This document shows, piece by piece, positions 1-64,000 of a stretch of DNA of 64,000 nt. Under the pieces are notes generated by a model. The model was not told the origin of the DNA. It made no database searches and worked only from the letters and a program-made list of their open reading frames with translations. The DNA is from the human T2T-CHM13v2.0 reference genome, Homo sapiens: the NCBI RefSeq assembly GCF_009914755.1, contig NC_060926.1. One strand, 5' to 3'. The translations under genes were made by a program, and so were the position numbers. How positions within the stretch are numbered: the stretch's first letter is position 1; each line of letters opens with the position of its first letter.

Positions 1-488
1 CAAGGGGCTCATATCTTTAACCTCAGTATCTAGCATAGCGTCTGGTACAGAACAGGCACTAAATGCACTATATAAACCGATGGGCAAGACTGTATTTGGA
101 AAAGAATGCTTCAAAACGAGTGCCCACAGTGGTGCAGACAGTGGTGCTGAGAGGATTATGGGAGGATTAAAAACGGGTAAAGTAAGTCTGAGAAGATTCC
201 CAGTGGCCCTGCTGGCAATGGAGAAAACGGAAGGGCAGCCATTTGTCCATGGCTCCTAAATCCACCCATCTACCCCAAGGCTAAGACAGCCAAGTTCAGT
301 GCAGCCAGCAGAGTCACAACCCCGCAAGCTGTATGTGAACATGGTTAACCCACTCTTAAGGAGTGAGATCTTTCTTTTCTTTTATTGGTTCCTCTGCCTC
401 TTCCTCATGGCTTTTGGGTTTGATTTGACAGTACAACAGGGCCCATTATGATGTCTCAGAGAAGTTTCTCACTGTGCTCTCTGGCAAA

Positions 489-521
489 ACACACACGCGC
501 ACACACAGACACACACACACA
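489..521. repeat. Interrupted (CA)n microsatellite
   Basis: acacacacgcgcacacacagacacacacacac. Confidence 0.85.
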
Positions 522-2227
522 AACAACCTAGATTCAGCCCCACTCAGGAACCCAGAGATGGGGTAGGAGTGGAGGTACTCTTTTATGCCTGTGAATGTGA
601 CCCCACCTTAGCCTGCCCAAGCTTTGAAATTGTAACATCTGGTTCCAGCCTTCCCTTTGGGATTCCTTCATGCTTCCTGGTCCCTGAGGGGTTCCTGTTT
701 TCAAAGGCAGGTGACAGAATCATCCAGGCACTGGGACTTAGCGGCCCAGGCTCTGGCCCAGCCGACCCACTGATTCCCTAGGGCCTGGATTTCTGGACCT
801 TCCTGACTTTAGATGTAAAACTGGGGAAAAGTCTAGCCTTCCTTCCAAGCTAAGGGTGAAGCCAAGGCAAGAGACAAATGTAAAAATTTCTGGGAATTCT
901 TGGAGGACAGTATTACCTTTTATCTTGTAGGATGGGAAAGCAGAAGAAGCTACTGTCAAAGGAAAAAAAAATTGTGACTTCTGACTAGGCATATAGAAAG
1001 GATTTTCCCTCTTGTTCTTCTTAGAACATCTTCAATCCATAAAAAGGGCTAGGATAAAAATGGTTTATGTTTTCTGCTGACTCTAGGGAAAATAAGGTGC
1101 TTTTTACTGAATCCGTGTATTTACTTATTAGGCACACTGAAAGGTAACTCACAGCCCAAATAGAAATCACAGGCTCTCTCTCCCCTTGATGGAGCCAAGT
1201 AAAGCTGCCCTGAGCTCAGAAACCCATAGCTAGCAAAGGGACAAACCCATAGCTAGCCAAGGGAAATCTGCTTGGGTTGGAAATTGGATTAATGACAGTT
1301 ATGACACGAGCTTGCCCCTTGCCCCCGACCCCTGTCTCTCATTCGTCCTTGAGGTTTTGCAAGTCAAGTTTCACTACAGACTGACACACATGCTCTAGAC
1401 TAACTGGAGGCTCAGGTTTGAGACAGGTCCAGATTCACACACTGGGATCCCCCATTTACACACATGTATGTCTTAGCCTGTAAAGGTTTACCGTTGAAAT
1501 GCCTGGAGAAGCTCAACTAGATTTAGATCATTGAAAGCTGTAATTTCCAAATGGATTAATAATTTATACACTGTTACTCTGGGCGTGAGGTTAGGGGTCA
1601 GTCTCCCTTTGTTATATGAGGATATTATGTGCTTTTAGGCTTTTTATGGCCTTTAATCTTATTTTCCTATCTATTAAGTAGCAGGCCCTTCACCAAGGCT
1701 GGCATTAATGACCAGATGATTAGAAAGCTGGCGTTAATTATATTCTACTGACAGAGCAGGCCCTTGCCTGCAATTGTTAGAAATGCACTTAAAACCTTTG
1801 CTTGCTGCACTGTTTGATCAAAAAGAGTAAGAGCCCTGAATTTGGTTTGCATTAAGGACCATCTAAATAAGTTAAATACAGGCACTTGAAATTGTGCAAG
1901 AATCATTTTACTGCAGCAGAGGAGCCTCAGTGGCACAGATAAAGGGAGAGCAGAGAGGACAAAAGTTATTTCCTTGGTTGAGTCCATGATGGTTTAGGAC
2001 AGCGGCAACAGCAAGTTTGGTCTTCCCAGTGATTTGTGGACCCAGGTAATAAAGAGACCATTGTATTAGGAGCCACCAGACATGTTGTGTAGCTCAGACT
2101 CTGTCACTATTGTCTTGTAAGCTGTGAAGCAAATCATAACCCTCTGGCCTTAGTTTCCTCATGTTAAAAGAAAATACTTATCCTCCCTGTGGCACAGGGT
2201 TTTGTTTAAAAGATTAGACAAGATGAT

Positions 2228-2822
2228 ACAACCATTTTGGAAATAATTTGGCAGCTTCTTATAAACATATACTTTACAGGTAAGCCAGCAATTGCACTCC
2301 TAGCTGCACCCACGAGAAATGAAAATATGTCCATACAAAGATTTATACACAAATGTTTATAGCAGCTTTATTCATAATAATCAAAAACTGAAAACAACTC
2401 AAACATCCATCAACAGGCAGATGGATAAACAAATTATGGTATGTCCATGCAACGGAATACAACTCACTGATGAAAAGGAATAAACCACAAATGCCTGCAA
2501 CGCCATGATGAATCTCAAAACATGCTGAGTGTAGAGAAGCCAGACACAAGAGTAGATACTCCTATACAATTCCACTTACATGGAAATCTAGAAAAGACAA
2601 TTCGAATATATAGTGGCAAAAAGCAGAAGAGTGGTTGCCTGGAACCAGGGTGGGAATGAAGATTAACTGCCCAGAGGCATAAAAAATGGGGTGGTGGGGG
2701 CGGTGATGGAAAAGTGCTATGCCTTCACTGTACCTTTGTCAAAACTTGTTGAACTGTATACTTCAAATGGGTGTGTGTTTTATTGAAGGTAAATTTGACC
2801 CCAATAACATTTATTTTTAAAA
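2228..2822 (+). mobile_element. Old L1M (L1MC/ME-like) 3' fragment in intron 7
   Basis: L1 3' motifs: cagcaattgcactcctag, atgtttatagcagctttattcataat, ggataaacaaattatggta, gaagccagacacaa. Confidence 0.8.
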
Positions 2823-2849
2823 ATTAAGAGCAAACAGAAAAAGCTTAGA

Positions 2850-3120
2850 CTAGGAATCTTTAATTTGAACTATAATTCTGTCTACTGTTTCCACTGAGGT
2901 GGTCTTTCAGCAAATGACTCAGTAGTTTTAAGCCTCAGTTTCTTCAGCTGTAAAGTGGGAATAACAACAGGCACCCCATGGTGTTGCCTATGAAATGCAG
3001 TGATGATGACCTAATCCTTAGTGAGCGCCCTATGTGCCAGGCACTGTGCTGAATGCTTTGCAGAAACGAATTCATCTTATCAGATAGTTCTGAACACTGC
3101 AAAGCACTATACAAATGTAA
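2850..3120 (+). mobile_element. MIR fragment(s)
   Basis: Core agcctcagtttcttcagctgtaaagtgggaataa. Confidence 0.6.
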
Positions 3121-4628
3121 GTTACAGGAATTCTTGCACTTTGCAGGTGCTTGTTAAATTGTGAAGAAGAAAGCAAAACATAAGTGTAAAGGATTACCAA
3201 ACTGCACTAGTATGAAGAGAGCCATGTTCCTCAGCTGTACAGGGCTGATGAATGGGGAGGAGGCCTGCGAGCCTACCAGGAGAACCGGGGAGACTCTCTG
3301 TCTACCGAGAGCCTGGATATCCTCCCGAGTGGCCCCTCATGAGACTATCTACCAACGTGTAACAGACTGTCTGTGACAGGCCATGGGCATAATATGTATT
3401 AGTATCTCTAAGAAAGAGGTGGCTTTTCCTATACAAAATTTGTTGGTGACAGTTGGTCAACACTTATGTACCTGATAAGCCATGTGGGTACAGTCGATCC
3501 TCAGTACAAATGGCAGTGGTATGCTGGGTAGCTAATGATGACAGTTATTACCGTTACTACTATTATTATCAATATCCTGTTTTGCAGAGGAGGAAACCAA
3601 AACCAAGAAGGATTGTTCCTTTCCCCAAATCCCAAGCTAGCAAGATTTCCCGATCCTCCCTCCATGCCCTTTCCTAACGTCTCTGTGATTTGGGAGCTTC
3701 TGAGCTGGAGTTCTGTAAATTCCCAAGGAATGGGCAGTTCAGAAAAATACCAAAAATTCTAACATTATTAGACTTTAAAGAGATTTATTGATTCCTTTTG
3801 AATGGCAGCAGATGGAACATTCTGGACTGGGGAAGGACAGTCTGTGATGTGAAACCCTTCCCCAAGGTAGACAACAAAAGCGTTTTTTAAATGAACACTT
3901 AGTAGAACAATCTAGAAGAGGAAAAACCTCATAAGTAGGAAGCCTAGCTGGGCGGTTGGGAGAAGGAGTATAAGTGATTTATTACAGCTTATGAAGAGAC
4001 TGTGTGTGGGCTGCCAGGGTCCCAGCTCTTTCTCAGCCCCAACTGAGAAAGGGTGGGGTGGTTTGCCTCTGCCTTTGCTGTGGGTCACAAACCTTCAGTG
4101 GCCCAAAAGGTGGCAAGCCTGACAGATGACCTGGAGAAATCAAGGATATCAATGTTTTAAATGCTTTTATTCATAAGCAGGGTATTGGTGGTGGGTCTGC
4201 TGAAAAAAAAAAACAAAAAAAAACAAAAAAAACTGCCCTGAGGTCAGGCTTTCTCCAGGCTGCTTAGAAGTCCCCCCACCTGGAGTGCTTGACGGGATGG
4301 CGCTCCTTACCCAGTGTGAAGGGGCTTCTTCTCATTGAACCCCATGAAGAAAGTAAGGCAGGTTCTGGACTTGGTTCTGCTTATAGCTGAGCTGGTCTGT
4401 GAGCCTGACTTGTCCAGGGATTGGTGATGGGCCACTGCAAAGCTGCATAGTGAGCGGGTCCCTCCCTCAGTAGACAGCCTTGGGCAAGTCATTTCACCTC
4501 TTCTCACCTCTTTTTCCTATATTTAAAATGAAGAGTTGGCTGAGGTGATCCCTAAGCTCCCTCCCAGGTCACTCTCCCTGGTCCTCACTGTCGTGGCGCC
4601 CTGTTCTGTCTGTTCCCCTGCAGATTAG

Positions 4629-4862
<234 letters not shown>

Positions 4863-5503
4863 TAAGCATGTGAGGGCTGGCGGGCCTTGGTGCAGGGTAT
4901 GTGGGGGTGCCCAAGCTTCCCAGACTCAGGATGACAGGCCTAGGAGATGCCAGGCCTCTCAGCGCCCTGGGCACCACCTCAGGGAGGTCTTGCAGGGCTA
5001 ACCCTAGTGACTGAGAGGACTTCCTGTGGATGTCTTGGAACAGTGGGATACTGGGTTGGGATTTTTTTTTCTGCGCTTTCCCTGGCATCTGTCATTTATG
5101 CCATGCATCTGACCCAGGTGGGGAGGCAGATAGCACACAATAGTCAATATTTTCTGAATGGGGAAAAAGGAAAGAGAATCGCTTATGCTTTTGGGAAAAA
5201 AAAAAGATGTCATGCCTTCACTCTATAGTACCTGGAAAGAAAGCTAGAGGAAGTCATTTCTAGTTGTTTCTACAGACAGAGAAAAACAAAAGCATCAGGC
5301 CTCATATATACCACCCCACTCAAGTGCAATAATATTTAATAAAACAGGATCCGAAACAGACATACATTCAGAGGATACCTCTGTTGTCACTACCTCCATG
5401 GCTCACACACTTCTATTGTATGGTTCTTTATAAGACGCCAATGCCTGGAGTCCTACCCATTTTTTGTCGGAGAGCTTAGCTATGAGGGTTTCCATGCATC
5501 TAG

Positions 5504-5932
<429 letters not shown>

Positions 5933-6871
5933 TGAGCACAAAAGAACACCACACGCTCCTGCCCTGATAAGACCATCCCATATCCGACCTCACCAAGTGC
6001 TGTACGAGGAGGGGTTAAGAGAGGACACCCCCCTGAGGGTCGATTCTCCACCATGGGTGGTGAGAGTCTGAGATGAGAGGGAGGGGAGAGGTGAGGGATC
6101 TGCTCCGAGGCCACTTGGACACTGTCAAAGAGAAGGGGCAGATTCCTACCAGGGTCTGGAAGGACAGATGGCTTGTTCAGGCAGAGGGCCAAGTTGGAGT
6201 AATGTTGGGAAGGATCATTCCAAAAACACAGAGAACATATTGAGGCCTGGGATTAAGCCCTCAAACCCACGACTTCATTAAAGTGTCTGCCTGTCCCTGG
6301 GGATGTAAGTCACTGGGGACCCCGGCAGGGTTTTCAGCCCTCGGCTGCTCCAATCCTGGAAACACCCTTGAAGCCCCATGCTCCCCAGTTCGCAACCCGC
6401 TGCCACCCTCTCCTGGCCTTGCTGTGGCTGCCGGAAGAGTGGTGCTCACCCTGGACTGTGTCAGCCCCTTTTAGATGGGTTCTACAGCGGCCACGTGAGG
6501 ATTGCAGCTAAAGAGAATCTGAAACGCAGCGGGCCCTTGGCCAGTAGGTCTCGCGGCTTGTTTTGTGGCAGTACTGAGGCAAATAGCTCAATAGCCCAAT
6601 TCTCCTCTCCCTCTCATACCTTCCTTGTCTACCCTTCCGGATCTGTTCCTCAGGGAAGAGTGGCTCCTAATATATTTAGTCTCTGAAAATTAAATGTCCC
6701 AGGAGACTGTTCCGTTTAAAGGGAGTCTCTACGTTGACTCATAGCCAGAGTCAAAGACCCATGTGTTCCAGCTGAGCCCCAGGGTGTTGGGGGGGCCTAG
6801 CCCCAGGCATGCCTTCCAGACCCTCTTAGGGCCTTCTCTGCGGTTTTTGGGCCTCCTCTGCCTTGGGGTGA

Positions 6872-7240
<369 letters not shown>

Positions 7241-7429
7241 TGACACTTACCTACCAGGTATCAGAGCTGTTTTCTTCCTTTTAGTGTTCATCCCCCAACT
7301 CCATTGAAATAAGCTCCTTGAAGGGCTTTGAGCCCCCAGCTCAGTCCCCATACAGGGCAGTAACATCCCGTATGTGGCACAGAGCTGCACAGTTTGCACA
7401 GCCCTGCTGGCCACAGCCTGTATCCTGTT

Positions 7430-7600
7430 TGGTCCTCAAGACAGGACAACCTGTGAAGCGACAGTAGCCTCATTTTATGATGAGGAGACTGGAATTTAGA
7501 GAGGTTGATGAATTGACCTAATTCATACAGCTTGTTAATTAGCAGCCCCTCTACAAATAGTTGTGTGGTGGAATGGAATTGAACCTTTGGGTCCAGGAAG
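7430..7600 (-). mobile_element. MIR
   Basis: ctcattttatgatgaggagactgga..agagaggttgatgaattgacc matches the reverse MIR core. Confidence 0.65.
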
Positions 7601-7680
7601 GTATTTCTTCTTCCATGCTGGACTTCTGGGGAGACCAGTGCCATATCTTTGACTCTGTCCCCCTCCTTCCTGGCCCCTAG

Positions 7681-7866
<186 letters not shown>

Positions 7867-8879
7867 TAGCCTCATCCCTTTGTTGTAAAGAGCAGTGGAG
7901 ACGTTTGGCCAAGGCCCAGGTCCCCTAAAGAGGTAGGGGTACAGGGTAATGGAGCCTGTGGTCACCCCCTCCTCCCACTGTCAAATCCAGCTCTTCCAGC
8001 ATATGTGTCTCCTACTTAGATAGCTTTCTTAGCACACATGAAAACCGAAATGATACCACTGCACCTTTCTTTAAACAGGCCCTACATTTAACAAGCATAG
8101 CCAGATGTATAAAACATGTATAAACATAGGGGACAATTAATCCCTTTATAAACACATTCATCTTGTGATTTTAAAAAAATAATCATTTTTATATGAAATG
8201 CACTTTAAAATAAATAACATCTGTTTGACAATTTTTCATTTACATAAAACTTTTCAGGAACACATTTATTACATAAGGCCAATGTTCTTGCAAAAACTAT
8301 GTAAACAAGGATAAGGTAGAGGGAGGGGTACGTGTTTTACAAAACCCCAGGGAAAACCATTAATCCCCCATTTGTCTTAGTCTTGAGTTCAACCAGATTT
8401 CTGCCTTGCCACTTAGTTTGTTTCTTGATCCTACTTGGCACAAATCCCAGCTACTCTGCAAAACATGCCCAATTTTAGCTTTTCTATCACCCTCCCTCCT
8501 CAGCACTCCTGTAGTATATATCATGTGGCACTTAATCACAGCTATCTGCTTCTGCTCCTTAAAGATTGCTTAGTATTGCAGTCATTAGTCAGCTGACACC
8601 CACTGAGGGTGTCAGTCTCTGAAGTTAGAAACTGTTTTCCGCATCTGCTTGTATTCCCCTGCTTGTATCATGCGTCCGTCATGATACTGCCACCCTAAGG
8701 GATGATCTGAGTATCTGCTGATTGGAACCAAAGTCTCTGTCCCTGGGGTCTGGCTGTTAGGCTGTTACTCTGCGAGAGTCCACAGATGGACCTGGGCACT
8801 TACTGCTTGCTTAGGCCCGTGCCAGCTTACAGGAGGGAGAAGAGGACAAAAAAAAGCCACAGTGTGCACCACAGGCCTA

Positions 8880-9180
8880 AGCATTGTAGGACAAGGATAA
8901 CCACCACAGGCTGGAGTAGGCAGGGCTGACTCTGTGGAAGAGGGGCTGCCTCGGCTTCAAGAGAGAAGGCGGGCTCCGGACAGGTGGGATGGGGAGAGGA
9001 GAACATTTCTCAATGTGCAGGGTGAAGAGGGGATAAACATGGGGGAAGGCTGGTACATGATACAAGGTCGTGTACATGACACAGCCAAGTCTGAGGTTTT
9101 CCTGATAGGCCCTCGGGAGCCAGTGGAGGCGTTTGAGCAGCACTGTGAAACAGTGCTTGAGATGAATGGCTCTGCAGGAG
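8880..9180 (-). mobile_element. L2 fragment
   Basis: gggagccagtggaggcgtttgagcag is a typical reverse L2 motif. Confidence 0.5.
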
Positions 9181-9184
9181 CTGA

Positions 9185-9742
<558 letters not shown>

Positions 9743-10557
9743 TAAGTGGCAGATACTCAGCTGTACCAGCAGGGCCGAACCGAGAGGCACCCACTAGTAA
9801 GATAGCTGGACCCCCAGGGAGGCCCCTGCCCCTCTCCCCAGCCATCTGATACCCCATTTAGCCCTTCTCTGAGCTCAGACTTTGGGGAATCACCTCAAGC
9901 CATGTGAGGCCTAGTGTAGGATGGGTTTTTATCTGGGCTGCCACTGAGGGCAGGCAAAGAAGTGGCTTGTTGAGAGCCCTGTACCTCAGTGTCTCCCTTC
10001 GGACCACCACCAGAGTGCCTTTCGTATCTCGGTTCATCATCTGAGCCACACAGAAAATTGAGTGATGATTTTCCCTGGTTGAAAACAGCAAAAAGATACC
10101 CCTGCCTCCCCTTGCCTTTTGGCTGCCCCCGGGTCCTCGCCACTGCAGCCTCTCCCAGCTGTGCCTAGGCTCCAGAAATGCCTTCCCATCTCCCCAGCAT
10201 GCTCATTTCACCAGCTGCGAGCTCACTGGGCTAAGGCACAGGGGTTGGTACATGACCTGCCACTCCCAGGGGCCGCTGGTACTTGCCCTTTATAGAGCAG
10301 CCAAACTAGTTTTCAGTGGGAGCAAAAGGCAGAGGAGAGACATGGGCAGAAGAAACCCTCCTAAGGACTAACATTGCCCAGCCAGGCAGCCATCCCCCAG
10401 ACCAGGAGGCTTGAGCCCTTCAGCATCTTATAGCTGAGGAAGGAGACAGAGCTCGAGCTCGGCCTGCAGGTGCACAGCCTGCCTCTGAGACTCTGCCTTT
10501 TGGGTCTTTGAGTCATCACAGGCATCAGCATTGGGACTGGAAGGGCCCCTAAGATGA

Positions 10558-11220
<663 letters not shown>

Positions 11221-11448
11221 TGAGCCTTGTTAGAATGGGGCGATGTCCTCTGTCTCTCCCGCAGTCCCACACACCCAACTTTTCCATCTCCACTCTGACT
11301 TAGATGATGCCATCAGAGGGTCCTGAAGGTTGGCTGTAGTTCTGGTGACTCTGAGCACCTTTTATAAAGGAAAGGGATGCTAGGGCTTCCTGGCCTCTCC
11401 CCTCCCTCAGGCCAATGCTACCGTCACTCTCTGACTTTGGTCTTTCAG

Positions 11449-11622
11449 ATAAGTTCACCCAAAACCCCATGAGGGGCCTGGGCCATCCCCTGAGACATCT
11501 GCCGCTGCCACAGCCTCCATCTGCCATCAGTCCCGGGGAGAACAGCAAGAGCAGGTTCCCCCCACAGTGCTACGCCACCCAGTACCAGGACTACAGCCTG
11601 TCGTCAGCCCACAAGGTGTCAG
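11449..11622 (+). CDS. EPAS1: EPAS1 exon 15
   Basis: cag|...|gtgggt; 174 bp; [24 protein letters not shown]...SLSSAHKVS. Confidence 0.97.
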
Positions 11623-13507
11623 GTGGGTGTGCCCAGGATCTGTCACCCCCATCCCAGGATTCGATGCCAGGGGAAGCCCACGTCTACTTTTTTTCCAGCG
11701 TCTGCACAGTGCCAGGCACAGGGAGGTGCTTGACTTGAAGTCACCTATACAGGGCTCAGGTCTCCTTGGATTTAGGGAACCTCCTCACAAGTTCCTTGTG
11801 ACATCAGTGATCAGGCCCCCCAGTGGGTGGGTCTGAGACACAGCTAAAAAACTCAAACTCAGGCTAGAATACTGAAGGAAAGAATGCAGACCACTACCGA
11901 CTGCCCAAAGAGGACTGAACACTGAACACTGGGTTGGCGACCCCCAGAACACTGTACCACTGTTGACAGGAGCACTTTCAGAAGAAAGAGCAGGCGGCCA
12001 CAGTGGTGAGGGCCTGTTGAAGAAGAGAAGAGAAAGTTCAGAGAGAGAGAGTTGGGAAGCGGTCTGGGCAGAGGCAGGGGATCTCCCGTCTATGCAAGGA
12101 TGAGCTTGCTGCGTGGAGAAGGGAGTGCTCCTTCCCTGGGGCTTTAGGGAGAACCCTCCCATGATCAGGTGCCATCCAGGGCTCTTTCCACCCTGAGAAT
12201 CCCGGAGCCTTGCCCCTTCCTCAGTTCTTCATGTGGATGTGTTTTGGGGTGTCACTCTGAGTTCAGGCAGGTGCTGAGAACATGCCAAAACTTCCTTCAG
12301 GTAGAACAGCCTGGAAAGCTCTGGTAGGCCCACCCCACTGGACTTGGTTCAACTGCAGGCACCAATGCCTGCCTTCAACCCTGGGCCACCTTCATCTTGA
12401 CAGTATCTTGTGAAACATATATGTCTTCATGAGGTTTGTTTGGCCTGAAAATAATTCGTGGTTTATGGAAAAACATACCAGGCCCCTGTTCTAAAAGGCA
12501 ATTTCCTCAGCAATAGAGTTTGGGGAAGGTTATAGTTCTGTGCTTCAGAGTCCAGGCTGTAGAAACACCAGACAGCCCTGGCTTAAATTCTGGCTCTGCT
12601 GTTGAGTTCAGGGGCTGGTATATATTTATGTGCAGTAAGAGGTAGCCAGCACTATTCTTCCTGTTATGTGAAGCCCACGAATTACCTTGAATATTGAAAT
12701 CAAGGGAAAATCATATTCTTTTCAAAAGAGTTGAATCATATCAAACTCTTTTCTGACCATGAATAAGAGAAGTTAGCAAGGGATGGTGAGCAGGTATCCA
12801 TTGATACTGTCCACAGGAGCAGTCAAGCTGGGGAGGCAGGCATGGACCCCAGCAAGGATCTGAGCTAGGAGGTGCAGGAGGCAATGGCCACTGGAACGAG
12901 GCTCTGCAGATAAGGGAAGGTGGGTGGGCATCTCCCATCGGAGGGGCAGAATGCAGGGCTTCCAGGCTCTCTGCTGCCACCTAAGCCTTTCCTCCTTGGG
13001 ATGGGGGCCTGTGTGTGTGCTGCGAGTGTCCCCCCTGCCACTCCCTGGTCTGCCTCCTCGGCAAGAGAATAGCACAGAGGCAAGAAGAAAGGACTGCTGA
13101 GGGTGGTGACCAGAAACTGGATTTTCAGACTGTTGAATCTTGAGGCAGTCTGTGTTTGCATCTGTATGTATGTGTGTGTTCTGCATGTTCTGTGTATGTG
13201 AGCATAGGTGCCAGGTGGTTCAGCCTTTCCTCCCTGCTGCCAGGAGGCATGGGGGTCAGCAACCCCAGGCTCTTCCTGAAGCTTCCACATACCTGTGCTG
13301 CAGCCCGCACCTCACGCTTTCCTCTTTCTTGGGTCTCAGCACCCCACCTGAGGCAGTGGTTCTGGAGGCAGACACGTTCCCCGGGCATGCAGCAGGCCGT
13401 GGGACAGACACCACTGAAGGAGCAGAGTGAAATTAGGGCTGCTCTATTGGTATCCCCCAGTCACAAAGAAGTAGACACTTTTCCAAATGTTCGATTTAGG
13501 CCTTTAA

Positions 13508-13684
<177 letters not shown>

Positions 13685-15720
13685 GCCAGGCCTTCTACCT
13701 GGGCAGCACCTCTGCCGACGCCGTCCCACCAGCTTCACTCTCTCCGTCTGTTTTTGCAACTAGGTATTTCTAACGCCAGCACACTATTTACAAGATGGAC
13801 TTACCTGGCAGACTTGCCCAGGTCACCAAGCAGTGGCCTTTTTCTGAGATGCTCACTTTATTATCCCTATTTTTAAAGTACACAATTGTTTTACCTGTTC
13901 TGAAATGTTCTTAAATTTTGTAGGATTTTTTTCCTCCCCACCTTCAATGACTTCTAATTTATATTATCCATAGGTTTCTCTCCCTCCTTCTCCTTCTCAC
14001 ACACAACTGTCCATACTAACAAGTTTGGTGCATGTCTGTTCTTCTGTAGGGAGAAGCTTTAGCTTCATTTTACTAAAAAGATTCCTCGTTATTGTTGTTG
14101 CCAAAGAGAAACAAAAATGATTTTGCTTTCCAAGCTTGGTTTGTGGCGTCTCCCTCGCAGAGCCCTTCTCGTTTCTTTTTTAAACTAATCACCATATTGT
14201 AAATTTCAGGGTTTTTTTTTTTGTTTAAGCTGACTCTTTGCTCTAATTTTGGAAAAAAAGAAATGTGAAGGGTCAACTCCAACGTATGTGGTTATCTGTG
14301 AAAGTTGCACAGCGTGGCTTTTCCTAAACTGGTGTTTTTCCCCCGCATTTGGTGGATTTTTTATTATTATTCAAAAACATAACTGAGTTTTTTAAAAGAG
14401 GAGAAAATTTATATCTGGGTTAAGTGTTTATCATATATATGGGTACTTTGTAATATCTAAAAACTTAGAAACGGAAATGGAATCCTGCTCACAAAATCAC
14501 TTTAAGATCTTTTCGAAGCTGTTAATTTTTCTTAGTGTTGTGGACACTGCAGACTTGTCCAGTGCTCCCACGGCCTGTACGGACACTGTGGAAGGCCTCC
14601 CTCTGTCGGCTTTTTGCCATCTGTGATATGCCATAGGTGTGACAATCCGAGCAGTGGAGTCATTCAGCGGGAGCACTGCGCGCTATCCCCTCACATTCTC
14701 TATGTACTATGTATGTATGTATTATTATTATTGCTGCCAAGAGGGTCTGATGGCACGTTGTGGGGTCGGGGGGTGGGGCGGGGAAGTGCTCTAACTTTTC
14801 TTAAGGTTTTGTTGCTAGCCCTTCAAGTGCACTGAGCTATGTGACTCGGATGGTCTTTCACACGGCACATTTGGACATTTCCAGAACTACCATGAGATGG
14901 TTTAGACGGGAATTCATGCAAATGAGGGGTCAAAAATGGTATAGTGACCCCGTCCACGTCCTCCAAGCTCACGACCTTGGAGCCCCGTGGAGCTGGACTG
15001 AGGAGGAGGCTGCACAGCGGGAGAGCAGCTGGTCCAGACCAGCCCTGCAGCCCCCACTCAGCCGGCAGCCAGATGGCCCCGCAAGGCCTCCAGGGATGGC
15101 CCCTAGCCACAGGCCCTGGCTGAGGTCTCTGGGTCGGTCAGTGACATGTAGGTAGGAAGCACTGAAAATAGTGTTCCCAGAGCACTTTGCAACTCCCTGG
15201 GTAAGAGGGACGACACCTCTGGTTTTTCAATACCAATTACATGGAACTTTTCTGTAATGGGTACAATGAAGAAGTTTCTAAAAACACACACAAAGCACAT
15301 TGGGCCAACTATTTAGTAAGCCCGGATAGACTTATTGCCAAAAACAAAAAATAGCTTTCAAAAGAAATTTAAGTTCTATGAGAAATTCCTTAGTCATGGT
15401 GTTGCGTAAATCATATTTTAGCTGCACGGCATTACCCCACACAGGGTGGCAGAACTTGAAGGGTTACTGACGTGTAAATGCTGGTATTTGATTTCCTGTG
15501 TGTGTTGCCCTGGCATTAAGGGCATTTTACCCTTGCAGTTTTACTAAAACACTGAAAAATATTCCAAGCTTCATATTAACCCTACCTGTCAACGTAACGA
15601 TTTCATGAACGTTATTATATTGTCGAATTCCTACTGACAACATTATAACTGTATGGGAGCTTAACTTTATAAGGAAATGTATTTTGACACTGGTATCTTA
15701 TTAAAGTATTCTGATCCTAC
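13685..15720 (+). other. EPAS1: EPAS1 3' UTR
   Basis: Repeat-free, U-rich sequence between the stop codon and the ATTAAA signal; 3' end approximate. Confidence 0.88.
15700..15705 (+). terminator. Polyadenylation signal ATTAAA of EPAS1
   Basis: ATTAAA preceded by TGTA elements and followed by GT/T-rich sequence (ggtggctcttatttcctgtgg). Confidence 0.8.
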
Positions 15721-17889
15721 CACTGCTGGTGGCTCTTATTTCCTGTGGATTTATCATGGGCTATGCCAATGTAAAGTGAAGTATTAAGTCGTTCATATAA
15801 ATTGAACATTAGCACAGACCTTTATGAGACTACTGAAGTGAGCTGATAAGACTGGTGAAGGAAAGACTGTGTTAAATACTTGGTAGTTGCCTAAGTCTGA
15901 AAATTCATATTGTATCTTCCATATTTCTGCAAGTATTTTTCTATCTATCTATCTATGTGCCTCGGGGCCATTTTTTGTATCCTATGGGGAACCCAAGGAA
16001 AGAAGTCATGGTCTCTGCTTTCAGAAAATTACATGAAGTCGTTTGAGAGCCACACTGTTCTGTATATTCACATAGTGCACTTTGGGATGGAGGTCCCGAA
16101 GGGAAAGGGGCAGCCTGGGCATTAGGACTTCAATTTGGAGGCGGCTGGGCTGGAGTAGGGTCTTCCCAGGTAGACTGTGATTGGGAAGAGCAGAGATCCC
16201 CTCGGCCAGAGACAGAGCACAGTGAAAGCCCAGAACTGGACATGAGCATGATATGTTCCCCAATTCAAATTTCACTTTTCCAGATCATGACCTGCTTGTG
16301 AGCAGACCTTTGTCTCCATGGAGAGATGGGGGCAAGGGGAGAGACCGTGCAGCAGCCTGCGCTCTCACTGTCTACCCTAGAACCAGCCATTCCAGCAGCA
16401 TGTACTTTGCCTAAGCATTTGGTCCATATAGTATGGTCTCACATGTTTGTTAGCTTGTTAGCTCACTGGATCCTAGGTCTAAGCAATGCCATGGGCACCC
16501 ATTCTACAGCTGAAACTGAGGATCTTATGACTTAAGCAAGTCACAGCTTGTTGATGGGAGAAATGAAACTGAAACCCCTTCCTGGCCAGTGCGTCTCTCC
16601 TCTTACACCTTAGACTGATGGCTGGGAGGTTGATTTTATGACAGGACCCTGTTCTCATTTCTAAATAGAAAATTCATGTCTTTATTACTTTAGCCTTTAG
16701 ACCTCCTTCTGGTTCTTTTGCTTACTCTTCTCTTCCAAATCTTGGGGCCTGGACCTTCAGATTGGAGTTTCTGGGCTCTGCCAGGTTCCTACCCACCTTT
16801 GCCTGCCATCTTGGACTTCCTGAAAACATCACCTGTTCTTTTCTGAAGCTTTTCTGTGACTGACACATCTCAGCCCATCCTTCAGGAGCAGAGTTGCCTC
16901 TAAGCACTGGCTAATTCAGGATCCAGGCCTGGAAAGGTGCTATCCATCCCAGCCCCCTAACAACTGCAGGGTCCCATGGGGTCCACAGTGCTGTCCTTGG
17001 GCCATGATTATACCCTCCTGCTCCTGGGGGTGCTGGGCAGCTCAAAGCTCCTCTTGCTTCCAAGTCCAGCGAGCAAGCCAGAGCAAGCCAGGAACACAAC
17101 GAAGCCATTGTTCCTGATGGGTCAGAGGAGCTCAGCCTCCAAGCACAAGACACAAGACCCACACAAGCCATCACTGCTTCATGTTTTGCCTCAAGCAATC
17201 CAGTGAAGACTGACTTAAATGCTCCCGATTTTGTATTTTCAAAATGTAGGTGACTCAGGAGTAGGTACATGCCTGTGTGACCAGATGTGCAAGGACCAAG
17301 GTAGGGGCCCGAGCAGAATCAGCAATCGTTCAGCCATTGGGGGTCCTCCTGATGCTAGATATATTCCCCTCTAGGCAAGCAAACCCTGGTGGGCTGTGAC
17401 AACATCTCAGCACTTGTCTTGGTTGGCTGGCTTATGGATGAGGAATCTCTCTGGGAGAGGGACTCTGACCCAAGGCTGGAACCTCAGAAGGCCCTACCTA
17501 GTAGAGAAGGGCCAACCCTGCCCCTTCTGATCATGCAGGGCAAAACTGATCCCATTCCGCAGCATGGGCTTTGATGCCCATGTTCAGATGGGGGTGGAGA
17601 GTGAATGAACTGTTTTTTTTCTGGAGATCACGGAAATGCAGATTCATTTCTTTTACAACATGCAAGATTCAACCACTTAACATCCTTCCTCTCCTGGATC
17701 CCGCACAAAAGAGACTGCTTTTTTGTGAAAAAGAAACTTTTACCAGGAGGCCTGCAGAAGAACAGTCAGGTTAACCCGGCTCTTCCTTCCCTGAGGTAGT
17801 GGCCCTGGGTAAGACAGCACAGGATGTTATCTCAGATGCTGAGAGGGGCTGAGAAACAATGTCGCCCAACCCCATCACTTCTTTTTTTC

Positions 17890-18030
17890 AACCTCCTCAT
17901 TTTAGAGATGAGGAAACTGATGCCCAGGAAAACAAAGCGACTTGCCTACAGTCACACAGGGAGTTAGTGGCAGGGTGGGGGCCAGAGCCCAGGCCAGCAT
18001 CATGGGAACTGGGGCTGAACTCACGTAAGT
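17890..18030 (-). mobile_element. MIR
   Basis: ctcattttagagatgaggaaactga...gacttgcctacagtcacacag. Confidence 0.75.
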
Positions 18031-18899
18031 GAAAGGGCTGTGTTCTCTGCCCCAGAGGTCACCGCTCACTGTCTCAGCCAGCACTGGGCCTCCCACATGG
18101 CCCTTCCCAAATCTTCCTTCCAGCCTCCTGCTCCTCACTTCCCTCCGGCACTCTCAGTTCTTCCAAAAATGATCCTGTCATCCCCATTTCTTCCAAACAT
18201 TCCTCTGAGCTCAGCGACCCCTGTGGGAACTGCTTGGCCTCTCTGTGACCTCAAATGAAGTCTAAATCAATTCTTTCACTACTAGACTGAACTTTTCTTG
18301 GTCCCCCAGGACCCAGGAGAAAAGGATTTTGAAGTACTTCCCCAGCCCCACCTAATACACAGTGTTTAAAAATGATACTTCTTCGGCAATCATGATCCTT
18401 CCTTCTAGAAGCTTCCCAGCTAGTAGGGGAACCAAACAAAGCCCGCCTGGATGACTGAGACCCTGTCTGAGATGGTGTGGGATGATGGAGGCCCATGGCC
18501 CAGTTTTCCCAGCCAGTCCAAGCATTAGATCACGTGCTTCCGCGTCCCCGCGGGTGCAGCTGTACTTGGGCCAAGGGTCCCATCGCGGGTTCAGAAAGCA
18601 TGATAACTATTGATGCAAATGAGCCCTTGGTTGTTTTAGGGTGGACTTCAACTCCTGCAAATGTCCAGAGGAGGCCAGCAGAGATCAGCCTGGGTCTTAG
18701 GAGTGAAGAATCTCCCACCAGAGCTGGGATGGAAGAGGATTAGACAGGCAGCGGGAAAAGAGGTCATTCCAGGAGAAGTGGACCAGGGAGACAAAGGCCT
18801 GAGGCCAGAATGAGCAATACATGCAAGAGGCCCTGGGGGGCAGGCAGGACGGGAGCTGGGAAGGAGGGGGCGGCCGGGCAGCCTGGCAACTCACAACAC

Positions 18900-19060
18900 A
18901 GACCTAGAGTCAGACGGACCTAGGTTCAAATCCCAGCCCTGCTGCTTCCTGCTGTGTAACCTCAAGGAAGCCCCTTAAACATCTGATAGCCTAAGTCTGC
19001 TGTTCTGTAGAATGGTGGTGACAGCAGTCCCTACCTCATAGGGTTTAAAGCTGGAGATAC
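18900..19060 (+). mobile_element. MIR
   Basis: gagtcagacggacctaggttcaaatcccagc...ctacctcatagggtt. Confidence 0.75.
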
Positions 19061-19129
19061 AAATTTGGGTATGTGCAGTAGGTAAATTGTACTTAACTCC
19101 ATGAGCTGGGATGAAATATGCCTCTGAGA

Positions 19130-19545
19130 TAGAAGTGCAAAGAACAGAGGTCGGGAGACAGAACCTAGGCCACTGGTAGAAGCCAGACTGAGCAGGAGCA
19201 CCCAAGGAGCAGAAAGAAATCCAGGGGTATAGTATCTCAAAAGCCAAGTGATAAGGGTGCTGCGGGAAGTAGGGCATAGTGAACTGCATTACACACACAC
19301 TAGACTGAAAGGTAAGGGAAGGGGAAAAAAATTGACTCGGATTTGCCAACATGGAGCTCACCATCAACCTTAACAAGAGCAGGTTTGGTGGGGAGCTAAG
19401 GACAGCAGATTGGAGTAGACTGAGGAATGAGCTGGCTGGAGTGGGGAAACAGAGACCGTAGCAATATACAACTCGTTTGGGAAGGTTCCCTGTGCAGGAA
19501 AGCAGGGAAATGGAGTGGAGCAAGAGGATGACATGGGTCAGGGGA
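19130..19545 (-). mobile_element. L2 fragment
   Basis: ggatttgccaacatggagctcaccatcaaccttaacaagagc, purine-rich reverse L2 character. Confidence 0.6.
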
Positions 19546-19593
19546 GTGTGTGGGAGTGTATATGTGTGTGTGTGTGTATGTGTGTGTGTGTGT
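19546..19593. repeat. Interrupted (TG)n
   Basis: Seen directly. Confidence 0.85.
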
Positions 19594-19599
19594 GGTTTC

Positions 19600-20275
19600 A
19601 TATTTAATCGACTTTTATCTTAGAATAGTTTTAGGTTTACAGAAAGGCTGTGAGACCATTATAAGAGTTCCCTGCACTCAGTTTCCTCTATTATTTTATT
19701 TTATTTTTAGAATAGAGACGGGGTTTCCCTATGTTGCCCAGGCTGGTCTCAAACTCGTGGGCTCAAGTGATCCTCCTGCCTCGGCCTCCCAAAGCGGTAG
19801 GAATATAGACGTGAGCCACCGTGCCTGGCCTCCTCTATTGTTAACATTACTATGGTACATAAGTCACAATTAATGAACCAGTATTGGTACCTTATTATCT
19901 AAAGCCTGTACTTTATTCCAGTTTTTAGTGTTACTTAATATCTTTCTTTTTCTGTTCTAAGGTCCTATTCAGGATACCACATTACATTTACTTGTCACGT
20001 CTCCTTAGGCTTCTCTTAGGTTTTCCCCACTTTTGACGGCCTTGACAATTCTGAGGAGTGCTAGTTAAGTATTTTGTAGAACATCCTTCCATTTGGATTT
20101 GTCTGGTGTTTTTCTGGTTGGACAGAGGTTGTGGGTTTTGGAAAGGAAGACCAAAGAGGTACAGTGCCATTATCACCTCCTCACATCACAGCAAGGGTAC
20201 ATTCCGCCGTCATGACTCGTTGCCTTGATCACCTGGCTGAGGTGTTTTGTCAGGTCTCTCCACTGTAAAGTTACT
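19600..20275 (-). mobile_element. L1MC-type 3' end, interrupted by a FLAM
   Basis: agttttaggtttacagaaa, caggataccacattacattta, ttgatcacctggctgaggt motifs. Confidence 0.7.
19693..19830 (-). mobile_element. FLAM/Alu monomer with TSD tcctctatt
   Basis: Left-arm Alu sequence; tcctctatt at 19684-19692 and 19831-19839. Confidence 0.9.
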
Positions 20276-21039
20276 GGTTTTGGGGAGCCAGGAGGGACAT
20301 CATTTTTGAAGATGAGCTACATTAGGAAACGTATATACGGTGATGGCAGAAAGTTGATGAAGACAGGAAAGGGGGGGATAATTGCAGAAGTAAAATGATT
20401 GAAAAGGTGGGATGGGCACGGATGGAATCCACTGCACCATCGAGGGGCTGGCTTCAGACAGAAGCATGGACAGTTCATCGTTTTAAAAGGGGGAAGGCAG
20501 AGAAGAGAGTAAAGCCTTAGTCCGTCAGGTGGAATTGGTGGTGGGAGGATAATAAGCAATCTCTAGTCTGATCGCTATTTCCCCAGTGATATATGAGGCT
20601 GTCAGAGGTTTGAAGAGATACAAGTATGAAATAGTCACTAGAAGGTCAGACTGATCGATGATCAGTATCAGAAGCTCAGGTGAGATTTATGGTCATGAAC
20701 TGGCCCATGGCACAATTGTGTTTTCTTCTAGCCACACTGTTCTACTCTAATGGAGACTGAATGGGTGGGTAGTTGAGTTTACCAGGTTGTGGTTCAGCCA
20801 GGACGGTATGTTTAAGGGAGTGAGGAAAGTTTCCAGTAGGATGACTATTACGATGGATCACTAAGTTGTGTGAGAAGGAAAGAAAAAATGAATAGGTTCA
20901 TGATCAATGAAAAAAATGGCAGGCTCAGTGAATTGGAGGTCTTAGTGAGGTCACAGTGGTCAGTGTGATATGTTAGAGAAAGGAACCATGTGGATGGGGC
21001 ACAGTTGTCAGAGGAGAGGAAACTTACAGTTGAGATCTC

Positions 21040-21570
21040 ACATACATAGGACCCAGCAATGACCACTTCTAGGTATTTTAAAGAAGTCAAGATTTTAAGT
21101 CCACACAAAATCTGCACACAAATGTTCATCCTCACCAAGAACTGAAAACAACCCAAATGTCCTTCGACAGGGGTAGATTTTTAAAAAACTGTAATATATC
21201 TACACAATGGACTACTACTCAGCAATAAAAGTTAACATGCTTGATTCAAACAACAGCATGGATGAATCTCAAAGGTATTATTCTTTTGAACAAAAGAGGC
21301 CAGTACCAAAAGGGCACATTCTATATAATTCCATTTATATGGCATTCTAGAAAAGGCAAAAATACAGGAACAGAGAACAGCTCATTGCTTGCCAGAAGGC
21401 AGGGGTGAGGAGAGATGAGGGCGTTCTCTGGAGTATTGGAACTGTTGCTTGTACTGTCTGTGGTGGTGGCTGTGAGAATCCACGCGTGTCTAAGAAACCA
21501 TAGACCTGTACATCAGAAAAAGAATTTTACATATGTAAACTTAAGACATTTTTTAAATAAAAGCAAATTT
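21040..21570 (+). mobile_element. Old L1M 3' fragment inserted in L2-like sequence
   Basis: acccagcaat, aacaacccaaatgtcc, tactactcagcaataaaa, catggatgaatctcaaa. Confidence 0.7.
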
Positions 21571-22967
21571 TCAGATCTCAGAGGTGGCTGAAATCAAAGA
21601 AGGCAAGGGTCTGATGAAGTTGGGGAGCCAGGATGTTGTCAGAGTGGTCCAGGTGGGTGTCAGCGTCCGTGAAAGTAAAGGTGGATGGAGAGAGGAGCTG
21701 GGGACTGAAGTCACTGGGGGAAGAAAAAAAGAGTCTGAGGACTGAGAGGGAGAAATGAGTAACCCCTCTACGTCCAGGCCCTGCCTGACACCTGCCTGTA
21801 GGCGACAGAAACCAGCCTCAACCTGAGTGGCTGCAAGGAGCAGGGAGCTTGAGGACAGCCAGGCTTCAGTGAAAGAAGGTAAAGGCCCCTTCAGAGGAGG
21901 GGAGGCTCTAGGAGACAGAGTTCTCGATAATGCAGTGGAAGGGTCTGGAGGTGAGGAGGGGTGAAGGGAAGCGGATGTGCAGAACTCTCCCAGGACAAGG
22001 GCCACGTGGTGACTGATGACCTGGAAGGCTTGGTCTGCAGTGGTGACCGAGGAAGACAATTAGGAGGGACAGCATGTTGCCAAGAGGTCTCTCAGAGGTT
22101 CGAGCAAGACCGCCAGCGGGGGCAGGGTGCTGACCTCTTCTGTAGCTGGAAGGGAGATCCAGCATGCTCCCCAGGCATGGGCAGAGCTTTCTGGCCCTCC
22201 TCTTGTCCTGCAGCACCTAGGGACCAACATACATGCACACTCACAGAACGCAAAGTGGGTTTGTGTTTGTTTGTTGATTTCCAACAGCAGGTATCAGGGT
22301 GGCCAGGGGACAGCTCCCTCCATCTCTGTCCTGATCTTGGCTTTAAACTATGTGGGTGGGCCCAGCACTTGTAGGAACAAAAAAAGAAAACAGCTGCAGT
22401 TAGAGAAGACCCATTTGGCCTAAAACAAAGAACTTTTTCCCCATCCTCATTAGCCTGGTTGAGGCGAGGGCAGCTGAGCGTGAACATTGACATCATTTTG
22501 GGGGCCTCACTAAAGGCTAAGGCAGTGCTCTAACTAAGACTCAAGTCTGGATGAGAAAGCTGACTCAGACCGGGGTGGGTTGGCCTGCACGGGTTTGGGA
22601 GATCCTGGGTACGTGTGTCCACTCCTGCTTAAAATGTGGAGCACCAGCTGTGCTGGCCAGCGTGGGCTCTGCCGCGATGGTCATCATTCCCACCCCCCTA
22701 CATGCTGTGGACCAACTCTGAGCTCTGCTGGGCTGTGCTCGGGGCATGGGACTGGTCATGGGTCGCTCACTTTCTGACTGAAGAAAATTGGAAAATTCGT
22801 GGGAAACTGCCCTCTAAGCCACTCCGAGCCCAGAATCCCTTTCAGGACATCTCCCTGGCCACTCACACCCTCATGGGAGAACTTCTGAAAAAGAGTAGAG
22901 GACCCAGTCTCTGCTCAAGTTTCCAGGAGCCAGCTGTGGGTGGCATCTGTAGCTCTCCGGGGGTGGC

Positions 22968-22990
22968 GGGGGGGGGGGGGGGGGGGGGGG
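22968..22990 (+). repeat. G23 mononucleotide run
   Basis: 23 consecutive G, flanked by GGGGG and GGGG runs. Confidence 0.95.
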
Positions 22991-23609
22991 CAGGGGATAA
23001 GACTGATTGATCTTTAACTTCCTGGGTCCAATAATGACTCACATGGGTGAAGGATGAAATTCCAGGCATCACAGCAGGCTAGCAAAAGGCATATTCTAAG
23101 CAGGAGGAGGTGGACGGGGTCTTCTGGGTATTCCTCAAGTCACTCCAGGTAGACCCATCCCCTCTCATAAATCTGCACTTTTTATTTCTACAAGCAGAGG
23201 TGGGGGTGGACTTGTAGCAGTACTCACAGTCAGAAAGTAGAGACAGTCACAGTGACTTTATTATTTATTAGGCTGAGCTTGACCAGAGTATCTCATTCAT
23301 TCATCACAATAGTCCTGTGAGCTCATAGGATCATAATTATTGCCATTTGGAGATGAAGAAACCGAGACAGAGAGAAATACAGTCACTTTGCCAAGGAAGT
23401 GCCTTTGATATTGAGTATGGGAATTTCTGAAAAATAACTTATTAATAAATGAGTACTAGCCTATAAAGTAATCGTAGAAATAATGTGACCCTAAAAATGC
23501 ATTAATAGAAGAACAATATGGAGAAAAAAGGAATGGGTAATCCCACAATACTATGGGCTAGGAAGCCACCCCGATAATATTATATCCCTCTCTCGGCACC
23601 AGGTTTTAA

Positions 23610-23830
23610 TAAACAGGAATGAATTCAAAGAAGGATGACTAAAATGGTGAGGAGACTCTCAACTATGTTACAAACACTGACTAGAAAAGCTGAGGAAGTT
23701 TGTACTGGAGAAAATAAGGTTTGGGGGAGCTCAAAAGCCCACCTGCAAATATCTGGAAAAGCAGAAGGTGTAGAACTTTTTTGGGTGGCTCCACAGGATA
23801 GAATCAGGCCTACAGGTGCAGGAAAACAGA
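23610..23830 (+). mobile_element. L3/CR1 fragment
   Basis: agaaggatgactaaaatggtgaggagact...ctggagaaaataagg...caaatatctg resembles the CR1 3' ORF region. Confidence 0.55.
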
Positions 23831-24659
23831 GTCCAGCTGAACGCAAATACACTCGGAAACAAACTTCACCCTTTCCCTGATGTTTCAGTGTTTACTTGCT
23901 CAGAATAACAGAGAAATCCCTTTACTCTGATCACCAGAGAAAGCTATTTAGAACATGATGGGCTAAGGATAACAGGAAAAGGTAAAGAAAAACTATGATT
24001 GCAAAACTTCGCTCACATCTCTGTGTAGATAAAGCTTGGTTGTGAAAGATAGACGGCCCATATGCAACCCAGGATGACCAGAGGGGAACTGGCACTGCCC
24101 CTTAACTGTGAGCCGAAAAAATGGTGCAAATTATGGTGAATTTAAATTTTAAAATGTGTTTCTTCCTTAATAGAGATTTAGACTGCATGGCCTTCATGGA
24201 CTACTGTTTCTCTTTGAGAGGTACTGTGGCATTACATCTGAAGTTAGGAAGAAAGCAAAAAACCCCACAAGTCAGAATTCCCCTCGAGAACCCCTAAGGA
24301 AGGTGTGACCACGCTGAAAACCAACACCCCACTTCTCCAGCGCAGTCAGCTTTTCCTCCGGTGTCAGAACAATTGTGGTTTCTTTGGATGAGCACCAGAT
24401 GAAATAATTGGCTCATATCTAGAGATCACCTTGTAAAGAAAACACATCTTTAAACACAACTATACTCAGCACAGCAAGATGCTCACATCTCCAGAGGGAT
24501 GGGGTGACTGAGATTCCCTAAAGAAACACAGGATCCACAACTCCTTTCTCATCCTTTCTCAGGGGCATATGGTCATTTCCTGGAATGATCTATTAGCATA
24601 CTTACCCGTATTCAGAGGTAGATCCAGATTTTGAAGGGCTTGTTAATGGTATGTGCCTT

Positions 24660-24789
24660 TGCTGGGCATGGTGGCACACACCTATAGTCCCAGCTACTTG
24701 GCAGGCTGGGGCAGGAGGATCACTTGAGCCCAGGAGTTCAAATCCAGCGTGGGAAACACAGAAAGACCCCATCTCCATTAAAAAAAAAA
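24660..24789 (+). mobile_element. FLAM/Alu monomer
   Basis: Single Alu arm with A tail. Confidence 0.85.
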
Positions 24790-24964
24790 TAGTATGTACC
24801 CTTGACATGATATAATAAAAATGATATTTTACCTCTATGATTCTTCCCCCTAAAAACCTTTAGGGAATCTCAGTCTAATCATGAGAAAGAGAATCAGACA
24901 AATCCCAACTGAGGAACATTCTACAAAAAAACCTCATTAGAACTCCTCAAAACTGTCAAGGTCA

Positions 24965-25550
<586 letters not shown>

Positions 25551-26021
25551 GGAATGTGCTTTCTTAAACAGGATCCTATAATAAAGAAAAGAACATTAGG
25601 TAAAAACTAAGGAAATGTGAGTAAAATACGGGCTTTAGTTAATAATGATGTATCAATATTGGTTCATTAATTATAGGGAATGTACTATACTAAGATGTTA
25701 ATCATAGAGAAAAACTGGGTGTGAGGCATATGGTAATTCTTTGTATGATTTTTGCAATTTTTCTGTAAATCTAAAACTATACTTAAATAAATGTTTTTTC
25801 AAACTATGCCAGATGAGAGCAAGGAAAACACAGGAGGGAATACAAAGCTAAGAAAAGGTAGATAAATGAGTAAATCTAAGTGAATATTGACTGTTAATAA
25901 TTGTAGGGTTTAAAATAAATGTGGAATGAACGTATGTGAAAACAATGGCACAAAAGGTGAGAAGAAGTACATGGAGTTAAGTGGCTTTCAGTCTTTGCCT
26001 TGTCTAGAAAGTGGTCAATGT

Positions 26022-26324
26022 GGACGGGTGCGATGGCTCACGCCTGTAATCCCAGCACTTTGGGAGGCCGAGGCAGGCGGATCATGAGGTCAGGAGATCA
26101 AGACCATCCTGGACAACATGGTGAAAACCCGTCTTTACTAAAATACAAAAAATTAGCCAGGTGTGGTGTCACGCGCCTGTAATCTCAGCTACTCAGAAGG
26201 CCAAGGCAGGAGAATCCCTTGAACCAGGGAGTCAGAGATTGCAGTGAGCCAAGATCGCACCACTGCACTCCAGCCTGGCAACAGAGCAAGACTCCATCTC
26301 CAAAAAAAAAAAAAAGAAAAAGAA
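26022..26324 (+). mobile_element. AluS with 16-bp TSD
   Basis: agaaagtggtcaatgt at 26006-26021 and 26325-26340. Confidence 0.93.
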
Positions 26325-26403
26325 AGAAAGTGGTCAATGTAATTATTTATATTAGATGCTAATAAATCAAGGATGCATGTTGTAATTACTAGAGCGATCA
26401 TTA

Positions 26404-26913
<510 letters not shown>

Positions 26914-29746
26914 TTAAATATTAATAGTTCCATTAAATGACAAATATTACCAGACCAGGTTAAAAGATATATAAAGACTGCTTACAGGAAATATGCCTTA
27001 TAAATAAGGATACAGACAGGAGACAGTGAAAAGACAAAAAGAAACCATGCAAACACAACTCCCTCCAAAAAAGCTGGTGTAGCATACTAATATCAAATAG
27101 GTAGACTTTGAGGAAGAAGCATTAACCAAAATAAAGAGTGACTTTTCATAATAATAAAAGGGTCAATACAATAGGGAGGTTTCATAATTCTGTATTTGTA
27201 TGTACCTAATAAGCCTCAGGAATTAATACTACCACAAGGAAAACTAGAAAATCTATAATCATAACAGGAGATTTTAACACATCTCGCTCAGTAACTGATA
27301 GAACAAGCAGAAAAAAAAGTAAATGAGGATCAAGAAAATGAAAAGACAAGCAATAAAAGGGAGAAAATAGTTACAAATCATATATCTGCTAAGGGACTAA
27401 TATCCAGAATGGATAAAGGACACTTACACCTCAACAACTGAAAGGAAAATAACTCTATTTAAGATTCCTCCAAATATTCCTCCAAAGAAGATATACAGAT
27501 GGCCAATTAAATGTATCAAAAAGACACTCAATGTCATTACAGACATGCAAATTAAAACCACAATAAGATACCCCTTCACACATCACTATGCTGACTAAAA
27601 TTTAAAAGATGGGCAATAAAAAGTGTTGCTAAAGATGTGGAGAAATAGAAACACTCATACATTGCTAGTAGAAATGTAAAATGGCATGCAAAGTCCTTTG
27701 GAGAACGGTCTGGCAGTTCCTCAAAGAGTTAAACAGAATTGCCATATGACCTGCAATTTCACTCCTAGATATATACTCAAGAGAACTGAAAACATATGTT
27801 CACATAAAAACTTATATACAAATATTTACAGCAGCACTATTCATAATAGCCCAAAAGTAGAAACAACCTAAACATCCATCAGCTGATAAATGAATAAACA
27901 AGATGAGGTGTAGACATACAATGGAATATTATTCAGCCATATAAAGTCATGGGAGTACTAATACATGCAACAATATGAATGAATCTCAAAACCATTATGA
28001 TAAATGAAAGGTGCCAGACACAAAGGCCACATATTACATGATTCTACTCATGTGAAATGTCCAGAATTAGTAAATTCAAGGAGTAAATTAGTAAATTACT
28101 CCAATGTCCAGAATTACTCAATTTAATTAGTAAATTAGTGATTGCCAAGGGCTGAAGGGATAAATAAGGAGGGTTTCTCTTTGACGTGATGCAAATGTTC
28201 TAGAATTAGTAGTAATGGTTGCACAATTTTATTAAAATACTAATTGTACGCTTTCAAAGGGTGTATATGGCATGTGAATTACGTCTCTATTTTAAAATAA
28301 AGATATGAGGGACTGAAGTATACAATTTAAAAACAAGACCTAATTGACATATTCTGTGCCCAAATACAGAATAAACATTCTTTTAGATGCATATAGGGGA
28401 ATTTACGAAAATTGGCCATGTGCTAGACTATAGTGCTAGTGCCAAGGAAGCCATAACACATTTCAAAGGTTTAAAATGACTCACCATATATTCCTTGACC
28501 ACAATGAAATTAAACTAGAAATAAATGACCAAACATAGGTTTAAGAATCACCGAGTGTTGAATTTAAGCAATACACTTCTAAATAACCATGAATCAAAAA
28601 ATACTACTTTGGAAATTAGGACATATTTTGAGTATTAATATAAATGGTGTACCAAAGCTTCTGGGATTCAGTTAAAGCCATGCTTAAAGGAAAATTTATA
28701 GCCTTAAATGGATGTATTAGAAAAGAAGAAAGGATGAAAACCAATGCTGTAAGTACTTACATCAAGCAGCTAGAAAGCAAACAGTAATTGAACATCACAG
28801 AAAAATAGAAATAAATGAGGAAAACTTAATAATTTATTAATAGAAAACAAGTACAAAATAGAGAAAAATCAACAAAGCCAAAGTTAGTTCTTTGAAAAAA
28901 CTGATAAAATTGATAAACACCTACCAAGATTCATCAGGAAGAGACAGAATGGGCACAAATTACTAATATCAGGAATTAAAATTAAAGATTATAGAAGAAT
29001 ATTTGAAACAATTTTATGCCATTAAAAACTAGGTGAAATACACTAACTCCTTGAAAAAAATCAAACTGATCAAGACTGACACTAGAAAATAGAGAAAATA
29101 TGAATAGTTCTACATTTACTTTGAAAAGTGAGTCCTTAAATAAAACATTCTAAGAAAACTTCAGTCCCAGATGGCATAACCACTAAATTCTCCCAAATGT
29201 GTGAGGAATATCATTCTGTCTCCAATACATTTAGAGAATAGAAAAAGAGGGAACACTTGGAACTCATTAGTGAGGCCAATATATCCTTGACATCAAAGCT
29301 TGGCAGACATACAACAATTTAAAAAAATTGCAGGCCAATCTCTCTCACAAGCCTCAATTCAAATATCTTCAAGAAACTATTATCAAATCAAATCCGGTGG
29401 TACATGAAAAGGACAATGCATTCCAAGTAATCTGGGTTTATTACAGAGATACATGTTTAGTTTAATAAAGAACAATTGGATCAATATAATTTATCATATT
29501 AACAGAATAAAGAAAAAACCTATCTCAATAGATGTAGAAAATACATTTGATAAAATTTGAAATGCATTATTTTATTAAAATAAATTCTTAGCACATAAGC
29601 ACAGAGAATAACTTCCTGACTCTTATAAAGAATATTTATTTTAAAGCTTGTATAAAACATCATACTTAATGGTGAAATCTAAAAGCTTTCCCCTGAAAGA
29701 AACAAGACAAGGATGTCAACTATCATCACTTCTATTCAACATTAAA

Positions 29747-30565
29747 TGAGATAGAAAAAAACAAAGTCAGTTTCTCCTATTCCCTACTTTCACAGTCACT
29801 CAACACAAAACTTTTGACACACCAACCAACCAATTTTCCAGCAGACACCAATTGGATGTCCTATAATTCAACACAATTCCGACACTACCTACCTGGAGAT
29901 AGTATCAGATCCTACAGGTTGAGGGCTCAGTCCCACAGTATTGTCCCCGACTTCAGATGCTAGTCACAAGTAATAAGCTCTACCTATACTTCTGATGGAC
30001 TGGAAATAAATCGGGGATTCCTGTAAACCCCTCGTTGGGCTCAATAATTTTCTGCAGCATCTCGCGGGACTCAGGGAAACACTTTACTTATGTTTACCCA
30101 TTTATGATAAAGGATACTACAAAGGATATAGATGAACAACCAAATGAAGGACATACATAGGGCAAGGTATGGGAGAAGGAACGCAGAGCTTCCATGCCCT
30201 CTTCAGCAGTGCCACCCTCCAGAACCTCAGTGTGTTCAGCTATTCAGAAGCTCCCTGAATCCAGTCCTTTTGGGTTTTTATGAAGTATCCATATTACTTA
30301 GGCATGATTAAATCATTGGCCATTGGTGGTCAACTGAACCTTCAGCCCCAGAGGTTGGGGGGATTGGGCTGAAAGTCCTAACCCTCTAATCATGTCTTGG
30401 TCTTTCTGGCAACCAGTCCCCACCCTGAAGTTATCGAAGGGCTCTCCACCACCTGTCATCTTCTGAGCATACAGAAGACACTCGTCATCACTCTGGAGAT
30501 GTCAAAGGTTTAGGAACTGTCAGGAAAAGGGGATGAAGACTAAATATATATTTCACAATATTACA
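29747..30565 (-). mobile_element. MER21-family solo LTR (ERVL) inserted in L1
   Basis: Reverse complement begins tgtaatattgtgaaatatatatt; internal ctggagatagtatcagatcctacaggttgagggctcagtcccac; L1 ORF2 resumes on both sides. Confidence 0.75.
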
Positions 30566-31184
30566 AATATTGTACTAAAAAACCTAACCAATATAATAAA
30601 ACAAAAAAAAGGTATGAAGATTAGAAAGCGAAAAAAATCCTATTATTATTTACAGTCTACATGACTGTATATACAGAAAATGCAACAGGATTTTCAGATA
30701 AATTATTATGGTTCATTGGTGAATTTAACAAGATTGTTGAATTCAAAGATAATATACAAAAATCAATTATCTCCAGCAACAAATAAATGAAAAGGTATAT
30801 TTTAAAATGATTGCACATAAAATAAAAATGCGCATTTTTATTGTACTAATTCAATTAAAAATAAGAAAAAATCTGAAAGACATACAAGAATGTTAAATAC
30901 AGAACTTTAGAAAATATGGAGAAAAATAAAATACCAAAATAAATCCCATGTTCACGGATTGGAAAAGTCAGTATGTCTAAGATGTCAGTTCTCCTCAAAT
31001 TTGGCTATATATTAAGAACATTCCCAATCAGAATAGTAGTAGTTTATATGTATATGTATGTTCATAGTCAAAAATTTATTCTAAAATTTATGTGGGAATG
31101 CTAACAGCCAAAAGTATCCAAAACAATGTTGAAAAAGAACAAAGTTGGATAATAATGCTACTGGATATCAAAACTTATTTTATT

Positions 31185-31360
31185 GGCTGGGCCTGGTGGT
31201 GTGACCCTGTTGTCCCAGCTACTCTGTAGGCTGACGTGAGAGAACTGCTTGAGTCCAGGAGTTCAAGACTGTAGCGCACTATGGTACCTGTGAACAGCCC
31301 ACTGCACTCCGGCCTGGGCAACATAGTGAGACCCAGTCTCTTCATTAATTAATAACAATA
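31185..31360 (+). mobile_element. FAM/FLAM Alu monomer
   Basis: Single arm ending cctgggcaacatagtgagaccc. Confidence 0.8.
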
Positions 31361-33974
31361 AATTTCAAAACATTATTTTAAAATGACAATAATTTTGACA
31401 GTGTGGTATTGTGTATGGATCGGTGAATAGATCAAATAGAAAAGAAAAAAACTATCATTGTTATCATTATTAAAAAACTATCACTAGCCCAGAAATTAAC
31501 CTACTCATATGTGGACACACTGCATGACAAAGGTAACACCGCAAAGCAAAGAGGAAAGGTCAGTCTTTTCAATAAATGCACTAAGTCAATAAGATATTCA
31601 TATGGGAAAAAATTATTCTTGGCTCCTACCTCACACTAAATATAAAATTTCCAGGTCAATTAGAGATCAAAATGAGAAAAATAAATTAGACTTCTAGAAG
31701 ATAACATAAGAGAAAGCCTTCATGACCTCAGTAGGCAAGACTTATTGAATATGAAGAGATGATCCACAGAATGGGAGATAATATTTGAAATATTTACACC
31801 TAACAAAGGACTCATATCCAGGATATAGAAAGAACTTCTCAAATTAGTCCCAACAACAACAACAAAAAAGACAAGTGACCCAGTAGAAAAATGAACACAA
31901 GACTTAAATAGCTACTTCACAAAGTTTTTATGGCCGATAAAAGTAGTGCTTAAACTCTGGAGTCATTAGGAGAATGAAAATTAAAACCACAATCAGAAAC
32001 CACTTACATACCCACTAGAATGGCTAAAGTTGAAAAAACATTGTCGTAAGTACCAAGTCCCAGAGAGGCCATGAAGCAACTGGAGCTCTCAGATATTACT
32101 GGTGGAGGTGAAAATTGGCACAACCACTGGGGGAAGCTGAACGTACGCATACTCTCTTACCCGGTTATTCTACTCCTGTGTATACCCAAGAGAAACGAGT
32201 GCATTTGACCTGCAAAACACAGGTTTAAGAACATACCTAGCAACATTATTTCCAATGGCTCCAGACTAAAAAGAACCCAACTGTCCATCACTAGAAAAGT
32301 GGACAAAAATCATGATCTACTCATAAAATGGAATATGCTATAGCAATGAACATGAACAAACTACTGCTACATGTAAGAACATGGATGAATTTCATATATG
32401 CTGTGTCAGAAACCAGAAACGATAGATTACAAATTGTGTAAATTTCATGTAACGGTACAGGCAAAACTAACCTAGACCATTAAAAGTCAAATATTAGTCA
32501 TCTTTGGGCAAAAGGGTGGGTTGTGACAAAGACGGACAGAAGGAGGGCTTCTAGGATGCTGTAAATAGTCTAGTTCTAACCTAGAAGATTATATAGATAC
32601 GTTTCACTTTGGGAAAATTCATCTAGCCAAATACTTACAATTTCTGCGGTTTTCTGTGTGAATTTTATACCTCCATAAAATTTTATCAATAGAAAAAAAC
32701 TTTGATAAAATATTATTGATGAGTATGTAGTGAGACAGGCACCCTATATGTGTTAGAAGTATAAACTGTAAATATCTCTGAAAGGCAAATTGGTCATATC
32801 TACACAAATTGAAACGCTATATATATCCTTTCAACCAACAATTCTACCTAGGATATTTACAGTTATACTTCCACATATGCAGAAAGATACAAATAAAAGG
32901 ATTTCCATCCTTTCATGGCCACATCATTTTTAAGCCTAAACATCTAAAGGCTTGTCTGAATAAATCACGGTGCATTTAAACAAGAAAATACCAGTGTTTA
33001 AAACAAACAAATGAATGTCAACCAAATCTGGCTCAAGTCCATGAAGTCACATTCTAGGTTTACATATGTTAGGACATCTCTGAAAGGGCACTTAAGGAGC
33101 TAGCAGGAGTGGTGGTCTCTCTGGCATGCACTAAGGGATGGAGCCTCAGGGTAGAAGGAGGATGATCCCCTGTACCCTTTGCAATTTGCACCATGTCAGA
33201 ATATAAACTTGTTAATCAAAACAGAAACATAGCCCTAGCCTTACAGTGGAGTCCAGACGTGACAGCATATAAGATGCCAGAGGGCAGGGCTTCAGAGGCC
33301 ATAGGGTCCAACTTTTCATCACAAAGGTGAAAAGACTGAGGTACCCATGATCTGCATTCCTTCAGAATGGAAAAACACATTACCTGGGAGGTAAACACAC
33401 CCAGGCCCCACCACCCTCCCATCTAAGTGCAGATGAAGCTATCAGATAGCAGCTAAGGCCCCAGGAGATGTGCGCAGCAAAAGCAGGTTTTCTGGGAAGT
33501 CGGGGGTAGGGCTGCAGGTGACAGCAGTGGGGATAGGAGGCAACCACATAAGGTCCCGGTGGCACCCTGGGCAGACTGGAGGTGGGAGAAACAAGAGGCA
33601 ACTACTGATAAAGTTCTCCTGCTTCAAAGTAGGCTCGGGATACAAGAGCTGGTTTCAAATCCAGTCGCTTCTCTTAAATGTCTACATCCATTCATTCACT
33701 CAATCAATTATTCATCCATCAATTTTGTGCACGAGTGATACATACTAGGATGTGGGCTGGGCGTGAAGAATATAATCAAAAACAGTCCTTGCAGAGCTCA
33801 GGAGTTACTACTATAGCACATACTGGCCCAGTGCAGATAAACTGTGGTGGTCTATTGAGATGACTATTGACAATCCCCTCTCTTCTTTTTAATGTTCTTT
33901 TGTAATTTAATGAAATGTGAATATAGCATGAAAGTGTACTTTCATCCTTTGTGCTCAACTGAAATATACCTTTT

Positions 33975-34195
33975 TAATCTTTTCTCAAAATTTATTGTGG
34001 TATAATTGAAATTCAATGAACTGCACACACTTAAAGTGTATGAATTAATCACTTTTGACATACATATACAGCTATAAAAGCATTACCACAATTAAGATAG
34101 AGAACATTTCCATCACCCCAGAATGTTTCCTCATGTCCTTGTGTAATTACTCCCTCCTTCCATCCTTATCCCCAGGCAACCGCTCTCCTCTAGAA
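33975..34195 (-). mobile_element. L1M 3' terminal fragment
   Basis: tttattgtggtataattgaa...aacatttccatcaccccaga...ccccaggcaacc. Confidence 0.75.
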
Positions 34196-35928
34196 ACCCT
34201 TTTTGGAAATAAGGAAGACTTCTGACTGCTATCAGGCCAATCCCTGGAGGGCAGAGGTGAGGAAGGTAAAGAAGTATCAGGAAATGGGGATAAGTATGGA
34301 GATATCATAGGCCCAAGGCCTAAGGAGAACTGAAGGGCAAATAGCTTTAGCAACATATAGGCATTTAACCCTTGCAGCCAACGTAAGAGAAAGGTTCATT
34401 ATCCTCCTTTTCATGAATGAGGAGACAGCCTCACAGAGGTTAAGGAGCTGGGTCAAGGTCACACAGGTAGCACGTGGCAAAACTGGAGTCCAAAGCTCAC
34501 ATTGCCCAGCTAAGTGCTTTCCCTCCGGGACTTGCTGAGGTCCCCACCTGCACCCCAGGGGTAGCCTGCCCAATGTGCACTGAGCCTAGCTGTGTCCAGT
34601 GGGATTCCCAGCACCTCTCCCCTCATCAAGAACACGGACTTCCCACCCACCCTCATACCCCAGCCCCATCTGATGCTGAGACCAAGGAGCCCCAGCCACG
34701 CAGGGAGACAGGCGCCTCCCCAGGGAACTCCCCAAGTTGCAACACTCCGGCACAGGACCCATGTTGGAACAGTTTAATGCCACCTAAAACCAAAACAACA
34801 GCAGGCACATGCATCCAACATTTACCTCCTGAAAAATTACCAAGTAATATGCAAATACTTTCTTCTTCCCCACACCTGCCTCATCATCACATGAAGATCA
34901 AGCAGGGGTTGGGTAAGTCAGGGTCAGGGCAGGGTTGAGGAAGAGGAAAGGGAGAGACCAGGTGGGGGTGACATGGCTTACAGAGATCCCTGGGAGATAC
35001 TACTTAAAAAAGAAGTTTAAGTTACCAGTGGTTTTGCATCTGGGCAAAGTCATTTTGACACAACCACACCAAAATGGCTACATGTAAGCGGCTGAAATAT
35101 TCCAGAGCCCTCTCTGAGCCTCAGCTTCCATAAGCAGTGTCGGGTAGAGGCTGCAAGAAGCATCTGGGAACGAAACATGTCACAGGCTTCAATTCCTCCA
35201 GAAGCTGAGAGACAGAGGCGGGGGACACATCCACTCGGTGGAACAGAAAACTGAAACGAAGAGACACGTCCTAAATTTTCAGTGACTGGCGTTAGAGTTA
35301 CCAGACTTTCTGGGGTGGACACTTGATGGGTAAAATGATTCCTGACTCAGTTTCCTTCTCTGCGTAGTGGACACGATACCCCAGCTCCTAGGCTTTCAGG
35401 ACTCGGTGGAACCAGGTGTGCCATTTGCCAGGCCTAGCACCAGCACAAGACCTTCAGCAGTAGCTCCCTCCTGCCCCACTGCCACTCCTGCCCACACCCC
35501 TGATATCCGGGCCATCAGACTGAGAGGTGCTCTCTGGATGCTGTGGGAAGTTAGCAGCAGCCTCACAATGCCCCTCCTGGGTCCATCTCCTTTATCCTGT
35601 GTATGGATTGGTTACAGTCATGGGGACAGGGTGGCCACTTGTTCTGCATTTGGATTCCTTGTTACTCTTTTCATCATTTGAATTGGGAAGCAAGGGGCTG
35701 TGGTTACAGAAGGACATCCCAACAGGATGCACTGTTGGTGTGTCTCCTGCCCTTACCCCCAACACCTTTCTGCACTCTCCCTTCCTCCCCCAGCTGGGCA
35801 AGAGCATTAAGGTGTGATCTGACTCACTAAGCTGCCTTCTCCCAAACAAAAGAGAGCCAGAGCTTTTCCCCAGCCCACTGGCAACGGTATGGCTCCTCTA
35901 CCATCAACAAACCTAATCAAGAACTGAC

Positions 35929-36376
<448 letters not shown>

Positions 36377-36599
36377 CTATTGGGCACCTACCAGGTGCCA
36401 AGCACTGTGGGCCATGGGGATGTGAGAATGAACAGAACACGGTCCTTGCCCTCCAGAGGTTCGCCGGAAAAAGCACTGTGACTAACACATGTTGTGGCAA
36501 AGCAACAGTAGTCACCAGCACCAAAGGGGAGGCACCAAACAGTGCCTGGGGAGGCCAGGTGGGCATCAGTGGGAGGGCAGTGCCTACGAGGGGCTTGAG

Positions 36600-36820
36600 A
36601 CATAGCGTAGCAGTCAGGCGCAGGTTCTAGCACTGGCTGCATGGGTTTGCACCCAGGCTCTGCCAGTTACTAATTCTATGAGCTTGGTCAACTTACCAAC
36701 CTCTCTGTGCCTCAGTTTCCTCATTTATAAATGGTACCCACTTCAAGAGGTTGTTGAAAAGATTATATGAATACATGTAAATCACAGTTAGTACAGTGTC
36801 TGGCTACTGGGTCTGTAAAT
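36600..36820 (+). mobile_element. MIR
   Basis: aacctctctgtgcctcagtttcctcatttataaatgg. Confidence 0.8.
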
Positions 36821-37683
36821 GTATTTAAGATTGTCTTTCATGCAATTTACCTAACAAATGTGCACATGTACCCTACACCTAAAAGTCAAAAGAATTTAAA
36901 TTTAAATTTAAAAAAGATTATTGTCTTGATGGCAAAGCAGGCATCTAGCAGGTAAAGAAGGATACAGGAAAGGTGTAAAGCAGAAAGCAGGAACAGCACG
37001 AACAAAGGCAAGGAGACGGAAGCGTGGGCCGTGGTTTGGCATGGCTGCTACAGGGGAGTGTGTGGTGAGAATTAAGCCAGAAGGGTGAGCAAAGCCCAGG
37101 TCTCGCCAGGCTGCGCACACCTTGGAGGTTGTGGACTTGATTCTGGAGTTGATAGCGAGCTCCTCCGCCTTTTTGTAATGATCGGATTGGGCCGTTGTAT
37201 TAGGATTGTATCAGATTTGGGGACTGCATCATGCAGCTGGCTCAGGAGCTAGGAACTCACTACTACAGAAAAGAGAGAAAGAGGCCCTAAACTAACACAG
37301 GGCCGCAGGAATGCAGAGGCAGCAAGGACTGCGGCCTAGAGATGACTAGATATGGGCACGGGCAGGACACAGGGTGGCCTGGGTGAACCACTGAGCCACA
37401 AACCAGGACCGGGGAGACTGCAGCATGAGCAGGTTTGGGGCTGGAGAAGAGAGACAATAAAATAATAGGTGCTAGGCCAAGATCTAGGAACTTTATATGA
37501 ATTATTTCATTTAAATCCCACATGGGGGGACCTTTGAGAAGGGCACAGCTATTATCCATATCTATAGATGAGAAAACTGAAGCGTAGTGTGATTGAAAAC
37601 CCTGTAAGAATCAGAGCTGTGATGTGGTTTTCAGAGCCTGCATCCTCATTTCTGGGCCCCACGCTGACTTGGAGACACCTGAG

Positions 37684-37740
37684 GGCAGAGGCTGGGCATC
37701 TGGGGCTGGGCAGAGGCTGGGCATCTGGGGCTAGGCAGAG
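37684..37740. repeat. 25-bp tandem repeat, ~2.3 copies
   Basis: ggcagaggctgggcatctggggct(g/a) x2 + ggcagag. Confidence 0.9.
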
Positions 37741-38344
37741 AGGCCTGGGCTGGAAGCTCTCTGTCGAGCCACAGGAGAGATAAGACTGAGATTGGCAGGG
37801 AGTGTGAGAGAGTGAGGAAGAAGGCAAGGCCGGACCACGAAGAAAGGGGCTGTCACAGAGGGTGATGGGTAGGCAGAAGTCCAGCCAGCCAGGAACCCAT
37901 CCCAACCCCGGGATCCAGCAGGAGCCTTCCTCAGCCCTCTCCCCAGCCCACAGGGAAGGAGTCCAGCCCTAAAACTTGGCCTTTTGCCTACCTGCCCTGC
38001 CCACAGAGCACACACAGGCGGCCTGGCCCTCCTCCCGCGCCTAGAGCTGGTTGCACAACCACCTGAGCTGGTGAGGCAAGGATAGCGTTCCCTTCCTCCC
38101 CAAGAGGAGTCCAGAGGCAAGGGTTAAAAGGATTAGGCTCAGCTTTGGGAAACAAAACCAACTCTAAGTGGAAAAACACCAGCCCTCGCTGGGCTATTGT
38201 GAGGCGCAGTCATGGTTCCCAGTCCATATGTGGACAGGGCCTAGGATCTGTTGACAAAAGTGACTCAGGCGTTTACCTCAGGCCCAACGCCCGCTGGCCC
38301 AGGTCCCGTCTGGGTGTGTCATTGGCTCAAGTGAGGTCCCATGA

Positions 38345-38346
<2 letters not shown>

Positions 38347-38392
<46 letters not shown>
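38347..38392. repeat. Perfect (AC)23 microsatellite
   Basis: Seen directly. Confidence 0.97.
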
Positions 38393-38396
<4 letters not shown>

Positions 38397-39934
38397 GAGC
38401 CAACTCTCTGAGTTACCCAATCCCAGCCAATTCACCTGAAGCACCTGGCATTTCTTTCATCACCCAACAGGTCATTGTGCTGAGCTGTCAGTGCAGAGGA
38501 GGCTTAGCTGGCTCCATCATTCACATCACAAGCTTCATAAATTCCTGAGGAGAGTGCCAAAGGCCGAGATTGCTGCAGCACTTTCACTGGGGGAAGAGGA
38601 GAGGCTAAGCAGGCAGGTGGTCAGGGAGAGCCAACAGAGGGAGAAATTCCAGCCTCCGCTTACTCCCCCTCTGTCACTTGGTTCCACCACATGTAGCGGC
38701 AGTGTCTGGCCCCAGTGTGCTGAGAGAAAAAAGAGAAAACACACACAGAGAAGTGGGGATCACAGAACATGGAATGTGTGTCCTCAAGGGCCCTTCCAGA
38801 CCTTTAATTAGTGTGGCTCTCTCATTTACAGATGAAGAAACCATTTGTCAGACACTCAGCGGGTGAAGGACAAACAAGAGACAGAATCCAGGGCCTTCAA
38901 CGTCCTCTCAGTGCTCTTGCCCCTACATCACACAGACTCCAGACAAGCAGGACTGGAAGAGGCTAAGATGACCACGAGCCTGACCCCACACCTGCTACTG
39001 GAGAGACCCACAGCCTCCTCATCTGGGCTCTTCTGGCCACATGGCACAGCCTGGTGGGGTAGGTTTTACTCATTGTGGCATCTCTGGTACCTGGGGCACA
39101 GTAGGTTCTCAGAAAATGTTGCATGAGTTAATCTAATGGAATACCAGTTTATCCCATATGGAAGTATGCTAGCCGCTTTTTTGGAAGCCACGAGAAATTT
39201 AAAGCAGACTTTAAAAAAAAAAATCATGTATCACTTCGCTTCAGCCTGACAAGATTTTTTCTGGCTGGACAAGAATTCTTGACAAACCTGCATTTAGGCA
39301 GGTAAGTTCCCCTTGTGGCATACCTGAATTGCTCTCTCTCTCTCCCGCAAGCAGGTGCCCAGGAAGCAGGAGATGGAGGTAGGTGAGACAAGGCTTTCCC
39401 AGCTAGCCGTGGTGGTGGGAACACCATGATCAGCTTCCCCACGACATACCCAGCAAACAGGAATCTTAATGAAACTACCAGAGCTGCCCGAGGCACATGC
39501 CCTGCTCCTCTCATCTTTGGCACAGCTGAGCATGTGTTGGCCAATAGCCTATGCTGTACCCAGAACGGGTGCCCAGGATCAAGTGGAACCTTCCTGGTCA
39601 GCTGGGAAGACAAATGCTGAGAACGTTTCTTTACCAAACATTCCTGAGTACCTCTTCAGGGCCAGCCCTGATCCAGGCCCTGAGGATACAGATGTGAAGG
39701 TATATAGGCCTGCTTCTGCTCTCATGGGGCTCAGAACCCTTCTTACTGTTCCAGAAACACAAGGGCAGCTGTGTTGATGTAGCCACGCTGGCCCCATTAG
39801 ATGAAGTTGGACAGAGGGATGGATGAATGAATGCACGTGGTGAAGAGGGGAGGTTCAGGGCCTTGCTGAAAAAGATGAATATTAAAAAGCAAGTTAAGAG
39901 ATAACAATGCTTGAGAATCATCAGAGCAAACACT

Positions 39935-40130
39935 CGCTGAGCCTTTCCAGTGTGCCAGGCCCTGTGTGGAGTCCTTATATGTCTTTATTCACTTAATCCC
40001 TTACCTATGCTGAGGCCATTAACTGTTATCATCCCCATAAGAAAACTGAGCCCAGAGAGGTTGCTAAACTCACAGAAGTCACACAGCTGGGAAGTGGCAA
40101 GTGAGAACTGGAACCAGGCACCAGGGCCCT
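39935..40130 (-). mobile_element. MIR
   Basis: tgtgccaggcc...gaaaactgagcccagagaggtt...agtcacacagct. Confidence 0.75.
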
Positions 40131-42496
40131 GGTGCTCAAATGACCAGCTGGCATGCTTCATAGCTCCCTTCAGAGGCTTCTAGCCGTGTTAAAGCTTTGA
40201 ACTGAATGAATCAGGTGGGATCATACATGAGTTGACAAAAGGGTGGTAACACCAAGGGACCTCAGAGGGTGACGCTGCTTTGGCATTTCTTAGCAAATTT
40301 ACCATGATCAGAGTCTGGCCTTAACTGACCAGGAAGAGGACTCCGTCATTCATGCAGAGATGAAAATACTTATTAGTAATCAACTGATGCTGATCCAATG
40401 CAGAAGAGAGCTATAAAATCCCATCTAAATGCATTCATTTACATTGGGTGAGGTATATGAGTAATAGTGACCAGAATGCTCACTGCTGTCAGGGGTCACC
40501 AACCCAGGAATGGGGCATGGCCACTGTGAGACAGGAGTGAAATCAGCACACAGGAAGCAGAGAGCACAGGAAAAACAGGTCTCTTGCTGAGGCAGTCTGC
40601 CCCAAAGGTATAGCACACCTCTCTGGTCATGGCCCACTAGACCTTTTGCTGGGCAGTGGGGAACCATCTAAGAACCAGACCAACCTAGGCCCTGCCTCAC
40701 TGAGTGTATGGTCCTAAGAGAGAAGCCAGACACTAAACATGTCATTACGGGCGGGTGACAGTTACCCAAAGACACACTGAGGATGCTCTTGCAAAAGAAA
40801 ACTGTATGACCCACATTCCCCAGAATCGAGTCTCCTCTTGCCTGGGTAGACCTGGGTAGACCTACAGGGAGCTCACCATCAGATTTGTTCCTCTGATCCC
40901 CACTTTCTTATATCCCATGATATAAGACAGATGACACACTCCTGGCTCTTAATGGACCTAAATGACCTCTCCTGTCTCAACCTGGGACATCCAAGTGAGC
41001 TCAGTTCTTTCCCTGTTTTTGTTCCAGGAGGACAAATTCATTATTTTGGGCCAATTCCAGCTCTGCTGAACCTGCGTCTGCTACTGGAGAGACCCCAGAG
41101 CACACTTCCCAACCTCCTTCTCAGGGCTCTCAGGCTGCACAGCTCTGCCTATGTCCTTGTTCCCCTCATTGCCAAGTTTCAGGGGAAACTGTCAGCCCCA
41201 CATATCACCAGCTGCCAGTGTCTATCACAGAGAACTGCAAAGACACAGAGTGATCCAGCTTGTTGGAACCAGAGGGATGCTGGGAAATGATGTTGCTATA
41301 CTGTGTAGACAGATGATTACACATGAGCACCCTGGACAACCCAGGAATGTCCTGGAAGCACCTGCTTCACACCCAGCCCTGGTAGACCAAGAAATCACAC
41401 ATTTGGGCAGCTAATTTCTCTAAGTTATTTTCTCTGCCAAGCACAGAAATGAACAGACCAAAAAGGGCAGGAACAAACAGAGCCAAGAGTTTATATGCTC
41501 CTGATTTAAGACACAAAAATAAGAGAAATAGTCCCACTGTGCAAATAACAAATAGACCAACCCTTACTCCCCAGCCAAATATTGGTATTTCCTTTAAATT
41601 TTTGACTAAAATATCTATGCTTGGGGTAGTGACAGACTTGTGGCTATTTGGCCAAAAGCTGTTCTAGGTCATAGGCAGCCATTAAAATTATGATTTTCAA
41701 ACAAAAGTTACAGATTTAGATTGACTTTTGAGCCCAAAGTTATTTTGACGTTTCATAAAATAAATCATCAGATAAGCACATCACATTATGTTGACAACAG
41801 TGCCCAAAATGGTTTTACTATTTTTAGTATTTATATTTATCATTTTATTTTTATTGATTTATAATTGTATAATTTATAATTAAATAATATCTATATTTGG
41901 GATTTTTAAACAGCCAGTATAAATAGACAAGAATGGAACAGTTACAACCATGTATATGGCAGGCAATATGTAAGGCATCTTTTTTCCTGGAATGTGTGAT
42001 TTTTCCCCTGAACGGTGATTAAATTCATCTCCCAAGAAGCTTTTGGTTTGAATCCAGGTAGACCAAGCAAAAAAAGAAGACAATACAGCATAGGACCCAC
42101 AGTTTGAAACTTGTCAGCTAAACAATTCAGATCGTCTCTTTCTTCAGTCATGGTCACTGTGTGCTCAGTCAGCTCAGCCTGTAACTGATTCCTGTCCTGA
42201 ATCAAATGCCAAGGACCCTGTTCTTAATACTCCTGCCCTGACTTCCCCCAAAGGTGTGACAATGGCAGTGTGAAGTAGGAAAAAGCTGTGCCTGGAGCCT
42301 GCCTGCACCTCTTGTAAAAAAACTGAACTGAGAAACGCCAGCTTGCAATTCAATGCACAAAAATTGACATCCATTTTAGAAGCAATGCTCAGTCAGCTAA
42401 CTTGTTGGTATTTGAGGGGGTGGACAGCTGCCTTTTCCAAAAAGAACAACGCTGCATGGGACAGGATCCTACCTGTAGAGGTAATAAGGAAAAGGA

Positions 42497-42792
42497 GGCT
42501 GGGTGTAGTGACTCACACCTGTAATCCCAGCACTTTGGGGGGCCATGGCCAGAGGATCGCCTTGAGCTCAGGAGTTTGAGACCACCCTGGGCAACATACT
42601 GGGATCCTGTCTCTACTAAAAATAATTTTTTAAAAAACAGCCAGATATGGTGGTGTGCACCTGTAGTCCCAGCTACTCAGGAGGATGAGGTGGGAGGATT
42701 GCTTGAACCCAGGAGGTAGAAGCTACAGTGAGTTATGTTTGCACCACTGCACTCCAGCCTAGGTGACAGTAAAAACCTGTATCAAAAAGGAA

Positions 42793-42829
<37 letters not shown>
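42497..42829 (+). mobile_element. AluJ with A32 tail
   Basis: Dimeric Alu; A run 42798-42829. Confidence 0.9.
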
Positions 42830-42830
<1 letters not shown>

Positions 42831-43690
42831 CAGAGTGACAGGATTCCAACATTCTGAGTAGCTCTTAAATGGCTTGGGGATAAGACATCTTCTCAAAGTG
42901 AAACTGTATTTACTAGCAAGAAAATAGGGACCAATTAAATTGGTCCAAGTACTGCATAATTTGGAGCAGTTGACCTTGATTTGTAAAACATGTTAATTGT
43001 TATCTGAGCTTTTAGGAGCTTAGCCCTAAAATCATACCTGAGGTAAGTGAACCCTAGAAACTATTGAATGACCACACATAGAGAGGTAGTAGAGCAGAGT
43101 GGTTAGGCCAGCCTCCAGAACAGTCAGTCAGGATTTGAATCGCAGCTCTATTCTCTACTAATTGTGCCACCCTGGGCACATCATCTACCTCTCTTTTTCT
43201 TTGTAAAATGAGCATAATAATGGTACCTACCACATAGCTGGTTTATGGATAGAAGAGAGATTCAAAGATCTGCAGAGGATCCCTGTGGGTTTTCAGCTGG
43301 GAACAATCAATGCATTCATGTGAGGAAGTTACCTGATGCTGAGGAAAGGACCACTCAAAAAGAAAAAGCAAATCACTGGAGCTCACTCAGCACCAGGAGC
43401 AGTTTATATTTCCAGCAGCCAGAATAGAAAACCTCATAATCCGTGATGTACCAGGTGAAGGACTCAGATATTGCCTCAGTAGTATAGAGAAATGTAACCC
43501 TAGACTAAAGATTATGATGGTCCCACCTAACTTAAAAGAAAGACTCAATAGTATCATACTTTTTCCAAAAAACTTAATTGCATCCCAGAACCAAATTTCA
43601 GAATATTTGGAGGAATACACAAATATCTAGAATCTGAAAAGGTAGAATGTATAATATTTGGCATTCAATTAAAAAAAAAAAAAAAACAGA

Positions 43691-43990
43691 GGCCAGGCCC
43701 TGTGGATCACTCCTACAAAACCCAGCACTTCAGGAGGTCAAGGCAGGAGAACTGCTTAAGCCTAGGCATTCGAGACCATGATGGGCAACACAGTGAGACC
43801 TCATCTCTACAAGAATAATTTTTTTTTTAATTAGCCAGGCACATTGGTCCATGCCTGCAGTTCCAGCTACTGGGGAGGTGGAGGGGAGGATTGTTTGAGC
43901 CCAGAAGGTCAAGGCTGCACTGAGCCAAGATCAAACCACTGCACTCCAGCCTGGGGAACAGCCCTGTCTCTGAACAAAACAAAAACAAGC
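43691..43990 (+). mobile_element. AluJ
   Basis: Diverged dimeric Alu with (CAAAA) tail. Confidence 0.85.
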
Positions 43991-44189
43991 AAACAAAAAT
44001 GAAAGGAAACAGGAAATATGAAAGGAAACAGGAAAGGAAATAAAATAGTCATGAAGGGAAACAGGAAACATAAGGGAAAAAATTCAATCAATAGGAACAT
44101 ATGAAAATGGCACAAAAGATAAGATTAGCAGAAAAAGTCATCAAAATAATTAGTATAACTATATTCTATATGTCCAAGTAGGTAGAGGA

Positions 44190-44325
44190 AAATGCTAAAT
44201 GATGAGTTAATGGGTGCAGCACGCCAACATGGCACATGTATATATATGCAACAAACCTGCACGTTGTGCACATGTACCCTAAAACTTAAAGTATAATAAT
44301 AATAAAATAAAATAAAGTGAAAAAA
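44190..44325 (+). mobile_element. Short young L1PA 3' end
   Basis: gagttaatgggtgcagcac...acctgcacgttgtgcacatgtaccctaaaacttaaagtataat + A-rich tail. Confidence 0.9.
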
Positions 44326-45742
44326 AATCCCAAATCAAACCCTAAAAATAAAAACCTCTACATTTAAAACAAAATAAACACTGGATAGAATAAATAGACA
44401 GACACTACCAAGGAAAAGACTTGTGAGCTTGAAGACACAACAACAGAAAGTATCCAAAATGAAACATAAAGAAAAGACGCGGTGAGGACAGAACATCAGT
44501 GAACTAAGTGAACAAATTACATGTAATTAAAGGCAAGGGGAGAACAAAAATATTATTTAAGGAAATAATGGCCAAAACTTTCCAAAAATGATCCAAACTG
44601 TAAGTCCACAAAAAATCTCCACAAACCCCAAGCAAAAGAAACACCAAGGACATTACACTTCAGAATATCATAATTAAATTACTTAAAACCAACAATAAAA
44701 AGAAAATCTTAAAATCAGGCAGAGATAAAAGATATGCTATAACAGAATAACAAAGATAAGAATTACATCAGAATTTTCATTGGAAACAATGCCGGCTAGC
44801 AATTAATGGAGTAAAATCTTTAAAATTCTGGGGGCGGTGGGGGAGGAAGAAGCCTGTCAATCTAGCAATCCAGACCTAATGAAAATGTGTTTCAAAAACA
44901 AAGACAAAATAAAAACCTTAGAAATTCAAAAGCTGAAATTATTCTTCATCATCAGATCCATATTACAAAAACATATATTAAAGGAAATGTTTTTAGATGG
45001 AAGGAAAATATCAGATACATAAACAGAGAGCATTGGAAAGGATTAATAGTGAGAAAATATAAAATAATGTATTATGTTTAGAGTCTTGAAAACAAAATTG
45101 ACTATTTAAAGCAAAAATAATAGCCAATAACTTATAATGGATATAAAACTAACATATATGACAAGAATAGCACAAAGGCCAGAAGAAGGGAAATACAAGT
45201 AAACTGTTGTAAGTTTTTAATTTAATACTATATATAAAGCAATAAAGTATTAATTGTAGACTCTAAGTTAATATGTACAATATAAAGCCTAAAACAACCG
45301 CTAAATAAAACAAATGGATAGAACTATAATCTAACAAAGAAAGTAAAACAGAATTAAAAATAGGCAATAAATCCAACAGAAGGCAAAAGAAAAGGAAAAG
45401 GGGAACAAAGAGCAAATGAAATGAAAACAAATGACAAGATGGCAGATTCAATCAAATCATATCATTAATATTAAATGTAAATGGTCTAAATACCTCCAGG
45501 TAAATGACAGAGAATGTCAGATTGGATTAAAAAAAAGCAAGGCCTAACTATCTTGCCTATCAGAAATTCTCTTTAAAAAGACAAAAACAGGTTAAAAGTA
45601 AAAGAACAGACATAACACTAACCAGAGCACACAGAGTAAAAGAACACATTTAACACTAACCAGAGCAAACCAGGAATAAACAGGGGCATAGGAAAGGTTA
45701 AATTCATCAAGAAGACACAGTCCTTAAATGTATATGGGCCTA

Positions 45743-46575
45743 TGTGACATTATGAGATACAGATACAGGTGGCTTTTGTTCATGGCTCCTGGCTCATAAC
45801 TGACATAGCCCTTCTTACAGTAAAAAGAATTTCTCTCTCTGATCTTCTCTTGCCCAAGGCAAAACTCTGAGTGTAGAACATAAAAGCCTCATTTCAGAAA
45901 GAAACCTGCCCCATATTTTGAAGGAAGGAATGCTGCACAGAGAGGCCAAGAAGAATCTGAACAGACAGGCTTCGCTGTATTTAGATCAAACACTTTTAGT
46001 CCACTCACTTTTGTACATGGTCATCAATCACGCCTATCCAATGAAATCTCCATAAAACGTCCAAAGGTTCATTCAGGGAGCTTCCAGACAGCTGAACATA
46101 TGGAGTTTCCTGAGAGCTGGCATACCCAGGGAGGGCATGCAAGGTCCATGCCTCTTCCTATACCTTGCCCTGTGCATCTCTTCATCTGTATCCTTTGTAA
46201 TATCCTTTATAATAAACTGGTAAACATGTTTCCCTGAGTTTCTGAGTCACTTAAGCAAATTAATCAAGCCCAAAGTGGGGGTCACGGAACTTGAAACCCA
46301 GCTTAAAGCTAGTTAGTCATAAGTTCCAGAGGCCATGACCTATGACTGGTGACTAAAGGGAGGGACAGTTTTGTGGAATGAGACCTCAACAAGGGGATCT
46401 GACACTATCTCTAAGTAAATAATGTCAGAATTGAATTACAGGATACCCAGTTGGCACCCACTACAGAACTGATTGCTTATTTGTTGGTGGGGAGAAATCC
46501 CAACACATTTTGGGGTCACAGAAGTCTTGTGTTGATATGACAGCAAAGGAAAAATGGTTTGAATTTTTCCTAACA
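45743..46575 (+). mobile_element. MER21-family solo LTR with 5-bp TSD GCCTA
   Basis: TG...CA termini; gccta at 45738-45742 and 46576-46580; MER21 core ataccttgccctgtgcatctcttcatctgtatcctttgtaa. Confidence 0.82.
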
Positions 46576-47467
46576 GCCTAATAACAGAGTTTCAAAATAC
46601 ATAAAGCAAAAACTTATGAAATCACAAGAAGACCGTGAAATTTAGAAAATCCTCAAATATTCTGAGACACGAATTGCAGAAGAAATTTAAGAAGAGCAAA
46701 TTAGAAAGTAATTTTTAACTGGAGGGAAATGAAAACACAACATATCAAAATTGTGAGACACAGTGAAAGCAATCCTTTAGGAATTCACAGTACTGACATC
46801 CTTTTATTAGAAAACAGAAAATGTCTCAATTCAGTGGTCTCAGCATCCATATTAAAGATTAGAAAAAGAACCCAGATGAACATATATGTAAAAATTCTCA
46901 ACAAAGTATCAGCAAACTGCAATAGCACATTAAAAAGATCATTCACCGTGATCAACTGGGATTCATTCCTGGGATGCAAGGATGATTCAACATATGCAAG
47001 TCAATAAATGTGACACACCATATTAATGAAATGAAGGACAAAACCCATATAATCATCTCAATGGATGCAAAAAAATCATTTGACAAACTTCATCCTTTAT
47101 TATAAAAACTCTCAACAAACTAGCTATAGAATGTACAAGTAATGTACCACAACATAATAAGGACCTTATATAACAAGCACACAGCTAACATCATACTCAA
47201 CAGTGAAAAGTTGACAGCTTTTTCTCTATAATCAGGAACAAGAGAAAAATGTTCACCCTCACCACTTCTATTCAATATAGTAATAAAAGTCCTAACCAAA
47301 GCAATCAGGCAAGAAAAAGAAATAAAGGCATCCAAAAAGGAAAGGAAGAAGTGAAATTGCCGTATTGTTGATGACATGATCTCATATAAAGAAAACCCTA
47401 AGGATTTCACAAAAAAAAAAACTGTTAGAACTGATCAACAAATTCAGTAAAATTGCATGATACAAAA

Positions 47468-47947
47468 TCAACATATGGGCATAAAAAGCCCAGGATGGGA
47501 GGAGCCAAGATGGCCGAATAGGAACAGCTCAGGTCTACAGCTCCCAGCTTGACCGACGCAGAAGACGGGTGATTTCTGCATTTCCATCTGAGGTACCGGG
47601 TTCATCTCACTAGGGGGTGCCAGACAGTGGGTGCAGGTCAGTGGGTGCAGCGCACTGTACGCGAGCCGAAGCAGGGCAAGGCATTGCCTCACGTGGGAAG
47701 CGCAAGGGGTCAGGGAGTTCCCTTTCCTAGTCAAAGAAAGGGGTGACAGACGGCACCTGGAAAATCGGGTCACTCCCACCAGAATACTGCACTTTTCCAA
47801 CGGGCTTAAAAAACGCTGCACCAGGAGATTATATCCCGCACATGGCTCAGAGGGTCCTACGCCCACGGAGTCTCTCTGATTGCTAGCACAGCAATCTGAG
47901 ACCAAACTGCAAGGCGGCAGCGAGGCTAGGCGAGGGGCGCCCGCCAT
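47468..47947 (-). other. L1 ORF0-like antisense ORF (159 aa), expression unknown
   Basis: MAGAPRLASLPPCSLVSDCCASNQRDSVGVGPSEP... within ORF 47468..48136; ATG in gcaATGg context. Confidence 0.7.
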
Positions 47948-47981
47948 TGCCCAGGCTTGCTTAGGTAAACAAAGCAGCCAG
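47497..47981 (+). mobile_element. L1PA (L1PA2-4-like) 5' UTR only, first ~485 nt
   Basis: gggaggagccaagatggccgaataggaacagctc start with YY1 site; CpG-rich; stops at gtaaacaaagcagcc. Confidence 0.93.
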
Positions 47982-48062
47982 GTGGTTGCAGCTAGCCAAG
48001 ATCGCGCCACTGGATTCCAGCCTGGGTGACAGAGTGAGACCCTGTCTCCAAGAAAAAGAAAA
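47982..48062 (+). mobile_element. Alu 3' terminal fragment
   Basis: ggttgcag..agccaagatcgcgccactg..tccagcctgggtgacagagtgagac + A-rich tail. Confidence 0.88.
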
Positions 48063-49285
48063 GGGAAAGCTCCATGACACTGGTCTGAGCAATGACTTCT
48101 TGGATAAGAACCCAAAAGCACAGGTAACAAAAGCAAAAGTACAAAAATGAGACTGCATCAAACATAAAAGCATCTATACAACAAAGGAAATAACTAGCAC
48201 AGTCAAGAGACGACCCACAAATTGGGAGAAAACATATGCAAACCAAACAGTTGATAAGGAACTAACATCTAAAATATATAAAGGAACACAAACAACTCAA
48301 CAGCAAGAAACAAATAACTCAGTTACAAAATGAACATAGAACCTAAATAGACATTTCTCAAAAGAGGACAAATGACCAACAGATATATGAAAAAATGTTC
48401 AATATCTTTAATCCTCAGGGAAATGTAAATTAAAAACACGATGAGCTCACACTTGTTAGAATGGCCATTATCAAAAAGATGAAAGACAAGTGTTGATGAG
48501 GACATAAGAAAAAAAAAAAGGAACCCTGGCCCGCTTTAGCGGGAATGTAAATTAGTACACCTATTTTGGAAAACAATATGAAGTTTCTTCAAAAAACTAA
48601 AAATAGAACTTTCCTATGATCTAGAAATCCCACTTCTGTATACCCAAAGTAATTAAAATCAGTAAGTCAAAGAGATATCTGCACTCCTATGTTCATTTCA
48701 GCAGTATTCACAGTAGCCAAGATATGTAATCAACCCAAGTATCTATGCAATGGATGAAGGGATGAACAAAATGTATATATAAATGATGGAATGCTATACA
48801 GCCTTAAAAAAAAAGGAAATTCTGTCATTTGGGACAACATGAGTAAACCTGGAAAGCATTATGACAAGTGAAGTAAGCCACGTCCAGAAAGACAAATACT
48901 GCAAGATCTCATTTATATGTGAAACCTAAAAATGTCAAACTTATAGAACCAGAGAGTACAATGGTAGTTACCAAAGGCACGAAATGGGGGGTGGGAGTTG
49001 AGGGGGGAAGGACAAGAGAGATGTTGGCCCAAAGGTAGAATGTTTTGGTTAGAGAGGAGACATAAATTTTAGTGGTCTATTGTACAGCACTGTGACCATA
49101 GTTAATAATAACATATATTTCAAAATTGCTAAAAGAGTAGATTTTAACATTGTCATAAAAAAATAGGTAAGGTGATGAATATGTTAATTAGCTTGATTTA
49201 ATCTCTCTACAATGTATTTATATTTCTAAACATCACACTAAATCCCATAAATATATATAATTTATCAATTAAAATTTTTAAAAAT
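48063..49285 (+). mobile_element. L1MA-type 3' portion
   Basis: Late ORF2 and 3' UTR motifs (gagatatctgcactcctatgttcatt, tgaggtgat-like end, atgttaattagcttgattt). Confidence 0.8.
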
Positions 49286-49367
49286 TAGAAAAAGATGAGA
49301 AAATTAAACCAAAGTTAGTAAAATAATAGAAATAAGATATAAGCAGAAATCAACAAAATAAGAAAAA

Positions 49368-49670
<303 letters not shown>

Positions 49671-50140
49671 CAACAGAGAAAAATAAATAAAACGAAATCT
49701 GATTCTTAGATAAGATCAATACAATTAATAAATCTTTGGCCAGACTAATCAAGAATAAAAGAGAGAAGAATGAATTACCAATATCAGGAATGAGAGAGGT
49801 GACATTATTACATATTCTAGATATCAAGAAGATAATTAGTGAATACTATAAATAATTTTATGCCAGTAAGTTCAAAAACTTAGGTAAGATGGACAAGTTC
49901 CTTGAGAGACTCAAAATACCAGACCTCATTCAAGAAGAAAAAAATAACCTGAATAGTTGTATATCTTTTTAGAAAAACTCTAGTCTCCAATGGCTTCACT
50001 GATGAATTCTAGCAAACATTTAAGAAATAAACATCAGTTCTACATATACTCTTCCAAAAACTGAAGAGAAGGAAAATCTTCCCAATTCATTATTGCAATC
50101 TAGCATTCTCCTAATATCAAGAACAGGTAAAGTTATCCGA

Positions 50141-50190
<50 letters not shown>

Positions 50191-51810
50191 ATCCAAAAAA
50201 CAAAAAACAATATTCCTCATAAACATAGGTGCAAAAATCCTTTTTAAAAACTTTCATCAAATTGAATCTAATATTATATGTAACGGATAATAGATAATGA
50301 CAAAGTGGTGTTTATCCCAAGAATGCAAGGTTGGTTACACACTTGAAAGTTAGTTATTTAATTCATTTTAATACATTAAAAAGGAAAATCCATACAATCA
50401 TATCGAGACACAGAAAAAGCTTTTTATAAAATTAACCACCCACTTCTGATTTTCAAAAAACTCTCAGCAGACAGATAGAAGAAGAGAACTTCCTTAAACT
50501 GATAAACAGCATCTATAACAAATCTACAGTTACATCTTACTTAATGGCAAAAGACTGAATGCTTTTCCCAAGATTATGAATAATGCAAAGATGACTGTTC
50601 TTACCACTTCTAGTCAACGTGATACTGGGAGGTTTTAGCCACAGTAATAATGCAACAAAAAGAAATAAAAGGCATCCAAATGGGAAACTAAGAAGTAAAC
50701 TGTCTTTACAAATGACATGAATATCATTCTAGAAAATCCTACAGAATCTACAAAAAAGCAAGTAGTACTAATAAGTAAATTTAGCAAGATTGTAGGATAT
50801 AAAGTCACTATACAAAATAACTTCTACTTTAATATACTAGCCATAAACAATTATAAAGTTTAAAAAATATTGTACTTGGCTGGGCACAGTGGCTCATGCC
50901 TGTAATCCCACTACTTTGGGAGGCTGAGATGGTTGCATCAATTGAGCCCAGGAGTTCGAGACCAGCCTACGCAGCATAATGATAACCCATCTCTAAAAAA
51001 AATGTAAAAATTAGCTGGGCATGGTGGTACACATCTGTGGTCCCAGATACTCAGGAGGCTGAGATGGGAGGACCACTTGAACCCAGGAAGTTAAGGCTTC
51101 AGTTGGCCATGAGGTGCCACTGCACTCCAGCCTGGGTGACAGGGTAAGACCCTGTTTGCTTGTTTCTTTCTTTCTTTCCTTTCTCTCTCTCTCTACATAT
51201 ATATACACATATATATATGTGTGTGTGTGTGTGTACATATACATAGTATCAAAATATAAAATAGGAAGACATTTGGCAAAAGACATTCAGACCTATACAC
51301 TGAAGACTAAACAACATGCTGACAAAATAATAATAAAACTTAAATAATCTGTTCATAAATCAGAAGGCTCAATATTGGTTAGATGCCAATTCTCCAAAAC
51401 TGATCTATAGATTCAATGCAATCCCAATTAAAATTCCTGCTTGCTTTCTTGTAGAAATTGGTAAAGTGATTCTAAAATTCGAATAACACAAATTACCTTG
51501 AAAACTAGAAACAAAGTTGGAGCACTTATACAAACCAATTTCAAGACATTATTAAGCTACAATAAAGACATTGTAAAAAAAATAATAATATAGTGTAAGA
51601 ATAGAAAAACAGATCAATCAAATAAAATAGAGTCCATAAATGGACATATACAGCTATGGTCAATTGATTTTTGACAAAAATGCAAAAGTAATTCAGTGAC
51701 AAAAAGGGATTGTCTTTTCAACAAATGGTGCTGGAACAATTGGATATCCATATGCAGAAAATGTGAATCTCCATCCATACCTTGCACCACACCCACACAC
51801 AATTTATTAA
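49671..51810 (+). mobile_element. Old L1M ORF2 fragment, containing (TAAA)n at ~50146-50192
   Basis: L1 ORF2 motifs to cttttcaacaaatggtgctggaacaattggatatcc. Confidence 0.78.
50878..51245 (+). mobile_element. AluJ followed by compound (TTTC)(TC)(TA)(TG) microsatellite
   Basis: Alu to ~51155, then simple repeats. Confidence 0.85.
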
Positions 51811-52574
51811 GGAACATATGGTAACTTCCATCACTTAGGATCTGGTTCTCAGCCCCGTCACAACACAATTCATAATCTAAATAATCCCATGAACAATGGC
51901 ATTCAAACCCCCAGGGAATCTCTTCTACCCATCAGGCCAGAAAGATTTATGGGTTTTGCCACTGCCAAAACATCAGAAATGGACACTTCCTTAGAATGTG
52001 GAAAGGATTTAAGTGACAAAGCACTTAGGTAAAAGACAAGAGAAATTAACTTTCCAAATCCTAAGTCTCAGCATGAATTCAATAGATTCTTACATGAAAA
52101 AAAAAAAATTACCTCCCAGCAGTGTTTGGTATTCATTTCCTTGCTCCTTTTATGTTCCAATTAATGGCTCCAGAAGTACTCACAAATTACTGCCAATTTC
52201 ACAATACTTGCTCATGATGGCTGAGGAGCATTTTGCAATATTAAACCATTCATATTACTCTTAAATTTGTATATATGTGGGTCTAGATGTAATATGCATG
52301 AAATGTAATTCTGATTCTTCATCTTGGCAACTAGATGGACACTGGATGCTAGAATCATCCAGGGGGTTTTGTCATGTTGTCCAGGCTGGTCTCAAACTCT
52401 TGGGCTAGGCCTTAGCCTCCCAAAGTGCTGGGATTATTGGCATGAGCCACTACACCCAGCATGTTTCAGATTTAAATTATTTTTACTTAGAATTTTGATA
52501 GTTCAATTATAGCTTGTATTTTACCTTTTATTTCAGTAAGTAATTTTGCACAGTTTAGAAAAACTACAATTTTT

Positions 52575-52928
<354 letters not shown>

Positions 52929-53876
52929 TCATGAAAGATAATTTTTAATTTTTTATATTAGCTAGAATCTTTAATGAAGATATATTCAAATTTCAGATAC
53001 CTGAGCACATTAAAAACTTTTTTAAAATGCTTTAGCTGTTTGAGGTGTAAAAATAAAGATATACTAGAGATAAAAAATGGCAAGGTAGAACTCAGGAAAA
53101 AAAAAATTAGAGAAAAAAGTAACAGAAAAATATCCCAAGTGGTGATCTGTTAAGTTTTTAATACTGGAAACAATGAAAGTAAAAAGACCTCTGTCAAACA
53201 TGACCCGAAATAGAATGTGAGAAAAATACATAATAAAAAATTAGCATAATTTTTTATCAAAATAAAAACAAGCAAGAAAATTATTTTTGTCAAATCTGCA
53301 ATGCGAACAAGTCAGATGAAGCTCTTACGACTTCATACTAAAGTGACAATGAAAACAATTGATCTAATGCACAACTCAGGATTAAAAACTTACACTCTGG
53401 CCTTTCTATTACAAAAAGAAAATCATGTTTTAGAATTGGTATATTTCATGTAAAAGAAAGAAACCTCCATGGCTTTACTCTGCTTATTGGACAATGATTG
53501 TAGGAAACAGCAGTCACGTGTTTCTCACAGCAAGAGAATGTATCTCAAACACAGTCTGACATGAACTAATGTTTACAACTTCCCATTGGATGAACATGCA
53601 AGAATATTTAACACTTCATTCTACACCAAAACTATTTCAAATGGAGAAATGTAGACGAAGAATTTTGTAACTATTGCTATGTTTTATAATCAATATTCAA
53701 AATTAGCATTGACCATGAAAATAAAATACCTGTGACTGGAGAGACCTAGGTTCTTGGTTAATAGAAAACATTACTTGCACACAAAAGACACGCATGCAAC
53801 TATTATACTAAAAGTTAAAAAAAAAAAGGCTGAATTAACAGCAAACCTGTGATAGTAATCAAGGTAAGTGAACACT

Positions 53877-54078
<202 letters not shown>

Positions 54079-54974
54079 AAACTTGTTTTGATCCTCTGAA
54101 AAGAATAAAATTATGTCTCATTATTTTAGCCAAGCAAGTTGAAGTTCTTCAGGGTACTAATTACGTAATATTTAAAAAAAAATAAAGACAAGGTATAGGT
54201 TTGGAGGAAATCATTTTGAAATGGTGCTAGAGTGGCAAGATATAGAAGTGAAACTTTTTTTTAGAAACTTTGGTTACCATGTAAGATGGAGAAATAAATG
54301 AGATAACGATTAAGTTAATAGGTAATAAAGTAATGAAATCATACATAAAATAAATGCATAAAATAAAAGTGAAAATTACTTCATTCAACTAGATTATAAC
54401 AGGAACAAAAGTTACATTAACAATATCCTTAATTTGTACTGATGAACTACTAGAAGAGGGAAACCAGGAATTGATGAATTCTTCACCTGCTGTAAAAAGT
54501 ACAAGTTTTGTCTTAAGCAAAAAACTACAGAAACTACTTTCAATGAAGGAATTGTTTTAAAAGACTGTCTAGAGTAAGCCTTTAATAAAGGTACTAATAT
54601 GGTTGGTAAATTAAAAAACATTAATGAGCCAGAATTGTGGTCAAATATTTAAAAGCATTATTTGTGCTATACAGGACCACAGTTTGAATTTGTTCCTAGG
54701 AGAAGCAGGCTCATGTCAAAAGTGAGTGATATTCAAAAAATGTTCATATATAATTTATAGACTATATATGGAGTGTCTTGGTGAAACACATACAAAATTT
54801 GATCTCACAGATACCCTGAGATACATAATGGAAACACTGACTAAATGTTCTTAGAATAAGTAGATTTGATCGGACAAGATATGAAATGCACTAGATGAGC
54901 TAAGCAAAACAACAGACAATCCTCAAATAAAGTGCATTGTGGTCTGTGGTCTTTGATATTAAGAATTGATTCTT

Positions 54975-55277
54975 GGCTAGGCACAGTGGCTCACGCCTGT
55001 AATCCCAGCACTTTGGGAGGCCAAGGTGGGCAGATCACCTGAGGTCAGGAGTTCGAGACCAGCCTGGCCAACATGGTGAAACTGTCTCTCTAATAAAAAT
55101 ACAAACATTAGCCAGGCGTGGTAGCAGGTGCCTATAATCCCAGCTACTCGGGAGACTGAAGCAGGGTAATCACTTGAGCCGGGGAGGCGGAGGTTATGGT
55201 GAGCCGAGCCCATGCCACAGCACTCCAGCCTGGGCAACAAAGCGAGACTCTGTATTAAAAAAAGAAAAAAAGAAAAA
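54975..55277 (+). mobile_element. AluSx-like with 14-bp TSD
   Basis: aagaattgattctt at 54961-54974 and 55278-55291. Confidence 0.93.
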
Positions 55278-56284
55278 AAGAATTGATTCTTAATACTAAA
55301 AATGATCTTTTTAATTTGCAAATCCAGTTTGGTATGAACTTTTGCTTACTATAATATTTTAAAACTCACCAAAAAATCCAAGCAGGTCTGTATTTGACTA
55401 CTGTATTTTTTTTAAAGGATTACAAACTTAAAAAACAACTTTAGAAGAAATAATTTTTCAAAGTCCAAAAGAAAACACATGAGAAATATGCAATACAGTG
55501 ACATTCCAATAAGATATGAGAAAATTAGAAAAAGAAAACAAAAACATTTGTATGAATATGAAGGAAAGGATTCACATACAAATAAGCCCCCGAATAATTT
55601 GTATAGTCTATTTTTTGACAATTATAGATCAAGGTACTGTCTTGATTGAAGGAGCTTTGAAAAAATTGTGGAATAAATTCTGCCTTCAGTTTTTATAATA
55701 TCTAAGCATTGAAAAGTGTGAAAAAAGAACTTACTGTAGGGATCTAGATATTGCTTTAAATTGATGGTGATAAGCATTTTTTGATGAAGTCAAAATATTT
55801 TGTTGTATTTCAGCAGTAATAATTTGTCATGCAACCACATTACAATGTTTGTATTTACATGTAAAATTTTTGTTTCATTTCCTAATCAAAGTAATGCTTT
55901 AAGTATTTTATTGACAATTTCAGCAGCTACTGCCTCTGCAGAAAGAAGTTTTTCCAATTAAAATTAATTTTTAAAATAACCACAAAGACTAAGGAAAGGA
56001 TGTCTAATTTGACATTACAGTCAATCAACAAAAATTTTGTGAAAAATTCAATTAAAATAATTTTTAATTTTATTTAAAATATAGACAAATAAAATTTTCA
56101 CTGAAACATTATCATTCCATAAACAGAATAGACAGATATTCCCAATAAAAATAAAATTCAGTTATCTCCGATGTTTCATCAGCTTTAGCCATATATAAAA
56201 CCACAGCTTTTAAATATCTTTCAATTTTGTAGTTATATAGCTTTGTCATGGTAGGATAAAGTCAACAGTTTCTTAATTTATGGC

Positions 56285-56557
56285 TTTAAATATATTTATA
56301 TATTTAATATATAATTTATATAATATATAATATATATTATATAAATATAATATAAATATATATTATATATAATATATATAATATATAATATATATAATAT
56401 ATTATATATATTTATATTATATAAATATAATATAAATACATATATTATATATAATATATTTATATTATATATAATATAAATATATGTATTATATATAAAT
56501 ATATAATATATATAATATAAATATATATTTTTATATATATATTTATTTATATATATA
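56285..56557. repeat. AT-only low-complexity tract
   Basis: ~270 bp nearly pure A/T with recurring tatataatata units. Confidence 0.95.
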
Positions 56558-56852
<295 letters not shown>

Positions 56853-56959
56853 GAATATATATTTTTTTATATATAGTATGATATATATGTACTCCATCAA
56901 TACTCTTGCCCTAGACTCCACATATTTTAGGGCAAGCCTTTATACTAGAGAAGATAAAT

Positions 56960-57555
56960 ACAGTCAAAAGACAGTTGTTTAAAAAGACTAATAAAATTGA
57001 TAAATCTTGATGAGAGTGTTCAAATAAAAAAGAAAGCTCAAATATCCATATTATGAATAAAAACAGGGGCATCACTATAGACCCAACAGACATTGATATC
57101 TCATGATATGTCATAATTATATCTTATAAGAGATATTCCGAATAACTTAAAACAAATAAATTTTAAAATTTGGATGAAATAGACAAATTTCTTGAAAAAT
57201 AAAATTCACCAAAACTGCCAAAAGAAATAGCAAATCTAAACAGTATTATAATTTTAAAAAATTTAATATATAAACCTTCCCACAAAGAAATTCTTGGCCC
57301 AGATGCTTATAAGTAAACTTTACCCAAGATTTCATGAAGATATTTTGTCAGTCTTCCATAAACTTAGGTTTAATTAAGGTATTTTGTCAGTCTTACATAA
57401 ACTTTCCATAAAACCAAAAGAGACGGCAAGCTTCAAAACTGATTTTATAAGACTGGTATTATCTTGATATCAAAACCTGACTAGTATATTTTAAGGAAGT
57501 AAAATTACAGACCAATCTTACTCAAGAACATAAATGAGAATTTCCTATACAAAGG
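56960..57555 (+). mobile_element. Old L1M ORF2 fragment
   Basis: ggcatcactatagacccaacagacatt, aaccttcccacaaagaaa, aattacagaccaatct. Confidence 0.72.
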
Positions 57556-57797
57556 AACGAATGAATGTGTACATTAATGAATGCATGGGTTTATTTCCTG
57601 GTTTTTCATAGACCTACAACAGAAATCCACTCAGCCTGACAAAGTAAGGATTTTAATACCAGTCTTGGCACATACCCTCAAGAACCCCTGGATGCTAAAA
57701 TGGCTCAAAGAGCTAACAAAGTCTGGACAAACCAACATGCCTGGTTTAATTAGTCTGTAGGAAGTCCAGATATCGGTATTTCTTAAAAGCCTTCCAG

Positions 57798-60255
57798 AGT
57801 TCCGACAGAGATCACGGTGAGACTCTGAGCTCCGCGGCTAGCTCCCCTGGGGCCCTCCAAACCCTGGGCCAACGGGTGAGTTGGGGGAGCCCCAGGACAG
57901 ACTGGGGCCTCCGCCCTGCAGATATCCCAGAGCCCTTGCTATGGCTCCCACCGGCCACACCCAGGCCTTGAAGGAGCATCGACCATATTCCTCAACCCAC
58001 CTCGGTGACCTGATGGTGGCGGCAGCCTCTCCCAGCCGACCCCGCCGACCGCTGGATCTCCAGAGGACACCCCTGCCAAGCCACCCGGATGCAGAGCCTT
58101 TGAGTGGCAGCTGCCGTGGCCGGCCGGAAGCATGGCGGCGGCAGGGAGGCCCCTAGGGTGTGGCAGGGCGGGTCTACGGAGGCCTCTTTAGGCCACAGAG
58201 CAACGTAAAGCCTAGGCCTGCAGAGACTGCTCAGTCACAGTTGAAGGAGACCTACTGAGTCCTGAGGACAACCAACAAAGGCCTTAACGGCACAGAAGGT
58301 GAGCAAAGTCCTGGAGGAGGGTGAGCAGAAGGATCAGTGGCCATCGCGGGTTGGTGTTAGTTCTACCAGACCTCTATGTCGCAAGAGAAATGGTAGGATG
58401 ACAGGCCACAGTTGGCCCGCTGGACATGCCCACCACCCTTTGGGAAGGTTTACTGGCCGTTTATAGAAAACCTGTGTGTATATAACATGAAAAAGTTGCT
58501 CTCAACTTCCCTCCAACCTTTTAAAAGAAAACATTTTCCACATCTAGGCTTTCTAGATGAGAAGAGGTTGCCGACGTATGACAGAGTTAGAAAATCACAC
58601 ATCTTGTAAATTCTCATTTGTTTAAAAAGAAATCATAGGCCGGGCGCGGTGGCTCATGCCTGTAATCCCAGCACTTTGGGAGGGCGAGGCGGGCGGATCA
58701 CGAGGTCAGATCGAAACCAGCCTGACCAACGTGGTGAAACCCCGTCTCTACTAAAAATACAAAAATTAGCCGGGAGTGGTAGCGGGCATCTGTAATCCCA
58801 CCTACTCGGGAGGCTGAGGCAGGAGAATCGCTTGAACCCAGGAGACAGAGGTAGAGGGTGCAAGTGAGCGGAGATTGCACCATTGCACTCCAGCCTGGGT
58901 GACAGAGCAAGAATCCGTCTCAAAAAAAAAATTATAAAAAATAAATGTCTTCTGGAGGTGACTTTGAAGTGGTTAGACCACCTCTGGAAGCGAAGCTTCC
59001 ACGTTTGTTCAGTGAGTTAAAGGACATAGAAAACCTGAGAAGGAAGTTCTAGGCCAGTCTGGTCATATCTGAAGAGATTTTCATGTTCTAATCTAACCTT
59101 TGTTTTGTGTACATTTTATTAATGCTCACCACTGTACATAGAGTTGACTAACGTAAAACAATCCCTTCATAAATGTCCTTTTGTTTGTTTATAGGAAGTC
59201 CTGTCTTCTGGGATTGAGTTTGGTAATCCACCCCTTGGAGCTAAACACAGTAGTATCCTTAGTCGTTGGGATGGTGGGAGAGGGAGAAGAGGAAGGATGA
59301 AGGAAAGGGCTCTTTGCTAGTATCTCCATATCTAGAAGATGGTTTAAACTCATACCCATAGCTCTATATGAGCATTTTCAGTAAAGTGCCTGTGTTTGTT
59401 GTGGACAAGTTTTATTATTTTGCAACATCTGAGCTTTATGAAAGTCCTGGAGTGACAATGTATGATAAAAAGTAGAGCTAGTGAATTAGGCAATTTATTA
59501 ATATTTTTTGTTATAACTGATAGAAAAGATGCATCTTGAACATGGAATTGTTAAGCCACGTCTGAGCAGTGTATGTCAGGACTTGTTCATTAGGTTGGCA
59601 GCAGAAGGGCAGAATGAAGTATAAAGGGAGAGATGTATGCAAATGTGTCTATGTTTACATTTTGATACTAGTCATTGATATATGTGCAACTCTTTTGGCT
59701 GTACTATAGGAATACAGTAAGTAATTTGAAGGAAACATACCTTCTTGCTAATATTTTAATGGTATAGATATGAGAAATTATCTTAGAAACATTATACATA
59801 GTGTATTCTGCTGCTTTATGTTTCATTTTAAATTGAGCATTAAGAAAACGCAGTATTTTAATCAGAACTCTGCTAATGCTTTTATGTAGAGGCATGTTGT
59901 CATTTGGGTCTTCTATGAAATTTTTGTCCTAAGAAAGGGAGGATTACATTTTTTCTAACAGATGAAGTTGCTGTAATGTGTTGCTGAGTATCAGAATACT
60001 CACATAGCTTTAAGATTTTGAATTGGTAAATATTCATGATGTGTGAAAAGGCATGATACATAACATATGATCTCAAGTCCATCAAGTTGGATGTTGTATC
60101 TACACAAACAGGACTTAGAAGGACATGTGAAACTAAATTGCTTGTGATTGTGGATGGCTTTGTTCTTTGCTTCTAGTGGTTTTCAGTTTCCTGTAATGCA
60201 CACATTAGCTTTTAAAAAGTGAAGGTTATTTTTTAAAACCTGTAAAAAAAAAAAA
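57798..60255 (+). pseudogene. Processed retrocopy of lncRNA NORAD (LINC00657), internally deleted, Alu-interrupted
   Basis: Starts agttccgacagagatc and continues through blocks recognised as NORAD (cccacctcggtgac; gcctctttaggccac; gagaaatggtaggatgacaggccac; gaggttgccgacgtatga; gagcagtgtatgtcaggacttgttcattaggttggcagcag); ends ggttattttttaaaacctgt + A12 (60244-60255); ttccag on both flanks (57792-57797, 60256-60261). Match is from memory of NORAD. Confidence 0.88.
58638..58931 (+). mobile_element. AluS inserted within the NORAD retrocopy
   Basis: Dimeric Alu; degenerate TSD aaaagaaatcata / aaaaaaaattata. Confidence 0.92.
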
Positions 60256-60294
60256 TTCCAGGTGACGCTACATCATAAGGTTGAGAGCCACTGG

Positions 60295-60565
60295 GGTAAG
60301 TTGCTGACTCTGGTATGTAGTTAGTATTTATTCTAAGTGCAATGGGAAGGCATTATAGGGGTCAAGGAGAGGCATGACATGATCTAATTTACTGTTTAAG
60401 GCTGAGGCTTTGTGGAGAGTGGACTATGGAGGGTGACAGCAGAAGCAAGGTACTGGTTAGGAGCTGACTGGGGAGAGTAAAGGGAATCAGGATATATGTC
60501 AGGCATAGGGCTGTCCAGTCATGCTGACAACAGAGGTCCTGGGAGTGAAGGACAGAGAAGAATCC
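60295..60565 (-). mobile_element. L2 fragment
   Basis: tattctaagtgcaatgggaaggcatt...tgacatgatctaattta. Confidence 0.65.
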
Positions 60566-61394
60566 CTAGAATCTGGGAATCTTTAACAGTACCAGGCATG
60601 GAGCTCCTGTAATTTCATGTGTCAGACAGTAATCTCTGCTACCCCTTCCTCTGGCAACCCCCACAGCCTCCAGCAGGGCAGGCACCTGGTAGAGGCATAT
60701 ACAGATGGCTAGAATGAAACAAACTCTCTGGCGCAATAAACCTCCAGGCTCTGTGGAAGCCCACGTCTCCTGTGTGACTCTGATAAATACCTTCCCCTCT
60801 CCGGCCTTTGTAAAACAGAAATTATATTTTCCACTGCCTGCCTTACAGACAGAGGTATTTTGAATATCCAGGACAGCAGTGCATAATGACAGTTAATAAC
60901 AGTTTTTTTTTAAGCACAACCACCTTGCAAGGTAGAGATCGTTCAAACACTCTTACAAACATCAGAGCTGAGAGATAAAGTAACTACCTGAGGCCAACGT
61001 GCTATCAGTGCTTATGTGGCTTTTTGATCCAGGCCAGTTTGACTTCAAATTCTAGATTCCTTTCACCACATGATGCTGAAATTACAACATATTAGATGAT
61101 GCACTGGCAAGATGGCAGGGAAACTATTACATTCTTTCATTGTTCCTCACACTAAGATGGGTGGGATTCTTTTGAAAAGCAAATTAGTAATGAGTGTCAA
61201 AATCCACAAAAGTGTTTCTACCCCTTGACCATATTGAATTTATTCTCAAGAGAACAATTTTGAATTATAAAAAGGTGTATACCTAGAACTTTTAGTTCTG
61301 CATCATTTGTAACAGCAATAAATTCGAAGTAACTTAAATAGGGGACTTGTTAAAAAAAAAAAACTATGGTGTCAAATCAAAGGAGTACTATACA

Positions 61395-61583
61395 GTAATG
61401 GTTCTCCGTGAAGGATGATTTTGCCCCCCAAGAGACATTCAACAATGTCTGAAGACATTTTTGGTTGTCCCAACCTGGGGGGAGGGTGAGTTCTATTGGC
61501 ACTTGATGAGGAGTGACCAAGGATACTGCAGTGTATAGGACAGCCTCCCAAAATGTCAATAATGCTGAGGTTGAAAAAACCCT
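61395..61583. mobile_element. MER20 (hAT-Charlie)
   Basis: gattttgcccccaagagacatt..caatgtctgaagacatttttggttgtc...aaaatgtcaataatgctgaggttgaaaaaaccct. Confidence 0.85.
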
Positions 61584-62792
61584 ATTATACAGAAATTAAA
61601 TATGATGAATGGAGATTTTATGATTTAATAGAGAAAAAGTAGAGTTCCAAATTTGGGGCACACCATGATTACAACCATGGAAGACCTTATCTTGCATATG
61701 AAGAAACAGCAGATGAAAACACAGGAAACTGCAAAAAAATACATTGATGGAAGTAGAGATAAATCTTATTCTTTGAAAAGTTTTATTTAATGATGTTATT
61801 TTTTACACTAAGCAAAATTTGGTAAAAAAATTGAAATACAACTTGCTATAGATATCCGTTGTCATTGTTGTTATCCAGATCAAACACTGTACACAGCACA
61901 TTTTTGTGCTCAATTGATTCTCTGGAAGGAAAGAAGGAATTTTGTTTGTTTTGCAAAAGTTATGTGAACATATCCAAATCAAAAGTGGTATTTTTAGAAA
62001 GCCATGCAACTGTCATATCCATTAAGTTGATCAAGACTCCTCCTGATGCAAGGAACACAAATCAAACTGGAACTAGCTGAGACAAGAAAAGACATATTGG
62101 TTCATGTGACTGGGGGAAAATGTCTGGCATCAAGTCATGTGGACCCGAGAGCGGAAACAGTGCTATCTGCTGCTTGGTATGCTCTATGCCTTTGCTGTCT
62201 TTCACTCTCAGACTACCCACTACATTCATTCTCCGAGTGTGGCCCTCATCCTCTATTGCATACTGCTTTCTCACTGGGAACAGAGGCGACACAAATGTTT
62301 TGATGGAGCACATGCTCCAGTAAATTCCTGGGAAAGGATACATGGGAGGTAAAATTCCGAGACCTTGCATTTCTAGAATTTGTCAGCCTCCCAAAGTGCT
62401 GGAATTAAAGGTGTGAGCCACTGCCCAGAAGTTTATGATATAACTCTCTTCATCTCATAGTTAATAAATAATCTGCTAAGACCTACTGAGGACGTTTTTT
62501 CTTAGGATCACAGTGGAAAACTGTAAGAACGGTACTGGGAGGGAGCACTGTCTTGAGAAGAGAAATGCTGGTGGGACCTGGGCATTTGCAGTCAGCAAGA
62601 AAAGCTGAAAGAAATACAAACATTCATTCAAAAGCTGCCTAAATTATCTAAGTTTCCATTTCCTCATTATAAAATAGGGCTCAAATGGGACTAGAATAGA
62701 GGTAAAATGTGTCATAAAATTTCTGTACCTGGAACTGAACATTCATTGCCTCATGTAATGCACCAAGCAGAGCCAGGCACCTAGAAGTCATC

Positions 62793-63192
62793 TGTAGTAA
62801 ATGTTTCCATTGTCCCAACTCTTGGCTCCCTTTCTTGAGAGATGATTGCAAGACACTCATGGCCATGTGACTTGAGTACCTTCCTGTAATTAGGGTATGC
62901 TTCCCTGCCCATGTCAAGCTCAGCCACTAGACTCAATGGAGCCAATACGATGTGAATGGAAATGACAGAGAAAAGCATGAGGGACAATGCAAGTTTTTTC
63001 CAGTTCTCTTACACTTTCCCTTGGTCATCACTTGTCTTGAATCTGGGCTTCTCCTTCAGCTGGGTCCCAGATGAGAAGACATGGAGCAGGGCCCCAGCTA
63101 ATCTAGCGTATTCGTGAAACAGAAACAAATCTATGTTTTGTGAGCCACTGAAGTATGAGGGTTACTTGTCAGCACGCAAAGCTGATTAATAC
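62793..63192 (+). mobile_element. MLT1 (MaLR) LTR
   Basis: ggccatgtgacttg, ccttcagctgggtccc, ttgtgagccactgaag...gctgattaatac terminus. Confidence 0.7.
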
Positions 63193-64000
63193 TGAGTCCC
63201 ACATACAGCTAATAAGGAAAAGCAGGAGGAATAGGAAGATGACAGTGTAGAACAACAGGAGGAGGGGGCAAGAAAGATGGAAAGGTGGAAGATGATGGAG
63301 AAGAGGAAGAGAAGGAGACTTTTAGTAACTCTTGTTGCTTAGAATCATGTTAATGTCTGTGAGAAATAAAAGACTAAGGTTAGGATATATATGCTCCCGT
63401 TTAGAAGATTAAAATCTAGTTGGAGAGGAACCACAGACAAATAAAATGTCCTAGTCACAGGGACAGCAGAATTTAAGGGCTAAGCATGCTCCAGACCAAA
63501 GGCTGCAGAAATTCTAGCTGTAGAGGGTAACTGTTGGAGGAGTAGAGAGAACTGAAAGGATTTGAACTGAGCGTTGAAGGACGTGTATACCACTTGAATG
63601 TTCAAAAAGAGGGGAGGTCACTATATGCTGAGCAAAGAGCACAGAGTGCGGGGGAGTGGGGGAAGCCAAGGGTAGAGGCCACAGCCAAAGAAGACCTTCT
63701 TGGCTTGAGGAAGCCATGACTTCTCCTGTAAGTCATCCCAAGAACCTCTACCTCTTCATCAGGAATGTGTCAAGACCGAGGGCCCACCTGTCTTTTTGGT
63801 GGATGAAATGAAGTTAATCAATTGGAGACCTGCACATGTGAGCCGAGCCAGAGATGCATGAGACTGCCATGCAAGGGGAGAGGGGTGCTCAGAGCAGCTG
63901 CTGGTTCCCCCAGAGGTACAGCTAACTGGGCTGTGGAGTCTTGACAGAGGGTGTGTTTGGCTTTCTGACCCCAATCACCCACAAAGTCTGACTGGATTTC

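What the first reader, a model, noticed from the sequence alone, without database searches (positions are those of the whole stretch)
59130..59220. 'Mini-NORAD': about 3 kb of the repeat core is missing, joined near a repeat-unit homology
Seen: excluding the Alu the copy is ~2.15 kb, whereas NORAD is ~5.3 kb (established), yet both ends appear present. The switch from 5' to 3' NORAD sequence seems to fall just after TGTACATA (59133-59140). Internal repeat homology is visible in the window: acatctaggcttt...gtatgacagagttag (58540-58590) vs acatctgagcttt...gtatgataaaaagtagagctag (59425-59481). Inference: deletion between NORAD repeat units, a reverse-transcriptase template jump, or a fossil of a shorter/spliced ancestral NORAD isoform.
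Basis: partly seen in the sequence, partly recalled or inferred. Interest (0 to 1): 0.7.

Follow-up and report, generated by a model that had tools for sequence, protein, structure and literature searches.

The report
Old NORAD retrocopy missing its middle
This is an old DNA copy of the human NORAD RNA that lost about 2.9 kb of its middle in one cut, likely by ordinary break repair after insertion; it is a decayed pseudogene, not a hidden short form of NORAD.

Summary
Window 57798-60255 is a retrocopy of NORAD with both ends, a poly(A) tail, a target-site repeat and a later Alu. It has one large gap: NORAD nt 1154 joins nt 4265 at window 59148/59153, across a 4-nt filler. The loss is 3,110 nt of today's NORAD, but about 2,860 nt of the Alu-free form that was copied.

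The interpretation mostly fails. There is no GT donor at the left break, no other locus carries the junction, and the join is sharp (at most 2 nt microhomology) and 43-73 nt out of repeat register. A sister copy on C5 shows what a repeat-driven deletion looks like: in register, across 68 identical bases. Deletions over 1 kb occur in 3 of 6 old both-ended copies and 0 of 6 younger ones (not significant), each at its own place.

Best reading: end-joining deletion after insertion (0.5). Rivals: a reverse-transcriptase jump, or in-register crossover plus a second deletion (about 0.22 each). The copy keeps 2 of 15 Pumilio sites, both intronic in LINC02583.

Side finding: true short-NORAD fossils lie elsewhere, ending at internal poly(A) sites.

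The parts
57785..57797 (+). 5' target-site duplication, beginning at a TT/AAAA site of the L1 endonuclease type
   Evidence: sequence; its last six bases TTCCAG recur behind the poly(A) tail; degenerate match
57798..58638 (+). NORAD nt 1-927: GC-rich 5' module and repeat unit 1; starts at the NORAD 5' end
58209..58298 (+). annotated exon 1 of LINC02583, lying inside the copy; its donor (GT at 58299) matches the same motif at NORAD nt 581/582
   Evidence: hub gene table
58477..58484 (+). Pumilio element of unit 1 (kept)
58639..58931 (+). Alu inserted later into the copy (subfamily not tested)
   Evidence: absent at this site in NORAD
58932..59148 (+). NORAD nt about 927-1154: spacer and 5' part of unit 2
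59133..59140 (+). Pumilio element of unit 2 (kept, TGTACATA)
59149..59152 (+). deletion junction: 2-4 nt filler between NORAD nt 1154-1156 and nt 4265
   Evidence: split alignments
59153..60243 (+). NORAD nt 4265-5340: 3' part of unit 11, unit 12 and the 3' module
   Evidence: 90% identical to the old-copy consensus
60244..60261 (+). poly(A) tail (12 A) and the 3' copy of the target-site duplication

Best explanation
The stretch is a NORAD retrocopy with both ends, a poly(A) tail and one 2.86-kb internal gap, which likely arose after insertion when a DNA break was rejoined without long homology. Shown: parent, ends, tail, gap size, sharp out-of-register join with a 2-4 nt filler, junction private to this locus. 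Inferred: L1 machinery made the copy (tail, target-site repeat, TT/AAAA site); it was full length when inserted, in early primates; end joining removed units 2 (3' half) to 11 (5' half); it now has no Pumilio-decoy role, and its one visible afterlife is to supply exon 1 of LINC02583.
For: Sharp score peak at the join, 0-2 nt microhomology, 40-nt identity across the breaks 0.47 (10% of random pairs reach it; 17% on modern NORAD), against a 100-nt plateau and 68 identical bases in sister copy L042. Offset 43-73 nt; random pairs do as well 29-49% of the time. Both halves are equally old, 13.6% and 14.0% non-CpG from NORAD, and fall among the old copies in both trees. Gaps over 1 kb: 3 of 6 old both-ended copies, 0 of 6 younger start-to-poly(A) copies, each at another place; more gaps of 0.2-0.7 kb in four further old copies by coordinates. 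No pairing brings the two ends of the lost stretch together (76% of random pairs pair as well or better).
Against: The old-versus-young contrast is not significant (Fisher p = 0.18). The right break lies in the last 6 nt of a 24-of-25 nt block shared by units 2 and 11, about 8% by chance, found after the fact. Short filler and little microhomology fit a reverse-transcriptase jump equally. About 10% substitution has blurred the join. Three large losses in six copies seems more than plain neutral deletion would give (my rough estimate, no call), so the repeats may help.
Confidence: 0.5

Rival explanations
1. The L1 reverse transcriptase copied about 1,080 nt from the NORAD 3' end, jumped to nt 1154 of the same or another NORAD molecule, added a few bases and finished, so the copy was born short.
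For: Few-base filler without homology; one insertion with both ends of equal age. The right break is about 20 nt downstream of an internal poly(A) cleavage site that copy L034 records, so an RNA end may have lain there.
Against: No copy under 12% divergence shows such a gap (0 of 6). No A-tract at the join and no pairing between the ends. In the passages I read on new tumour insertions, internal deletions go with 5' inversions and are short, median 14.5 bp (10.1101/2024.08.27.596794); this copy has no inversion.
Confidence: 0.22
2. Units 2 and 11 first recombined in register within their shared 25-nt block, and a second deletion of about 73 nt then removed the left side and most of that block.
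For: The right break sits inside the shared block. In-register loss does occur in this family (L042). L046 also breaks at the end of a shared block with about 165 nt extra lost.
Against: Needs two events at one spot; the copy has no other deletion above 21 nt. The kept left flank is unit 2 and the kept right flank unit 11, with no stretch of overlap.
Confidence: 0.22
3. The copy records a spliced or otherwise internally shorter ancestral NORAD RNA.
For: An AG lies at the right break (after it the copy's TAAAAC follows). Short NORAD RNAs did get copied.
Against: No GT at the left break: the nearest are 5 nt inside the kept part and 22 nt inside the lost part, neither donor-like; the stretch before the AG is purine-rich. 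No second locus has the junction. Old copies of the same age hold the whole core (L041, L043, L044/45). The repeats predate the eutherian split (PMC4947167) and NORAD is described as intronless (PMC9186391). The short copies are cut at the 3' end, not inside.
Confidence: 0.03

Closest known systems
NORAD processed pseudogenes (HCG11 and others; PMC4947167, PMC6407921)
   Same: Same parent, poly(A) tail, target-site repeat; many such copies are reported in human and mouse.
   Different: Older (14% against the over-90%-identical copies named in print) and lacks nine units of the core.
Sister copies L042 (C5:33.157 Mb) and L046 (C14:16.0 Mb)
   Same: Old, both ends, one large core deletion (1,887 and about 2,050 nt).
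   Different: Other breakpoints; L042 is in register across 68 identical bases, the window copy is not.
Engineered mini-NORAD7/8 and mini-NORAD3/4 (PMC7617650)
   Same: Shortened NORAD with the 5' module.
   Different: Those keep units 7+8 or 3+4, which carry the activity; this copy lost exactly these and is closer to the inactive construct without the middle, though it keeps two Pumilio sites.
Tibetan-enriched 3.4-kb deletion near EPAS1 (TED; PMC5241213)
   Same: A deletion of about 3 kb downstream of EPAS1.
   Different: TED lies 80 kb downstream; this junction lies 43 kb downstream. Different place.

Membership tests
L1-made processed pseudogene of NORAD | collinear copy of the mature RNA at another locus | tested here: met
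L1-made processed pseudogene of NORAD | poly(A) tail at the RNA's 3' end, not in the parent gene | tested here: met
   12 A at 60244-60255; parent continues otherwise
L1-made processed pseudogene of NORAD | target-site duplication at a TT/AAAA site | tested here: met
   57785-57797 and 60250-60261, degenerate: six bases exact plus the A run
Retrocopy of a spliced isoform | GT..AG (or CT..AC) at the parent's breakpoints with donor and pyrimidine tract | tested here: not met
Retrocopy of a spliced isoform | same junction in independent copies or transcripts | tested here: not met
   copies: only the window; transcripts could not be searched
Repeat-mediated (homologous) deletion | join in register inside extended homology | tested here: not met
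   43-73 nt off, at most 2 nt shared; L042 as positive control
End-joining deletion after insertion | 0-4 nt microhomology or short filler | tested here: met
End-joining deletion after insertion | undeleted allele in an outgroup | not testable with these tools
   no primate genomes are held (no relatives)
Functional Pumilio decoy (mini-NORAD) | three or more Pumilio elements with the paired region of units 7+8 or 3+4 | tested here: not met
   2 UGUANAUA left of 15; units 3-10 lost
Functional Pumilio decoy (mini-NORAD) | abundant unspliced cytoplasmic RNA | not testable with these tools
   no expression data; the annotated LINC02583 splices out both elements

The most novel reading that the evidence does not exclude
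The copy is a fossil chimera of two NORAD processing products: L1 reverse transcriptase copied the downstream piece left by cleavage at NORAD's internal poly(A) site near nt 4244, ran off its trimmed 5' end at nt 4265 and jumped onto a 5' NORAD piece at nt 1154. The retrocopy family would then map how NORAD is cut in the germ line.
Probability: 0.08. Interest if true: 0.55.

Novelty: new member of a known kind. Interest (0 to 1): 0.2.

Why it matters
At this locus it matters little: an old pseudogene lost its middle, as sister copies did. Two by-products have more value. The copy gives a lncRNA next to EPAS1 (LINC02583) its first exon and splice donor. And the family shows NORAD RNAs ending at internal poly(A) signals (nt 2150 twice, nt about 4244 once, each with tail), so NORAD has or had short isoforms with fewer Pumilio sites, which 3'-end sequencing can test directly.

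Tried and rejected
Splicing: no donor, no pyrimidine tract. Shared junction: 15 matches to a junction query, only the window spans it, the other 14 start at or after the right break; motif search 1 hit, the window. RNA pairing across the gap: no signal. Two separate insertions fused: both halves equally old, one target-site repeat. My first chain called a 553-nt deletion in L036; it is a 66-nt duplication and was dropped. First breakpoints for L042 and L046 were wrong because of cross-unit matches and were remapped. In one search the unit-9 row of L048 hit unit 3 and was ignored; L041, L044/45 and L050 confirm the unit 3/9 likeness. Testing whether the two flanks continue one older element gave nothing. 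Special protection of the CpG-rich 5' part: CpG o/e 0.46, within the 0.12-0.96 range of 10 other copies. ORFs: 8 of 50 aa or more, none over 71 aa, not pursued. Confusion with TED rejected by distance. A tail right behind nt 2720 was not found by a strict motif (0 hits). Print: searches for NORAD with retrocop/PUMILIO (0), retrotransposed/HCG11 (0), pseudogene/LINC00657 (21), LINC02583 (5), spliced isoform (9), alternative polyadenylation/short isoform (10): no listing described this copy or its junction; most were seen as listings only, and supplements were not read.

Full report
What is there. Searching the window's own genome with the two halves of the stretch gave 37 and 53 matches, among them a locus on C20 that holds both. 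That locus is NORAD: 5,343 nt, the length used in PMC7617650 (section 8 read), with 17 UGURUAUA motifs as reported in PMC4947167 (passages), whose repeat-9 oligo matches my ninth unit by eye and fixes the unit numbering. The window copy runs from the NORAD 5' end (57798) to its 3' end, a 12-A tail and a degenerate target-site repeat that starts at a TT/AAAA site. An Alu was inserted later at 58639-58931. Without it the copy is 2,152 nt.

The gap. The alignment is collinear with one large gap: NORAD nt 1154 to 4265, 3,110 nt in the reference against 4 nt in the copy. Of the 3,110 nt, 298 are an Alu in today's NORAD. Copies older than L033, such as L036, lack it, and the window copy is older than L036, so the RNA that was copied had no such Alu. 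Against a consensus of ten older copies the loss is 2,860-2,864 nt. The join is at 59148/59153 with 2-4 filler bases, 8 nt behind the kept Pumilio element of unit 2.

Not splicing. The left break has no donor; the nearest GT lie 5 nt inside the kept part and 22 nt inside the lost part, neither donor-like. An AG does lie at the right break, which counts for the idea, but behind a purine-rich stretch. A junction query matched 15 loci; only the window spans it, and a motif search found 1 hit, the window. Copies of the same age hold the whole core. NORAD is described as intronless (PMC9186391, passages); PMC6677556 (passages) mentions no spliced NORAD form.

Not a simple repeat crossover. The join links unit 2 to unit 11, but the homologous point for the left break is 43 nt before the right break, and that for the right break 73 nt behind the left break. 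Random pairs come as close 29-49% of the time. Microhomology is at most 2 nt; identity over 40 nt across the breaks is 0.47, reached by 10% of random pairs (17% on modern NORAD). Sister copy L042 is the positive control: 1,887 nt lost in register between units 3 and 9, a flat 100-nt crossover zone, 68 identical bases in the consensus and 0.93 identity on modern NORAD. Against my reading: the window's right break lies in the last 6 nt of a 24-of-25 nt block shared by units 2 and 11. That is about an 8% chance, noticed after the fact, and keeps a two-step history alive.

When and how. Both halves are 13.6% and 14.0% (non-CpG) from NORAD and group with the old copies in two trees of 15 rows each (rows with under 60% coverage of the segment were left out; the order among old copies is poorly supported). 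One old insertion, then; early primate age is my inference from recalled rates. Of the copies I read in sequence, nine have both ends: gaps over 1 kb occur in 3 of the 6 old ones (window, L042, L046) and in none of the 3 younger ones, nor in 3 younger copies that run from the start to an internal poly(A) tail (p = 0.18). Four more old copies show gaps of 0.2-0.7 kb by coordinates alone. Each gap is at its own place. This pattern leans to deletion accumulating after insertion, joined without long homology (0.5). A jump during reverse transcription (0.22) leaves a similar scar and cannot be excluded; RNA pairing does not favour it, and the new-insertion internal deletions in the passages I read are short and tied to inversions (10.1101/2024.08.27.596794). 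No primate genomes were available, and I read only 18 of the several dozen NORAD-like places in sequence.

What it does. It keeps 2 of 15 UGUANAUA elements and has lost units 3-10. In PMC7617650 activity needs units 7+8 or 3+4 with their paired region; removing the middle abolishes it. The name mini-NORAD therefore misleads. The annotated exon 1 of LINC02583 lies inside the copy and uses a donor also present at NORAD nt 581/582; splicing from it removes both Pumilio elements and the junction. LINC02583 turned up in 5 papers; in PMC11130355 it labels one SNP in a table, and PMC11548878 gave no passage in the main text. The Tibetan 3.4-kb deletion lies 80 kb behind EPAS1 (PMC5241213, passages), this junction 43 kb.

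Known and new. Many NORAD pseudogenes are on record. My ten searches listed nothing on this copy or junction; subscription papers and supplements were not seen. It is a new member of a known kind.

By-product. L037 (C7) and a copy on C2 both end at nt 2150 in an A run, 21 nt behind AGTAAA (2 exact motif hits; the 11 two-mismatch hits match the control's 8). L034 (C23) ends near nt 4244, 26 nt behind ATTAAA, and L035 (C5) at nt 2594; L034, L035 and L037 have target-site repeats. Two copies stop at nt 2719-2720, about 18 nt behind the other ATTAAA, tail not shown. The window's right break is about 20 nt downstream of the 4244 site, which gives the novel case (0.08).

Verdict: real feature, ordinary cause; interest 0.2.

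Noticed in passing
L037 (G000:C7:23342461-23344579), G000:C2:53548989-53549728, L034 (C23:79433.7-79438.0 kb), L035 (C5:25293610-25296177): NORAD retrocopies that end in an A tail at internal positions (nt 2150 twice, about 4244, 2594); three read in sequence have target-site repeats, and the 2150 and 4244 ends lie 21-26 nt behind AGTAAA or ATTAAA. Likely fossils of short, internally polyadenylated NORAD isoforms. Two more stop at nt 2719-2720 behind ATTAAA, tail not shown.
   Followed up: partly
L042 (G000:C5:33157023-33159832): Clean in-register deletion of six repeat units (1,887 nt) between units 3 and 9, which were nearly identical in the older NORAD.
   Followed up: yes
L046 (G000:C14:16000755-16005600): About 2,050 nt lost from the end of the unit-3 core into unit 10; out of register by about 165 nt.
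   Followed up: partly
window 58209-58300: LINC02583 exon 1 and its splice donor are NORAD-derived; the same donor motif sits in intronless NORAD at nt 581/582.
   Followed up: partly
L031 (NORAD nt 3662-3959; nt 2528/2529): The copies date changes in NORAD itself: the internal Alu is present from L033 on and absent in L036 and older; about 35-45 nt at nt 2528 are present in old copies and missing today; the older consensus has 18 UGUANAUA elements against 15.
   Followed up: partly
G000:C4:109751715-109753837: NORAD copy with its 5' part inverted against its 3' part, by coordinates; fits twin priming.
   Followed up: no
L044/L045 (G000:C3:136.529-136.544 Mb) and L036 (C9:116176096): An 8.6-kb insertion inside one copy; a 66-nt tandem duplication inside another.
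   Followed up: no
window 57700-57797 and 60256-60295: The two flanks together look like one old DNA-transposon fossil (MER5A-like; recalled, from no call) split by the insertion; local and genome searches could not confirm it.
   Followed up: partly
window 56279-56564: A 285-nt AT-only low-complexity tract attached to the tail of a minus-strand Alu (56565-56850), which forms an inverted pair with the Alu inside the copy about 1.8 kb away (84-90% complementary arms).
   Followed up: no

What the first reader, a model, noticed from the sequence alone, without database searches (positions are those of the whole stretch)
57798..60255. Processed retrocopy of the lncRNA NORAD ~42 kb downstream of EPAS1
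Seen: a non-transposon, non-coding segment with a CpG-rich 5' part, an A12 tail and a ttccag direct repeat on both flanks, splitting a MER5-like element. These are hallmarks of L1-mediated retroposition. Recognised from memory: the 5' end, internal blocks and 3' end match NORAD, the PUMILIO-decoy lncRNA. NORAD paralogues such as HCG11 are known, but lncRNA retrocopies are often unannotated as such, and this one sits in the EPAS1 downstream interval. The internal AluS implies the copy is at least as old as AluS activity (inference).
Basis: partly seen in the sequence, partly recalled or inferred. Interest (0 to 1): 0.85.

Follow-up and report, generated by a model that had tools for sequence, protein, structure and literature searches.

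The report
Old NORAD retrocopy seeding LINC02583 exon 1
This stretch is an ancient, internally deleted, reverse-transcribed copy of the NORAD long non-coding RNA, one of dozens in the human genome, whose only notable feature is that the annotated first exon of the lncRNA LINC02583 lies inside it.

Summary
Window 57798-60255 aligns colinearly to the chr20 NORAD locus. It covers NORAD nt 1-1153, interrupted by a later Alu at 58639-~58937, and then NORAD nt 4264-5339.

Homology starts at the 5' end shared by other full-length NORAD copies and stops at NORAD's cleavage site. No NORAD genomic flank is carried. An A-run of 12 and a TTCCAG direct repeat follow. Joining the flanks gives a 15-mer found 447 times in the genome against 5 for the control, so a dispersed repeat was split and the duplication is real.

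The copy is old. Its terminal branch is 0.11 substitutions per site, against 0.034 for HCG11. It lacks the 3.1 kb holding 12 of NORAD's 15 PUMILIO sites, so it is not a decoy paralogue.

At least 56 other NORAD-like loci exist, and "NORAD pseudogenes" are in print as a class (PMC4947167, PMC6407921). The one added point is that LINC02583 exon 1 (58209-58298, hub table) and its GT donor lie inside the copy, and the donor motif is ancestral in NORAD.

Verdict: an ordinary new member of a known kind. Interest is low.

The parts
57792..57797 (+). 5' copy of the target-site duplication, TTCCAG
   Evidence: Identical hexamer at 60256-60261. The host-repeat consensus built from 15 genomic copies has a single TCCAG here.
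57798..58638 (+). NORAD-derived block 1 (NORAD nt 1-926), GC-rich 5' part
   Evidence: blastn against the chr20 locus gives 665/929 identical. It starts at AGTTCC as 4 of 6 other copies do. GC 0.64, CpG o/e 0.47.
58209..58298 (+). Annotated exon 1 of LINC02583 (NR_103805.1), wholly inside the retrocopy, followed by a GT donor at 58299-58300
   Evidence: Hub gene table for the exon coordinates. AAG|GTGAGC in the sequence. GGTGAG conserved in NORAD and 8 of 9 family members.
58477..58484 (+). Retained PUMILIO response element (TGTATATA), orthologous to NORAD PRE at nt 761
   Evidence: and the alignment.
58639..58937 (+). Secondary Alu insertion with A-tail and imperfect flanking repeat (58626-58638 against 58925-58937, 10 of 13)
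   Evidence: Rfam SRP/Alu-type matches below gathering score. NORAD is continuous across this site. Boundaries. Non-CpG divergence 0.084 from a consensus of 30 held Alus.
58938..59148 (+). NORAD-derived block 2 (about NORAD nt 927-1153), includes the second retained PRE at 59133-59140
   Evidence: blastn 185/249 identical, colinear with block 1.
59149..59152 (+). Junction of the 3110-nt internal deletion (4 bases, TAAC, of unassigned origin)
   Evidence: None of the 52 non-self matches spans it.
59153..60244 (+). NORAD-derived block 3 (NORAD nt 4264-5339, to the cleavage site)
   Evidence: blastn 905/1117 identical. Ends at CCTGTA exactly as NORAD does before its unrelated downstream flank.
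60244..60255 (+). A-run of 12 (poly(A) tail remnant; the first A may be templated)
60256..60261 (+). 3' copy of the target-site duplication, TTCCAG
60262..60293 (+). 3' terminal piece of the interrupted old dispersed repeat (MER5-like; name recalled). Its left part lies upstream of 57797 and is much decayed.
   Evidence: nhmmer hit 60257-60301 to a profile of 15 genomic copies (9.0 bits, E 6e-4). The hit rises to 20.6 bits and spans the junction on the rejoined flanks.

Best explanation
A full-length, polyadenylated NORAD transcript was reverse-transcribed and inserted into an old dispersed DNA-transposon remnant about 42 kb downstream of EPAS1. This is target-primed reverse transcription of the LINE-1 type, and I estimate it happened roughly 50-110 million years ago.

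The copy has lost NORAD nt 1154-4263, either during insertion or afterwards. That segment is the repeat-unit core and holds 12 of the 15 PUMILIO sites. The copy later received an Alu and has since decayed at about the neutral rate. It is therefore a dead NORAD pseudogene as far as PUMILIO sequestration goes.

Its present-day role, if any, is structural. The GC-rich 5' part of the copy lies immediately upstream of, and contains, the annotated transcription start of LINC02583. A latent GGTGAG 5' splice site inherited from NORAD serves as the donor of LINC02583 exon 1.

Shown: the origin, the boundaries, the order of events and the overlap with the exon. Inferred: the L1 machinery, the age in years, and that the retrocopy sequence itself is the LINC02583 promoter.
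For: Homology and boundaries:
- Colinear alignment to chr20 NORAD in three blocks: 72%, 74% and 81% identity, with E down to 0.
- Homology begins at AGTTCC, the same 5' end as 4 of 6 other copies examined. One more is near-identical and one is 5'-truncated.
- Homology ends at the same CCTGTA as NORAD and as 2 of the 7 other copies shown (chr9:116.17M, chr14:46.34M). The other five diverge within the last few bases before their own A-rich tails.
- No match to NORAD's genomic flanks apart from Alu-to-Alu hits.

Insertion signatures:
- A-run of 12 and TTCCAG on both sides.
- The rejoined-flank 15-mer occurs 447 times in the genome against 5 for the control, and the repeat consensus holds one TCCAG.
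- A profile hit across the junction scores 20.6 bits, against 9.0 bits for the right flank alone.

Age and order of events:
- Comb-like maximum-likelihood tree of 12 3' ends. The chr2 terminal branch is 0.11; HCG11 is 0.034; the NORAD lineage from the same node sums to about 0.059.
- Non-CpG K2P distance to NORAD is 0.156-0.206 along the whole copy.
- Only 18 of 71 ancestral CpGs are kept, and 19 have become TG or CA.
- NORAD is continuous across the Alu site, and the Alu has its own 10-of-13 flanking repeat.

Loss of decoy capacity and link to LINC02583:
- NORAD has 15 PREs and the copy has 2. Twelve lie in the deleted segment.
- Exon 1 of LINC02583 at 58209-58298 (hub table) is followed by AAG|GTGAGC.
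- GGTGAG is present in NORAD and in 8 of 9 aligned family members.
Against: - The target-site duplication is only 6 bp, which is short for L1-type events. The nick site it implies (GCC|TTCCAG) is not the canonical TT|AAAA. A perfect TCTT|AAAA lies 7 bases upstream, which would need a later 3-base loss in the 3' copy to fit (the consensus target site is recalled).
- The left flank's membership of the host repeat is weak. There was no genome hit, no hit in 182 kb of held DNA and no separate nhmmer hit. The 15 profile loci were chosen by the junction motif, so 15 columns match by construction.
- nhmmer also gave a probably spurious hit in the Alu tail (window 58863-58955, E 5.6e-7).
- CpG retention (18 of 71) is about what methylated neutral decay over a 0.11 branch would give. 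It offers no independent sign of a protected promoter.
- No expression, chromatin or cross-species data could be consulted.
- The age in years rests on recalled substitution rates.
Confidence: 0.95

Rival explanations
1. The segment is a DNA-level (segmental) duplication of the NORAD locus or of another NORAD copy, not a retroposition event.
For: Many NORAD-like loci exist, and some could have spread by duplication. The copy is slightly more similar to the chr9:116.18M copy (85%) than to NORAD (81%) in raw identity.
Against: Homology stops to the base at the transcript's 5' end and at the cleavage site. It is followed by an A-run and a direct repeat. Flank searches return only the window itself or unrelated old-repeat matches. 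No other locus shares the deletion junction (0 of 52 non-self matches). In the tree the chr2 copy leaves the trunk on its own long branch and is not sister to chr9:116.17M.
Confidence: 0.01
2. The copy is a functional NORAD paralogue, like the expressed HCG11, that still acts as a PUMILIO decoy.
For: Two PREs remain, against 0.26 expected in shuffles; 2.6% of 2000 shuffles reach 2. The locus is transcribed according to the RefSeq annotation of LINC02583 (hub table).
Against: Twelve of NORAD's 15 PREs lie in the deleted segment, and one of the 3 in the retained parts is also lost. Both surviving PREs lie downstream of the exon 1 donor at 58298, so they would be intronic in NR_103805.1. Non-CpG divergence is uniform at 0.16-0.21, and the terminal branch is about twice the NORAD lineage's, so no constraint is visible. 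NORAD's AATAAA is changed in the copy.
Confidence: 0.02
3. The internal 3.1-kb gap was made during retroposition, by the reverse transcriptase switching template between NORAD's internal repeat units or by a deleted source RNA, rather than by a later genomic deletion. This rivals only one step of the main account.
For: Both breakpoints lie in copies of NORAD's internal repeat. NORAD 1203-1254 (as numbered; add 5 for the corrected numbering) matches 4240-4292 at 78%. From the sequences printed, the breakpoints are within about 30 nt of equivalent positions.
Against: The junction is not in register and carries 4 unassigned bases. The same repeats would equally favour a later genomic deletion. 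There is no GT-AG at the breakpoints, so it is not a spliced isoform. No other copy shares the junction, so a recurrent deleted RNA is not supported.
Confidence: 0.4

Closest known systems
NORAD (LINC00657) processed pseudogenes, including the expressed copy HCG11 on chr6
   Same: Same parent RNA, same 5' start (AGTTC...) and same 3' end with an A-tail and flanking direct repeats. Dispersed on other chromosomes. [quoted passage not shown]
   Different: Much older than the four >90%-identical copies named by Tichon et al.: terminal branch 0.11 against 0.034 for HCG11. It lacks the 3.1-kb repeat-unit core and keeps 2 of 15 PREs. It carries a secondary Alu. It is not itself annotated as a NORAD-like lincRNA, but provides exon 1 of a spliced, otherwise unrelated lncRNA.
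Retrocopies that donate promoters or first exons to new transcripts (recalled concept, e.g. 'retrotransposition as a source of new promoters'; the Carelli et al. 2016 retrocopy life-history paper was seen only in a reference list)
   Same: The transcription start and first splice donor of an annotated gene lie in retrocopy-derived, GC-rich sequence that was downstream of the parent's own start.
   Different: Here both parent and derived gene are non-coding. Promoter activity of the copy is inferred from geometry only. CpG decay gives no sign of long-term protection.
Classical L1-mediated processed pseudogenes of mRNAs
   Same: Transcript-exact ends, a poly(A) tail, a target-site duplication, and insertion into an AT-rich old repeat.
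   Different: The parent is believed to be a single-exon lncRNA (recalled), so the usual 'intron loss' criterion gives no information. The duplication is short (6 bp).

Membership tests
L1-type processed retrocopy (processed pseudogene) | Homology confined to the parent's transcribed region, from start site to cleavage site, with no parental flanks | tested here: met
   It starts at AGTTCC (57798) and ends at CCTGTA (60244). Outside these points only Alu-to-Alu matches to the 2 kb either side of NORAD.
L1-type processed retrocopy (processed pseudogene) | 3' poly(A) tract not encoded at the parent locus | tested here: met
   A12 at 60244-60255. NORAD's genomic sequence continues TTAAGCCC after CCTGTA.
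L1-type processed retrocopy (processed pseudogene) | Target-site duplication flanking the insert | tested here: met
   TTCCAG on both sides. The host-repeat consensus has this motif once, and the rejoined 15-mer is found 447 times against 5 in the control.
L1-type processed retrocopy (processed pseudogene) | Insertion at an L1 endonuclease-type site (TT|AAAA; recalled consensus) | tested here: inconclusive
   The boundary of the 6-bp duplication is GCC|TTCCAG, which is not canonical. A perfect TCTT|AAAA sits 7 bases upstream.
L1-type processed retrocopy (processed pseudogene) | Loss of parental introns | not testable with these tools
   NORAD is colinear with its genomic locus over both retained blocks and is believed to be unspliced (recalled), so the criterion gives no information.
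Functional NORAD-type PUMILIO decoy | Many UGUANAUA elements within repeated NORAD units | tested here: not met
   15 in NORAD and 2 in the copy. The deleted segment NORAD 1154-4263 holds 12.
Functional NORAD-type PUMILIO decoy | Sequence constraint relative to neutral copies | tested here: not met
   Terminal branch 0.11, against about 0.059 for the NORAD lineage from the same node and 0.085-0.13 for other old copies. Single-genome evidence only.
Host element: MER5-like DNA-transposon remnant (name recalled) | Both flanks align contiguously to the family consensus across the empty site | tested here: inconclusive
   The junction 15-mer recurs 447 times against 5. The right flank holds the terminal motif. 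The left flank beyond about 20 nt shows 36 of 63 matches to the consensus and gives no separate hit. No repeat library was available to name the family.
Alu (secondary insertion) | SRP-derived dimer with an A-tail and its own flanking repeat, absent from the parent sequence | tested here: met
   Rfam Metazoa_SRP matches to both halves, below gathering score as expected for Alu. 30 full-length Alu relatives in held DNA. A10 tail and a 10-of-13 flanking repeat. NORAD is continuous across the site. The subfamily (AluS) was not tested.

The most novel reading that the evidence does not exclude
The retrocopy brought with it part of NORAD's CpG-island sequence from downstream of the start site, plus a latent GGTGAG splice donor. 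Together these created the promoter and first exon of a new spliced lncRNA, LINC02583, inside the EPAS1 downstream interval. More generally, NORAD's 5' 600 nt may act as a portable promoter seed. Several other copies still show CpG o/e of 0.68-0.90 at 76-79% identity to NORAD.
Probability: 0.3. Interest if true: 0.35.

Novelty: new member of a known kind. Interest (0 to 1): 0.18.

Why it matters
The main value is for annotation.
- It explains the origin of a 2.5-kb unmasked, GC-rich block downstream of EPAS1.
- It explains where the first exon and splice donor of LINC02583 come from.
- It warns that short reads, CLIP tags or probes for NORAD's first and last kilobase can cross-map here and to at least 56 other loci.
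- It adds a dated, old member to the NORAD pseudogene series, which could help calibrate when NORAD became highly expressed in the germ line.

It does not point to a new mechanism. It gives no evidence of a role in EPAS1 regulation or in high-altitude adaptation.

Tried and rejected
- Rfam scan of 57000-61000. It found only Alu/SRP-type and Alu-derived miRNA-family matches, all below gathering score. No lncRNA family matched.
- Genome search with the left flank, 57600-57797. It found only itself.
- Genome search with the right flank. It gave 5 weak matches to an old repeat at window ~60307-60425. This is a different element, starting about 40-50 nt beyond the insertion site. The left flank does not lie next to those matches in the 5 loci, so they do not help with the empty site.
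- blastn of the rejoined flanks against 182 kb of held DNA. No hit.
- CpG retention as a sign of a protected promoter. I rejected this. 18 of 71 ancestral CpGs kept is about what methylated decay over a 0.11 branch predicts.
- A spliced-isoform origin of the internal gap. I rejected this because there is no GT-AG at the breakpoints.
- Descent from HCG11 or another copy. I rejected this because the chr2 branch leaves the trunk deeper than HCG11 and has no supported sister.
- Literature searches:
  - 'NORAD' + 'retrocop': 1 paper, irrelevant on reading the passages.
  - 'retrocopies' + 'lncRNA' + 'parental lncRNA': 0 papers.
  - 'LINC02583': 5 papers, 3 listed. One mention is in a SNP table. Two papers have no occurrence in the main text.
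  - Supplements of PMC4805607: 0 occurrences of LINC00657, HCG11 or NORAD in the 3 files held.
  - So I found nothing in print on this particular copy or on its link to LINC02583 in those searches.

Full report
**Observation**

I read window 57200-60700.
- The run AGTTCC... begins at 57798.
- An A-run of 12 lies at 60244-60255.
- TTCCAG lies directly before the first (57792-57797) and directly after the second (60256-60261).
- The first 500 bases are GC-rich: GC 0.64, 24 CpG and o/e 0.47. The flanks have o/e 0.20 and 0.10.
- An Alu sits at 58639-~58937. Rfam gives SRP-type matches to both halves, below gathering score as is usual for Alu.

**Identity**

The window's own assembly could be searched.
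- The 5' part (57798-58610) matched chr20:37771042-37771932 on the minus strand at 71% identity (E 7e-117).
- The 3' part (58935-60255) matched chr20:37766602-37767677 at 81% (E 2e-296).
- Both parts also matched many other loci.

I fetched 9.5 kb around the chr20 locus (L023) and ran blastn. NORAD coordinates below count from the AGTTCC start, which is L023 reverse-strand position 2061. The transcript is 5339 nt long.

| Window | NORAD nt | Identity |
|---|---|---|
| 57801-58638 | 9-926 | 665/929 |
| 58924-59148 | 913-1153 | 185/249 |
| 59153-60244 | 4264-5339 | 905/1117 |

**Boundaries**

- Upstream of AGTTCC, the window and the NORAD locus are unrelated.
- Downstream of CCTGTA, NORAD continues with its genomic flank, whereas the window has the A-run.
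- The only matches between the window and the 2 kb on either side of NORAD are Alu-to-Alu.
- Of 6 other copies examined at the 5' end, 4 start with the same AGTTC after unrelated sequence, 1 is nearly the same, and 1 is truncated by about 20 nt.
- The 7 examined at the 3' end stop within a few bases of the same point, two of them (chr9:116.17M, chr14:46.34M) at CCTGTA itself, and are followed by A-rich tails. Two (chr12 and the chr6 copy at HCG11's expected place) show their own flanking repeats.

So the ends are those of the RNA, not of a DNA duplication.

**Target site**

Separate searches with each flank were of little help.
- The left flank found only itself.
- The right flank found a different old repeat that starts 40-50 nt further on.
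- The rejoined flanks had no match in 182 kb of held DNA.

A 15-letter pattern spanning the rejoined site was more informative. It occurs 447 times in the genome (221 forward, 226 reverse), against 5 for the reversed control.

I aligned 15 of those places. They define a repeat whose consensus runs through the junction with a single TCCAG and ends about 32 nt later in a terminal motif that the window's right flank keeps. Identity to the consensus is 17 of 24 consensus columns on the right and 36 of 63 on the left.

I then built a profile of the 15.
- It hits the right flank alone at 9.0 bits (E 6e-4).
- It hits the rejoined site across the junction at 20.6 bits (E 1e-8).

Three caveats apply.
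- The 15 loci were picked by the junction motif, so those columns match by construction.
- The left flank beyond about 20 nt is barely recognisable.
- nhmmer also produced a probably spurious hit in the Alu tail.

The duplication of TTCCAG is therefore real, but it is short. Its boundary is not a canonical L1 endonuclease site, although a perfect one lies 7 bases upstream.

**Later events**

- NORAD is continuous across the Alu site, and the Alu has an A10 tail and a 10-of-13 flanking repeat. The Alu therefore came after retroposition.
The median of the 30 is 0.075.
- The gap in the copy corresponds to NORAD 1154-4263, which is 3110 nt in today's NORAD and includes an Alu that NORAD itself acquired later.
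- The junction carries 4 unassigned bases and has no GT-AG.
- Both breakpoints lie in NORAD's internal repeat units, within about 30 nt of equivalent positions.
- None of the 52 non-self matches spans the junction, so the deletion is private to this copy.
- An older copy on chr14 still holds parts of the middle, so the parent RNA had that segment at the time.
- Whether the gap arose during reverse transcription or later cannot be decided here.

**Age and parent**

I built a maximum-likelihood tree of 12 3'-end sequences, about 1.1 kb each. These were 12 of the loci returned, namely those given locus ids. The tree is comb-like, as expected for one master gene shedding copies over time.
- The chr2 copy leaves the trunk after three older copies (terminal branches 0.12-0.13).
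- It leaves at about the same level as two others (0.085-0.088).
- It leaves well before the chr6 HCG11-position copy (0.034).
- Its own terminal branch is 0.11. The NORAD lineage from that node sums to about 0.059.
- It has no supported sister, so I take the NORAD lineage as the parent.

Non-CpG K2P distances to NORAD are 0.206, 0.170 and 0.156 for the three blocks. The low raw identity of the 5' block is mainly CpG decay and indels: 18 of 71 ancestral CpGs are kept and 19 are now TG or CA.

With recalled neutral rates of 1-2.2e-9 per site per year, 0.11 corresponds to roughly 50-110 million years. This is a rough inference.

**Function**

- NORAD has 15 UGUANAUA elements and the copy has 2, at 58477 and 59133. 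Twelve lie in the deleted segment.
- NORAD's AATAAA is altered in the copy.
- The longest ATG-initiated frame is 71 codons.
- Nothing suggests a retained decoy role.

The hub's gene table places exon 1 of LINC02583 (NR_103805.1) at 58209-58298, wholly inside the copy.
- The exon ends AAG|GTGAGC.
- GGTGAG at this position is present in NORAD and in 8 of 9 aligned family members, so the donor is inherited, not new.
- The 411 bases upstream of the annotated start are all retrocopy sequence, with two GC-box motifs and no TATA-like motif.

That this sequence is the promoter is inference from geometry. CpG decay gives no independent support.

**Comparison with what is known**

- Tichon et al. [quoted passage not shown] They count four human copies with >90% identity over >4 kb, HCG11 being the expressed one.
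- Kopp et al. [quoted passage not shown]
- A lung-cancer survey lists HCG11 and CTA-14H9.5 as lncRNAs derived from LINC00657 pseudogenes (PMC6414417, tables read).
- Merging the hits at 20 kb gives 57 loci besides this one. One is NORAD itself, so at least 56 are other copies. This is a lower bound, since only 40 of 66 candidates were scored.
- I found no paper on this particular copy or on its relation to LINC02583 (searches; supplement search).

**Verdict**

The finding is correct and precisely placed, but ordinary. It is an old, truncated member of a well-populated and already described pseudogene family. The modest addition is that it supplies the first exon and the splice donor of LINC02583.

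Noticed in passing
window 58639-58923: The Alu embedded in the retrocopy keeps 13 of 20 consensus CpGs, although its non-CpG divergence is 0.084. That ties for the highest CpG retention among 31 Alus compared. In one search's table, the others with non-CpG divergence of 0.08 or more keep 3-8. This could mean low germ-line methylation next to the LINC02583 start, but the sample is small.
   Followed up: partly
L007 (G000:C7:23340987-23344826), and L003-L009 generally: Several NORAD retrocopies keep CpG-island-like 5' ends despite their divergence. The chr7:23.3M copy is 79% identical to NORAD over the first 600 nt, yet has 68 CpGs and o/e 0.90. The chr17:29.2M copy has o/e 0.71 at 76% identity. 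This suggests that some copies stay unmethylated and may act as promoters.
   Followed up: no
L023 (G000:C20:37764500-37774000), reverse-strand positions 5722-6010: Human NORAD itself contains an Alu within its transcribed region. The near-full-length chr9:116.17M retrocopy is continuous across that point. The Alu therefore entered NORAD after that copy was made.
   Followed up: partly
window 60295-60425: A second old dispersed repeat lies just downstream of the insertion site. It has 72-82% matches at 5 other genomic places. The family was not named.
   Followed up: no
window 56300-56500: A stretch with GC of about 0.01 (an almost pure A/T simple repeat) lies 1.3 kb upstream of the retrocopy.
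   Followed up: no
genome-wide: Of the 57 NORAD-like loci, 19 matched only the 5' query and 28 only the 3' query. The many 5'-only loci are unexpected for L1-type copies, which are usually 5'-truncated.
   Followed up: no
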